DNA of 64,000 bases from Oopsacas minuta (taxonomy: Eukaryota; Animalia; Porifera): the NCBI GenBank assembly GCA_024704765.1, contig JAKMXF010000255.1, positions 186,001 through 250,000 of the forward strand, written 5' to 3'. Below the pieces are notes generated by a model. It saw only the letters and a program-made list of their open reading frames with translations, was not told the DNA's origin and made no database searches. A program made the translations under genes and the position numbers. Shown here in pieces: positions 1 through 64,000 of the stretch (positions are counted from its first letter, which is position 1; each line of letters starts with the position of its first letter).

Positions 1-3000
1 ATCTGCAAACGTTCTTGTATATATTATCTGTGAAATAATCGTTCAGGTTTTTAATACGCTCAGCAAGAACAGAAGATTTATCACTGTTATTGATCGCATT
101 TAGGAATAAGTTGATAAACCAACCGAGAGAATATTGGTACATAGGATCAATGTTAGCGAAATCTGAAATACAGAAGAATAGAATAGCTGAGTGTACAGAT
201 ACGGGGGTGTAGCCATTCCTTGTATCATCTATCTCTTTCTCTGTGAGGTTAGCTATCTCTTGTTTAGCTGATATTTCTTCAGCAAGAACTTTTGAAGATG
301 ATAACACTTGTATAGCGGATTCATCTTCTAAGATATTTCCTTGAGAACTAGATAATACTTCTAATATTTTGTCTTCAATCTCTTTCAATTGTTTCTTATT
401 AGCAGCACCTTCTAGAATAAGTTCATTCTTCTTCTCTTCTAACTCGGGTTTTTCTTCTGCAGCTACAATACCCAGTAGCTGATCCTGTAGTCCAAGTGGA
501 GTAATCATAAAGTTAAGAAGAGCTACTTTAACAGCAACCTCTGGCAGGTAATGAGGATTCCTAAGCCTTGTCGTCATATATAATCTGAAATCGGCACTGT
601 ACTCAATCACACTGTCTCCAAACTTTATGTAATCAACTCCTCCCTGTTTGAATGTTTGTTTCTGTAAAACAGGCTCGAGGAGAGGGTCCAATTCCTCTCC
701 AATATTCTCAATCAGAACCGGAGTTCCGAACTGAATACTGTTCTCAAGTGTACGCGCATAATTAGGATCAGTTAACTTCACCACAGCTAACCGGTTCTCC
801 CTCTCCATATTCTTAATCCATTTATTAGCCTGACCTTGTGGATCAATGATTAGAGGCCATCTTCTAGAATTTTCTATAACAATAGCACTGTCAATTGAAA
901 ATGAGTCAGCAGGTAACCCAGCAATCTTCCAAGCTCTAATCTTAACCTGATTACCGAGAGTATTTGTAAGAGAAAAGTTGTCACTAGTCGGTATGTTTTT
1001 ACTCTTACAAGCTATGCTGCAGTCCTTAATGCATTCAGAACGGAAATCAACTGTGAAGGCTCCGAGATACGCAACCACCCCAGAAGCAAGTAACACATCT
1101 CCTGTACAGTTCACATACCTCTCACCAAGGATACGTGCTGCCTCACTCCAGCGAGTTTTCTCACCACCAAGACCTAAGAATATTAATTTGATAAATAAGC
1201 AACAGTAAAGTACAGTCAATTCCCCTTACATCGAAGCCCAAGGGACTGCGATAATTACTTCGATATGAGCGGAATTCAATATAACAGATTTAATGTATTA
1301 TACTTGTGACGGTTTGAGACCGTATTAGTAAAATTCCAGGTTTTTCTATATATCCGTGTTCGATATAACGGTATATAACTAATCTCACCAGCAATTAGTT
1401 TCTCAGCTCTCATAAGTTTTTCGGAACATATTTCAATATTATCTTCAAGTTCTCCTTTCTTCTTCTTAGAAGCATCAAACTCAGAATTAAGAGCAGCTAA
1501 CTTATCAAGAATCTCTTTCAGCTCTGCTCTCTTCTCGTTAAGCTTAACCATCTGAACAGATAGCTTAGCTTCTGCTATCTTCAAACTCGCTTTCTTTGGA
1601 GCTACAATCTTAGCTACCCTGTCATACGTTTCCATTGCTCGAACCCATTTACACAAACCTAGAAATACAAAACATATAAAAGCAAGGAATTTCGAGTAAA
1701 TACTCACAATACAAACCTTCAGCAGCTGTAGAAGCATTCTTAATAAGCTCTGGCACAAATTCAGGATTAGAAGTATACTTCTCACGAATCTTTTTGATAA
1801 GGGGAGGAGCAATGCTATCCTTATCATAAGTTTTGAGTGAATCTAGAAAATGGAAGTCTCCCAGAAGTTTTAGAGAAGGACCCCAGTAGTTCTCTATCAT
1901 CTTGCCTGTACCATCAGGCTTTCTTTCAGGTTTTATATTTTTTAGCACACAAACAGCCTCCATAGCTAGCTTTACTCCTATAGGAGGATTCTTCATTGAT
2001 TTAACAATAGTTATGTCATTAGGCTTGAGAGTATTGAGAGCTTCTATCGCGGCCTCTAAAGCTGGTATAGCCTCGGCAAGATCACCTTCACACTCATCTT
2101 TAATCGCCTGTGATTCTGCTGCTGCTTCGTTAGCTACTTTCTCATCAGCTGCTACAACCTATAAGCACATTAGTATAAATATCAGGGCTACAGTGAAACC
2201 TCCACAAACGGGGAATTTCTGGAAACGGAGTGAAAATATAGAGGGAATTCCTAGTATAAATACAAACTTGTTTCTTTGCTTCAGCTTCTACTGTATCCTT
2301 CTCAATCTTAATCATGAGCGCATCAGTATCAGCTGATGTCTTTATCAGTTCAGGTTGTAACTCTTTCAATTCTTTCTGCATTACTGAGACCTGTGAAGCT
2401 GCAAACTGTAATTTCTCCAATCCTACCTCATATCTTCTCTTCTGCTTCATGATGTCTTCTCTCTGTTTCTTGAGGAGCTTTTTGAAGGTGAGTATAAGCT
2501 CCAGATAAGAGGTTGGAGTAACGTAATTGTGACGTGACAAGATGGAGTAGAACTTTTCGGAAGATTCAATCACTCGTCTAAGCACAAATTAAATAACATA
2601 ATTAATATTTAAGAATTGGCAAGTATGTATAAACATCAATAACAACTCTAACCTATGAATATATTGACACATATACACACAAGAGGAGTGCATACTCTCA
2701 TCCATATCAACTTCCTCTAAGAACTTGTTAGCTACCATCTCCAGAGCGTCCTGTGGCCAGGCTTGAAACCAGTCAATAGTACAACAATTGATTAGAGCAG
2801 GGAACATACGTAGCCTCGTTCTAAAAGAATCTCCAATAGGACTCATGGTTACAATCACATGGAGATTAGCTCTAACTCTCTCAATGAAGAAGTTGTATAA
2901 GGCTAGTTGTGTGCCCTCTAATTTCTTTCCCATTGACCTAGCAATAATTTGCATCTTCTCCAATATTTCTAACTTCTCATCTGAAGGATACAAGTTTGGT

Positions 3001-6000
3001 ACATCTCCAGTGTTTAGTATCATATTGATATCCTCTACAAATGATTCATCTTTTATTTGAGAATCACTGAATAGGAAAACAGTTCGTTTTCCTTCAGCAC
3101 CTGCCATCAGTAATAATCTCTTTAAATCTTCTCTCCACTCTACTGTAGAATACGTTTTTGATATTTCTATTTGGAATATCTCGTAGTCTGCCATGAAGGT
3201 AGCCAGTTTAGAAGCGCTCTGTCTCCCAGACCCTCCTACTCCTACCATCAACACGTGACCATTGTCCTGATTCAGTACTCTACTCACACGACTGATGTGT
3301 TCTATCACATATCTACACAATTAGTTGCAATTATTTAGTTGAATATTTATCGTATTTCAATGTTTAGACGATACTTTCGCTCTAGCACTAATCTAGGCGC
3401 CGCTCTAGGTAAAGAGCCCCTGAGAGTAAAGGGTGTTTCCCTGTCCTATTAAATGGCGCCCTTGACAGAATTATTAGGTTTTGTTCTTATGTATTCATGG
3501 TTTGTTATGACGTATAAAGCCTAGGTTATTGAGCAGTGTCGTCAAGCCTAGTTCTGAATTTATTAAGGTATGCTATAGAAAATACCCGTTCTGCTTATAC
3601 AGAAGTTGGAGGAACACTTAATATACGATTACAATTTATCAATGACAGTATATTGACAAGAGTATAGTCAGTCCATTTTCCAAGAAGAGGTTTTACTGTA
3701 CGAGGGTCGTCCAAAAAGTTTTTAGAATGAATGCTGTAACTTCATTTCTTGCACACCAATACATCTTATATCTATAGTACACTATTTATAACTACTCTAG
3801 TTAAAATATCTAAGCTTTTTATCTTTTATTACTTTTTTGACAGCTACTTATATAGTCAGCACTTGGCTCTTATTTTAAATTCGTACCTAATTATTCCTCA
3901 TGGATTTACATTTGGAAAGGAGGGACTTTCGCGCAATGATTTTTTATGACTTTATGAGAAAACTCAGTCCTAAAGAATCACATATTCAACTTCAGGACAC
4001 ATTTGGAGAAAAATCACCATCTTTGGCTACAGTGTACAACTGGTACGGTGAATTTAACCGTGGACGAAAGACTCTAAGTGATGAGATGCGATCAAGACGT
4101 CCTGCAGATGCGGTTAACCCAGAAAATATCCAGAAAGTTAAGAAAATAATCAAAAATGAGCGTCGAATCATAATTGACGAAATAATGAGTTATTTAGACA
4201 TCAGCAGAGGAAGCCTCCATGCCATACTTCATGAACATCTCTTGGTGAGGAAAGTGGCTGCACGTTGGATTCCACATAAACTTTCTGAAGAACAAATGAC
4301 AACTCGAGTGGATTGGTGCAAATTTATGATCAGAAAATTCGATCATGGTCGTTCAAAGCTATTGAATACATTAATTACGGGAGATGAGACTTGGATTTAC
4401 CAATATGACCCAGAGACGAAGCAACAATCTTCAGTTTGGCTTTTTCCAGATGATGATCCCCCTCAAAAATTGAGACGTGCACGAAGTGGCAACAAGCAAA
4501 TGGTCGCCAGTTTCATCTCTAAAAAGGGACATGTTGCTACTATTCCCCTTATAGAGCAAAAGACTGTAACTGCGAGTTGGTATGTCAACATTTGCATGCC
4601 TCAGGTGATAGAAAAGTGGAGCATTTTACATCCTAAAGCCTACCTCACCTCACTTCAATGGCACCATGACAATGCAAGTGCACACAAGGCAGCTTTAACA
4701 ATGGATTTCTTTGCAGAAAATGGTATAAAATTGATACCCCATCCAGCATATTCCCCAGATTTGGCGCCATGCGACTTCTTTCTTTTCCCTAAACTAAAAA
4801 AGAAGATCAAAGGGGTTCATTTCGATAGTGCAGAAGAGGCAAGACTGGCTTATAATGGGGCCCTCCAAGACCTAACCAAAGAAGACTGGGAAAATTGTTT
4901 TGAAAGTTGGTTTAGAAGGATGGATTTATGCATACAGTCATCTGGTATTTACTTCGAGAAACTATAAAAAAATAATCCATTTCCTATTATTCCTTCATAT
5001 AGATTCTAAAAACTTTTTGGACTACCCTCGTATATTGAATCCTGCAAGAATTTGTATCAGAATCCTCGGGATGTGAATCAATAAAATGAATGGGATAGTA
5101 AATAATTGTTTACAAGATAGGAGTACAAATAAATAGATGCCCTAGTATTTATCATATTTAATTTGCCGATATAAGTTACGAACTATACTCAACGAAACAT
5201 GGAATCTACAGATCTTACAAGTTGCGTACATCTACCTTCACAGAAGAATAAAAATAAGACAGATAAACTACTCTATATCTTCATTATCGCGGCATACACC
5301 ACTATAACTCTCAGCACCATAGGATTAACACAAGGATTCCCGGTTATATCAAGCATAGCAAAGAGCAAAGGTCTCCTCGATATAGAGATAGGATTAATAT
5401 ACTGTCTGCAAGCTATTCTATGCGCTTTCCTATTTCCAATAAGCAGTGTAATCCTTACTAAAGTCAACAAGAAACTAGCTTTATGTGTCTGTTCGTTGCT
5501 AGTTTATTGCTCATTTATTTTATACGGATTTATTATCAGTATGTCGAGAACTCCTTTCCTAATATTCTCCTTGATATTCTCCTGTGTAGAAGCTTATTGT
5601 GAAACAATGATATTTCTCTCTGCTAACCTAATATTGTGGGAAACATTTCCAGATAGACAATCCACAATGTTCGCTATGCAAGAGGTCACAATATCAATAG
5701 GCTATGTATCAGGACCTTCAATCTGTGCTATCCTATATCCGTTGATAGGATTCTCACACATGTATTTACTGATTGGTATTTTGGGTCTTATCGTATCACT
5801 TGTAATTACTGCTACATTAGTATTATCAAAAACAGAAAATAAGACTATGGTCAGAGAGCAAGCAGATCCATTATTAATATTACGAATAATATTAACTCCA
5901 TCTCTAAGCTTACATTTGGTTGTCACATTCACTACTGCGTTTTTCTTCAACTATTTCTATCCAGTAATAGGACCCTATCTAATATCACGATACGATGTAA

Positions 6001-9000
6001 CCGTTAGTACAGTAGGATGGGTAATAATGAGTGGAGAACTAGTATACATGGTCTGCTCAATAATATTGGGATATATGTACGATAATTATATACATTCTCT
6101 GCATATAGTGGTAGCAGCATTAGGATTATTCACACAAGCTATTGGTATCTTCTTGTATCCACCATCGTCACTGATTTCAAATAAAGGAGGTAATTATCTA
6201 ACATTTTCCATATTTGGTAGTATTTTTAATGGATTAGGCATAGCCCTTTGTTTCATACCAATTCTAACAAGTTTGTTGATGAAAGCAGAGGAAAGATTTC
6301 CAGGTGTTTCTAACGTTGAGCCTTCAGTAGCTGGTTTATTCACCGGGGCTTATTATCTGGGAGAGGGGGCAGGTCAGTTTATCAGTGAGGTTATAGCAGA
6401 TTTCTATTCGCTTGACGTCATATCAACTTATCTAGCTGGATTCGTTCTTATTTTTTCTGTTGTGCTATTATTGATAGGAGTTATCAAGTTCAGAGAACTA
6501 AAGATGCTGAAACATCCATTTAAAAGAGGAATAATTAATTAGGAAATATAATTGTAGATGCTTGTTGTTGTTGTTGTTGTTGAGTTTATATGCTATATTA
6601 CTTATATGTGTTTCGTATGTATGTTGATTACAATGATATAATAATGATAATTAATGCACTGCAACATATTTATTATGTTTTATTTCGTATTTAGTAAAGA
6701 ACTAGAAGAGAACATTTTATTATGGCATGGCCATACACGTGTGCACACGTGTACACCAAGCACGTCCATAAACTGCAATATTTACAGTTAACATCCGGTC
6801 ACTCGAACCCTCAGGGGAAATGAAAATATGTTCGAGTTACCGAATGTTGGTTGTATTATCCAAATAATTTCCACTCTTACCGGAACAAGACTAGAGACAT
6901 TGGAGCTTTACTCATCTGATTGTAATCTTCCAAATATCCCTCCATAACTTCTGACAGTTTAGCTAAATCTTCTATCTCATCATAATGCTTAATCTGTGTA
7001 TCTGGATTCAGGAAGTTCCCGAAAAATAGTTTTCTAATATCTTCATCACCAAGCACACCACCTATAAATTACTCAATAAAATACATTGAGTATTCGTGAA
7101 TGTAATACGTACCTGGTGTTACTAATCGTTTGAGAATTTTATCAATTGGAGTCTTGAATGTTTCCATAGTAACATCTTTAACAATACCAAAGAATATTTC
7201 TCTATCCTTACTATCAACTAGTCTGTCATAGAATACTCTATATACTTCGTGTATCCAAAGACGTGTCAGCTTGTCCCCATCTGCTCCCATTAAGTTCTTA
7301 GGCACGAGCATAGTACCGAAAATAACACGTGAGAAATCTCTCAAGTTGAATACGTAGTGAGATTTTGTGGGAGTTGGTAGGAAACTGTCAACAGAAGCTT
7401 TGTATAAATTTAACGTAGCTTGTATCATAACCTAGGAAAATTGAAGGAAATAAACTGTTACGATCAAGTTGCAGTTAACTCTCGTTATATCGAACACAGA
7501 CATATCTAAATACTCACTAAAATCGCAGTCTTAAATTGTACAAATATGGTCCCAAACCGTCAAAGTAACATAAACTACACCAGCTATATCGAAGTAATTA
7601 TTGCGGTCCCTTGAGCTTCGATATAATGGGGTTGTCTGTAGTCAGAAATTACCTTAGATAGTCTTAGAAATACAGATTCATATCCTTTGTTAAAATGCCA
7701 GTCAGTGATGGTAGAGAAAATCTTCAAAAGAGCTGCATCATCAAACGTTTCAATCCCGATAACATTAAAATGTCTTGTCAGCCTACCAGTTATATGATTC
7801 CTACTACCCCCTGGTGGTCCCATAGCAGACACCAACATAACATCCTCATGTATGTGTAACTTAGAAGTATCCTTCAGGTCATACCAGTGCTTATTATCCA
7901 ACCATTGTCTTAACAGCTCGAGTGGTGGTTGCGCACCATAAAACTCTTTTTGTGGCATATTTAAATCATCAACAAATACAACACAGAACTTCTCAACTGG
8001 AGGACCGTATACACCCTTCCTCCTTCTGTCTAGTTTTGACATTATAATATCCTGTGTTTGATTAGCAGAGGTTCTAGCAGAGAAGTTAACTACGTTAGGT
8101 ATGTAGGTTTTAGGCAGTTTCATAAGGAACTGGTTAGATATTGCAGATTTTCCTGTTCCTAAAATGAATATAAAATCATATACTATTTTTATTAAGGAAT
8201 TTGATGCAACAAACAATATTTTATACAAACCTGTAGGGCCTACGAAAAGCAATGGTACTTTATGTGTGGTGAATGTGCTAAGAAAGAACTTCTGCATTGC
8301 CGTCTGCACAGTTTCCACTATTATTTCGTTAGGTTTCATCTGAGGAGGGAATACAGCTGCATCCCTGTTAATAAGGTCCTCCCAGGCTGACCACTGTCCT
8401 GTTGAAATACTCCTCAAATCGTAGAAGAAATCAAATATCAATCCTCTCTCAGGAAACATGTTACTCTTTGTTATCTTAATTCTTTTAGGTCTAGGAAATT
8501 CTTGATTTGTTCCAGATACCAGAGTACGGAAGAAGGGATCAAATTTCTTCTGAGAATCTCCATTGAGGCTACCGGCTAGACTCCAGACTAATGAGAATAA
8601 GAACAGGTTCTGAATGAGAACTGCTGATAGATCGTGCGGGCTCCTCTCTTCTATATTCCTCCAGGTTTCCAAGAGACAGTGGAAAAGATGTATGAGTGAG
8701 TTTACAAGATGCAGAATAGAAGTTGAAACAAACTGTTTACATTTATGTGAAATGAAATGATAACAAGGGTCAATTAGCCATTCAAACAAGTCTTTAATTA
8801 ATTTTTTGTATTGGTCTTCTCCATTTTCAACATCTAACCAGAGTATTGTATCATGATTGAGGTAAGATTCTACCAGGGGACGCCAGCCTAGACGCAAGGG
8901 TTCTAGAAATATCATTCCACAGCGAGAAACGGTTGCTGGGGAAGCTACCTCCAAATCTTCAGGCTCAAATATCAAATTCATTGTCTGGCTCATTTGAATA

Positions 9001-11457
9001 ATCTCACCTGAAAATATTACAGAATATAAACGTAAAATATGCTGACAGACAAATCGTAAATATGATTAATCATATGATATGTCAAAATTACTCACCACTC
9101 ATCAAACACAATTTCTTGTTATCATCCAATACAGTATTCATGTTTTCTATCCACAGAGCATCAACAGGCCCATCAAATACAAGCCATTTTCTACGCTCCT
9201 CCTGACTAGAAGCCATTGCTCTGAATGTATTAGCTAACACTCCGTCTGACCATTCGTGAGATACTGGATCGAACTTACCATATAATTGTCCCATGTTGAT
9301 GGATTTAGGATTTATAATAGCAAAATCAACTTTATACTCTTCCATCATTCCACTCTCATTCAACTCACTTAAAGTATCAGCAAGCACTTTATAAGCAGAG
9401 GATTTCCCCCCCATTGCTTCTCCCACTATCATAAATCCGTGACGTACTAACATCATCTCGTATATCTGATCTACCTTGTCCATGAAGAACTGTACTGGTT
9501 GTAGGTTCCGCCTTGCTATAGCATCAAGCAAGAAGCTATGTAGAGTCTACAGAAGAGGCGTATGATAATCCACATAGACAAACATGAAAATAGAGAATAA
9601 TTACGTCATAATCTGGTGGTGGTAGAGAGACACCAGGAAATAGATCACTGACTATTCCCTCGAAAAGAGGAACATCTTGTGACAGGAACTTAGGAAGATT
9701 AACATCGATAATAGCTCTCAGCATAAGCTCAGACTCGTCATCGTTTGGATATTTTAATTTCAGATTTCCAGCAGCTGTTAGTACAGATTTTACTGCTCTC
9801 ATACCTGAGAAATATAGCAACATGATTACACCAATGGTATGTTATTTGTTACTGTATTAATTACCATAGTCATAATGATGTTGAGATGAAAGTTGCTCTG
9901 AACACAGTTTGTATGTAGCTACAATCTTGTGTGCTAGAGATCTAGCTAATACAAACCCCATAGAGTATAGCATAATCTCTCCAATCATAGCATAGTCAGG
10001 TACCATCATAGCAACTGTTCTGAACAGAACCTACCATGATAAATATATAAGCTAGAAGCATACTTACCAATCCCGGGAGGGTTGGCAAGGATACTTAATT
10101 TATTCTGACACATGAATATTACCTTGAGATTATCAGGTAACTCCTGTCTACCAGCATACCCTGGATTCATAGTAATAAACACAGTACAAGAACAGTCTAG
10201 AGTAATGTCTGTTCCCTCAAATGTGAACACGGATAATTTCTGCTGTACAGCTTGTTGAATAGTTAATATCTGCTGAGCTATAACAGATAGTACTTCTAAG
10301 TCGATACGATTGAATTCATCAAAACATGACCATGCACCAGCTTGTGCTAGACCCTTAAAGAACTTCCCCATCGCTTTGTAATCGAGGCCATCTGAGCAAT
10401 TAAACACTACACACTGCTTGGCTACAGCCTTGGCAAGATCTTTACATGTTTCAGTCTTACCAGTACCAGCAGGCCCCTCTGGAGCTCCTCCCAAGTTTAA
10501 TTTGAGAGCTCCCATTAGAGTTCTGTAGCATCTGTCAGTTAGCGGGGTAATTACAAGTCTGCCAGAGTTTCCTGTGAATATTTGAGATAAATATTCTATA
10601 TAAATATATTGAAAATATGTATAACAAACCTAGATACTCGTAACCATACATTACTTCAGTAGTTATCATACGAACATAGACAGTTTCATCAGAATAGTAA
10701 TAGCGTAATTGACTAATCCATTGGAAGTCGTTAGAACTGGTTATCTTGCTATTAACCAGCTGTTGTACTGTGTCACGCGCATGTACATCAATCACAGTCA
10801 GAGCTCCGAGCGTTATGCGTGTCATAGCTGGAAGCTTTCCTCGTACCTGTCATAAAAATATCTATTATGGCATCGAACTTTTGAGTTACAGTGTACTACA
10901 AATGTATAGAGATTTCTCTAATACTTACTGGAGCAATCATAATTAGATACGATAATATGTAATTACCATGTTAAGATGATTTGTGGCATTCATGTAGGAG
11001 GCTGGACACATTCTTACTAATTCATTCCACTGATAATAGCAAAATGATATCTTTATAAATTTTGTAATTAGTATGATCTAAGCACATACATATATACGTA
11101 TCATGTCTACAAATTATCTTACAAACCTGATATAATACATATTACCAATAATACGCCCACCAACACGACAAATTTGGTAATATTATTCAAAATACCATTG
11201 GGATGAGTTTATTAATAATTTCCCATATCAAACTTAACTCCACAGGACTTTAGGTTGCACACATTCTAAGAATTAAATGAGATGGCAAGACACAGAGAGA
11301 TTCATAACCTAGACGATGATGATATGTATGATTATGATGAGGATTATTATTATTATGATGAAGATTCTTATGTAGCTCCTAAACTTAATACCAATAGTAT
11401 TAGTAGTGGAGCTGGTGGTGGAGGTAAGAAGAGGAGAAAGAAGAAATCAGGTGGAGC

Positions 11458-11509
<52 letters not shown>

Positions 11510-14500
11510 AAGGAAAAACAAGTGGAACCGAATCAGAAAGAGGCAGCGAAAAAACCTGATACAAGGTAATAGAAACATAGATTAGATAATAAAGAAAATT
11601 TAAAACAAGTAATACTCTGATATTCGTTTTAGTGGTGGAATTGGACAACAAAGAAAACCAATAGTTGCTGAGGACATAGCAACACCATCCACAGGTACAT
11701 AAAGTAAATAAACAGATTACACTAGTACGTAATGTCAACTAGGAAATATGTATTTAATTAGATTCAGTTGAGGGAAAATTAAACGTAATGACTATTAATT
11801 CGGAGAAAGAAAATAAGACTGTAGAAGTGAAGGAAAAGGTTGGGAAAAAGACACTCGCACTTTTAGAAGAATTTGCAAAACAACAATCTGAAAAACCAGA
11901 GTTGAATCTGGTTGTGATTGGACACGTGGACTCCGGTAAGAGTACCCTGATGGGACACCTCCTGTATATGCTAGGATGTGTTAACAAGAAATTAATGAGG
12001 AAATACGAACACGAGTCTAAATCTATCGGTAAAGGTACTTTTGCATATGCATGGGTGAGCACAAACTTGAATACAATTATATACACGTATATTCAATTAA
12101 CTGAATGCTACCTAGGTTCTAGATGAGCAAGGAGAAGAGAGGGAGAGAGGAATTACAATAGATATAGCGATGAAGAGTTTTTTTACTGACAACAGAAAGA
12201 TAACTCTACTGGACGCTCCTGGACACAAAGATTTCATACATAACATGATATCAGGGGCAGCTCAAGCAGATGTAGCTATTCTGGTGAGATTTATTAAATT
12301 TACTATACAGCATATTATTACGTACAATTAACACATATATTAGTCGACTGAATATGTATCGACACGATTAGTTTTCTATTGGGATATTAGAGTTTTCTCT
12401 TCTAATCCAGTTTGTAGTGAATCTAACATATTTTTCATTTTCTCTAAAACATCTTCACAGTCCGATTCAAAGCCACGGATTTTCTCTAGGAAGAAAGGAT
12501 CGAATTTAGTGACTAAATCAATATTTAGTTTATAGCAGTCTACTTGTGCAGTCATGATACGTTCCTCAATATTCTTCAGATCTTTAGATAGTTCATCTAG
12601 TTTATTCAGCTCCTCGTTGTAGTGGAGAGGTTGAGGATCTTTAGTTTTAATTATTGGTTGTAGAGTGAGTGCGTCTGATAGTGGGTGGGGCCTTGTTCCC
12701 TCTAGACTTGTACTCACTGGCTTACGGAATGAATTAGTAGCCATGAGTTAGGAAAAATAGTTACAAAATTATAAATTCCATATTTAACCAAAGAAAGCAC
12801 ACTCTGAGCAAATGTAATTCTTTGTGTAGGTTATTGATTCAGTGAAAGGAGCATTCGAAGCAGGATTTGATCACGGAGGACAGACACGAGAACATGCTCT
12901 ACTGGTAAAATCCCTCGGGATATCACAGCTAATCGTAGCTGTTAACAAGATGGATCAGTGTGGATGGCAATTAGAAAGGTTTAGAGGAATACTCGATAAC
13001 CTGAAGTCTTTCCTAAATCAAATTGGATTTAAGGTTTAGAATAATATCGTTAATGATACGGTGAAACTTCCACAAAAGGGGTAGCATTTTCGGCTTCCCT
13101 GGCCTCGTTACACCTATTATTTAATGTCATTAATACAATTACACCATATTTGATATTAGATATTATGATAGGATGAGGATCTGTATTTTATTCCCATCAG
13201 TGGATTAGAGGGAACTAATCTGATGGAGAGAGTACCAGACGTTAAGTGGTATGAAGGACCCTGTCTTATCAAATGTATTGATACAATACAACCTCCATCT
13301 AGAGCAATTGAGAAACCACTCAGGTTAAACTAACTATACAGTTTTGCAAGGTACGTATAGGATAATCAATTTTAAAGTGGTTACGAATTAGATTTTGTGT
13401 ATCTGGAGTAAATCAAGTAGGAGGGAGTATCCACGTAGCTGGTAAGATAGAAACAGGATATTTCCAGACAGGAGATAAGTTACTAGCTATGCCAGCAGGT
13501 CAGACAGCAGTGGTTAGAAGTATTTTAACACACGATGAGAGTATTAACAGCGCAATGGCAGGAGCTAATGTACAGATTGTGGTAGCGAAGATAGATCCTA
13601 CAGATTTAAGGTATAAATAATTCGATCTGATAATTATGTGTGTTAATACTTCTAATATTCTCAGTGTAGGGAGTGTGCTATGTCCAATACAACACCCAGT
13701 ACCAGTAGCTATAATAATCGTAGCTAAAATTGCTGTTATGAATACAGATAGGGCAATCACACGTGGATACACAGTAGAGCTATATTATCAGTCTGTTTGT
13801 GAGCCTGCTACTGTTTGTAACCTTATTTCTCAAGTACACAAGTCATCAGGAGAAGTAAGTATTAATTCTCAATCATAAGTACACATTTTGATATAAGCAC
13901 TATCCTCTAAAAACGGTTCTCATATATTCCTGTATATCTTAAGCTGATTATAAGAACATTTCTTATAGCCGGCATCCGCCGTATTTAAAATTTAATTGTC
14001 TAATAGGTAATAAAACAGAGGCCAAAAGCACTGCCAAAGAACAGTTCAGGAGTAGTAGAGATAGAACCATTGCGTCCTATTTGCGTGGAAACATACGAAG
14101 AGTGTAAGGAATTAGGAAGATTAGCTCTACGAAGCAATGGAAAGACAGTAGCAATTGGTATCATACTAGATATCACTTTAAAAGCTAGTAAAGATGTGTA
14201 GAATTTCATATTGAATAAGTTTGTATAGGAAAATATTAGTATAAATTATAATATCATATTTTCATGTACTAACCTTGGTAACGATATCTTCAATCTGCAA
14301 TGAGCAAACCTTTAAGTATTCCTGCAACCCATTTGGTTGATTGAAAGCCTCAGTAACCTCATCTGTCCAGTAGATAGAGCTAGCAGCGATCACTACCTAT
14401 GATATTATTTTCAGAATTAATTGGTAGTAATTGAATACTGTACAGCTGGAAATAAGTAGAGATATGATGAATACACGATAATTAAATAATTTCTATTCAC

Positions 14501-17500
14501 ATGAGTATACTTCTCCGTAAAACTGTGATTTATTCATATAATCATCTATTCACCTGTCCAGGCCATTCAGTGACCCATGTAGTTCTCTTAGTTTTGGGGT
14601 AAGCCTCCACTGATCGAGCTAGCACATCCTTCATACTCCGTATCATTATAATTTGTACTTCCATCAGCCATTTCTCCACCATTCCCTTCGCATCAGCTGG
14701 TACGATTTTGTTTGAGAATGGAACATTCTCTTTCTCAGAACTTACCATACCTATAATCTCCATCTTCTCCGAGAAATTCAGCTTGGCAATACCTTCAAAA
14801 CATTTCTTTAAATGTGGTTGTACTCTGAGAGGATCTTTAGTCTCTGATAATATCTCAAGTAACTCATCATTTGACAAAAAGAAGAATCTTAAATATTAGA
14901 AAATATAAAATTTCTTATCGCTAATAGAAATGTATAAAATTGTATACCGTGGAAAGAACAGCCTCTTCTTCTCCAAATAGTCGTTTAATCCCTTCTGTAT
15001 CTCTTCAAGAAGGTTATTAGAGTCAATCAAACGTTCTAGCATATTGTTCTGAGCTGTAGCTACAAGTACGTGTGTGTCTTTAACCTACATGTTTAATATA
15101 ACAATAATATATTTTATATTACACATACAGTGAAACGCCTCTGGAAACGGAGTGAAAAATACAAAGAGCGAATTCCTAGTCACATGCAAATGAACCTCCA
15201 CAAACAGGGATTGTCAGAAACAGAAATATAGGGTACTATTTTGTCTGGTATCCCCGTTTTCGGAGGTTACACTGTATATGGAACATATGTATCTCGTCAA
15301 TATACTTACAGCACTGGCCATGACTTCTCTCCAGTAAGCGTCTACAATTCCAAACTTTTTCGCTTCGACTGGCATCTGAGCACAAATGTCCTCAGAACTG
15401 AAAATAGGTTCCAAGTATAGCCAGGTAGCCTGACATTTGAGCCAGTTGTCTAGAATCTTCTGGAGGCGTACCAGAGTGTCCTGCCATGATTTACACTCCT
15501 CCTCAAAGGGACCGATAAATGGAGAACCTAAAATATTAGTTATCACTTCCTAGAACGAATAATTGCCTTGTTATCTACCATTCTATGAATTGTATAATCA
15601 AATTACATACACTACTGAATTAAACCACATTCTTTACATCCTTACTTATTACTACTAATACACTTTGCTATAAAATTGTTCTTTTCTTATGATTACAAGT
15701 CACAACACTGTAATCTCATTTTTGCATATAATTTTGTAATGCTTATTACATATTTTTGATTGAGCAACCCACGCTTTCAGTTAATATCTCTTCTAATTCA
15801 ACAAATTAAATTGGGTAATCAGGAAATAACAATAAGTACTGAAAGGTATATTCCAGATGCCACTTCCAATGTATTAACCTTACTAATCAAATTAGAGCAT
15901 GGTCATGGTAAACTCTAGAGTAGGAAGTAGTGTGTATTTCAAATTTTCAATATCATTGTATGTAATTGGAAATGGTGTATGCTTGGTGGTCATTTTCGGA
16001 TACTAAAGGTATTGAGTGCAAGATACTTTATGATAAAAAGCAGTTAATTGTGTCTAGGATTTCTGAGAATACAATAGCAATAATTATACTACCTCTGATA
16101 GTTTGAGTCTGCAATACGTGATCATCTAATTTTATTTGAATATCATCAATAGAAGATAGAATAGACACTCCTGTATCTCTGTAAGCTGTCATTACGAACT
16201 CTATTTCTTCCCATTCCGTCTTCATGTCCTTCATCTTCTTCTCAATTGTTGATTCTTTGGTAGCAATCTGCCCATACATACATGAAGTTAATAATACAAA
16301 CATACTATGGCATAGTCAACCACCGTTTTAACGAGCTCAAGGAACCGCGATAATTACTTCGCTATATCCGTATTCAATATAACGGTGGTTGACTACATGT
16401 ATAATTCGTACCTGTGTGATCTCTTCCAGTTGTTCAATATACTTCTCTAATCCTAATTCTAGAATCTTATTGAGTGGAGTGCCAGGCTTTGGTTTGAGTG
16501 GGAATCCTACTACCTCACTCATCTTCTCCCAATGCCTGTCTCTCAATCCATGGTAGCATACTACGTTAATTACAGGCAAATAATCCTTAAATTTGTCTAA
16601 CTTCTGTTTTATAAGAGCAGCTGATTTCTTCGGGTTTGGATGGTTGGTTAATTGTCGGGATAACTTCAACATCAGCTGTGAAATTCAAAAATAATTAAAA
16701 GTAGAATAAATAAAATCAATAAATAAAATTACTTTTGTTTTATCATCAAGTTCATTCTGAATACTCTGAGCATCTAGATCTGAGAATGGTCCATTGAGCC
16801 ATTTGTCCTGTTGCTCAAAGAAACTTATTGCAGTACCCCACAGGGTATCGAAAGGAGCTTTATCAATCAGCAGTGTCTGACACAGAGGAAAGGGAGTAGC
16901 ATTGAATTCTAAATAAAGGTTTAAACTAAAATAGATTCGTTTAAGATTATTAATGTACTTATTCAAGAGATTAAAGTATTGAGCAATTCAATGATTGAAA
17001 GCACTTGCATCTAATGGCTGTGATTAAGTTCCATTATTTTGATTATCCTTAATATCATACACGTGTATTCAGCGTCTTTTTAGGAAACGTATTTGTGTAC
17101 CAATAATAATAAAGGTTTCTGGAGTTTATACAACTGCTACATATACTCCCGAAATGGGAAATTGTTGAATATATAATTGGGCATATAACCAGCAACTCAG
17201 CTGATAATTACAGTGTATTCTTCACAGAAGAGGTGCCAGGGAAGTCGAAAATTACTACTCCGTTTCCTCGTTTTGCCAAATTCCCCGTTTATGGAGGCGA
17301 CACTGTATTCATATACACATATACGTGCGTAGGGCGGTTGTACAAATTGTTCCCCTAAAAATGACTTAATAAAGAGATATTAATTGTTTAAGTAATATTA
17401 TATTTTAATGATTAAAACTGAGTCACAGTGAGGTAAGATAGTTACAACAGATAGTATCTCACTAATACGCAGCTAAAAATGAAATCACAGAATAGAGCAC

Positions 17501-20500
17501 AGCTTCTTTTGCTTCTTTTTCTCTGGGGGGCTTAATATAGCAATGATAGCTTCATCAAACACATCCTTGAGTCCTTTCTGAGTGAGAGCAGAGCACTCTA
17601 CGTAGTCATAACATCCACGAGATTTCATCTCTTTTGCAAGTCTATTGGCTGCCTCGTTTGAGACGGGTTTTTGTTTGATCTTAGCGAGGTGTTTGAGAGT
17701 ACTATCTTCATCTCTCCTATCACATTGTGTACCGACGATTATGAAGGGAGTTTTGGGGTTATGATGACGGATTTCAGGGATCCACTTCTCCTTCACATTC
17801 TCAAAGCTAGCCGGGTTAACTACGGAGAAAGCAACGAGGAAAATATCAGTTTGTGGATAGGATAGAGGCCTGAGACGATCGTAATCTTCTTGTCCAGCTG
17901 TGTCGAATAATCCTAAAGTGTAGTTCCGTCCGGCTACCAGAACATTTACAGCGTAATTATCGAATACGGTAGGTACGTAATCACGAGGAAACATATTACG
18001 AGCGTATGAGATCAGCATACATGTCTTTCCAACAGCGCCATCACCAACAACGACACATTTCAAAGTACGGTCAAAGTCATCCATTATTTTAAAGAAAGAA
18101 AATTATAATTCAAAAGTTAGGCTGAAACTGAGTTGATAATGCATTTACTCGGAGCTCTTGGTATTTATATACACAGATTTGAATGATGAAACTATTGAGT
18201 AGGACACTTATACATAGAGCATACCATTATTTAGATAGCAGCTCCCATAATATCAAATAACTGAGTGTGTATTCTAATTTAAGCCAGTCTGGAAATAGAA
18301 TCAAATTCTAATTAATTTTACATATCTTGGATTTGAGAATTTATAATTATAGATTTTTAGATTTTGCTAATATTAATAGAAATGGTGGACACATATGTGA
18401 TTATTATTGGCCACAAATATCGTATACTTATTATCTATTGCACAACACTGATTATTGAGCAATGTTGTCTGCCATCTATGTGATTTAATAATTTGCAACA
18501 CAGCAGGATCGGATCTCGTAAATTACGAAAGAAAGAACACTTTATTAGTCATATTAAATGACTCTCAGAGAAAGGTAATTCGCTCAATACAAACTACAGA
18601 TAAGTAGAATACTGGATTACAGATCCTCAGACATAATATACGTAGTAAGGGCTAAAGCAAATTACAAATTGACTAATAATCTCATAAAATTCACCCTCAT
18701 CAATCCTTACACAATATTTACTGTAATGAATCTATACTATATGTTGTATGTACCTGATGCAGGTAAACGTATATTGAGGATAAGATGATTCATTGTATTC
18801 AGACAGCTGAGAGAGAGATAAGAGGAATAATCAGTCATACACAAAATGTTACTAAGATTTAAGCCAATCAAAGCCGACCTTTTGCAAGAAGAAATAAAGT
18901 ATAAAATAGACTAAAATAGTCATAAACAAACAAATTTATTGTTTATTTTGTTTATTTTTATTATTTCGTAATGTTTCGACAATCTAATTGTGATCTAAAA
19001 ATCATCCTTGTTGGAGATGAGAGATCTGGTAAAACATGTATACTCAAGCGATTGACAGAAGGTAAATACACAGAGAATTACAGTCCAACTCTATATGATG
19101 AATTCGTAACAACAATCAATTCAGATCTGAGAGATTACAAATTGAATATCATAGAATTAGGAGGAAGTGATCAGTGTGCGACATACAGAAAATCATGTTA
19201 TGAAGAGAGTGACATCATATTGGTGTGTTTCTCAGTGGTTAGACCTTATGAAGTGCTAGATATTGGCTCTAAGTGGCTACCTGAAATAAAGAAATGGAAT
19301 CAAAACGCTTACGTCATGCTAGTAGGTACACAAACAGATCTACGAGAAGACAGAGTATTAGTTGATGAGCTGAGTAAAGTTGGTTTAAAAGTAGTAACAT
19401 ATGAAAACGGTTGTGAACTGGTGGAACTGGTAAAGCCATACAAAGTATGTGGTTACCTAGAATGCTCTGCTCTCAATAGAAATAGTGTTAGCCAGCTGTT
19501 TGAAAAAGTTACAACGTTAACTGAACCAGAAGCAAAGTGCTTGTATTATTGTCCAAGCAAACTGAATAAATCCTTCCGTATGCTAAAGAGGAAATCACCA
19601 AAATTTTTCAAAAAGTTCCACAAGAAGAACTTCTCAATATCCAACAGATTCAGAAGTCGTAATAAATCCACATAACGAATTTAGAGGAATAAATTCCCTG
19701 TGAACTACAGTAACGTATTTTGATATAACTTGACACAAACGAACTAAACTATGCACTATTACTCGGTGTCCTTTGTTTGTAAGATTCACTGATTGAATTA
19801 ATTATGTCTTCACAAATGTTAATACCCATGTATATGAGTCAGGGTATTGGATTCGTGCACATGGTAATGAATGTGAGAGAACTCATAAATCTCTATTAAC
19901 AGTATGTATCAGATATCAACAGAGTAGTAAGTCATCATAAATGTGAATTAACTATAGCGAAGTTTGCTTATCAGCAACTTGAGTTTTGGTTCTCAAACAG
20001 TTGCTAGTATGTGATAGTTCCAAATAGTCTACACTTGAGACCTGAAAATAGGTCGCTAATAGACGAATATTGCTATTAAGCGAGTTGCTAATACACAAAC
20101 TCTACAGTAAATAACTTGCTTTACTTCGGGTTAAACAATTATCCAAAATTCGCGATTTGCATGTCACAGTGGTATATACTATACTATGTATATAAACTTG
20201 ATACATCTTCGTTAATCACAAACCTAATAACTCCTCTTCGTTGTTAACATTTTGAGCTTCTTTCTGACACTCCAAAATTCTCTTAGTAATATCATCCAAT
20301 AATTTCTTATCAGCATACACCTCGTCCATGTCTCTACTTATCTCTTTCTCTTTGAAATCTTCAATCTCCTGATCTAGTCCTGTCAGGAGCTTCTCTAGAT
20401 CCTCTTTCATTTCATTTACCTGTAATTCAAATTAAATAATACATTGATACTAATGGCTGTAATATTTGCTGCAATAATAATATAGGAATTTACCTTAGCA

Positions 20501-23500
20501 ATAGCTTTCTCTTGTGAAGTTAGAAGTTTAAGTCTAGCTTCATCAAATAGAGGATCAATGCGTTTCGGCCAGAGGAATGCAAAGCTATTTATCTTGATAT
20601 CTTCATCTGTCATATCACAGAGTTCTATAATAAAGCTGAGTCTAGCTAGTGAGTCTTTCACTTCCTCGAGTAGCCCTGTGATGGTTATGGACTGAGCCTA
20701 GATAATAGAATGAAGCGTAAAATACGAACCATTCTTTCTAAATATCTATAAGTACCTCTTCTACGAATTTTCTTAAATCAGTCATTGCTTCTGTATCTTC
20801 TGGATCCTACATTAGATCAATAATAATACTCTATACCTGTATAAGTATAATATAAATCCTATCGTCTAATTTGCACTTCTTATCCGTACTCATTTAAAGT
20901 TACCTCTTCCAATTTCTTTGCTATCTCCTCATATCTGTCACAAATATTCTTGTTAATAGTTCTATTGTATTGAGCTAAGAACAAGCTCAGCTGATTCAAT
21001 AGACTTCTAGCATTAGAGATCAGTAGCTGGTTAAGATCAGTACATGACAGAGAGAACAGACCCAATCTTACATCTACCCATAGAACATACAGCTGATCTA
21101 TTATCCGGTTATAAACATCAAAGTGTTGTCTGAAGCTTTTTAATACAACTTCGTCTTCTTGTAGAAATTCTTCTATCTGTTTAGTAGCCTATAAATTGTA
21201 TGATAAATAAAAGGCGTTTGAGCAGCAGTTCACAACCTCTTAAACCCATGGATCCTCTATACCAATTTTAAATACATCCTGTGGACCCCCTGCTGCTGTC
21301 ATTCCTGAAACTCCAAAGGTCCATGTATAACCGGTTAGGAACCACAGGTTTTAAGTTAATCATATTCTACTGACCTCTCCATTCAATAGAGCTTCATATT
21401 GTGAGTATACACCTAAATAACTCTCTAATCCCATCCAATTAACAGATAATACACTATTCATATCTGATTTAGTATGTAACACTAACTCATCATCTAGTTG
21501 TACAAAGTGTAGTAGTAAGGTGTAGGACTTTAGTTGTGGGAATATCAATGTTTCTACCTGCAAAACACTGTCATAATACGATATACAATAGGAGAAATTG
21601 ATTAACCTACTCTTGGGATATTCATAGCAGAATTAACAATCTCATCAACAACTTCCATTAGAATCTCAGTAACTTCACTCTTATTTGGTGCAAATATCAC
21701 ATCAGAGCCTTGGACTAATAGCTCAATCAGCAAGATAGGTTTTCTCTTCAGATTAAAATCATAGTAATCTCCCTCAAATGAATTTGATTCTGAAAATTCG
21801 TTGAAGAAATCTGCAATTTCTCTTAGAGAACGCTCAACCAATTCTAAACAAGAAAATAATATAGTTACAACAGTATTACAATTATCTCCATTAAATTGGG
21901 ACACTTTGCCCAGGACAAGTTGTCCCAATTCAGGGCCTGTACCGCCGGGCCTTGGGGAAAATTTTCGAAATATAAAATATGGTATCCAACCTCTAATATG
22001 TGCATTCATGAGGGCAGATATGCTAGTGAAGAACTGTTGTACCAGTGCAGTATCATTAGAAGATGCAGAGCTAGGGATTAGATGCTCCCAGCTGTTTCTC
22101 TCTGTCAATAGAACATCAGCACATTCTGATAACCATTTGTCCAGCAATACTGCTCTTGTCTTAGCACACTGATCCCGACACTAAGAATAAATGAAACAAT
22201 GAAATACTTGTATTATCATTAATAGGGATATTAAAATGTATTACCAATTTAATGAATACAGTAGGTGATACTGGAAAATCTGTTTCATACAGTTTATCAG
22301 CATAGACAAACTTAGTATCACAATATTTGTTATCCCACAAGTTCTGTATACGAGTAACCACCGGATTTGTTAGGAAGAGATGAGTATCTATTTTAGACTT
22401 GGACTGCGTTAATTGGTTATGCCAAGGAACTGGTGCTCGTATAACACGTTGAGGAAACGGCTTTGGAACATATTTAATACCTAACCGTGACATTTCGCAG
22501 GGATCTAGTAGGATATAGTCAACAATAATCTTCTTCAGTGTAAACTCATAATCTTCTGATATCTATAAAATATAATACAGGGTATCGACTTATCCTGGAA
22601 GCACGTAGTAAGGAAGTTCCATTGTAATTGAGTTTTACAATGAAATTTCCATAAAAAAGCGTACAACATACCTCATCTCTCAATTTCTGTATCATATCGA
22701 GTAGTTCAGTATCTTTTGATATCTTAACAGGTAATCTATCATTCTCTACTCTAACTAGTGTGTCAGCAGGCATAGGGTATATAGCAGATAGAGGTATACC
22801 AACATGTATGTAGCGATAATAACGCTCTGTTTCTTCTGGTAAAGGTTCTTCTGTTATGCTATTGTTCTTACCCTCAAGGCAATACATCCTACAGGAAATA
22901 TAATATGATTATACTATAGTGTAACCGCTAGAAATGGCGTACAAGAGACGCCGAAAATGCTTTCTTGTTTCCATGTTTATAGAGGTTCATTTGTATGGGA
23001 CTAGGAATCAGCTCCTTATTTGTCACTCCGTTTCCCAGAAGGCCTGTTCCCGGAGGTACACTGTACTGAATAAACTCACAAGCTATATTGCTCAGATGGA
23101 CTCATTGGTCTTGAATATCCCTCATCATCCTCAGGACTAGATGAATGACTTTCTCTCTGTTTAGCCTCTTTCCTATAGGCACCATTTCCTGTTCTCTTCC
23201 TCTTAATGAGAGATTTAGCAGCTGACTTAGCTGATATAGACATCTGTTTCTCATGGAAACCTGGTAGGGCAGTGGGAAGAAGACATCCAGGTCGTACTGT
23301 CTGTGTATTCGGAGTGATATGAGCTGATGATGTAATAGTACGTATCTTAAGGTTAGAAGATGGAGGCGTATAATTGTTAGCTATAGACTCTACTGGACTT
23401 CTGTGTTCACATTGTTCTTTGTAGGGAGCTGATCTAGTCCATGAGTTGATCCTCAGAATAGGCGGGTAATTATTCTGTCTTTTTATCAACTGATAGACAG

Positions 23501-23606
23501 GAGAGGGTGTTGATGTGTCATTTGGGGGGAGAGGAGGAAGGGGGATGGTACGTGAACTGTTGAATATTGGATCATTTGAATCCATCAATTCTTGTATACG
23601 ACTCAT
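1..23606 (-). CDS. DNAH3: Axonemal inner-arm dynein heavy chain (DNAH3/7/12 group, closest to DNAH3 by eye); 31 exons in window, 3' end beyond position 1
   Basis: Exons joined manually across GT-AG introns give continuous dynein: N-terminal [12 protein letters not shown]1 [13 protein letters not shown]2 [11 protein letters not shown]3 GPTG|TGKS, AAA4 GVGGSGRQS, stalk (KNPP...WGPS) and AAA5 region ([18 protein letters not shown]) open to base 1. Likely ATG at 23606; the ORF-track start 23651 is TTG. Confidence 0.93.
1213..1381. mobile_element. MITE family A (pogo/Tigger-like, TA|CAGTCAA.. termini), intronic
   Basis: Shares TACAGTCAAC..CGTTATATCGAAGCTCAAGGGAC..CGATAATTACTT core with 5 other copies. 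Confidence 0.7.
3701..5030 (+). mobile_element. Full-length mariner (Tc1/mariner, DD34D) transposon, 1330 bp, inside a dynein intron
   Basis: 28-bp TIRs CGAGGGTCGTCCAAAAAGTTTTTAGAAT (3701-3728) and 5003-5030 with 1 mismatch; TA on both flanks (3699-3700, 5031-5032); intact transposase ORF. Confidence 0.96.
3900..4967 (+). CDS. Mariner transposase, 355 aa, uninterrupted
   Basis: [24 protein letters not shown] and YSPDLAPCD motifs; 34 residues between the 2nd and 3rd Asp. Confidence 0.95.
   Translation: MDLHLERRDFRAMIFYDFMRKLSPKESHIQLQDTFGEKSPSLATVYNWYGEFNRGRKTLSDEMRSRRPADAVNPENIQKVKKIIKNERRIIIDEIMSYLDISRGSLHAILHEHLLVRKVAARWIPHKLSEEQMTTRVDWCKFMIRKFDHGRSKLLNTLITGDETWIYQYDPETKQQSSVWLFPDDDPPQKLRRARSGNKQMVASFISKKGHVATIPLIEQKTVTASWYVNICMPQVIEKWSILHPKAYLTSLQWHHDNASAHKAALTMDFFAENGIKLIPHPAYSPDLAPCDFFLFPKLKKKIKGVHFDSAEEARLAYNGALQDLTKEDWENCFESWFRRMDLCIQSSGIYFEKL
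5199..6542 (+). CDS. MFS transporter (SLC18B1-like), single exon, nested antisense in dynein intron 3313-6880
   Basis: 447 aa with about 12 hydrophobic segments in two halves; FPDRQ..M..MQE..S.G...GP motif. Confidence 0.75.
   Translation: MESTDLTSCVHLPSQKNKNKTDKLLYIFIIAAYTTITLSTIGLTQGFPVISSIAKSKGLLDIEIGLIYCLQAILCAFLFPISSVILTKVNKKLALCVCSLLVYCSFILYGFIISMSRTPFLIFSLIFSCVEAYCETMIFLSANLILWETFPDRQSTMFAMQEVTISIGYVSGPSICAILYPLIGFSHMYLLIGILGLIVSLVITATLVLSKTENKTMVREQADPLLILRIILTPSLSLHLVVTFTTAFFFNYFYPVIGPYLISRYDVTVSTVGWVIMSGELVYMVCSIILGYMYDNYIHSLHIVVAALGLFTQAIGIFLYPPSSLISNKGGNYLTFSIFGSIFNGLGIALCFIPILTSLLMKAEERFPGVSNVEPSVAGLFTGAYYLGEGAGQFISEVIADFYSLDVISTYLAGFVLIFSVVLLLIGVIKFRELKMLKHPFKRGIIN
6562..6582 (+). 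repeat. (TTG)7 microsatellite in MFS 3' region
   Basis: Direct count. Confidence 0.9.
6785..6853. mobile_element. 69-bp hairpin MITE (related CAGT-terminal family)
   Basis: TA|CAGTTAACATCCGGTCACTCGAAC ... GTTCGAGTTACCGAATGTTGGTTG|TA. Confidence 0.65.
7471..7638. mobile_element. MITE family A, reverse orientation, intronic
   Basis: CAGTTAACTCTCGTTATATCGAA ... TTCGATATAATGGGGTTGTCTGTA. Confidence 0.7.
11282..14201 (+). CDS. HBS1L: HBS1-like translational GTPase (9 exons), nested antisense in dynein intron 10847-14273
   Basis: MARHR N-terminus, [28 protein letters not shown] and SGL motifs plus beta-barrel domains; 8 GT-AG introns restore frame; stop TAG 14199-14201. Confidence 0.92.
11459..11509 (+). 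repeat. Pure (CAA)17 encoding polyQ in HBS1L
   Basis: Direct count. Confidence 0.95.
12376..12744 (-). CDS. Uncharacterised 122-aa helical/coiled-coil protein within HBS1L intron 4 (12284-12829)
   Basis: ATG-initiated ORF with heptad-like L/I/E/K pattern fills most of the only long (546 bp) HBS1L intron. Confidence 0.5.
   Translation of the reverse strand: MATNSFRKPVSTSLEGTRPHPLSDALTLQPIIKTKDPQPLHYNEELNKLDELSKDLKNIEERIMTAQVDCYKLNIDLVTKFDPFFLEKIRGFESDCEDVLEKMKNMLDSLQTGLEEKTLISQ
15128..15274. mobile_element. MITE family B (TA|CAGTG[A/T]AACCTCC termini); other copies ~2191-2260, ~13059-13118, 17211-17305, ~22917-23063, 35685-35775, 43573-43728, 56657-56806
   Basis: Shared TIR plus internal AACCTCCACAAAC and GGAAACGGAGT blocks; TA flanks preserved in several copies. 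Confidence 0.75.
16313..16395. mobile_element. MITE family A mini-copy, 83 bp, perfect 15-bp TIR
   Basis: TAGTCAACCACCGTT ... AACGGTGGTTGACTA. Confidence 0.75.
17485..18084 (-). CDS. CDC42: Cdc42-family Rho GTPase, single exon, nested on the SAME strand as the host dynein
   Basis: [34 protein letters not shown], polybasic tail + CSIL CAAX box. Confidence 0.88.
18085..18970. promoter_or_regulatory. Divergent intergenic region (candidate bidirectional promoter) between the two nested Rho GTPases; TATATAAA on minus strand at 18171-18164
   Basis: Head-to-head geometry; TATA-like box about 80 nt upstream of the Cdc42 ATG (spacing not verified). Confidence 0.4.
18971..19675 (+). CDS. Divergent/atypical Rho-family GTPase without CAAX
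   Basis: GDERSGKT P-loop, YSPTLYDEF switch I, ELGGSDQ in place of DTAGQ, VGTQTD, ECSAL; basic/aromatic C-terminal tail. Confidence 0.8.
   Translation: MFRQSNCDLKIILVGDERSGKTCILKRLTEGKYTENYSPTLYDEFVTTINSDLRDYKLNIIELGGSDQCATYRKSCYEESDIILVCFSVVRPYEVLDIGSKWLPEIKKWNQNAYVMLVGTQTDLREDRVLVDELSKVGLKVVTYENGCELVELVKPYKVCGYLECSALNRNSVSQLFEKVTTLTEPEAKCLYYCPSKLNKSFRMLKRKSPKFFKKFHKKNFSISNRFRSRNKST
21223..21347. mobile_element. hAT (Charlie-like) MITE in a dynein intron
   Basis: CAGCAGTTCACAACC...GGTTAGGAACCACAG degenerate TIRs; about 65 bp internal similarity to 52633 copy; TSD eroded. Confidence 0.6.
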
Positions 23607-23631
23607 GTTAGAGTCGAAGTGACCAGTTGTG

Positions 23632-23677
23632 CTAATATACAAACATTGCAAAAATATCAGAAAATATTTGTACTAAT
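23632..23677 (-). promoter_or_regulatory. Candidate trans-splice acceptor/outron between RBM41 stop and dynein ATG
   Basis: T-rich tract ending TTTGTATATTAG (AG at 23633-23632), 25 nt before the ATG and 44 nt after the RBM41 stop. Confidence 0.5.
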
Positions 23678-24736
23678 TTAATATTTAGTGTTGCTCGCAT
23701 AAACAGCAATAACAGGTCTCCCCATTAATATATATCCGGTGACGTAATACAGTGCCTCTGTAGCTGATGCTATACTGTCAAATTCCACAAAAGCCTGTCC
23801 TTTCATTCTACCAGTTAACAAGCGAAACTTGATGGAGGGACCAGGAATTTTCTGGAATTTTATAAAAAGAGAAGCGAATTGATTTAGAGTAACTTTTCTA
23901 TGAAGGTTCTTAATAAATAGTTTGTTAGAAGGGTTACCTGGTTTGTAACCAGAGAATCTAGGAATCTGATTTATTTCTGGTAAAGAGAGTCTGTAGTTAT
24001 TTACATGAGATGGATATGTTGGTATAAGCTCATTAATCTCAAAAGTGTTCAGTTTATCGTCTGGTGTATTAACCGGATTTTCCGAGTTCAATTCAGATTC
24101 CTTATAACAAGTACGAGTATTATTATCTAATCTCCGTCTCTTCCTATCTGCATCTCTCCTTCTACATTCAATAGCTTGTAAACTATTCTCAAATAATAAT
24201 ACCGCCTGATTAGACTGCTTACTGTTATCTGTCCCTAATAAATGTGAAAGAGGATTTGATTCAGAATTATTTCTAGATAATTCCAACTCTTGCTCATGTC
24301 TAGATATCTTAATAGAATTTGTATTAGAAGACTGTTGTTGTAAAAATTCGTGTTTTTCGTGTATCTTATCTTCTATAGCATTGAGGTCTCCTTCTCTAAC
24401 TGATGGGTCACGTGGATATCCTCTTCTCGCTCCCTGTTGTTGTCCCATAACAATTCTAACTTGTTCACTGGACAATCCATCATGCAATAAATTACTCTCT
24501 TGCTCTAGTTTAGCTAGTTTAACTCTATAATCACTTGCAGTTGTTATACCTTCTAATGAGCTTAGTGGGAATACCTCTGCACTCGATGATATGAATGTTT
24601 TGAAAGGTAGAGAAATAGGATTAATATCAAGTTGTTTGGCAGTAAGATTACGTACTTCTGTTTCTGTTAGAGATATAGTAACACTATCTTGTTTCAATTT
24701 AGCTAGATATCCTCTGTGGTTGTCGACTCTCTTCAT
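23678..24736 (-). CDS. RBM41: RNA-binding protein 41 (paralog of U11/U12-65K), single exon
   Basis: MKRV...ETE..L..QLD N-terminus and one C-terminal RRM (LFIKNL...PGPSIKFRLLTGRMKGQAFVEF) matching the RBM41 pattern. Confidence 0.8.
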   Translation of the reverse strand: MKRVDNHRGYLAKLKQDSVTISLTETEVRNLTAKQLDINPISLPFKTFISSSAEVFPLSSLEGITTASDYRVKLAKLEQESNLLHDGLSSEQVRIVMGQQQGARRGYPRDPSVREGDLNAIEDKIHEKHEFLQQQSSNTNSIKISRHEQELELSRNNSESNPLSHLLGTDNSKQSNQAVLLFENSLQAIECRRRDADRKRRRLDNNTRTCYKESELNSENPVNTPDDKLNTFEINELIPTYPSHVNNYRLSLPEINQIPRFSGYKPGNPSNKLFIKNLHRKVTLNQFASLFIKFQKIPGPSIKFRLLTGRMKGQAFVEFDSIASATEALYYVTGYILMGRPVIAVYASNTKY

Positions 24737-24788
24737 TGCTAGCTAGCTTGCTCTAATCGCCGATATTAATGAATTAATAAGTACAATA

Positions 24789-24903
24789 CAGTCAACCCCC
24801 ATTATATCGAATCTCAAGGGACCCGTAATAATTACTTATATTCAGGCGGAGTTCGATATAATTTCGAAATATCCGTTTCAGATACAACAGAGGGTTGACT
24901 CTG
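24789..24903. mobile_element. MITE family A between RBM41 and KATNA1
   Basis: TACAGTCAACCCCCATTATATCGAATCTCAAGGGAC ... GGGTTGACT. Confidence 0.7.
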
Positions 24904-25065
24904 TTTAAGCTTCGATTTTGCTGACTTACAATTATAGATAACTTATCGAAAACCTTCAAAATCAGAGATTTAACTAATACTAAGTTAGCAGTACAATATG
25001 CTACATGCAGATAAGTGAATCGGTTCTACAACTTCAACAAACTACTGAATGGTTGTAACATAATC

Positions 25066-27062
<1,997 letters not shown>

Positions 27063-27307
27063 TTAACTAATTCGTATTCAAAAAGTTGGGATATCTAACA
27101 ATGAATTATTTATGATGCAAGTAAATCCATGCAATTGAAAAATAAATACAAAAGTATATACAGAAAATATAATTTTTACCATTGCTGTATATTATCACGT
27201 CCATATGATACGTAACAAGAACTTAAGTGTGTAAACTAACGGTGTACAAATAGTACTTGAAATATTTATTATCATCTTAATAATTCCCAGCTGATTAGCG
27301 AAATAAG
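27063..27307. promoter_or_regulatory. 245-bp divergent intergenic region (KATNA1 / leishmanolysin)
   Basis: Head-to-head gene geometry only. Confidence 0.4.
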
Positions 27308-29759
27308 ATGAATTTCCTGCTACCAATAGCTATTCTATACTTAGGATTATTCACACAAATAAAAGCTTACGAGGACATTCCTGCTAGCATCCTCCATCCA
27401 GTTTTCCTAGAACACGGACATGTAATCAGCAAGAGACAGGCCAATCAACCTATCAGAATAACTCCTTTCTATGATCAGGATTCCATGAATTTCCTAACTG
27501 CAGAACAGAAATCTTACTTGCAGGATATCATAATGACAAATATCACGCAATTCTTTTCTGAACTGCTATCGATTAAACCTCTGGGAAGGGTTGTACCCAT
27601 CCGATCAGCGAGAGCATGTGACGGTACACCAGCTAATGTACGGTTCAATGACGGGACGTTAGCACTGTGAGTTAACTTTCATTTAATTGTATTGTGAATT
27701 ACGTAATTCACAATTGTGTATATGTGTGTTGAGGTTATTCGTAGACTTATAAACTCCAATAGGAGCTAAGACAAAATTTGAAAAATATTTATTGCAGAAA
27801 TTTCGTTGCAAAGAGCAACCAAACATAATTCAAATTATTATAAATTCATATCGCGTCTTAGAGTAATTAAAACATTTTAATTACTGACATGCTTCAGGGG
27901 TTGCTTTGGCAACTGTACATCAACAACTACTACTTGTGGATTCTCTACAATCCCAGAAGATCATCTGTCCAGATGTATAGAGTGTAATCCAGTTACATCC
28001 AGTTGTAATTTCGCTGAAGGTTCAGTAGACGGAGCTGGAGTTTCAGATTCTGATTATGTACTCTATGTTTCAGCTGTTAACGACCTGACTAAGTGTCCAG
28101 GGATTCTAGCCTTCGCTGGGCCTTGTACCTTAGAATATGGCCTCAATAGGCCGGTGGTAGGCCAAGTGAACTTCTGTCCACTTGCGTTTACGGGACAGAC
28201 AGACACTGATCTGCTTATTACCCTAATCAAACACGAGATGATACATGCATTAGGATTTTTGTAAGGAATTACTTCACAAATATTACTCGTAAAGTTATGC
28301 TGATTAAATTCGAGGTTATTCTAATAGATCATTTCTGTATGCATACTACCGAAATGATGATGGTACACCCAGAACACCAAGGGTGGATGATTTCGATAGT
28401 GTACCAACAAACAGCCAAGGTTTTCCTATACCAAATGAGAATACTGTCAGATCAGTTAACTACACTTGGGAGACTATAAATGGAGATGTTCAGAAAGAAG
28501 TTACTCTAATAGTGACTCCAAGAGTTGTTCAAGAGGCAAGAGATCATTTTGGATGTCAGCTGTTAGAGGGAGCAGAACTAGAGGGACAAGGAGGATCAGG
28601 CTCTGCAGGCAGTCACTGGGACTTGAGGGCTTTCCTGAACGAGGTAGGGATGAATAATATATTATTTATTTATGTAGCAGATAATATCACTCAAATGTTA
28701 TTTGTAATATATATTTCTAGCTGATGGTATCAATAGTATTCTCTGGTAATCAACCTCTATCGAGAATAACATTAGCTCTATTAGAGGATTCTGGCTGGTA
28801 TAAAGTGAACTATGAACTAACTGGGAACTTTGTTGGAAATAATGAAGGCTGTAACTTTGTACAGAAAAGTTGTCTAGGATTTTACAATTTAGATACAGTT
28901 AAAGAAGAGAATGTTTTTTGCTTTACGGAGAATGAACAAGGTTATTATTGATAAGATATTGCTATAGTGTTTTAATTACATTATCTATAGGATGTACTGT
29001 GACAAGAGATAACATCGGTGCATGCTGGATAATAGATCAAGCAGAAAGTCTAGACCCAGTATTCCAATACTTCCCACAGCCTAATAGAGGCGGACAATTC
29101 TTTTTCGTGGAGTATTGCCCCTTCCACATGAACACTTATGACTGTACGAATGTTAGCCAAGCAGAATTTTCTCCAATCAGCAATAACGGGCCAAACTCAA
29201 GGTAATTTGCAAAGTACAGTAGCTTTCATTTAATCGGGTCATAATGTTCTGATACATAATGCGGTATTATGACGTAACAAGATGCATATAATTATTATTA
29301 GAATAATCATAAGTATTATTTAGATGCTTCAATCATATGGGTAATCTAACAGTTACCATTGCTGGATTTGACACATCTCAACCTATCAATGCAGGTTGTT
29401 ACGAATACAGCTGTAACAATACAGGAGTATATGTAAAAGTGGGAGATACATCATATCACTGTTCACAGAGAGGAGAAGTGTTGAATGTAGTACAAGAGAT
29501 AGGTGCTATTACATACAGTGTATCTCTTGTGTGTCCTGCATGTGAAGCTATATGTTGGGATAGGATTGAACTATGTAGTGCTAGTGGGGCTACTACTAAT
29601 GCTACTCAGACAAATGCGATGACCACTCCTGCTACTCAAACAAATGAGTTAACCTCTGGCAGTACTATTGCTGTTACCACACCAACTGATTCAGGAACAG
29701 TCACTAAAATAAGCTTTATGTTAGCTCTACTCAGTGCTCTTATGGCTGTGCTGTTTTAG
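27308..29759 (+). CDS. LMLN: Leishmanolysin/invadolysin-like M8 metalloprotease (6 exons), signal peptide and GPI-type C-terminus
   Basis: HEMIHALGF zinc motif, ELEGQGGSGSAGSHW, NE|LM Met-turn, SRITLALLEDSGWY, Cys-rich region, S/T stalk, hydrophobic tail. Confidence 0.85.
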
Positions 29760-29930
29760 ATTCGAACACAAGCTACAAAGCTCCTCCAGACATTACATTG
29801 TTTGAATAGTTTCTCCTATGTAGACTACATGTCATAGTTTAGATACAAGATATACATTTGCTGTTGTTTCGTTTCTAATTACAATAATAAAGCTTTCCTA
29901 TAACATAAATGGCTATATTAACCATATATA

Positions 29931-30104
29931 CAGGGTCGCCGTGGGTACGGAATTTCAATTCCTATTCCCACAGGATTTCTGTAGGAATTCCCATTCAGAT
30001 GGCAATGCACACGGCTTAGTACAGAGAATACATAAGAATTCCCATAGGTTTTCCTTATGGAGTTCCATAGCAAGAAAATGATTCCCATACCCACGGTAAC
30101 CCTG
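29931..30104. mobile_element. hAT-type MITE, 174 bp
   Basis: TIRs CAGGGTCGCCGTGGGTA / CAGGGTTACCGTGGGTA (15/17); perfect 8-bp TSD CATATATA (29923-29930, 30105-30112). Confidence 0.85.
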
Positions 30105-30225
30105 CATATATACAGTAAGACATAATATACATGCTCTAGATTAAGACTCACAAATTCAAATATACAAATGCACAAAGTTAAAAAGTAATTATCAACAATT
30201 TTAGAACATATCTTCTACATAGTTA

Positions 30226-30894
30226 CTAGCTAGCTTCACAGCAGTCTGCACAAGGTTGGAGGCCGTTTACATTACAAACTGTACATTTTAAAAATCCGAA
30301 ATTATGCTTCAATCCCTTCTTACTACCTTTACACCAATTGCATAGCACAAATCTACGATTTCCGCATGTAGTACAATTTTTCAATTGGGCTTGTTGGAAC
30401 TCTTTAAGCATAGCTAATAGTTCACCATCTTCATTCAAAGATTCTAACTTGTCATTGTCACCTACTAACAAGCCTTTACAGAAAACATATGGTACTGAAA
30501 TTTGTTTACAATTCAAACGTTCTCTCAATTCATCACCAAACGCAGGATGCAGGAATATATCTCTCTCATCGAAATTTATCCGGTGTGTGTTTAGTATGTG
30601 TTTAATGCGAGTACAATGAGCAGAAATCTCTCGTATAGAAGTAAGGGATGTAGTGTAGAACACTACTTTACCTGGAAATGCTGTTTCTGAGTTAGCTGCT
30701 TCATCTAATATTAATTTGATCATTAATTCTGATAATTGACTCTCTTTCTCGCAAGCGTTAAACATAGACAATCTGTTTTGTACACCCTTGTGTATTCCAC
30801 GTACTGTACCACTTCTACTCATAATAACACTCTCTGTGGAGTTATTGGGGTCTTCACTAATACTATCTCTCTCACTTGAATCTGAAGATGCCAT
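30226..30894 (-). CDS. Glutaredoxin-domain cysteine-rich protein (GRXCR1/2-like)
   Basis: VVFYTTSL..IRE....C..I..IL, FDERDIF, VPYVF GRX fold plus four CxxC zinc-finger pairs. Confidence 0.85.
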   Translation of the reverse strand: MASSDSSERDSISEDPNNSTESVIMSRSGTVRGIHKGVQNRLSMFNACEKESQLSELMIKLILDEAANSETAFPGKVVFYTTSLTSIREISAHCTRIKHILNTHRINFDERDIFLHPAFGDELRERLNCKQISVPYVFCKGLLVGDNDKLESLNEDGELLAMLKEFQQAQLKNCTTCGNRRFVLCNWCKGSKKGLKHNFGFLKCTVCNVNGLQPCADCCEAS

Positions 30895-31065
30895 TTTAAG
30901 CTAAGTAACTAATTTGCTAAAAATATCGAAAAGAGTTAATGGCAATTTCCATGAATATATACGATATATTCAAATAAATAAGTCTATGGCAGCAAATCAA
31001 GAATAAAATAAAAGTAATTAGAAACCTATAGCTATGCTAATATAAGTTGACCGCTATCAACTGGT

Positions 31066-32432
31066 TTAGAAGCTGGGCTTGCCAGGAAAGGTACAGCCAG
31101 GCATTTGTAGTACAGTTTGTGCACCATAACAACCACATCGGACACATTCACTAACGTCCTGTCCCTGGATCAGCTGAAATAGAAACCCACCAACAAACGC
31201 ATCTCCAGCAGAGTTAGAATCTACAATAAGAGACTGCTTGAGATAGGGTACTGGATATTCCTTGACCTCCCCCTTATGTGCAATGAGAACTGGGTCAATT
31301 GATTGCGTCATGATTACATATCTGTGTCTCTTACTCTCGCCAGCTTTTGGTAGAGCAGCAATCTTTAAGCCAATCTCTGCTAAGCTGAGTCCTTCTCCCC
31401 AACCATTGTGCTCTAAAAAAACACTATGCATAGTCAACTCCGTTATATCGAAGTCTTAAATTGTATGAATATGCTCCCAAACTGTCAAAGTCACATATAC
31501 TTCAGCGGGGTATTTCGAACTCCGCTTATATCAAATTATCGCTGTCCCTTGAGCTTCGAAATAACGGTATTATATTCCAAATTAAAAATGATCCTAAGTA
31601 TATACTACGCGAGTTACTAACCAGCAAATGCTTTATACTCGTGTTCATTCGCAAATATAAAGTCAGCATATTCCATGGCTTGTTTTAACGGCTCTAAGTA
31701 GAACTGAGCAAGAAATGGAGCAGATATATTCATAGAAAATACTTTATTCTTTTCGGTAGCATGCTTAGCTACTGCCATAATAGACTCGGGATTGACAGTA
31801 AAAAAGAAACCAGCTACATAGAAGAAAGAGGCCTTCTCAACAAGAGCCCAGTTCTCAGGCTGTTGTAGATGTTCTATTGAGTAGTTGTTAGCAGCTGCTA
31901 TGTTAGCTACAAGAGATCTGTTCTTCCCATTGACAAGGACAGCACATGTACCTGAACATAATAGTATACCAGTATTTATATAAGAATTACACATATTATC
32001 CTATTTGAGTGATAATAAATAGGAACGAAGAAATAGTTTAACACTGGGACATTAACGTTACTTACCAGTTGGGTTCTTATTCGTTGTCATATAGTGTACT
32101 ACAGTACCCTCCTTCTCCAGAACACCTCTTAACTTATTCGCATTCTCATCATTACCTACACACCCAATATAGCTAGTAGTACCAGCCTTCTGAGATAACC
32201 ACTGTACAGTACGTATTGTATTCTGTGTAGCTCCCCCAGCTAAATACTCTACTTTATAATTATCTACTAACTCTTCGTATATAGGAAGATGTTCATCTTT
32301 AGCTAGAATAGCATTGTTACTCTCCAACTTGTATTTAGCTATGAATTCATCCTCCACATTAGCGGATATGTCAAGTAGGGGGTTCCCCATGCCGAATAGA
32401 ATGCCTTCAGTAATGCTGACTGTCTCTGCCAT
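31066..32432 (-). CDS. ADK: Adenosine kinase (3 exons)
   Basis: GMGNPLLDISA, AGGATQNT, TGTCAVLV, DSNSAGDAFVGGF PfkB motifs. Confidence 0.93.
31431..31570. mobile_element. MITE family A in ADK intron
   Basis: TAGTCAACTCCGTTATATCGAAG ... GTCCCTTGAGCTTCGAAATAACGG. Confidence 0.7.
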
Positions 32433-32620
32433 TATTCTTGTATCAGATGTCTAGCTGTTTACAAACGGCTAAGACTGAGGGGTCAATTTAGAAACATTTG
32501 AGAAAATAATTTCTAGAAAGTCTTACAATTCGGCATTGAGTTTATAGCAATACCATCAAAACTACAAACAACTCATATCTCTAGTGTACATTCTAACTGA
32601 CAAATTCGCGATTTATACAC

Positions 32621-33974
32621 TTACAGCTTAGATCTTTGTAGCTTCATAATCTTCTCTAGTTTGAGAGCTAGCATCATATTGCCAGATATCTTAAGCTTAC
32701 CTCCCATAAATGCTGTAGTAGGATTCAGCTTACCAGTGAACATACTTACAAAATCATCTTCTTTCATGTCCATGGTGACGTCAGCTTTAGCTTGAGCGTC
32801 ACATGGTTCTACACTCCCCTCTCCTGTCTTGAGGTCGAGTAACCACGAGCTGGACTCCTCCCCCTGGATCAGGAACAGGAAAGTACCGTCTGTATCCTGG
32901 ACGATAGACCGTGAGAGAAAAGGCCTGATTGTATCCCACACTACCTCAGGAGCAGTCTTCTCTACACCCTGGGTACCCCCCTTTTTGGTGATGGAACCAT
33001 CCTTCTCTAGGTAAGGACTGTCTAAGTGTTTCTGTTCTAGAAAGAAATCTGGCATCAGAGGAGTGCCAGGAGTAATAGAGTATTGATCTAGATCTGTAAT
33101 GCCTTGACTAGTAAGCACCTAATAACAAGACAAATAATGAAAACAATACAATAAATTCAATGTATAACTCTACCTCATCGTCAATATAGAAGTTCCCAGT
33201 ATGTTCTACTCCCTTCCGTGATAGAATTACGTAAGCTGCATCAGCCATTATATCAGGCTTACGGCATTTAGACATTTGTTGATTTCCCATTAACATCTCA
33301 ATAGCAGCAGTGCTTATAGCTGTTCTAGGCCAGAGGGCATTTACTGCTATTCCTCGCGATTTGAACTCTCCACTCATACCAAGTACACACATCGACATGC
33401 CATACTTAGCCATTGTATAGGCTACATGGTTCTGGAACCAGTGAGACGCCATGACAAGAGGGGGGCTTATGTTAAGGATGTGAGGGTGTCTGGATTTCTC
33501 TAGATAGGGGAGACATTTCTGTGAGCAGAGGTAAGTACCACGTGCATTAATCTGGTTCATAAGGTCATAGCGTTTCATTGGCGTATCAGCCGTTCCTGTT
33601 GGGTTAAATTAGATAATATAAATTATATAATGGTATAATGTTAATTTACCAGTGAGAGAGATTGCAGACGCATTATTGACGAGTATATCTATCCCTCCGA
33701 ATTTGTTTACAGCCTGTTGTACCGCATTCTCAACTTGTTCCTCTGACCTCACATCCACAATACAGGGAAGACATTTGCCCCCTGCCTTCTCGATCTCCTC
33801 AGCCGCTGTGTAGATTGTACCAGGGAGGGTTGGATGCGGTTCTGCGGTTTTAGCTGCTACTACTATATTAGCACCATCTAGTGCACATCTTAGAGCTATA
33901 GCTTTTCCAATACCACGACTTGCCCCAGTCACGAATACGGTAAGGCCAGCTAGAATGCCAGTATTCAAAGTCAT
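32621..33974 (-). CDS. HSDL2: Hydroxysteroid dehydrogenase-like 2 (SDR + SCP2), 3 exons, peroxisomal PTS1 -SKL
   Basis: TGASRGIG, NNASAI, YTMAK catalytic motif, SCP2 domain (PTTAFMGGKLKISGNM), C-terminal RSKL. Confidence 0.92.
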
Positions 33975-34266
33975 TCTTTTATACTACAATATACACATAA
34001 TACTATTAACAGCAAATTGTCTAATTACACAGCACTATATAAGTTAAAAGGTTAGGCTCACATAATTACTATTGTCCAGAATTTGAAATGGCATAACTAG
34101 GATCGACTTCAAGTCAAAGAAATACCAAAGTTAGAAATGTATGGTAGAATAAATTAATGTATAAAATATGGATAAGTAAACACAATAGAAAATATAAATA
34201 ATTAATGCAAAAAAGTGATAGAAAAGTGAAAGTTTGTAGAAAATAAATAAGGGTAAATTGGGAGAA

Positions 34267-37200
34267 TTAATTCTTTTTCTTCTTGCCTCCAGGAGTATCG
34301 ACCTCCTTCACTTCGATTGTCTCAGGATCTTTCTTAACAAAACGATCTTCGGGGATTTCTTTCAATTCTCTGCTCTTCCTTATAACCTCAAATTCTTTCC
34401 CGATATCTCTGTCCGTATCCTCCAATGTACATATAAATATGGTATCAATCGCCATACCGTACACAGACACGAATGCGGAGCTCATTGCAAAAGATATAAA
34501 TAGAAGGAAAATAATAGGAACAAGAGAGTATGTTAGAACATTTCCCTGTTGGAAGAAAGTATTCACAGGACTATTATATCCAATCAAGAAATAAGCTATA
34601 ACAGCTGAGAAGGAAATTATAGATAATCTCAATAGGAATAACGTTAGAATCGTCAGAGTATCTTTGACAGCGAATTTAATAGGAGAGGTAATGAACAGTT
34701 TGAATGCTTTTTGTAGACCTCCAAAGAACCCAGTCCCATAAATTGCTATTTCTATATAGACAACTCTATTCACGTATTTCAAGAACTTCTCAATACAAAA
34801 TGTAAGGCAAAGCAGTGCACGAAGAATCCAGCGTACAATTTTATATCTATCAGCATAGGATCTAAGTCTATGGATAAGGAACACAAGGACAAACTCTACA
34901 AACTGTATAATAGCTATGATGAGCGACCCCATAGCTAGAGACCCTGAATGGAAGATAAACGCCTTCAGGAATCCTCTCAACAATGCACATTTACACAACA
35001 CACTTTTCTTCAATTTATGATTTATAAAATACCAAATAGCAAATCCTCCTGCTAACGAGCACTGTGTTAGAGCTAATACATAGTTAGATAGCCATAGGAA
35101 CATGAATAGCATGTAGAGCTCAACAATAATTATGAAAGTTGTAGCATGGAAATCACTGAATTGACATGAAATAGTTGGATCAGTGATTGTACGATTTTGT
35201 GCATGTATAACCAACATTCCTCCTGACACATTGTGTAGTGTATCAAACTCACGGATATCACACTCTGTCCCGTTCACGTATTGAAACATAGAACCAGCAA
35301 GGTTAGTAAATGTTCTATCAGCATCTGTTATATTAGTACTGATTAGTATTTTGTAGTGTAGCTCAGAAGTAGTGGGTAGAAATATCGCTACAGATGCCCA
35401 GAGTGCAAATAGACTGACAAGTAAGAACCAGGATAAGAATGGAAGAAAGAAGGACTCAGGTACACCCCATATAGCTCTAGAGGCAGCCCCAATAACTCTG
35501 ATTACCTGGAATATGTTTGGGATAAGACATATAACGAATAGAACTAGTATTAGCCATAGAACAGTACAAACGATAGCTAGTGCTAACCAGGTTTCTGTTT
35601 GATATTGAAAACCTCTAAAAAATTAAATTGATAAATACAGTAGTGTTCGCCGATTAGCAATTATCAAATAACAAAATCCGCCTACAGTGAAACCTCCACA
35701 AACGAGAATTGTCAGAAGGGGGAAACGGAGTAGCACCTTTGGCGTTCTTTCACCCCGCTTGTGGAGTTTACATAGTATTATGTATGGCCACTATTTCACA
35801 TAATATAAATTCACGAGCTGCAAGGAATATTCATACAAAATACGATTTGTTAATACTCCACTGTAATTACAAAGTGAATAAGTATTACCAAAATATAACT
35901 TACTCAAGATTCTGCATGAATAGCTGATCTAGCCCACTAGTAATAGGATCACTAACATTTAGAGTACCGCTAAGAACAGCATACTCATAATAAGCAAATA
36001 TTGTAACAGCTGCTAAACTTAAAACACATATTATTATGGAAGCAGGTACTATTATCCAGAGAAGGAATCTCATCAGGAATATCACGAGGAATCCTATGAT
36101 AGCTGTAGATACTACTGTGATAGCCATAGCAGGACCGGCTAGATGGAAGTCAAACAGTACGTCTACAATAAACTGACGTAGATTGACGACTAGAGCTAGT
36201 CCTAGCGTGCCGTCTGTAATATCATTGAGAGATATAGAAGTGATGTCGAGAGGGTAGTCTGCGATTGATTTATTAGTCAGCTGTACTGCATTATTGCTAA
36301 AAAGAATCAAAATAATGAATACACCCAAACAACTATTATAAATAGCTAACTAATAGACCAGCTGTAACCCAAAAATAGTGAGTTATAATAGAGTGGATGC
36401 TGGTTATAAGAACCCTTTAGAATAGCAATACAAGTTCTTGCATAAATTATACAGGAATATATGAGAACCGTTTTCCAATGGATGGTGCTTATATCCTGTC
36501 CTCATATCCGGCATCCACTGTACTCTTATCAACTTACACAATATAAGTAGTATCTACTAATGAAGGAATGCATCTACCTCCTAGAGCAGTAGAAGCTACA
36601 TAGTATGGTGCACATCTCTTATTAAAGATATCTTCTGTCAATTGGTTTACGACAGGAAACGCTGTTGTTATTTCTTCAAAAGTTAGTTCTAAACTCTGAT
36701 TGAAGAGAACTTCATATTTGCTTGTATTAACAGAAGGAATACAGATAGGTACGCCAGTAGTTCTTATTCCTATATCGTACTGGGTAGGACACTCAGATAC
36801 ACAAACCTAAAAGAGATAGAGACATAAGGTAATTACAGTCAACTCGCGTTATATCGAAGCTCAAGGGACTACGATAATTACTTGGATATAAGCGGAGTTC
36901 GGTATAACCAATGGAATTAATGTTACGGTTTGGGACCATATTTGTACATTTCAGACTTCGATATAATCGGGTATTGGCTGTATATGTCAGATAAGCTAAC
37001 ATACTTGTGGAGTAGGACATGAGAATAAACTTTCAAAATCAAAACCAGTTGCTGGATCGTATAATCTCCATATTTGGGCACAGGTTGTCAGATCGAAAAA
37101 ATAAAGAAAACGTTTATCCTCCACTCCGGGATCATGTCCACACACTCGTCCCTCTGAGTCAATTCCATTCAGTAGCCTCTCTGGATGACCCTCAGCATAC

Positions 37201-37388
37201 GCGAATAATCCCACCATAACAGTTAGCACAATAAGGAGTACGAAGATAACAAGGAAGATAGCATCAGTAGGGGATCTGATATTCTCTTTGAATTTGTTGG
37301 TCTGTCTAGCTATCAGATCCTGTGCCGTGCCTGCTCCCCCTAAAGCTTGGTGGGGCAGATCCTTGCTCTTACGGTGACAGCAATCCAT
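34267..37388 (-). CDS. Choline transporter-like protein (SLC44/CTL family), multi-exon
   Basis: TDAIFLVIF, ERLLNGIDSEGRVCG, CPTPQ|VCVSECP, FHSGSLAMGSLIIAI, SVYGMAIDTIFIC; internal exon limits partly approximate. Confidence 0.88.
36391..36520. mobile_element. MITE family C (CAGTGGATGCCGG.TATAAG termini); other copies ~13892-13981 (reverse) and ~39095-39231
   Basis: Near-identical internal block TAGCAATACAAGTTC.TGCATAAA.TATACAGGAATATAT.AGAAC...GATGGTGCTTATA in 36391 and 39095 copies. Confidence 0.75.
36836..36980. mobile_element. MITE family A in SLC44 intron, TA on both sides
   Basis: TA|CAGTCAACTCGCGTTATATCGAAG ... TTCGATATAATCGGGTATTGGCTG|TA. Confidence 0.8.
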
Positions 37389-37470
37389 GTATGCTAATTA
37401 CGCGATAAACAGTTGATAAATTGTAGATGTGTATGTATATATACAGGAAGTATAATGATATTGTCCACCA

Positions 37471-37504
37471 GGGAAGGGAAGGGAAGGGAAGGGAAGGGAA
37501 GGGA
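37471..37504 (+). repeat. (GGGAA)6+ purine microsatellite
   Basis: Direct reading. Confidence 0.95.
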
Positions 37505-37797
37505 TAGAGAACTTGCCTTCTATGTTTTAACTTATACTTGGAAACATAAAATAGCTCAATGCGGTTGTACGATAAGCCTTATGTTTACAAAGAAAATACG
37601 TAAGCTTGAGTATTAACAAATTGTAATCTTGGTTTCAAGATTACAAGTTCTATCATCACAGTTATGATTTCCTGTAGTTATTTTCACACCAATCCTTACA
37701 ACTCAATTATAGAATAAAATAAAGATAGTTCGTGATAAAAAGAGTGAGTAAACATACAAGTCAGCATATTATTAAAGTTACAAACTCATCCTATATA

Positions 37798-39058
37798 TCA
37801 GTGATCAGGTTGCCCAGCAGTAGCAGAGTGTTTAGCTGTAGTAACATGTAATTGTCCTCTCCTCCCATTCAGGAGATTATCCATCTCACGTGTTTGATAG
37901 GAACGAGGGTAGTCAGGAATATAAGGACCTGGAGGCTTCCATTTCCAAGCTAGGGAAGGAGATAATATACGATTAAGTTCATTGAGACTATACTTTTCTT
38001 CTTCTTTGCATTCTAACCATGCATCATATGCTCGTATAGCGCTAGCTGCTTGCTCTTTCTTCTTCTCAATAACAACTCGCTGCTTCTTAATCTCAGTATC
38101 TCGCCTCTCTCGTACTGTCTCTCTCAAATTAGCATCTTTCTGTATCCGCCTTGAGAAGCATAAGAATTCAACAAAATTTTGTATTTATACAACTCATTGG
38201 TATGCAATCAACACAGTGTCGTGTAGCTTCGTATTCAAGCAAGAATTACTATGACACAATGTACAAGCTAAATGGCCTCTCGTTAATCAAATAAATAATT
38301 ATCTTTCATTTCTACTATAACTACGTATTAACTGACCATGCATTATACACTTTTTCAGCTTCAGTTTTTTTCGATTCTTCCAATTCTTGTTTGCTTTTCT
38401 GCTTCTCAAGTACAGCCTGTCTTTGCTTCTTAACAATAGCAACTCTCTTCTTATCGCTCTGCTCCACCCAAGCATTATATATCAAATTAGCTGCTATCTG
38501 CTTATTCTCCTCCTTGAGAGTCTCTTCCACTTCTTTATTTCGTATTTCTTTAGCTATCCGTTTCTTTTCTACTATTATCTTAGAGTCTTTCTCTTTACAC
38601 CAGTTATCAAAAGAGCTTTTACTCCTATTCTGTCTCAAGCTTAACTCTGCATCAACTAGTTTTTGCCTCTCATATAGTTGCACTCGTTTCATTCTCTCCC
38701 TCCTGACCAGATTTTGTTCCTTCTCTGCTAACCAGTTCTGAAAGACAGTCTCTCTAACATAGCCCGTATTAATTATGACATCAGCAGACTGTGAACTGAT
38801 ACTAGAAATGAGTGGATTAGATTTTTGCATATTTTTCTTCCCTTCAAGCCATAGATTAAATGTCTGCTCCCTTACAGATTGTGAGCTAATACTAACTCCA
38901 TTATCATCTACAGTTATTGTTGTCATAGAAGGAGATTTGGATATTCTCCGACTGCTCTTACGGGATTCTTTATTTGGTGTAGAAGTATGTTCAATTGTAG
39001 AATCGATAGTTTCCACGGGTGTAGGTGTAGGTAATGGGTTCTCTTCATCTTTTGACAT
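37798..39058 (-). CDS. E/K/R-rich coiled-coil protein, MAP9/CCDC34-like (2 exons)
   Basis: Periodic F/Y-xx-W-L motifs (FNLWLE, FQNWLA, FDNWCK, YNAWVE, YDAWLE) and C-terminal WKPP; intron splits a Trp codon TG|G. Confidence 0.6.
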
Positions 39059-39418
39059 TATTTATTATTATTCTAATATATTAGACGTTACTATTAGTGA
39101 CTATTGGTTATAAGAACCCCCTTTGGGAGTAGCAATACAAGTTCGTGCATAAAATATACAGGAATATATAAGAACTAGTTTCTAGAAGATGGTGCTTATA
39201 CCTGGCATGTTCTTGTAACCGATGTTTACTGTATATCATGCCTTCATATAAACCTGAGTGACATGAATATATAACCATAGGGATAGCAAAGGGAGGGGAC
39301 TGCCGGAACGCCGGTTAATGCTTATAGGAATCCGGTTCACATATAAGTACACCACAGGGAACAGGTAAGCACAAGCTATATTCTTTCCTAATTGATCAAA
39401 AATAATTTCTAGAATACA

Positions 39419-41809
39419 TTAATTAACTTTGAATAACTTCTTTTGATATTGTCTAACTAACTCCTCAAAATGTCTATCATCTCTTGTCTCTTGTTCTACT
39501 TTTCTTTTCCTGTCACGTCTAGATGATGTTCTTGATGGCCTTTCTATTTGTCGTTTTCTAAACTCATTCATGTTGCTATTTTTAGATGTTTGTTTAAAGT
39601 TATTCTTGGGTTTTGATTCTTCATTATTAACTTTATTTGACCTTTTCAATTTGTGTGAAGGTTGCAGTTTATTCTTCTTACCAATTGTAACTTTATTTAT
39701 TCCTTTCTTGTTGAATCTGTTTACTCTCTTCTTCCTTTCTCCCTCATGAGGAGTGCTCCCCTCCTTCTCCAACTTCTGTAACTGTACCTTAGATTTTGAT
39801 AGCCTGTCTTCCTTAACTTTAATAGCTCTTTGATTCTCAAGAGAGAATTCTACAATCAGTCTCCGCTTAGATGGTAGTACATTAGGATCGTTGTTCAGAG
39901 TATTGAGAACACTCATGGCTGCTTCGTGAGATGAAAATCCAACAAATCCGAACCCTTTCGAGCGTCCAACTCCTTTCTCTAATCTGTTCAAATCTCGCAT
40001 AACTTTAGCAGAATAAACTTTAGACCCTTTAGGTGTATATTTAGTACATAACACCTTCAAATCATTGTCACCCATGGATAGAGGGAGGTTACGGATACTC
40101 AAACGGACTTTAGACACGAATATATTCGGATTTTTTAACTTCTCCTTCTTCTCTGCTTCAGCTCTCATCCTCTTAACTTGATCTGCTTTAGAAAGTTCCT
40201 GAAATACATTAGATTCCGGATCTAATCTTCCTATATTAGCCATACTCAAATTTCTCTTGTCTTCTTTATTCTTGCTACCCTTCTTGCTACTAGTAGTGAA
40301 TACATTAGCTTCCTCTTTCGTCACAGCTCTCATAACTTCTATAGTTCTACCCTCAATAGCCAATCCCTGTTCAGATTGCTTTAGACATTCCTCTGCGAAT
40401 GATTCCTCTTTGAAGCGGACGAATCCGTTTCCAGTCAACATACCTGTATCACGATTGGTAACAAGCTTAGCGTATTGAACAGACCCGAACCTGTCAGTGA
40501 AGAATTCTCCTAGATCCTCTTCGTCTAGAGAGAAAGGGAGATTACGTAGAAACAAGCATTTCCCATCTGTACTATCAACTCTACGAGGCTTTGTATTAGT
40601 ATTTTGTTTGTTTGTTGATTCAATATCTTCTCTGGTTGTTGATTCTGTATCTAAGCTGATAGATTCTATCTCAGTTGTCTCTTCGCTAGATAGAGACATT
40701 GACTCATCTTGTTGGTCAGTATCTGGAATGTTAGGACTTGGTTCTTCAGGGAGTTGTTGTTTCTGAGAAAGATAAGTTTTCCTGTCTAGTGCCCAGTCAA
40801 CAGCTACCTTACGATCCTTGATTTCATTACCATTCATTTTACGTAATGCTGTGCTCGCTTCAAATACATTTCCCATAGTTACAAATGCAAATCCCAGCAT
40901 TTTATTAGTACCAGGTTTCTGTGGAATATTTACGTCAATAACTTTACCATATTTTTCAAAATATTTCCTGAGTTCATCTGGTGTGCATTTAAAACTCAGA
41001 TTACGGATTAAGAGTTTAGACTTTTTCTGGTGTTTAGCAGAGCTGTCTAGTAGGGCTAATGAAGCTAGGTTAACCTCAATCTCTCCATCTCCCCAGGACA
41101 AATGATTGAGTAATGTGAGAGCTCTACGTGCAATATATTTGGAAGAGAATATGAGTAATAGAGTGTTATCTAACTGGGGGAGAGGTTCAATTGACTCCAT
41201 ACCCGATATAAACTGTTCAGTTAATCGTTTGACAATACTCATGTATCTTTCCGAACTCTCTGATACAGATACATTAGGTATAATGGGTAGACCTGATAGA
41301 ACTAAAGATCTAGCTTGGATTCCCAAATTCCTGTTCGGAATTGATTTTTTAGAAATTTCCTCTTCATTATTATCACTTTCAGAGCTGGAATCGAAACGCT
41401 GTAATCCATTTCTTTCAGAACCTAAATTATCGTTTTCATCTTCCATTCCATTTTCTGAATCTTCATTCCGTTTAGATTTTATTCTGTGTCTTATTCTACG
41501 CTTAGCAGGAAGACAAATCAGTTTATTTCCTTTTAGTTTCACAAGTTTCTGGTTAATAACTCTAGTCACTTCGTCCTCATTCGAGAACGTCACAAAAGCA
41601 AATTTAGCTGTTTCCTTAGATTTATTCTTCAATTGTTTCTTATCTTTACCAACAGTGAAGCATTTGATGATTTGACCAAACTGAGAGAAGATATCTGTAA
41701 GATCATTATCTCTCGTATCAGGAGGGAGGTTTTTAATGAAGACGGTTTTATTGCTTGTTACAAGAGGAGAAGCCTGCTTTTTCGTAGATTTCTCATTTTT
41801 TGAAGACAT
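39419..41809 (-). CDS. RBM28: RNA-binding protein 28 (Nop4), four RRMs, single exon
   Basis: Four RRMs; LLIRNLSFK, VAVDWAL, EDKRNL, RLSIRNLP, RRLIVEFSLEN. Confidence 0.9.
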   Translation of the reverse strand: MSSKNEKSTKKQASPLVTSNKTVFIKNLPPDTRDNDLTDIFSQFGQIIKCFTVGKDKKQLKNKSKETAKFAFVTFSNEDEVTRVINQKLVKLKGNKLICLPAKRRIRHRIKSKRNEDSENGMEDENDNLGSERNGLQRFDSSSESDNNEEEISKKSIPNRNLGIQARSLVLSGLPIIPNVSVSESSERYMSIVKRLTEQFISGMESIEPLPQLDNTLLLIFSSKYIARRALTLLNHLSWGDGEIEVNLASLALLDSSAKHQKKSKLLIRNLSFKCTPDELRKYFEKYGKVIDVNIPQKPGTNKMLGFAFVTMGNVFEASTALRKMNGNEIKDRKVAVDWALDRKTYLSQKQQLPEEPSPNIPDTDQQDESMSLSSEETTEIESISLDTESTTREDIESTNKQNTNTKPRRVDSTDGKCLFLRNLPFSLDEEDLGEFFTDRFGSVQYAKLVTNRDTGMLTGNGFVRFKEESFAEECLKQSEQGLAIEGRTIEVMRAVTKEEANVFTTSSKKGSKNKEDKRNLSMANIGRLDPESNVFQELSKADQVKRMRAEAEKKEKLKNPNIFVSKVRLSIRNLPLSMGDNDLKVLCTKYTPKGSKVYSAKVMRDLNRLEKGVGRSKGFGFVGFSSHEAAMSVLNTLNNDPNVLPSKRRLIVEFSLENQRAIKVKEDRLSKSKVQLQKLEKEGSTPHEGERKKRVNRFNKKGINKVTIGKKNKLQPSHKLKRSNKVNNEESKPKNNFKQTSKNSNMNEFRKRQIERPSRTSSRRDRKRKVEQETRDDRHFEELVRQYQKKLFKVN

Positions 41810-42348
41810 ATGTAGTCTGGTAGATAATCCGTTGTAATTTAGATATTTTTACTGTGTAAGTTTAATTACTAAATTACTTAATTCAAATCGTATCTACAAT
41901 ATTTATAAATACATCGAAACCTCTAAAAGTATATCTATTAGCAACATTCAATCACCCGTATACCCCACTGATATCATCAAGTGTTACATTGCAATGTAAT
42001 TGCATTCTATGACCTCAATTATCCGGTTTATGCAGCAACAGGATTCTCAAGTAGCATCCTCGAGATAATATAGACAGGCTTCGTATCATAAACACAATAA
42101 ATACTTATCTAACTGTTTTGTATTGTATATCCGAACCTTCTGAAGTTGTATAGGGAAGCACAAGAATAGAACAGCTGTATTGAGCAATAGAATCCTGTAT
42201 ATACAATACTTGCAATAAATGAACTGGATTCCCACTATTATTACATATTTTAGAAAAACAGCAATAATACATAGTTTCACTAATTTTGCATTACAAAAGC
42301 ATTTGACGATAGATACGACATATAAATACAAATATGAGCAATGAAAAT

Positions 42349-43341
42349 TCAGTCTCTATCCAAGAGAAGCACGCAAGAAACAAATGCAACTCCCATACAA
42401 TAAGAAAATATTTTACAAATCTCAAAAACTAATTTTTGTTGTGAATCAAAGAAAAGAGGAATTATTTCTTTCAATCCGATAAAAATGAATGTACCAGCTG
42501 TTAAACACTGGAATATAGAAGTAATTAAGTGATCGAATACCAATTCTTTGAGGATAACCCCAACTGCGAAAGATATCGGCTCTACCAAAGCGAAAATTAT
42601 AAAAATAAGATAGTAAGGCAATCTCTTTTTAAGCACATTAGATTCCATTAGAGCTACGGCAATTGACAGTGTACCGATAGTTCTGTGTAGAGAAATGAAA
42701 ACTAGCGTTACTGCAAAATCAAATATCTTGTCCATAGAACCCAATCCCAATCCTTCTATAACAGAATGTAGACTGAATGCTGCTACAAGAATGATACCGG
42801 AATAACTCTTAATTCCTTCTTCACCCAGCTGTACTATAGCTTTAACTTCATGATGATGACTCTGAGTTAATGATGATTCATAATCACAATTTCTGATACT
42901 ATTCTGTGTAAGGAGAGGAGACTCTGGGGTGGAGTAACGCTTATTAATTTTATCCCTTTTCTGAGAACGTAGTGTTAGTAGAATGTTGATAACTTTATCA
43001 TTAACAAGGAGTAGAGAGATTATTAGGATAACTATTAGAACACCGAATGGGTAATGTAGATCTTGGGTGTACTCATTGAAATTCTCAAGTCCTTCGTGCA
43101 AGAGGTGCAGGAAGCCAGCAGAGACGATTACCCCTCCAGCGAATGAACCCAGAATCTGGAAGACAATTGTTGTGTTTTTCGTGTTCCTAAAGATGAAACG
43201 TATCAAATCAACTAAAAGAGCAAACAGAATTACTTCTGCAAACAGCAGAAAGAAAGCAAACACGTCAAGAGAAAGCCATACGGCCTGAGAAACTGTTTTA
43301 TTAGAATAGTTTAACATTTCCACTTGCAATAAGAAATGCAT
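42349..43341 (-). CDS. ZIP (SLC39A1/2/3-like) metal transporter; start could be 43341 or 43317
   Basis: FAGGVIVSAGFLHLLHE, HHHE loop, HSVIEGLGLG, LTAGTFIFI. Confidence 0.85.
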   Translation of the reverse strand: MHFLLQVEMLNYSNKTVSQAVWLSLDVFAFFLLFAEVILFALLVDLIRFIFRNTKNTTIVFQILGSFAGGVIVSAGFLHLLHEGLENFNEYTQDLHYPFGVLIVILIISLLLVNDKVINILLTLRSQKRDKINKRYSTPESPLLTQNSIRNCDYESSLTQSHHHEVKAIVQLGEEGIKSYSGIILVAAFSLHSVIEGLGLGSMDKIFDFAVTLVFISLHRTIGTLSIAVALMESNVLKKRLPYYLIFIIFALVEPISFAVGVILKELVFDHLITSIFQCLTAGTFIFIGLKEIIPLFFDSQQKLVFEICKIFSYCMGVAFVSCVLLLDRD

Positions 43342-43939
43342 TGTTATAGTATTTGAATGAATTGTTGAGCTTTTATAGTGAATTTGAATATCAACAAAGA
43401 ATCTGTATCTGCTGTTGTATCATGTTGATTCTACGAATAAATGAATCTTCATTAAGAATGTTGGAGAGAACAAAGAGAATGGATTTTCGAATAAATTAAT
43501 GGAGATTAGAATCACTGAGGAATTCATATTTATATATTAGAATTACTGAATTTACACACTCAATAAACAATACAGTGCAACCTCGAAAAAATGTGCCTGT
43601 GCAATCGGGGATCTTCTGGTAACTGAGTGAAGAACATCAGGGCGATTTTCTATTCCCATACATATTAATTTCCGCCAACGGGGTAGCATTTCCACCGTCC
43701 CTAAACCCCGTCTATGGAGGTTACACTGTGTTAATTTAATATTTTCATGGCTAGATCACTCTTCCTTCGGAACTGTCAATCGGAAGTGGTATTTAAGCAA
43801 TTTCATCATATATGGACATAAGACCCCGAAAGGTATAAATACTACAATAAATATGAATAGAATATAAAGTGATAAAATAATAAAAAGCCAGAAATAAAAG
43901 CTAATAAGATAAAATGTATAGATTGAAATGGAATACATA

Positions 43940-44752
43940 CTACTGACAATAATCAGCTGCAGCACAGTTCATAGTGAGATTAGTTGGTAGTAGAAATACC
44001 TTCTTACTCCCAGCACACACACATACCTCCATCACATTATTATTAACAAAGGAGGAATTATCTGTAGCATTGACAATTGGCAAATTTGACAGAAATATAT
44101 TCTCAGACTCTAGAGTTATATTTCCATTACTACTACTCAGTGTTATCTTATCATTAGCTTGTACGGATACATCGCCAATAGCTGAGATAACATCCACGCG
44201 ATCTCCCTCTATAGATATGGAATTGCCAACTGTACCAACTGACAATCCAATCCCTGGTTCGGACTCTATTGTATCTACATATAGCTTATCAGTAGAAGCA
44301 CCAGCATTCAAATAAACTTTAGAATTAAAGATAACAGAATTATTAGTAACACTCATATCATTTCCAACATCAAACTTATCTGTAACAATCTCCATAGAGT
44401 CTTGAGAAATGTTAAGTGATGTGTTAGCTACCTGTAAGAGGATAGAGCTACCAGAATTGACTACTAGAGGTTCTGTTCCGTTACTTGACATGATACGGGT
44501 AGATATTCCTTGTAGGAACTCTGCTTGTCCTTCAACAATAAGTCGATCTTCTATGAATCTGATACTACCTATTCCGTGTATGTTAAACCTTAATACGGTC
44601 AAAATCCATATAGTTAGACCTAAATTAACTAGAATAAGACAGAGTAACACAATAACTGCTAGATAGAAGATACGTTTCCTCCAGCCGTAGAGACCTGTAG
44701 GCACACGTCTGTCTACTCTATTCTCGTCTACTTGATACTTCTCACCAACCAT
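43940..44752 (-). CDS. SGCD: Sarcoglycan of the delta/gamma/zeta group, single exon
   Basis: GLYGWRKR..Y, VNLGLTIWIL.VL.F...GIG TM signature, C-terminal CVC...C...C cluster; likely ATG 44752. Confidence 0.85.
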   Translation of the reverse strand: MVGEKYQVDENRVDRRVPTGLYGWRKRIFYLAVIVLLCLILVNLGLTIWILTVLRFNIHGIGSIRFIEDRLIVEGQAEFLQGISTRIMSSNGTEPLVVNSGSSILLQVANTSLNISQDSMEIVTDKFDVGNDMSVTNNSVIFNSKVYLNAGASTDKLYVDTIESEPGIGLSVGTVGNSISIEGDRVDVISAIGDVSVQANDKITLSSSNGNITLESENIFLSNLPIVNATDNSSFVNNNVMEVCVCAGSKKVFLLPTNLTMNCAAADYCQ

Positions 44753-45010
44753 GAGGGATAATGGAATATAAGCTGGAAACAAAGAAAAATCTCGTCAAAA
44801 ATAGCACAGTTAATTACGCAAAATTAATTAAAAATAAGCCTCATTACAATACTCTTGATATTATAGCACTATTACGTATGAAAATACAATTTAATGCACG
44901 GGGGACAAAAGAGCAAAATTTAATACTTCTCAATTACAGAGTAGGACAAGTATCTACCTAGCAAAAATATCTGTCATAGATATGTATTTACACACACATA
45001 GGCTACATAT

Positions 45011-46045
45011 TTACTTGGTAGCTCCAGCTGATTTCTCTGTAGCTGCCCCACCCTTCATAGAAAATAAAATTTCCCAAACATCGTAAATGAACTCATCAGG
45101 GAATTCAAACTCTGAGAATTCGTTATCAACTGCAAGAGCGAAATCATCGATTACTGCTTTAGAATTTCCAATATCTAAAATAGTCTGTGATAACTCAGTG
45201 TCTCGTATTCCCATAAAATTCTCTAAGAAATCATCAATCTTAGAAACAGCTTGTGCGGTTACAGCTGGTAGAATCTCTTCAATAACCGCCGCTCCGTTAG
45301 CCTTCAGCCTCAACGTGTGTTTGCCTGCCCCCAGGATGCTAGCCGCGTTAGGATCGTCCTCTGGTCCTCCTGTTGCACCATCAAGTACTGTCTGAGACCC
45401 AGTCTTAGCTGATCCAACTCGTGGCGCGATGCCTTCGAAAGCTTTCAATGTTTCTACTAATTTAATACTGAATTCCACATCCATTGGGAGTTCTTTCAAT
45501 GTCTTAGCAACCTCGTAGTGTCGCTTTCCCACCATATTAGCACCGTTGATAGCTTCCAGATGATCTCCTACTAGTATTACAGGAAATTGAGAACACAGAC
45601 TGTCCTCTCTCACTCGCTTTATGAAGGAGTGACCGGCTCCATTATCAGTTATTGTTAGACCAAGAGAAGGCTTAGATTTTACGATAGTAATCTCCTTACT
45701 TTCACCCTTACAGTGAGCATAAATAAAATCCATCAGGTTTATTTGCCCGCCTAACAGCTTAGACATATCCGGTTTATGTGTGTTTAAAGTACAGAAAATA
45801 ATATCTTTGGGAGCAAGGTCAAACGACTCTGCTATTCTCTGATAAAGTTCTTTCACATTTTTGAAGTCTTTTATCTTTTTAGTTGAACTTCCGTGAGCAA
45901 GTTGTGCATGGAAAACAAGCTCACTACGAGCTTGTGTCATAGCTTTGTCTGGAGGAGGTTTTGGTTGTTCTGGAGGAGGGAGAGGATCTGTGTCCTGGGT
46001 TGTAAGTTTTCCCTTTGACTTATCTCTTTTGAATATATGATGCAT
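45011..46045 (-). CDS. GIPC1: GIPC PDZ-domain protein, single exon
   Basis: LVFHAQLAHGS, FCTLNTHK.DM.KLLGGQI, LGLTITDNGAG, FMGIRD.EL, FEFPDEF..DVW. Confidence 0.92.
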   Translation of the reverse strand: MHHIFKRDKSKGKLTTQDTDPLPPPEQPKPPPDKAMTQARSELVFHAQLAHGSSTKKIKDFKNVKELYQRIAESFDLAPKDIIFCTLNTHKPDMSKLLGGQINLMDFIYAHCKGESKEITIVKSKPSLGLTITDNGAGHSFIKRVREDSLCSQFPVILVGDHLEAINGANMVGKRHYEVAKTLKELPMDVEFSIKLVETLKAFEGIAPRVGSAKTGSQTVLDGATGGPEDDPNAASILGAGKHTLRLKANGAAVIEEILPAVTAQAVSKIDDFLENFMGIRDTELSQTILDIGNSKAVIDDFALAVDNEFSEFEFPDEFIYDVWEILFSMKGGAATEKSAGATK

Positions 46046-46198
46046 TGGAAAATGGCTAAATACAAATATTAAGTAAAAGTGAATAAAATATAGGTAGAGT
46101 GCATTTATTGATAAATGCTTTACTGATACAACTTTTCAACTATAATAATAGTATACATACTTAAATCTAAAAGTTTGAAGTACACTCAAAAAATATAA

Positions 46199-47632
46199 TC
46201 AGAACGCTTGGAGAAGGCCATCCGTCTTACCAGTAGAAACCACCAAAACAGTCCCCTCTTTGGTCAAACAGATACCCGTGGGGTAGCTCATATCATCACG
46301 TCCCTGTCCACACTGTGAAATGTGACCTACGAGTGCACCGGTCCCTGATACAACTACAACCGTATGCTTCCAGTAATCAGTGACTAGACAATTACCTTCT
46401 CCATCTATAGCGAAACAAACAGGCTTCTGTAGCATATTACCACCAGCAATACTCCTTATATGGTCGCCATTCTTATTGTATATCTGTAGAGGAAACTCAC
46501 GGTATGAGAAATTATTCCAGAATCCGTTATGAGCAAACAGTACATAGATTAAATCCCCGCATATTCTAATGTAATTCAATTTTCGTCTGTCAGAAATATC
46601 AATAGTCTGTAGTTTGAATCTCTTCATCACTTTCAAGGTATCGGGGTCATGTATTACTACTATATAATTCCTCCATTCACAGGCGTATAGCAAACCGTTA
46701 TCATCCTGATCTAATCCACGGTATGCACTCTTGGATACAGGACACTTGGCTAAGAATTCTCCTTCAAACGTGAATTTAATCAGAGCGTAGTGTGACGTCA
46801 CGAATATCTCCTTACTGTTATGACTCACGACTATATAGATTGGGTAAGACAAGTCTCTGTGAATAATAGAGCGTATATATTCCCCATCAGGGGTGCATAC
46901 TTGTATACGATGGTTCCCATGATCCGCTACGAATATGGTACCAGTTTCTTTGCATACAGCTATCCCTCTAGGATTAATTATTCCTTCAGTAGATGAATCA
47001 GATCTAAACCTAACCCATACACAATGTGTAAGATCTGTATATGGTCTGTGGTTTCCATTCTGTTCGAACAACTTTGGTAACACTGGAGCTACACTATTAT
47101 CCATTGAGACATGTTTAATCTCGGGTATTGGTATCGCATCCTTAAATTCCAACTCCTCAATTGGGTTGTTAAGGTTACCAAATTGTCGTAGACTCTGTTC
47201 TATGCCTTGTGTATCAGAATTAACCTTGAGATCAGATAAAACAGCTATTTCATTCTCTAACTGTTGTAACTTAGTGAGTAGAGGTTGTTGAGCTACTTGT
47301 AGGGTGGTTATAAGAGAATTCTCCTTCATAGATAGACTCATTTCTTGTAAAGTTTGTTGAATACTTTTAAGCTGAAGCTCCCTCTCTCCTATTTCTCTCT
47401 CCAGCTCTACACATGCTTGATCAAATCTATCGGTAAAATCTCTCTCACAGGTATCGATCAGGTCCCGCACATGAGCGAAATTCCTCGTCATAGCTTGACG
47501 CTCCAAATCCATTCTCTCTCTGAACAATGTTATCATAGATTCAGCTTGATTCCCGGGCTGCATTAGAGTCATTTGAGATTCATCGAGAGAATCAAAATCA
47601 TCGTTTTCAAATTGAGGATCATTACAAGCCAT
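46199..47632 (-). CDS. Coiled-coil + NHL-repeat beta-propeller protein (TRIM-NHL-like, no RING/B-box)
   Basis: N-terminal coiled coil; NPRGIAV...IFVADHGNHRIQV, KPVCFAID, YPTGICL repeats. Confidence 0.85.
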   Translation of the reverse strand: MACNDPQFENDDFDSLDESQMTLMQPGNQAESMITLFRERMDLERQAMTRNFAHVRDLIDTCERDFTDRFDQACVELEREIGERELQLKSIQQTLQEMSLSMKENSLITTLQVAQQPLLTKLQQLENEIAVLSDLKVNSDTQGIEQSLRQFGNLNNPIEELEFKDAIPIPEIKHVSMDNSVAPVLPKLFEQNGNHRPYTDLTHCVWVRFRSDSSTEGIINPRGIAVCKETGTIFVADHGNHRIQVCTPDGEYIRSIIHRDLSYPIYIVVSHNSKEIFVTSHYALIKFTFEGEFLAKCPVSKSAYRGLDQDDNGLLYACEWRNYIVVIHDPDTLKVMKRFKLQTIDISDRRKLNYIRICGDLIYVLFAHNGFWNNFSYREFPLQIYNKNGDHIRSIAGGNMLQKPVCFAIDGEGNCLVTDYWKHTVVVVSGTGALVGHISQCGQGRDDMSYPTGICLTKEGTVLVVSTGKTDGLLQAF

Positions 47633-48354
47633 TCTATCTAAGTTCAATTTGACACAATTATTTCTCTAATTATATCAAATCATAGACCTGACGTAACGTT
47701 ACTCGTATATCTAGCTAGTTAGTGGCTTTGTACAGATATAATTATATCAACGTGGCTGAACCGATGATATGATTCACTTACAATTAAGCTATAGCACTAG
47801 CAGAAGTATCGAAGGTTTTAGTACTTATTCATTCCTTAGAAAATTAGTCAAATCAAACCCAAGCATGCGATCCTAGGGGAGACAAAAAGGCTTTTGTCTA
47901 GGGTAAGTTCCGCCCCCGGGACGACAGATCCTATGACCACCAGTGCGTATAATAGAATCTAAAAAACATTTTGCCAGTGTTTGAAAATGCAGCTCGGCGT
48001 TTCCGGATCGCCTGAACCCAATCAAGAAATTCTTCTGACAATTACTAGTGATAATTTCTAAATAAAAGCAATTAAGAATACTCACAAAGGTACCCAAGTT
48101 TGACTGTTAATGAATCTACCATAACTTCAGAATAAGCTCAGTACTCTTAGGAAGATACGAAATTTCTGAAGAGATTTTCAACAAGTTCAATTAATTCTGA
48201 CAATTAAGATATTATTTGAATAAATAAACTATGGGTACAAGTATGAAATATACTCTCTAGAATCTACGATAGGATTATAAGCTAGTGTTATATAACATAG
48301 GAGGGGGGGTAGCTATTAGTTCACACTCAATATATATATATATCCTAACGAGCT

Positions 48355-50076
48355 CTACTTCACGTAGAACTGACAATCAGGATCTTGAATGCTTGTCTTA
48401 GCTGGAGCCTTCAACTCTCCGGTGGGGCTAATAGCAACAAACTGTCCTTGGTTAGCAAGAGACTCTAGGAGAATATGTCTGTCGTATGTCTCATGGATTA
48501 CGAAGTCAACTTGAAGCCCTGTTCCTTGCTTCCCCTTCACAGCACCGTTCTGGATGCACAGTACATAACCAGGATGCTTTTTGTTCAGGAACGATACGAT
48601 ATTTCCACCTCTACTCCTTACTATGAAGTCACTACTAATACCAGATCCTCCCTTACTACCGATTAATCCGCTCTCTTTGATCTCTATAGTATCACCGTAG
48701 GAGCGAGACACCAGTTGTATGGTAGCTCCATCTCTAAGTGAGTTTAGGACAGAAGGTTGTCCGTCGTATCTCAAAAGCTCAGGCATTTGTTCTTTAATAG
48801 GAGCCATCTTTACAATCCTGATTCTGAAGTGTGTTTCTACTTGTCCAGCAGCTAGTTTATCAGCTCTCATAACCATTCCGTTATGAGCTACGCCCATGAA
48901 TTGTCCTGGAGTCTTGACTGACTCAAATGCTACATAGTTATCATGAGTAGGATGTACTCTCATTTCACAAGAGGGACCACCCTGACCACGTCCTTCAAAC
49001 TCGTTCTTGAAGATACATAGGTAGAAGGATTTTATTGGAGCGCTCCTAAGCATGATCAGCCCTGGTGCTTTTTCTATGACCAAGAGCTCGCTCAGCTCTC
49101 CATAGTCACCAGATCCTGTTATGACACCATTCTTAGCGATTAGCATGGGTTTACCACTCATTTTACTAATCATCTGAATAACATTACCGTCCCTGAGAGC
49201 GTAACTAACGGGTAGACCGGGAGCTGGTCCTGTTGATGAGGGCGAGGCTACGGGTACACCCTCTCTAATGACGGCAGCAGTAAACTGAGCGAAGTGATGA
49301 CCAGGCTGACAATGCTTGGGGTCAGCAATAGCACCATCTTGTGTTACACCTATGCACAGTCCTACTTCTCCCACAGAGGAAAAGCTAACTGATTTATCCG
49401 GAGCTTCAACTAGAGTGAAATGACATAAGGTTCCACCCTGTCCGGTACCATTGACAATTCCCTGACAAATGGAAAGGTAATGAGTGGGATTCTTAACGCT
49501 TGAGAGTGACACAACTCCCTCAGCTACAGAATTCACTTTGAATTGAGCAATCTCATCTTTTCCATTAGGACCTCGGCAATCAACACGTCCGTCTGCAAGT
49601 ATCCTAAGATAGTTCGATACTTTACTCTTCAAGGATATGACATTTCCATTCTTGAATGCACCAATAGTAGTTTTAGGCTGTGCTGGTCCTCCGACAGCCA
49701 TCTGCTTCACCTTACCTAAAACTGAATCGAATGCATTACCCATATCTTGAGTAGTAGACTCCATTGTTGGAGCTGGATGTGCAGGAGCTACCGCTGGGAC
49801 TGGAGCGTAGCCTTGAGAAGCAGGAGCCGGGGCATAGCCTTGAGGAGCAGGCGCATAGCCTGGTTGCGGGGCATAACCTTGTGGGGGTGCTGTTGCCTGG
49901 GTGTATACTTGCTGGGCAGGGGGAGCTGATACTGGTTGTGCGTACCCTTGAGGTGGTGGAGCATTGGGGACAGTGCCTGGGGCTACCTGAGGGGGAGGGG
50001 CATAGCCGGAAGCAGGTACGATACCTTGTGTCTGTGGGTAGAGTCCTTGACCTTGAGGCTTTGGATATGATTCCAT
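48355..50076 (-). CDS. P/G/Y/A/Q-rich N-tail + three tandem FGF-like beta-trefoil domains, no signal peptide
   Basis: Six GYA(P/Q) repeats then three ~130-aa repeats; repeat 1 aligns by eye with FGF2 core motifs (YLRILADGRVD, EGVVSL, HYLSI, CHF). Confidence 0.7.
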   Translation of the reverse strand: MESYPKPQGQGLYPQTQGIVPASGYAPPPQVAPGTVPNAPPPQGYAQPVSAPPAQQVYTQATAPPQGYAPQPGYAPAPQGYAPAPASQGYAPVPAVAPAHPAPTMESTTQDMGNAFDSVLGKVKQMAVGGPAQPKTTIGAFKNGNVISLKSKVSNYLRILADGRVDCRGPNGKDEIAQFKVNSVAEGVVSLSSVKNPTHYLSICQGIVNGTGQGGTLCHFTLVEAPDKSVSFSSVGEVGLCIGVTQDGAIADPKHCQPGHHFAQFTAAVIREGVPVASPSSTGPAPGLPVSYALRDGNVIQMISKMSGKPMLIAKNGVITGSGDYGELSELLVIEKAPGLIMLRSAPIKSFYLCIFKNEFEGRGQGGPSCEMRVHPTHDNYVAFESVKTPGQFMGVAHNGMVMRADKLAAGQVETHFRIRIVKMAPIKEQMPELLRYDGQPSVLNSLRDGATIQLVSRSYGDTIEIKESGLIGSKGGSGISSDFIVRSRGGNIVSFLNKKHPGYVLCIQNGAVKGKQGTGLQVDFVIHETYDRHILLESLANQGQFVAISPTGELKAPAKTSIQDPDCQFYVK

Positions 50077-51426
50077 ATTTCTAAAATTTAAAAAAAATAC
50101 TATTTGATTCAATAAAAATATATTCTATTTATATTCCCCACAGATGAACCCAAGCCTAATCATGATAAGCATATCTATGAATTGAAAGTTGATCATGCGT
50201 TTGTTTCAAATGTTTTTCGTCACAACAAATCAGATATATACGTTGATATGAAACTAAAGGTTGAGTGGAATAACGTACCATGAACGCCACAGATAACATA
50301 GGACTATATTTGGAATAAAGTGGCTTCTGTACACAAATGAGGGCAGTGATAAGTTAAACCTAGATCGCAATAGTAAATGATTCTTTGAAATGAATCTATA
50401 AATGTATATATTGATAATTGTTACAAATCAGATCTAAAATAAGAGTGATTTACCTATTCTGTAATTTCAGAACATAATTATACACAAGTTGATCACGTGA
50501 GATCATGTAATGAATAGAATAACGTAATTGACTGCGGGCATACGTGGAATTTGCAAAGAAATGCTAGTTAACAAAATTTACTGTACAAACTCCATCTTGA
50601 ATTCAATAATGGAGATTTCCAGAATGTTTATCCACTCTTCACAAGTTCTAATAATATCATTATAATGCTCAGAGCTATGGCGTACATCCTATTGAGCTCA
50701 AACAATACTACAGAAAGATGTCCTAGTTTGAAAGATACGGCTTGAAATCAGAATTCAATTATAGTCCACAAGGATAATCGAATAAGTACCGGGGGAGTTG
50801 TAATAAACGGGTAGGTTGAGAGCGTTTATTCAATACACTATAGATAGTGGGTGCTAGTACGCTCCATTAGGCATATTATTTTAATCACAAGGTGGTGGCT
50901 TGAGTCGCTCCGAAACTGTAAAAATTATAATAATTACCCTGATCAGCATCATGGATGCGGCTAACATCGGTAGTACCAGCAGCTCAAAAGAAAGGGGCAG
51001 TCTACTCGTCCCAAATATATTTTAAGTCAACGCTTGCCTATTTTGGGCATAAATCATTTTTCATGGATTAGCTAGAAACGAGAGGGAAGGCCTGCTTGCT
51101 GTCACGGTGTCACTGATATATTTTTGTAATTGTTATTCATTAGCAAAATAAAATTACTAATTATCTAATGGGTCGACTTAGGACGAGTGGATATACTGAC
51201 AGTTGACTGGCATTCAGGATAACCACTACCCTGGTTGGACCACCTAAATAATCCCCTCTATAAACGTATATAATCCGTAACTTATAACAAAAGTAATACA
51301 ATCCTAGTGAATATTCTCAGAACAGTCCATAGTCATAAAGAAATAAAATAACCATGTGGTCACATCAAGTAAAATAACATTAGCATCAGTTTGTGGAGAC
51401 GTGAGATCAATGAGAGGTAGTACTAT

Positions 51427-52107
51427 TCACAAAAACTTCAATGATTTGGTCTTATGCTTGGGTGGCTCCTTCGGCTTTTCATCAAATACTTTCACTGCTT
51501 TCGCTGCTAACGGTTGGTTAGAAAGACTCAGTGAAGTGTCAAAGCTTTTGGACACGATCACCATGTAGGAAGACCCGGAGGGACTTGGGAGAATTTGACA
51601 AAGTTTCCAGCCATCTGACAGAGACGAGAGGAAAGAGGCTAACTCATCATATTTGAGACTACACATTCTGTGTACACTGTTAGCCTGAAGCTCAAATTTT
51701 CTATCTTTTATTTTCTGTTTTACAATTTCCAACAACCCTGATATGTTAAAAAACTCTGCTTCAGCAATTAGAGCATTTTCACAAAAATCCTCGCAAAGAA
51801 AAACACGGCCACTTCTCATATAGTTGAGTAACATAGAGAAGTATTTAGGGTCCCTGTCAATTAGCAGGGCGCCCGTCTCGTCGATGTATGGACTTAATTT
51901 GTCCTGAGACTCAAGAAAAAGCTTGTGTAGAAAACAGTTTGGATATTTCTGGATAGTTTTCTGGCTAGTACAGAATATAGTGCCACCTACATTAAGTTTG
52001 ACCCATTCTCTCGGCGGTGTGAGTATATTGTCCGATTGCTTCTTTATTAACAAATCTATATTTTCGTTATTGTCTGTTACTGGTACGTCGATATTATTCT
52101 GGGCCAT
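51427..52107 (-). CDS. KCTD5: BTB/POZ protein of KCTD2/5/17 group
   Basis: WVKLNVGG..F, DETGALLIDRDPKYF..LLNYMR, C-terminal ELASFLSSLSDGWK. Confidence 0.85.
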   Translation of the reverse strand: MAQNNIDVPVTDNNENIDLLIKKQSDNILTPPREWVKLNVGGTIFCTSQKTIQKYPNCFLHKLFLESQDKLSPYIDETGALLIDRDPKYFSMLLNYMRSGRVFLCEDFCENALIAEAEFFNISGLLEIVKQKIKDRKFELQANSVHRMCSLKYDELASFLSSLSDGWKLCQILPSPSGSSYMVIVSKSFDTSLSLSNQPLAAKAVKVFDEKPKEPPKHKTKSLKFL

Positions 52108-52632
52108 GTTGAACTAAACTGTGTTTTCAAAGAAAAAGATATTTATATACCAATTCAATTTACTAACGGTGTCTCTATGAAAATTCAATTTTAAACTCTC
52201 AAAACATGGAGGAAATATTTGATGAATATTTATGCCTAATATTAAGAACAATAGATTCGGGCTAGTATATCGATATTAGGTTCGTATCATGCTAATGCGA
52301 TGAATAAAATTATGCGATGAAGTAATTACCATTCAATACTATGATTGCTTGTAAATAGTATTTGTGTACAAGTGTCCTATCAATAGGATTACATTGAAGG
52401 AAACGAACTGGATGGGTTCGGTAATCTGAGTCAAATGATATCATATGCTGTAGCTGTAATTAGAAAACCAATAATTTTATTATATTGGAGATAATTCAAA
52501 ATTATATGTTTCCATAATAGGGAATGAGAGGAGGGTTATTTCTTAGAATGTATCATATAATCTAATGCACAGGGAAAACAAGCTTTTGCAAACCAGAAAT
52601 ATTAATATAATTTAATTAAAAAGGCAATAAGA

Positions 52633-52710
52633 CAGCGGTTCTCAACCTTTTTCACCCTTGGACCCACTATACCAATTTTCACACATTCTGTGAACCCCTC
52701 CCATAGGCTG
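52633..52710. mobile_element. 78-bp hAT (Charlie-like) derivative with truncated right end
   Basis: Left end CAGCGGTTCTCAACC; perfect 8-bp TSD CAATAAGA (52625-52632, 52711-52718); homologous to the copy at 21223. Confidence 0.7.
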
Positions 52711-52903
52711 CAATAAGATAAAAGACGAAGTAAACAAGGCTTAAACAAATAAACACACAAATACAAACGACAATTATATATATACAAGATATTTATTACT
52801 AAAATACAAACCTGATTACATAAACAAATAAAAAGCAAACATTATAATATATACGCAATCTCTATTAGGAATAAAAGCTAGAGGGAAGGGAGTGAATAAA
52901 TGA

Positions 52904-55900
52904 CTAAGCAACTATTCCATGAGACTTGAACAGAGTTTTCAAGTTAGCAATAGCGATGTAAAACTGATTGAACCAATACGCAGTCTCTCCTTTCTCAATA
53001 CTGTCAGAGTATCGCTCAAGGAACGCACAGTTCGCATATAAATATTTAGGATTTGAATTAACAGTTACAAAAATAAGAACTGGGAGAATCTCATCAGCAC
53101 CAAGTGCTTCCGTCGGATCAGTGAAATGCAGCAGGTTAGTAATCAGCTTACAGCAGTTGGTGATGACGTCAAGTTTATCTCTTGGTGATTTGTAAATATT
53201 AATTGTGTGTAATAGCTGTAAAGCACCAGGCCATGGAGAACTGAAATAGTATTTAGGGTGAATTGCAAGGAATGGATCATCGATTTGAAGTTTCTTACTC
53301 AATAAGTTTAAACGTATTCTAAAAAGCTCGTTATCATCCTGATCTGTGATCCCATCTGGGAAGAATAATCCATAGTATATGTGATTATATATATTCCTTT
53401 CAATAGAGCATAGCAACGCATCATAATACATCCAGTTATGCCATATAGGATCTACTCTCATTTGTTCTAAGGTAAAATAAACAGAGTTTTGTATCGTAAG
53501 AGGTTTGTCGTCTGAAACAGAGAGATTAAAGTCAAGTTGTAGAAGAGTATTGTTTTGGAGAAGAAAGGATCGTGCTTCTGTATCCATGAATAACTTTTCT
53601 AATTCCTCAACTTGACAGAGAAGAAATTTCTCGTAGGTTATGATACGTTCTTGCTGAGAAGATAGTTTTAATGAAGTAGTTGTTAAATACTGCATATACT
53701 CTCTGCGAGCTAAATACTCCTTATTGAGACCGTCAATAGCAGCAGCTACTTGACTCTCTGACATAATATCTATAGTGTGTAGGAGATCAGAAGTAAGAGC
53801 TATCTGAGGAATGTCATTACGTGATATAGCAATATTAAACTCGTGATTAAGCATTGATACAAGACTACGTTTATTCGCTATATCAGGAGACATGGATATT
53901 TTCTGTGATGAGTCATTATCTTGATCTCCTAGCTCACTTGCTTGCTGCTGTATTTCAATTGGTAGGAAGTCAGGTTCTGGGATATTGAGATCGGGATAGG
54001 AACAGGTTGATAAGACTAGACGTAAACGCTTTATGAGAGAGTTCATGTTGGATTGAAAGTAACAGGTTGGGGAGTCTAAAGGGAGCAATGTAAAGTACTT
54101 TGAAGTAGGAATCGCTTTTTGTCGTGATTTCATAGTCATGTAAGTGAATGTAGAAGTTCTTAGTTTAGTCCATTGAGTCTCTCTAGCTGGTGTACTCATC
54201 TCTTTTAAGTCAGAATTAGAGCTTGATTTAGTTAGCGAGAGAGAATCTAATCTTTTACTGAGCTTCTGATGGTGACCAAATGTACTGACAGTTTTAATAA
54301 TATTCCTGGCATTCTTTTTGAATCTTTTCGATCGTAACATAACTTTAGGTTTGTCATGAGCTGCGAAATGTTTGGAGATAGGAAAAGAGTCACTGATACT
54401 AGCAGTCTTCTTAGGAGATGATACTAGTGTGTTTGATTTCTTGGCTGAGACCTTCCTAAGCTCTTCAGCATTTTGGTATATGTCCAGATGCTCGAAACAG
54501 TCTTTATCCCCGAGTGAAGCAGATCGCTGTAGTCTAATAAGTGAATCTTTAGAGTGTAATACTTCAGGGTGTTCATCTGAATGTTCTAAAGGGTCTGAAT
54601 CAGATTGATCCTGTAATTGTACTGAAATAGATGGAGTGTTGGAGGAGACAGAGGCTTTTGAAGAGGGGTAAGGAGGTAGGGGCGGTTTAAGGGTCCCAGT
54701 ATCTACTTTGTAAGTAGATGAATTTGAATTTGCAAGAGAACCGAGTCCACTGGTATCACCCTCATAGCTCTTGTCCTCTTCATCTTCACTTGAGGAGGAC
54801 GATTCACTTGTTTCGTCACAAATAGACGACATAGGATTGACTCCTCGTCTCAGAGTCTCATATCCCGATACAGAATTCTGTCTGGTCTTAGCACTACGTG
54901 TTAATAAGAAATTCCCATCCATACAATATGAGTCCTTCAATGCACTATGTATAGCTGTATTCTCCTTAGAAATATCTCGTAGTGAAGTCACCTGCTTTTT
55001 ACCATGTATTATTTCTTCTTCTGATTTTATCTCAAATCCTTCTGGCTGATCTGGATCTCTCTCTTTAATAGGAAATAACATCAGCCTTGGTAGGGATATT
55101 TTAGGGGGCGTATTCGGGGTATCAGTTGGTGTTTTCTTCTTTTTTGACTGTAAAATAGGTTCTGCTCTTTCCAGAGACATAACCACTGATTTGGTCTCTT
55201 CCAGCTGTTTCAGAATAGGATTATGCTCCTGTAATGTTTCGATGCTACTTATGTTTCTGATAGATTTCTGTAAAAATATTAAATCTTGTTTGGAAATGAG
55301 AATATGAGTTCTCTCAGCTTCCAATTTTTTGTAGAAAAAACAAGCATTTTTAGTGAACTTTTTGGGACTAATTTCCCCTTCAATTACTTCATTCTGACTT
55401 TTCTGATTCAAAACGAGAGAGTCGATATAACTCGCATAAATATCAAGATTCGTAAATTTGAAAACAAGCTTCAAATCCTGACTCAATAACCTCAAATTAA
55501 CACGAGATAGATTCTGTAGTACAGTAGCCATACAGTTTAGATTTGACCTAATACGGTCAGTCAATAGCGAATCTTCTACTAGGCCGAATGAAGCAGGATC
55601 CGCTACAACTGGCACAATAAATAAACCGAAAATAAGGTTAGCTAGACAACTCTGTATAGCTTCTACGGGTAGAGTCCATTTCTTAGAAATCTCACGTTTT
55701 AACAAGTTAGCTACTATACGTACAGTATAAGGAGTTAAAGCTAGATGTTGATTAAGAGTCTTAATAAAGTTAGTGACAAGTGACCCTATAAACTTTGCTG
55801 ATTCCCTAATCTTAACTCTAATCTCCTCGCTATCTCCTACAACACCGTACTCTCCTTCGCCGGGAAACCCATGACAAGCATGCATTTCTGCTTTACTCTC

Positions 55901-56533
55901 CTCATATTCTAAGAATAACTCTTCATCCATAAGGAAGTGAATCTGTTTTTGTAAGACAGTTAAGTAGTATCCCTTCACGTCTACTGAGTTCTCAAGGTAC
56001 ATAGCAAACATACTTTTGAACCCTGAACCCTTCTGGAACAGTTCATAAGATAATTTACAATCAGATAACTCAGAGCACAATAACTCCATCGTGACCTTAA
56101 GATACAAGAACTCATCGTTAGCAGTCAGTAATCCACCATAAATAGATGAGTACACAATCCTAGCTAGACTGTCTTGTTTATCAGAACGTTCAAGCTGTGA
56201 GAACAGCAATACTATTATATGTGGTTCTTCATACAAGGTAGATAGAATTAAGTTAGGATTCTCGTGGTATGTAATCTCTGCAGATAACTTCATGTTTGTG
56301 TTCAAGAGAGAATATTTGTAATGAATTAATTTAACAAAGTCTATAGGTTGTATTGTCCTATTAACTTTATCATAATTCTCTTTTAGATAAGTCAGGAACC
56401 ATGAGATGAGATAGAGATTGGATAGCTTGGATTCCACATTCTTAGCTTGTAACTTTAGCAACTGTTTTTGATTTGTAGTGAACAGCTGTTCACTCTGGAG
56501 ACGCATACGAAGTTCTGTTACAAATTTAGCCAT
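52904..56533 (-). CDS. GAPVD1: RasGAP + VPS9 domain protein (GAPVD1/Gapex-5), 1209 aa, single exon
   Basis: N-terminal RasGAP-like region (..LF..P.VADP..FG, RSNL..MA.VLQ); C-terminal VPS9 (KSPRDKL, GADEILPVLIFV, GETAYW). Confidence 0.85.
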   Translation of the reverse strand: MAKFVTELRMRLQSEQLFTTNQKQLLKLQAKNVESKLSNLYLISWFLTYLKENYDKVNRTIQPIDFVKLIHYKYSLLNTNMKLSAEITYHENPNLILSTLYEEPHIIVLLFSQLERSDKQDSLARIVYSSIYGGLLTANDEFLYLKVTMELLCSELSDCKLSYELFQKGSGFKSMFAMYLENSVDVKGYYLTVLQKQIHFLMDEELFLEYEESKAEMHACHGFPGEGEYGVVGDSEEIRVKIRESAKFIGSLVTNFIKTLNQHLALTPYTVRIVANLLKREISKKWTLPVEAIQSCLANLIFGLFIVPVVADPASFGLVEDSLLTDRIRSNLNCMATVLQNLSRVNLRLLSQDLKLVFKFTNLDIYASYIDSLVLNQKSQNEVIEGEISPKKFTKNACFFYKKLEAERTHILISKQDLIFLQKSIRNISSIETLQEHNPILKQLEETKSVVMSLERAEPILQSKKKKTPTDTPNTPPKISLPRLMLFPIKERDPDQPEGFEIKSEEEIIHGKKQVTSLRDISKENTAIHSALKDSYCMDGNFLLTRSAKTRQNSVSGYETLRRGVNPMSSICDETSESSSSSEDEEDKSYEGDTSGLGSLANSNSSTYKVDTGTLKPPLPPYPSSKASVSSNTPSISVQLQDQSDSDPLEHSDEHPEVLHSKDSLIRLQRSASLGDKDCFEHLDIYQNAEELRKVSAKKSNTLVSSPKKTASISDSFPISKHFAAHDKPKVMLRSKRFKKNARNIIKTVSTFGHHQKLSKRLDSLSLTKSSSNSDLKEMSTPARETQWTKLRTSTFTYMTMKSRQKAIPTSKYFTLLPLDSPTCYFQSNMNSLIKRLRLVLSTCSYPDLNIPEPDFLPIEIQQQASELGDQDNDSSQKISMSPDIANKRSLVSMLNHEFNIAISRNDIPQIALTSDLLHTIDIMSESQVAAAIDGLNKEYLARREYMQYLTTTSLKLSSQQERIITYEKFLLCQVEELEKLFMDTEARSFLLQNNTLLQLDFNLSVSDDKPLTIQNSVYFTLEQMRVDPIWHNWMYYDALLCSIERNIYNHIYYGLFFPDGITDQDDNELFRIRLNLLSKKLQIDDPFLAIHPKYYFSSPWPGALQLLHTINIYKSPRDKLDVITNCCKLITNLLHFTDPTEALGADEILPVLIFVTVNSNPKYLYANCAFLERYSDSIEKGETAYWFNQFYIAIANLKTLFKSHGIVA

Positions 56534-56949
56534 GATACTTCAGCTAATTGTTGTTATAAGAGAATTTATTGAAATATATTGGCAAAGCTTAAATAATTAT
56601 TTTATTTAATTAATACAAGTAACAAGAAATACTAATATTTGCAGCTATTTTTAGTACAGTGTAATCTCCAATGCTACCCCGTTTCCCTGTTTCGTTTGTG
56701 GAGGTTCATTTGTATGAGGCTAGAAGTTCGCTCTATGAAAATACACTCCGTTTCCAGAAGTTCCCTGTTCCCGCAGGCCCGTTTGTGTGTTGTGGAGGTT
56801 TCGCTGTCTATACAACTAATCATGACCATAATTGGAGGACATATAGGAAATACTAGATCGAATATAGATGAATTCATAGAATATACGTGAAGAAATGAGA
56901 TGTCATAATCTTGATAAACATACACGGTTAAATAATTTACCAAATCATA

Positions 56950-58350
56950 CTAGTAAGCTTGTAACACAGGGTAATTAGTGAATGTACATGCGACTAATAT
57001 CTTCCCATTTGAGTTATAAACTATTCCACTAGGATTACACACACTTTTTGTCGGTTGACGCAGTCCAAATAGCCAGAATGTCCCAACAGAACCTATAGCA
57101 GCTCCTGTCTCAGATAGAATAATGATCTCATCTTGGAAAGTTCCTATATTCGTAACTAGAATATTACCATAATCATCAAAGCAGAAATAAGCCGGAGCCT
57201 TCAACACACCACCAGATACAATGTTACGAATATGCACTCCTTCTTTGGAATATTCTTGTAGAGGATATTCATCACTTCTAAATAGATTGAACTCAGATAG
57301 CCATCCATTAGAATGACAAAATAAAACATAGTAACTATCACCTACAACCTTAAAATCACTGAAACAACGATTTTCATCAATATTCCGAACATGGAAACTA
57401 ACCAGCCCATTGTAAGCTAGGTCATTTCCACTAAATATAGCTATACTAGTGCTATCTTGTATACAAGCATATACGTTATCCTTCCAACTATCTAGTACAC
57501 TAAAACTGAAGTTTTCCTCCTTGTGTATATTCTTAACAACCCATCCGTCAGTAGATATTTTAGCTAACACACCAGATGACGTCACGAATAGGTGATCACA
57601 AGTAAACACGACACCAATAGGAGCTCCTATACCCGGTTTAACACAATGGACATGTTCACCATCTTGAGTAAATATATGGACACGTTCCTGTGTTTTATCA
57701 GCTATAGCAACCATATTGGTGGTGCGATTAATCGCGAGTTGACGTGTTGGTATTAACCCAGATGTCATAATGAATGAAGTTACAGTTGGTATGTCACTTA
57801 CCCATACAGGGTTATTACGATCTTTATACATATTAGAAGCCTCAGTTAAACTAATAGAGTTTATTTTATCAAGCTGTACCCAGCTGTGTTCATCATCAAA
57901 TTCATGTTCTATCTTACCAAACTCAAGTATTGTCTGTGTTAAAGATTCTACGCTAGCACTTATTCTTATTTTACACATTTTAACGCATTGTTCTTCTATC
58001 TCACTGATCATTCTAATTACAGGTTTCTGTGATTCATTCAGAGTACTAAGCATATGATTATCTCTTAAACTATGTGATAAATCGTTTAGAGTTTTCTGTA
58101 GCTTATCTAGTTGCAGCTGTCTTTCTGTAATCGCTCCCTCAATCTTCCGACCAACAGCTTCTAGTAGAGACAATAATTCTACCTCTCTAGCTGTTAGGAT
58201 ATCGTGTAGTTCTTTAAAGATATGTTTCACAGCCTCTCTCTCCTCTGCCATCTTGAAACCAAAATTAGCCTCGTAATTAATGGTATACACATTATCTACA
58301 GGTTCTGCATCATAGAAGCTATCTTCTTGATTTAAATTACAACAAGCCAT
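56950..58350 (-). CDS. Second coiled-coil + NHL-repeat protein
   Basis: Same architecture as 46199-47632, shared EYPLQ.Y...G.HIR.I..G...P..F..D motif. Confidence 0.85.
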   Translation of the reverse strand: MACCNLNQEDSFYDAEPVDNVYTINYEANFGFKMAEEREAVKHIFKELHDILTAREVELLSLLEAVGRKIEGAITERQLQLDKLQKTLNDLSHSLRDNHMLSTLNESQKPVIRMISEIEEQCVKMCKIRISASVESLTQTILEFGKIEHEFDDEHSWVQLDKINSISLTEASNMYKDRNNPVWVSDIPTVTSFIMTSGLIPTRQLAINRTTNMVAIADKTQERVHIFTQDGEHVHCVKPGIGAPIGVVFTCDHLFVTSSGVLAKISTDGWVVKNIHKEENFSFSVLDSWKDNVYACIQDSTSIAIFSGNDLAYNGLVSFHVRNIDENRCFSDFKVVGDSYYVLFCHSNGWLSEFNLFRSDEYPLQEYSKEGVHIRNIVSGGVLKAPAYFCFDDYGNILVTNIGTFQDEIIILSETGAAIGSVGTFWLFGLRQPTKSVCNPSGIVYNSNGKILVACTFTNYPVLQAY

Positions 58351-58418
58351 GAGCTAAATAAGACACTAACTCATTATTAGATTAATTCATTACAAATTCA
58401 TCGAATTAAGCATGCTCG

Positions 58419-58521
58419 CAGTGATGCCAGATCATGTACAAAGTTTATAGATTCTGGCCTTGGCAAGAATTTGGCATGAACTTTTCAGGTTCGTGATTAA
58501 CCACATCATCTGGCAACACTG
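58419..58521. mobile_element. hAT-type MITE, 103 bp
   Basis: TIRs CAGTGATGCCAGATCATG / CAGTGTTGCCAGATGATG; perfect 8-bp TSD CATGCTCG (58411-58418, 58522-58529). Confidence 0.85.
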
Positions 58522-58605
58522 CATGCTCGTTATAATGTATCTTCTATAAAGAATAGAAATTATATTATACAATGCATTGTTTCAATTACAGATAACAGAA
58601 TAATG

Positions 58606-59343
58606 TTATTGAATAGAAGGACTATCTCTAGGTAGTTTCTTAGAACAAATCTTGGTCGTATTAATGAAATTCCCTCCTGCTGTTTTGAATGCTAATACAG
58701 TCAATACTAATAACAACACATATGCAGCTAAGAGTGAAGGCCAGACAGTAATGCTAGAGTTTAGGAGAGTGAGTGAAGAGAGGATAAGGTGACTAATAGG
58801 AGTGATGAATAGTAGAAACCATTTCCTCCTATAACATGCGTCAAATAGTATGACACTCCAGGGAATGTGTAGGAGTGTGAATGCACAGGTTAACAAGGCT
58901 GATGTGAGTATAAATTGGGGATATGACCAGCTACCTCTGAGACCGACTACCCCAGGACCTAATGAGCTCTTAAGAACGTTGAGGAACATAAATAATCCGC
59001 TAGCTACCCCGAAACCTGCTCCAGCAGAATATGCAAGTTGATGTCTGTATCTAGTGTCAGGATTAGAGAATTTATTGGATAGTTTCTTAGTAATTATAAA
59101 AGTAATACATCTAGCTAACTCCTGTAAAATTACAGAGAATGGTAGAGTGAATGCGGGTATATTCCTTAGCGGGGGTACAGCTGTCCAGATAAGAGAGGAT
59201 AGGAATAGAGAGATTAACCAAATGAATCCACACACTAACATAATAAGCACTTGCTCTGCATACCTATACTGTGTCACGAGGATAAGTGCAGTAGCAGGTC
59301 CGTACGCTATAAGGGCGTATGATACACACGAGAATACAGTCAT
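58606..59343 (-). CDS. APH1: Gamma-secretase subunit APH-1, single exon
   Basis: AYGP, GFIWLISLFLSSLIW, QELAR, GAGFGVASG, conserved His in LLHIPW and ISHL. Confidence 0.9.
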   Translation of the reverse strand: MTVFSCVSYALIAYGPATALILVTQYRYAEQVLIMLVCGFIWLISLFLSSLIWTAVPPLRNIPAFTLPFSVILQELARCITFIITKKLSNKFSNPDTRYRHQLAYSAGAGFGVASGLFMFLNVLKSSLGPGVVGLRGSWSYPQFILTSALLTCAFTLLHIPWSVILFDACYRRKWFLLFITPISHLILSSLTLLNSSITVWPSLLAAYVLLLVLTVLAFKTAGGNFINTTKICSKKLPRDSPSIQ

Positions 59344-59844
59344 AGTGCTAATATACAAGTACGTATTCGCTATAAGATGTGTAATACATTTTAAACTGAA
59401 CCAATGCAGTAATGTAATGTATAAGAGTATTGGCTGGAGAAGTACACCACTACAAATATTAGTTCATATAAATGTGTCCTGCTGCTATTATGCATATTGA
59501 AATGAAGGATGGATAGCGTGAGAACCGTCGTTTCAAAATGCTGATTATAGTGGATTCGGGGTGCACACGTGTAGCATTATATTGTAAGGTCAGTCCAATG
59601 GTGAAATCGTATCATACCCATTTCTATACATTATATCTACTACAAACAATACTCGTAAATAATTACCCAACACTCAATGTCTTTTTGAATGCAAAATTTG
59701 CTATTAAAACGGTAAACATAGCGAAACAATTAAGCTATTCATTCCTGACTTACCAATAGCCACCTAAGTGTCAGGCTAATTTGTATTGATTATATTGGTA
59801 TTAAAGTATGTGTAGAGTGCTGTAGTCAGCAGATAGATGCAAAT
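59344..59844. promoter_or_regulatory. Divergent region (APH-1 / DGCR8); candidate promoter heading the 15-gene minus-strand run
   Basis: Head-to-head geometry. Confidence 0.4.
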
Positions 59845-61647
59845 ATGGAACAAGATCCATTCAAGGATTTGATGCCTCCTCAAATGGGTCAATTATTACC
59901 AGAAGGCGCTTATAAAATCCCAACACCTCACAGGCAACTAGATCTTCCTACTAGCTCACAATACTCACATACGCTAGATACTTATAATATGTTCTCTGAA
60001 CCAATGGATCTAACGACAGACTATGGATTGGATTTTCCTTTTGAAAATGAAGCAGATTCATTTTCACAATTTGATTCTAGCTTTCTACCGAGCGATTCTT
60101 CGTTCTTGAATAGTGAGGCAAGTAGTTTATACCATCCCCGTAGGTCTTTTAACAACCCAGATTTCTTGCAATCTTTCTCTGACAATGAGACCAAAGGAGA
60201 AATAAATATAAACACATCTAGCTACATAACTCCTGAAGAAATTGATAAATTCGAGAAATCCTTCCCAATGCCAGGGGTGAAGTCAGAATTACAAGATTTC
60301 CTAAGACCAGAAGATCAGTTTGGCGGACCTATCTCAGATGACAGTGACGTAGAAGAAGGAGAAATTGTAGATAAGTCATGTCCGGTGCAACAATCTACAA
60401 AGCAATTAATAGTAAAATGTACGGATGGGACGAAAGAACCAATGCAGTTACCAAATGGATGGGTACAGGTTTGGCATAAGAGTGGGATACCTGTCTATCT
60501 GCATGTAGAAACTAGAACAGTCACTGTTTCGAGGCCATATTTCTTACCCTACATAAGAAATATACGTACACACTTTATACCTGTAGATTCAGTTCCTTGT
60601 ATGAAAGAATGGATGTATGGTAAGAAAAATGGATCAGCTGTTCTGGAGCAGAAATGTGGTATTAAAGATGCGAAAGATTTCCAAACTCTATCAGCTGATA
60701 AGGTTAATGTATATCTGAGAGAGTTATGGGATTTTGAAGAGAAAGTTGTTCAAAATTACCAAAAGGAGCAAGGTGTGAAAAAGCGCGTGGTTAATAACCC
60801 GAATATGGTTGAGATAGAGATTCCACAAGAGTTCAAAGTAGACAACAAACATCGCGATTTCTGGCGTGTAAACATGACTGGCAAGACTCCTGTTGCATTG
60901 GTTGATGAATACTCTAGGTTCTTTCTGAAATCAAAAGCAGAATTTACATTTAGAGAAGTTACAGATCACAAAAACCCGTTTATTTGTACTGTAATTTTGA
61001 AGGGAATAAATTACGCATCAGAGAATGGCACATCTAAAAAGTTAGCCAAACAGAAGGCCTGTGAAGCTACGATTAAATTAGTGTGTCCACAGCTCTATGA
61101 GAGGTTCCAGCAATTCCAGAATAAACAGACAGCAGACTATGATACTAATTTGAAGGAGTTATACAACATGAGTATTGATGACGAATCAGCTATGGAGAAG
61201 TTAAATAAAGCAGGATTACCGCGTCCCTTCCAAATACTCAAACAATGTATTGAAAGGAAAAGTTTGATCGCTGAAAAGCCAGAATTCGAAATCAAGGAGA
61301 AAGACAATAAAACCTTTCACATGAGTCTAGTTATTGGGAAATACAAAGCTTCAGTTGATTGCACAAACAAACGAGAAGGGAAGAATATTATATCACAAAA
61401 GATTCTAAAGCAAATGTATCCTAGCTTAACACTAGGCTCTCTAATAGAGTTACATACAAATATAGCTTTAATGAAGGATAAGGTTGACATGCCTACAAAT
61501 GCAGAATTCAGGGAGATGACCATGGGATTACAGAACAAACCGAAAACAAAGATTTTAGAAATCTTAAAAGCGGAAATGTTGAAACTCAGTGACCGCATAG
61601 AACAAGGGAAACCTATCTCTGATAAATTCGCGAAATTAATGCCTTAA
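59845..61647 (+). CDS. DGCR8: Microprocessor subunit DGCR8/Pasha, single exon
   Basis: LPNGW...HKSGIPVYLH.ETRTVT.SRPYF WW/Rhed, VPC, two dsRBDs (KTPVALVDEY; RPFQILKQCI), C-terminal ILEILKAEM. Confidence 0.9.
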   Translation: MEQDPFKDLMPPQMGQLLPEGAYKIPTPHRQLDLPTSSQYSHTLDTYNMFSEPMDLTTDYGLDFPFENEADSFSQFDSSFLPSDSSFLNSEASSLYHPRRSFNNPDFLQSFSDNETKGEININTSSYITPEEIDKFEKSFPMPGVKSELQDFLRPEDQFGGPISDDSDVEEGEIVDKSCPVQQSTKQLIVKCTDGTKEPMQLPNGWVQVWHKSGIPVYLHVETRTVTVSRPYFLPYIRNIRTHFIPVDSVPCMKEWMYGKKNGSAVLEQKCGIKDAKDFQTLSADKVNVYLRELWDFEEKVVQNYQKEQGVKKRVVNNPNMVEIEIPQEFKVDNKHRDFWRVNMTGKTPVALVDEYSRFFLKSKAEFTFREVTDHKNPFICTVILKGINYASENGTSKKLAKQKACEATIKLVCPQLYERFQQFQNKQTADYDTNLKELYNMSIDDESAMEKLNKAGLPRPFQILKQCIERKSLIAEKPEFEIKEKDNKTFHMSLVIGKYKASVDCTNKREGKNIISQKILKQMYPSLTLGSLIELHTNIALMKDKVDMPTNAEFREMTMGLQNKPKTKILEILKAEMLKLSDRIEQGKPISDKFAKLMP

Positions 61648-61814
61648 GTAGAGTTTAATTTTGTTTTCATTTGTGTGAGTTTTAGTTTGAAAATAATTCT
61701 ATTTAAATATGCTATTATATTCTTGCAACCGTTCAAATGAACTACAATAATTAATAGCTCCAATATAACTAGAAATCCGCTAATATTATCCTATATATAT
61801 CCTAATGGGAGCAG

Positions 61815-62129
61815 TTAGAACTGGATCATCTGTCCTTTCCTCTTCTTATCACCTCCCAATTCAAAGTGCTTACATCTCTTCAGGGACTTCTGTTTAATCT
61901 TGGTACTCTCCTGACATTGCATCTTAAGCACAATCTTCCTAGTAGTCTTAGACTTCTTCTTGAGTATAGGCTTAGTCTGACCTCCGTATCCGCTCTGTTT
62001 CCTATCGTATCTACGTCTCCCTTGTGACGTTGAGCGCTCCTTACCTTTCTTGTATTGAGACACCTTATGTACAGTATGTCTCTTTAGACTAGGGCAGTAT
62101 GTACGGATGAATTTAGGTATATTAACCAT
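61815..62129 (-). CDS. RPL36A: 60S ribosomal protein eL42 (L36a/L44), 104 aa
   Basis: MVNIPK...[19 protein letters not shown]...[21 protein letters not shown]; true ATG 62129. Confidence 0.93.
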
Positions 62130-62325
62130 AATGTCAGGGCAATCTAATTCAAAATACAAATAGAATCGGATAAGATAATATACATTAAGAGATTCCCAAC
62201 CTGAGAGAACCGCTGTAATAACCGAATTTGGCACGACAGTTATTATCGGCTTCTACATAGGGGCAATTCAAAATATCGTTAGAAACTCATAAAGAATCTA
62301 AATTGACCTAATAACAAACAAGCTA

Positions 62326-64000
62326 TCATCTCATATAGTTCTTATTCTCTTTCTTAGTCTTATCCTTATACACAAAGTGCCTTCTAACCTTTCTACCATT
62401 TCCCTGATATCCAGCCTGATTTAATCTCTTTCTAGGTCTATCACTCTTACTACTGTGTACTTTAAGATTAACTGTTGGAGGTATTATAAAGCCGAACGCC
62501 TTTGCTACTGTTTTAAGATCGATATTACCTAATTTGAAAACAGATTTAAGGGAATGTGACGCATAAGCTTGGAGATAGGATCTATAAGCATCTTTAGCTG
62601 ATCGATGTAAGAAGTAGTTCTTAGTGATAAGTTTCTCAAGTTGAGATTGTATGTTGTAAACTTTACTATTGTCAAATTCATACTCATTCAATGGTACCTT
62701 AGCTTGTTTAAGATATTTCAAGAACATTACTTCTTCTGGTAGTAAAAATAGGAGAGCGTTACCTTTCCCTCCCTCCCCTCTAGCTGTTCTACCCACACGA
62801 TGTATGTACTCCTTAGGATCATCAGGGGGGTCAAATTGTACAATCCAATCGACTTGTGGGATGTCTAGTCCCCTAGCTGCCACATCTGTACAGAGAAGTG
62901 TAGCAGATTCTGCTTGACAAAACTCGTAGAATGTTGTAGTACGTTTCTGCTGCTTCTGCTTACCATGGATATCCATAACACTAATCTCAATGTAATTCAA
63001 AAGTTCTGAGTAGAATTTAACTGCATTACACGATGAGAAGAATACCATTACCTTCTTACCAGCGTTACGTTTAAGAAATGTAAATAATAGCAAGAATCTA
63101 GCTTCGGAGGACACAACTATATACCCTTGTTGTAATCCCTCTACTGTAGAGGTAGACGCGTTATCATCTACACCCACATAGACAGGGCTAGTTTTAAGAG
63201 ATAGTGTTACTAGGTTTTTAACATCATTACTCTGTGTAGCTGAGAATAGCATAGTTTGTCTATTCTCTGAGGGTAGTATTCTAATTATTTGTTTCATTTC
63301 TTCTTCAAATCCAATCTCCATTATCCTATCAGCTTCATCAATAACCAAACATTTCAAGTTATGGAATAAGAAACCATCAGTACTGTGTAGATGGTCTAGA
63401 AGACGGCCTGGTGTAGCAATAAGGAGGTTAACTCCTCTACCCAATTTATCTGCTTCTATCCGTCTATTAGCTCCTCCCATAACTAATCCAAATGTTTGAC
63501 TATGATTTTTCATGAGCTCTGAAGCTACTCCATATGTCTGTAGAGATAATTCTCTAGTGGGAGATATTATAATAACACCAGTACCTCTCCTGGGATTGAA
63601 TTTCAACTTATACAGCAGTTCTATAACAGGTATTAAGAATGCTAATGTTTTGCCAGATCCTGTCTTTGCTGCTCCCATTAGATCAGCTCCACGTAGTAGA
63701 GGGCGTATAGCTTTATGCTGTATTTCTGTCATACGTGTAAATCCCATTTCTTCAATTCCTTTTAGTGTTTTATAACTAACCTTATCAGATAATGAAGAGA
63801 AGAGATAAGTAGATTCTAATAGGGAAGTTGGTGGAGTATCTGTAGATGAATTATTTGGTATTATTTGGTTAGTTTCCAGAGTATTTTTCATATCCTCATG
63901 GGATTTAGATGATGAGTTAACTTCCTCATTCTCTATAGCTGAGGTATCTACGTTTTCTACTATAGGTTGTTGTTGTTGTTGTTGTTGTTGTTGTGAGTTC
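62326..64000 (-). CDS. DDX18: DEAD-box RNA helicase DDX18/Has1; frame stays open past 64000 (N-terminus outside window, includes Q9 at 63967-63993)
   Basis: [48 protein letters not shown]. Confidence 0.93.

Follow-up and report, generated by a model that had tools for sequence, protein, structure and literature searches.

A glass sponge protein with a low-complexity tail and three tandem beta-trefoils related to the FGF fold

Introduction

Fibroblast growth factor (FGF) signalling is considered a eumetazoan innovation, although the fold of its ligand must have had a source; FGF8/17/18 is the subfamily common to cnidarians and bilaterians. FGF-homologous factors (FHFs) are single-domain vertebrate proteins nested in the FGF family, and fascin contains four trefoils that are packed in two lobes. 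FGF1 and FGF2 have no leaders and, like galectin-3, are exported unconventionally.

FGF-like domains of sponges, ctenophores, and choanoflagellates were reported earlier (PMC8224027, citing Bertrand et al. 2014), and sponges lack an FGF receptor (FGFR) bearing FGF-binding Ig domains (PMC8224027). The genome paper of the glass sponge Oopsacas minuta makes no mention of FGF. Here, we analyzed a gene of O. minuta located in a 64,000-nucleotide stretch of contig JAKMXF010000255.1 (hereafter the window), which an initial annotation had read as encoding an intracellular protein with three FGF-like beta-trefoils behind a low-complexity tail.

Gene structure and orthologs

The open reading frame at the locus (48355..50112, minus strand) opens with TTG and contains an in-frame ATG at 50076, from which 573 codons plus a stop run uninterrupted in the list of open reading frames. 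ATG 50076 was taken as the start because the homologous Met is the first residue in five orthologs and an in-frame stop lies 12 codons upstream. The features of the gene are listed below in the order of the protein.

48355..50076, minus strand: complete, intron-less coding sequence of 573 codons, with its stop codon at 48355-48357
49762..50076, minus strand: low-complexity, disordered P/A/Q/G/Y tail, residues 1-105 (composition, motif positions, AF2 pLDDT about 30)
49660..49761, minus strand: connector with a short amphipathic helix, residues 106-139 (AF2, conservation in hexactinellids)
49261..49659, minus strand: trefoil 1, FGF-type, residues 140-272 (Pfam FGF 31.3 bits)
49201..49260, minus strand: linker 1, Pro-rich, residues 273-292 (invariant columns G283, P284, P286, G287)
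48802..49200, minus strand: trefoil 2, the most FGF-like module, residues 293-425 (Pfam FGF 38.9 bits)
48742..48801, minus strand: linker 2, conserved LLRYDGQPS segment, residues 426-445 (invariant L435, D438, G439, S442)
48358..48741, minus strand: trefoil 3, divergent copy, residues 446-573 (hhalign to trefoil 2)

A protein record identical to the 573-residue product (100%) exists and is annotated with Pfam FGF. The dN/dS ratios against hexactinellid orthologs were 0.05-0.13, and a Vazella transcript carries a complete reading frame for the ortholog. The triple-trefoil gene is thus a real, selectively constrained, intron-less hexactinellid gene.

Five further hexactinellid assemblies contain syntenic, intron-less orthologs, which align collinearly from end to end. 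Identity to hexactinellid proteins was 63-76% along the whole sequence. The five assemblies share the gene order RasGAP/VPS9, BTB_2, triple-trefoil gene, NHL, GIPC, sarcoglycan, and ZIP, and the BTB_2 and NHL neighbours are also present in the 64-kb window. All full-length orthologs were named "uncharacterized" or "hypothetical", and we found no characterized protein of this architecture among them. The only other match to the trefoil profile in the O. minuta genome was a leaderless paralog with two trefoils on another contig, which starts with MGQANTN and is not a canonical FGF; its gene has introns, and its exons were read separately.

Outside the hexactinellids, Ephydatia has all three trefoils (ortholog Em0011g320a), and relatives occur in Amphimedon (LOC105312944), Geodia, and Sycon. 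In the IQ-TREE phylogeny, hexactinellid trefoil 1 grouped with trefoil 1 of Ephydatia (support 91/82) and hexactinellid trefoil 3 with the last trefoil of demosponges (98/90). No exon for trefoil 1 was found within 8 kb upstream of the Amphimedon gene. Judged from these sequence relationships, the gene is the hexactinellid ortholog of an uncharacterized sponge family (Ephydatia, Amphimedon, Geodia). The layout is common to demosponges, and the three-trefoil arrangement is therefore old, predating the split between hexactinellids and demosponges.

Assignment of the three trefoils

The three tandem beta-trefoils proposed in the initial annotation were confirmed by the mutual similarity of the repeats, both in blastp (E = 1.4e-14 for trefoils 1 and 2, 1.9e-14 for trefoils 2 and 3, and 4e-7 for trefoils 1 and 3) and in hhalign (98.5% and E = 3e-15 for trefoil 3 against trefoil 2; 94% for trefoil 3 against trefoil 1). 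By these alignments, trefoil 3 is clearly a copy of trefoil 2. Both linkers are 20 residues long and conserved; the GPAPGLP core of linker 1 is conserved out to Amphimedon, and low pLDDT was obtained at residues 274-288 of this linker (AF2). The whole-chain AF2 model had a pTM of 0.34 and gives the domain packing no confidence. Because the arrangement between domains is predicted at such low confidence, multivalency is to be understood only as a property of the architecture.

Pfam FGF (PF00167, gathering cut-off 24 bits) matched the whole protein at 75.2 bits (5.7e-21) in three stretches. Trefoils 1 and 2 passed the cut-off (31.3 and 38.9 bits, respectively), but trefoil 3 scored 16.6 bits and failed. 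In profile searches against the PDB, trefoil 1 matched the FGF1-derived Symfoil (3.7e-6) and FGF1 (0.009), trefoil 2 matched FGF18 (1.2e-7), FGF8 (1.5e-6), and FGF4 (2.8e-5), and trefoil 3 had no sequence match. The suggested parallel to the FGF core motifs also held, with LRILADGRVD aligning to a repeat of the FGF1-derived Symfoil, and trefoil 2 shares the C-x-hydrophobic...DNY..ES core with FGFs. No match to the Pfam Ricin family was listed for any of the three trefoils, and the whole protein contains neither QxW motifs nor Trp.

The single-domain structure model covered trefoil 2 (AF2 pLDDT 95.4). FGFs filled the best 50 Foldseek matches of this model. Its best neighbours in VIA were FGF18, FGF4, FGF10, FGF8, and FHFs (Z 21-22), among them FHFs of the FHF1b/FHF2A type at Z 21.0-21.1, and the top nine rows were all FGF or FHF (Z 19.4-22.0), compared with 18.2 for fascin. 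Trefoil 2 superposed on FGF18 at Z 22.0 and 1.4 Å over 125 residues with 24% identity. The beta-trefoil lectins SeviL, MOA, and HA33 were neighbours at Z 16-18. These comparisons support a predicted FGF subtype, rather than fascin or ricin, for trefoils 1 and 2. The original description of all three repeats as FGF-like stands for these two, whereas trefoil 3, at 16.6 bits for FGF and 18.5 bits for Fascin, reaches neither cut-off.

Fascin deserves separate consideration, since fascin-1 is among the best whole-chain Foldseek matches (E about 5e-17) and FGF-type trefoils, including relatives of those studied here, occur in cytoskeleton-linked proteins with doublecortin (DCX) and PLAT domains. A fascin-like bundler of actin (or microtubules), cross-linking filaments within syncytial glass sponge tissue, nevertheless seems quite unlikely to us. 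The whole-chain matches have rmsd values of 18-19 Å and TM scores of 0.2-0.3 and thus reflect only the presence of several trefoils; the protein has three domains where fascin has four, its linkers are long, and the packing is not confidently predicted; and the score of trefoil 2 against fascin is about 4 Z units below those of FGFs. Pfam Fascin (cut-off 23.1 bits) came just short at 22.7 bits for the whole protein, a score that arises through trefoil 3 (18.5 bits, also sub-threshold), but it did not match trefoils 1 and 2.

Two lines were set aside during the analysis. The whole-chain fold search, which yielded nothing but multi-trefoil proteins (fascin, mosquitocidal toxin, HA33) with rmsd values of 18-19 Å, was not used as evidence of subtype, and the single-domain model took its place. 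Once hhalign had identified trefoil 3 as a copy of trefoil 2, a fascin identity for it was abandoned. A search of the ESM Atlas yielded generic trefoil clusters only (fascin, ricin, LOXHD1).

The tail and the connector

In the first 105 residues, P accounts for 27%, A for 19%, Q for 13%, G for 10%, and Y for 9%, and just two residues are charged. The GYA(P/Q) unit occurs six times, at residues 24, 44, 67, 73, 80, and 89, in agreement with the P/G/Y/A/Q tail noted initially. The number of units differs between orthologs, and one of the five syntenic hexactinellid loci carries a 36-bp unit in 6.3 copies with 95% identity. Residues 1-136 were disordered in the whole-chain AF2 model. The maximum Kyte-Doolittle hydropathy of any 15-mer within the first 60 residues was 0.37, which indicates that a hydrophobic leader is absent and agrees with the earlier statement that there is no signal peptide.

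The proposed resemblance to annexin tails that bind ALG-2 did not survive beyond composition. Scans of the tail found neither a PPxY motif for WW domains nor an ALG-2 type-1 motif (PPYP...YP), with only two YP dipeptides present, and the SH3-type scan found only two PxxP; the WW, SH3, and ALG-2 scans were thus all negative or trivial. Between tail and trefoil 1, the connector is conserved across hexactinellids and has a helix at about residues 110-123 (113-121 in the AF2 model) with a hydrophobic moment of 0.49, compared with a shuffle mean of 0.34. In distant relatives, too, the trefoil follows G-K helices of a similar kind.

Departures from a canonical FGF ligand

The PROSITE HBGF/FGF signature PS00247 was absent from the 573-residue protein and present in 18 FGF8-like matches. 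Across the stretch that aligns with the heparan-sulfate site (beta10-beta12), net charges were 0, +3, and 0 in trefoils 1, 2, and 3, respectively, compared with +8 to +10 in the FGF8-like rows; none of the three trefoils carries the basic heparan-sulfate patch. From the lack of a hydrophobic N-terminus, the disorder of residues 1-136, the missing PS00247 signature, the low charge at the heparan-sulfate site, and the non-canonical nature of the only other trefoil match in the genome, we infer that the triple-trefoil protein is not an FGFR ligand.

The absence of a leader is also compatible with unconventional secretion, as FGF1 and FGF2 are likewise leaderless. A leaderless exported factor or lectin, like galectin-3 or FGF1/FGF2, would bind matrix or cell-surface ligands through its trefoils and oligomerize through its tail. 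The layout does parallel chimera-type galectin-3, in which a tail of similar composition is followed by folds of a ligand-binding type, and SeviL, MOA, and HA33 are structural neighbours. We regard export as unlikely: the protein lacks QxW, Trp, any ricin-type Pfam match, and the basic heparan-sulfate patch, and the lectins rank below every FGF and FHF against the trefoil 2 model.

Relation to FGFs and the wider family

Two phylogenies were built, with FastTree on 201 domains and IQ-TREE on 95 domains, and canonical FGFs were represented in both by FGF8/17/18-type sequences only. In the FastTree phylogeny, the sponge trefoil-2 domains adjoined the FGF8-like proteins with a support of 85. The IQ-TREE phylogeny did not recover this grouping and left the backbone open; there the FGF8-like proteins clustered with 100/100 support, were set apart by a long stem, and had all sponge trefoils outside their clade. 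An AU test of a sister grouping of trefoil 2 and FGFs was neutral (p = 0.39), neither supporting nor rejecting it. With IQ-TREE failing to reproduce it and the AU test neutral, the sister relationship was kept only as a possibility.

These trees also bear on whether the protein could be a true proto-FGF ligand acting through an unrecognized sponge receptor. Such a ligand appears highly improbable even though two domains pass Pfam FGF, trefoil 2 is nearest to FGF8/17/18, and FastTree placed it beside FGF8-like proteins. The leader, the FGF signature, and the heparan-sulfate patch are all absent, the adjacency was missing from IQ-TREE and neutral in the AU test, and Ig-bearing FGFRs were not found in sponges (PMC8224027). 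Based on the similarity of trefoil 2 to FGF8/17/18, the FastTree support of 85, and the AU p of 0.39, one may also ask whether a trefoil-2-like module of this ancient cytosolic tail-plus-trefoil family gave rise to the FGF ligand that eumetazoans secrete. We consider this descent doubtful; if it were true, the sponge protein would retain the FGF fold as it was before signalling arose.

Relatives with a tail plus trefoils were found in echinoderms, a hemichordate, a jellyfish, and Amoebozoa, and a P/Q/G/Y region combined with FGF-like trefoils recurs in sponges, Amphiura, Glandiceps, and the amoebozoan Planopodium. Pfam-FGF trefoils were also found in Amoebozoa, Anaeramoeba, and LOXHD1-like proteins. 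The sponge family belongs to a much broader group of eukaryotic trefoil proteins that are Pfam-FGF-positive and non-signalling. Given these trefoils and the earlier reports cited in PMC8224027, an FGF-type domain outside eumetazoan signalling is not new.

Discussion

Our preferred reading is that the O. minuta protein is probably a cytosolic multivalent adaptor or scaffold, not an FGFR ligand, composed of a tail, an amphipathic helix, and three FGF-type trefoils. The protein would most likely stay in the cytoplasm. Each of the three rigid trefoils could present a protein-binding surface, by analogy with the intracellular FGF-homologous factors and fascin, and the Tyr/Pro-rich tail (an internal linker in Ephydatia) may add weak multivalent self-association or docking. 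The pairing of P/Q/G/Y regions with trefoils from Amoebozoa to echinoderms points to a conserved cytosolic role.

The gene provides a clean, complete, and intron-less example of a non-signalling FGF-type trefoil protein in the earliest-branching sponge class. The expectation that it would illuminate the pre-signalling role of the FGF fold is only partly borne out: FGF-like domains outside eumetazoans were already known, and FastTree and IQ-TREE differ on the link to true FGFs. The gain is incremental, as FGF-like domains of sponges and choanoflagellates are already in the literature.

Among known systems, the sponge FGF-like proteins are true relatives. Amphimedon XP_011404280.2 shares the PQGY(A/V)PP tail and has trefoils that match trefoils 2 and 3. 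In Ephydatia KAL5487133.1, trefoils 1 and 2 flank the low-complexity region, whereas it is N-terminal in hexactinellids, and the genes of the demosponge relatives have introns, unlike those of hexactinellids. In the LOXHD1-like DCX+PLAT proteins, one or two Pfam-FGF trefoils occur in a setting that is plainly intracellular, but these are giant PLAT-repeat proteins whose trefoils are not orthologous to trefoils 1-3 (IQ-TREE). Fascin is likewise a cytosolic tandem-trefoil protein, with a weak Pfam cross-match on the sponge trefoil 3. The tails of galectin-3 and of annexins A7 and A11 likewise place uncharged Pro/Gly/Tyr/Ala/Gln repeats ahead of folded binding domains; their likeness to the sponge tail is one of composition only, since the sponge unit QGYAP differs and the folded domains are unrelated. 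Canonical FGFs, especially FGF8/17/18, share the beta-trefoil subtype predicted for trefoils 1 and 2, but the sponge protein differs in having three domains and a tail in one chain and no hydrophobic leader. The FHFs (FGF11-14; FHF1b, FHF2A), as non-secreted cytosolic adaptors with an FGF fold, tie with the secreted FGFs as the best structural match, although no specific sequence affinity to the sponge protein was seen.

Gene structure and conservation

The window has a G+C content of ~36% and carries animal-type genes. The FGF-like gene has the following position and same-strand neighbours.

48355-50112 (-): ORF in which the ATG at 50076 opens an uninterrupted 573-codon frame
51427-52107 (-): BTB_2 (KCTD-type) gene, neighbour
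46199-47647 (-): NHL-repeat gene, neighbour

The ATG at 50076 was confirmed as the start because five orthologs have the identical start Met, one of them a transcriptome ORF called complete. An A/T-rich 21-bp unit (1.9 copies, 50086-50124) lies directly upstream of the start codon. The closest named protein, with 72% identity, was from the glass sponge Vazella pourtalesii. In the loci of five other hexactinellid assemblies (L001-L005), the FGF-like gene was intron-less, and RasGAP/VPS9, BTB_2 (KCTD-type), the FGF-like gene, NHL, GIPC, sarcoglycan, and ZIP followed one another in a conserved order. Almost every gene in this order was called as a single ORF (L001-L005; BTB_2 to NHL in the window at 46199-52107, -). 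Pairwise dN/dS values of hexactinellid orthologs over the trefoil region were 0.05-0.13, with synonymous sites close to saturation, and the trefoils and linkers are under strong purifying selection.

Trefoil repeats and fold type

The AlphaFold2 full-length model contained three all-beta domains (about residues 140-272, 295-423, and 450-573). The three repeats (T1-T3) were alike far beyond chance, both in blastp (T1/T2, E 1e-14; T2/T3, E 2e-14) and in profile-profile comparison (T3/T2, 98.5%; T3/T1, 94%), bearing out the three tandem trefoils of the initial annotation. Its FGF-like label is right for trefoils 1 and 2, because Pfam, PDB-profile, and trefoil 2 model results agreed on it. The whole protein scored 75.2 bits with Pfam FGF (E 5.7e-21, three stretches) versus 22.7 bits with Pfam Fascin, below the cut-off of 23.1. 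Singly, trefoils 1 and 2 scored 31.3 and 38.9 bits with Pfam FGF and matched no other Pfam family. Using per-trefoil profiles from five hexactinellid orthologs against sequences of solved structures, trefoil 2 matched FGF18 (1.2e-7), FGF8 (1.5e-6), and FGF4 (2.8e-5), trefoil 1 matched FGF1-derived Symfoil designs (3.7e-6) and FGF1 (0.009), and trefoil 3 had no match.

Trefoil 2 was modeled as a single domain from a 40-row alignment (pLDDT 95.4) and compared with 48,161 PDB representatives. The top match was FGF18 (Z 22.0, 1.4 A, 125 residues), followed by FGF4, FGF10, FGF8, FHF2A, FHF1b, FGF9, and FGF20, and the best 50 Foldseek matches were all FGFs. Below the FGFs and FGF-homologous factors (FHFs) came fascin-1 (Z 18.2), HA33 (17.9), and assorted lectins (15-17). 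A fascin-like role of the protein in bundling filaments is unlikely. Trefoil 3 alone was under the cut-off for both Pfam Fascin (18.5 bits) and FGF (16.6 bits); its assignment as a fascin domain was rejected on its profile-profile match to T2, and it is a divergent duplicate of the module seen in trefoils 1 and 2.

Several features of canonical FGFs and lectins were missing. The PROSITE FGF signature had no match in the protein, and the same pattern matched 18 FGF8-like proteins among the search hits. The segment aligned to the FGF8-like heparan-sulfate site had a net charge of 0 in T1, +3 in T2, and 0 in T3, compared to +8 to +10 in real FGFs; judged from this alignment, the FGF heparan-sulfate patch is absent. 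A true proto-ligand would share the FGF fold found here, and with neither this patch nor a classical leader it is highly improbable. Tryptophan is absent from the protein, which rules out ricin-type QxW motifs.

Tail and N-terminus

Of the first 105 residues, 27% are Pro, 19% Ala, 13% Gln, 10% Gly, and 9% Tyr, and two carry a charge. Within this stretch, GYA(P/Q) occurs at residues 24, 44, 67, 73, 80, and 89, in agreement with the six-unit low-complexity tail first described. Residues 1-136 were disordered in the full-length model, except for a helix at 113-121. No N-terminal stretch was hydrophobic enough for a leader, which supports the proposed lack of a signal peptide. A motif scan of the tail found neither PPxY nor the ALG-2 type-1 motif, so that the suggested resemblance to the tails of annexin and galectin-3 is one of composition alone. 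Unconventional export and galectin-3-like binding of matrix or glycan would suit the leaderless N-terminus and the tail composition, and are rather unlikely.

Among orthologs the tail motif was kept and the unit number varied. In one ortholog (L001:8101-8326, +), the tail holds a 36-bp unit (12 aa, PPPQGYVQPATA) in 6.3 copies of 95% identity, the product of a tandem expansion that is recent; in the window, the tail shows just a 21-bp trace of 1.9 copies (49822-49861). The tail is fast-changing yet motif-preserving.

Relatives across sponges and beyond

Word searches recovered six hexactinellid proteins (63-76% identity). They also recovered a single protein from Amphimedon (XP_011404280.2, E 4.7e-16), which resembles the window protein in having a PQGY(A/V)PP tail; behind this tail lie two trefoils, alignable with T2 and T3. 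A trefoil-region profile searched against 1.84 billion representatives gave 258 matches at E <=0.001 and 66 at E <=1e-10; the taxon spread below comes from the named minority of them.

Named relatives from the profile search.
Sponge, Ephydatia muelleri KAL5487133.1 (P0169): 553 aa; trefoil 1, PQY-rich linker, trefoils 2 and 3
Sponges: Geodia barretti, Sycon ciliatum
Other animals: Glandiceps (hemichordate), Amphiura (brittle star), Patiria (sea star), Sanderia (jellyfish)
Amoebozoans: Planopodium, Vermistella
Non-animal, Anaeramoeba: five to six tandem FGF-type trefoils
LOXHD1-like DCX+PLAT proteins: giant, multidomain

Many relatives share a layout in which a Pro/Gln/Gly/Tyr-rich region precedes a short amphipathic Gly/Lys helix, and this helix precedes one to three trefoils. 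In the ortholog of the demosponge Ephydatia, trefoils 1 and 2 flank the Pro/Gln/Tyr-rich region, whereas it is N-terminal in the window protein, and the hexactinellid Pro-rich linker 1 (window 49201-49260) may be a remnant of the Ephydatia-type region. In Anaeramoeba flamelloides (P0082, P0188), the tandem trefoils were near-identical (Pfam FGF, 163 bits); the automatic name 'fibroblast growth factor 1' is misleading in a metamonad. In the giant proteins (P0026, P0028, P0041, P0047, P0075), doublecortin domains occurred together with 4-13 PLAT domains and with one or two Pfam-FGF trefoils, and one from a shark was named 'lipoxygenase homology domain-containing protein 1-like'. They show an FGF-type trefoil in vertebrates within a context that is clearly intracellular.

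Besides the window gene, the sole match in its own genome was a two-trefoil paralog with introns on another contig (G000 C356:110333-111545, equal to L013:642-2024, -), known from exons read one by one. Its first residues are MGQANTN, whose Gly2 and Thr6 would fit an N-myristoylation-type start; behind them come an amphipathic Gly/Lys helix and two FGF-like trefoils. Inside the window protein, ...DMGNAFDSVLGKVK... is similar to the paralog's N-terminus. This resemblance would fit a tail placed ahead of an older MG-helix-trefoil protein.

Domain phylogeny

For the trees, 201 trefoils were excised by HMM from all fetched proteins. In IQ-TREE (95 domains, 144 columns), hexactinellid T1 grouped with trefoil 1 of Ephydatia (91/82). 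Hexactinellid T3 grouped with the final trefoil of the Ephydatia, Amphimedon, and Geodia-type proteins (98/90). Both groupings support domain-level orthology between hexactinellids and demosponges. The three-trefoil protein is therefore older than the split of these classes. The FGF8-like proteins formed a clade (100/100) with a long stem, weakly joined (68/79) to the first trefoil of LOXHD1-like proteins, with an unresolved backbone. FastTree (201 domains) had placed sponge trefoil-2 domains next to FGF8-like proteins (local support 85), a pairing that IQ-TREE did not recover. Constraining trefoil-2-like domains and FGFs to one clade cost 5.4 log-likelihood units (AU p 0.39), so that this clade is neither shown nor rejected for FGF8/17/18-type FGFs, the only ones sampled because the trefoil profile reached just those.

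Possible function and comparison with known FGF proteins

The fold is established, and the N-terminal hydropathy shows no classical leader. We consider it probable on the whole that this is an FGF-type three-trefoil protein acting as a cytosolic multivalent adaptor; its identity is near certain, and the adaptor mechanism, taken by itself, is tentative and less likely than not. Such an adaptor would bind proteins through surfaces on its trefoils, in the manner of intracellular FHFs or fascin, and the Tyr/Pro-rich region would provide weak self-association or docking. The FHFs tie with secreted FGFs as top structural matches of the trefoil 2 model.

Our literature search found no description or function for the tail-plus-three-trefoil family, and all database names were 'uncharacterized' or 'hypothetical'. 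In its statements on FGF origins, the review PMC8224027 (citing Bertrand et al. 2014) assigns an FGF domain or FGF-like precursor to genes predicted in choanoflagellates, sponges, and ctenophores, and bona fide secreted FGFs and FGFRs to cnidarians and bilaterians only; further papers restate the eumetazoan origin of the pathway. With the FGF-like domain already known in sponges, the window protein is a further case of non-eumetazoan FGF-like proteins. The small additions to prior knowledge are the domain-level orthology between sponge classes and the reach of tail-plus-trefoil proteins to Amoebozoa.
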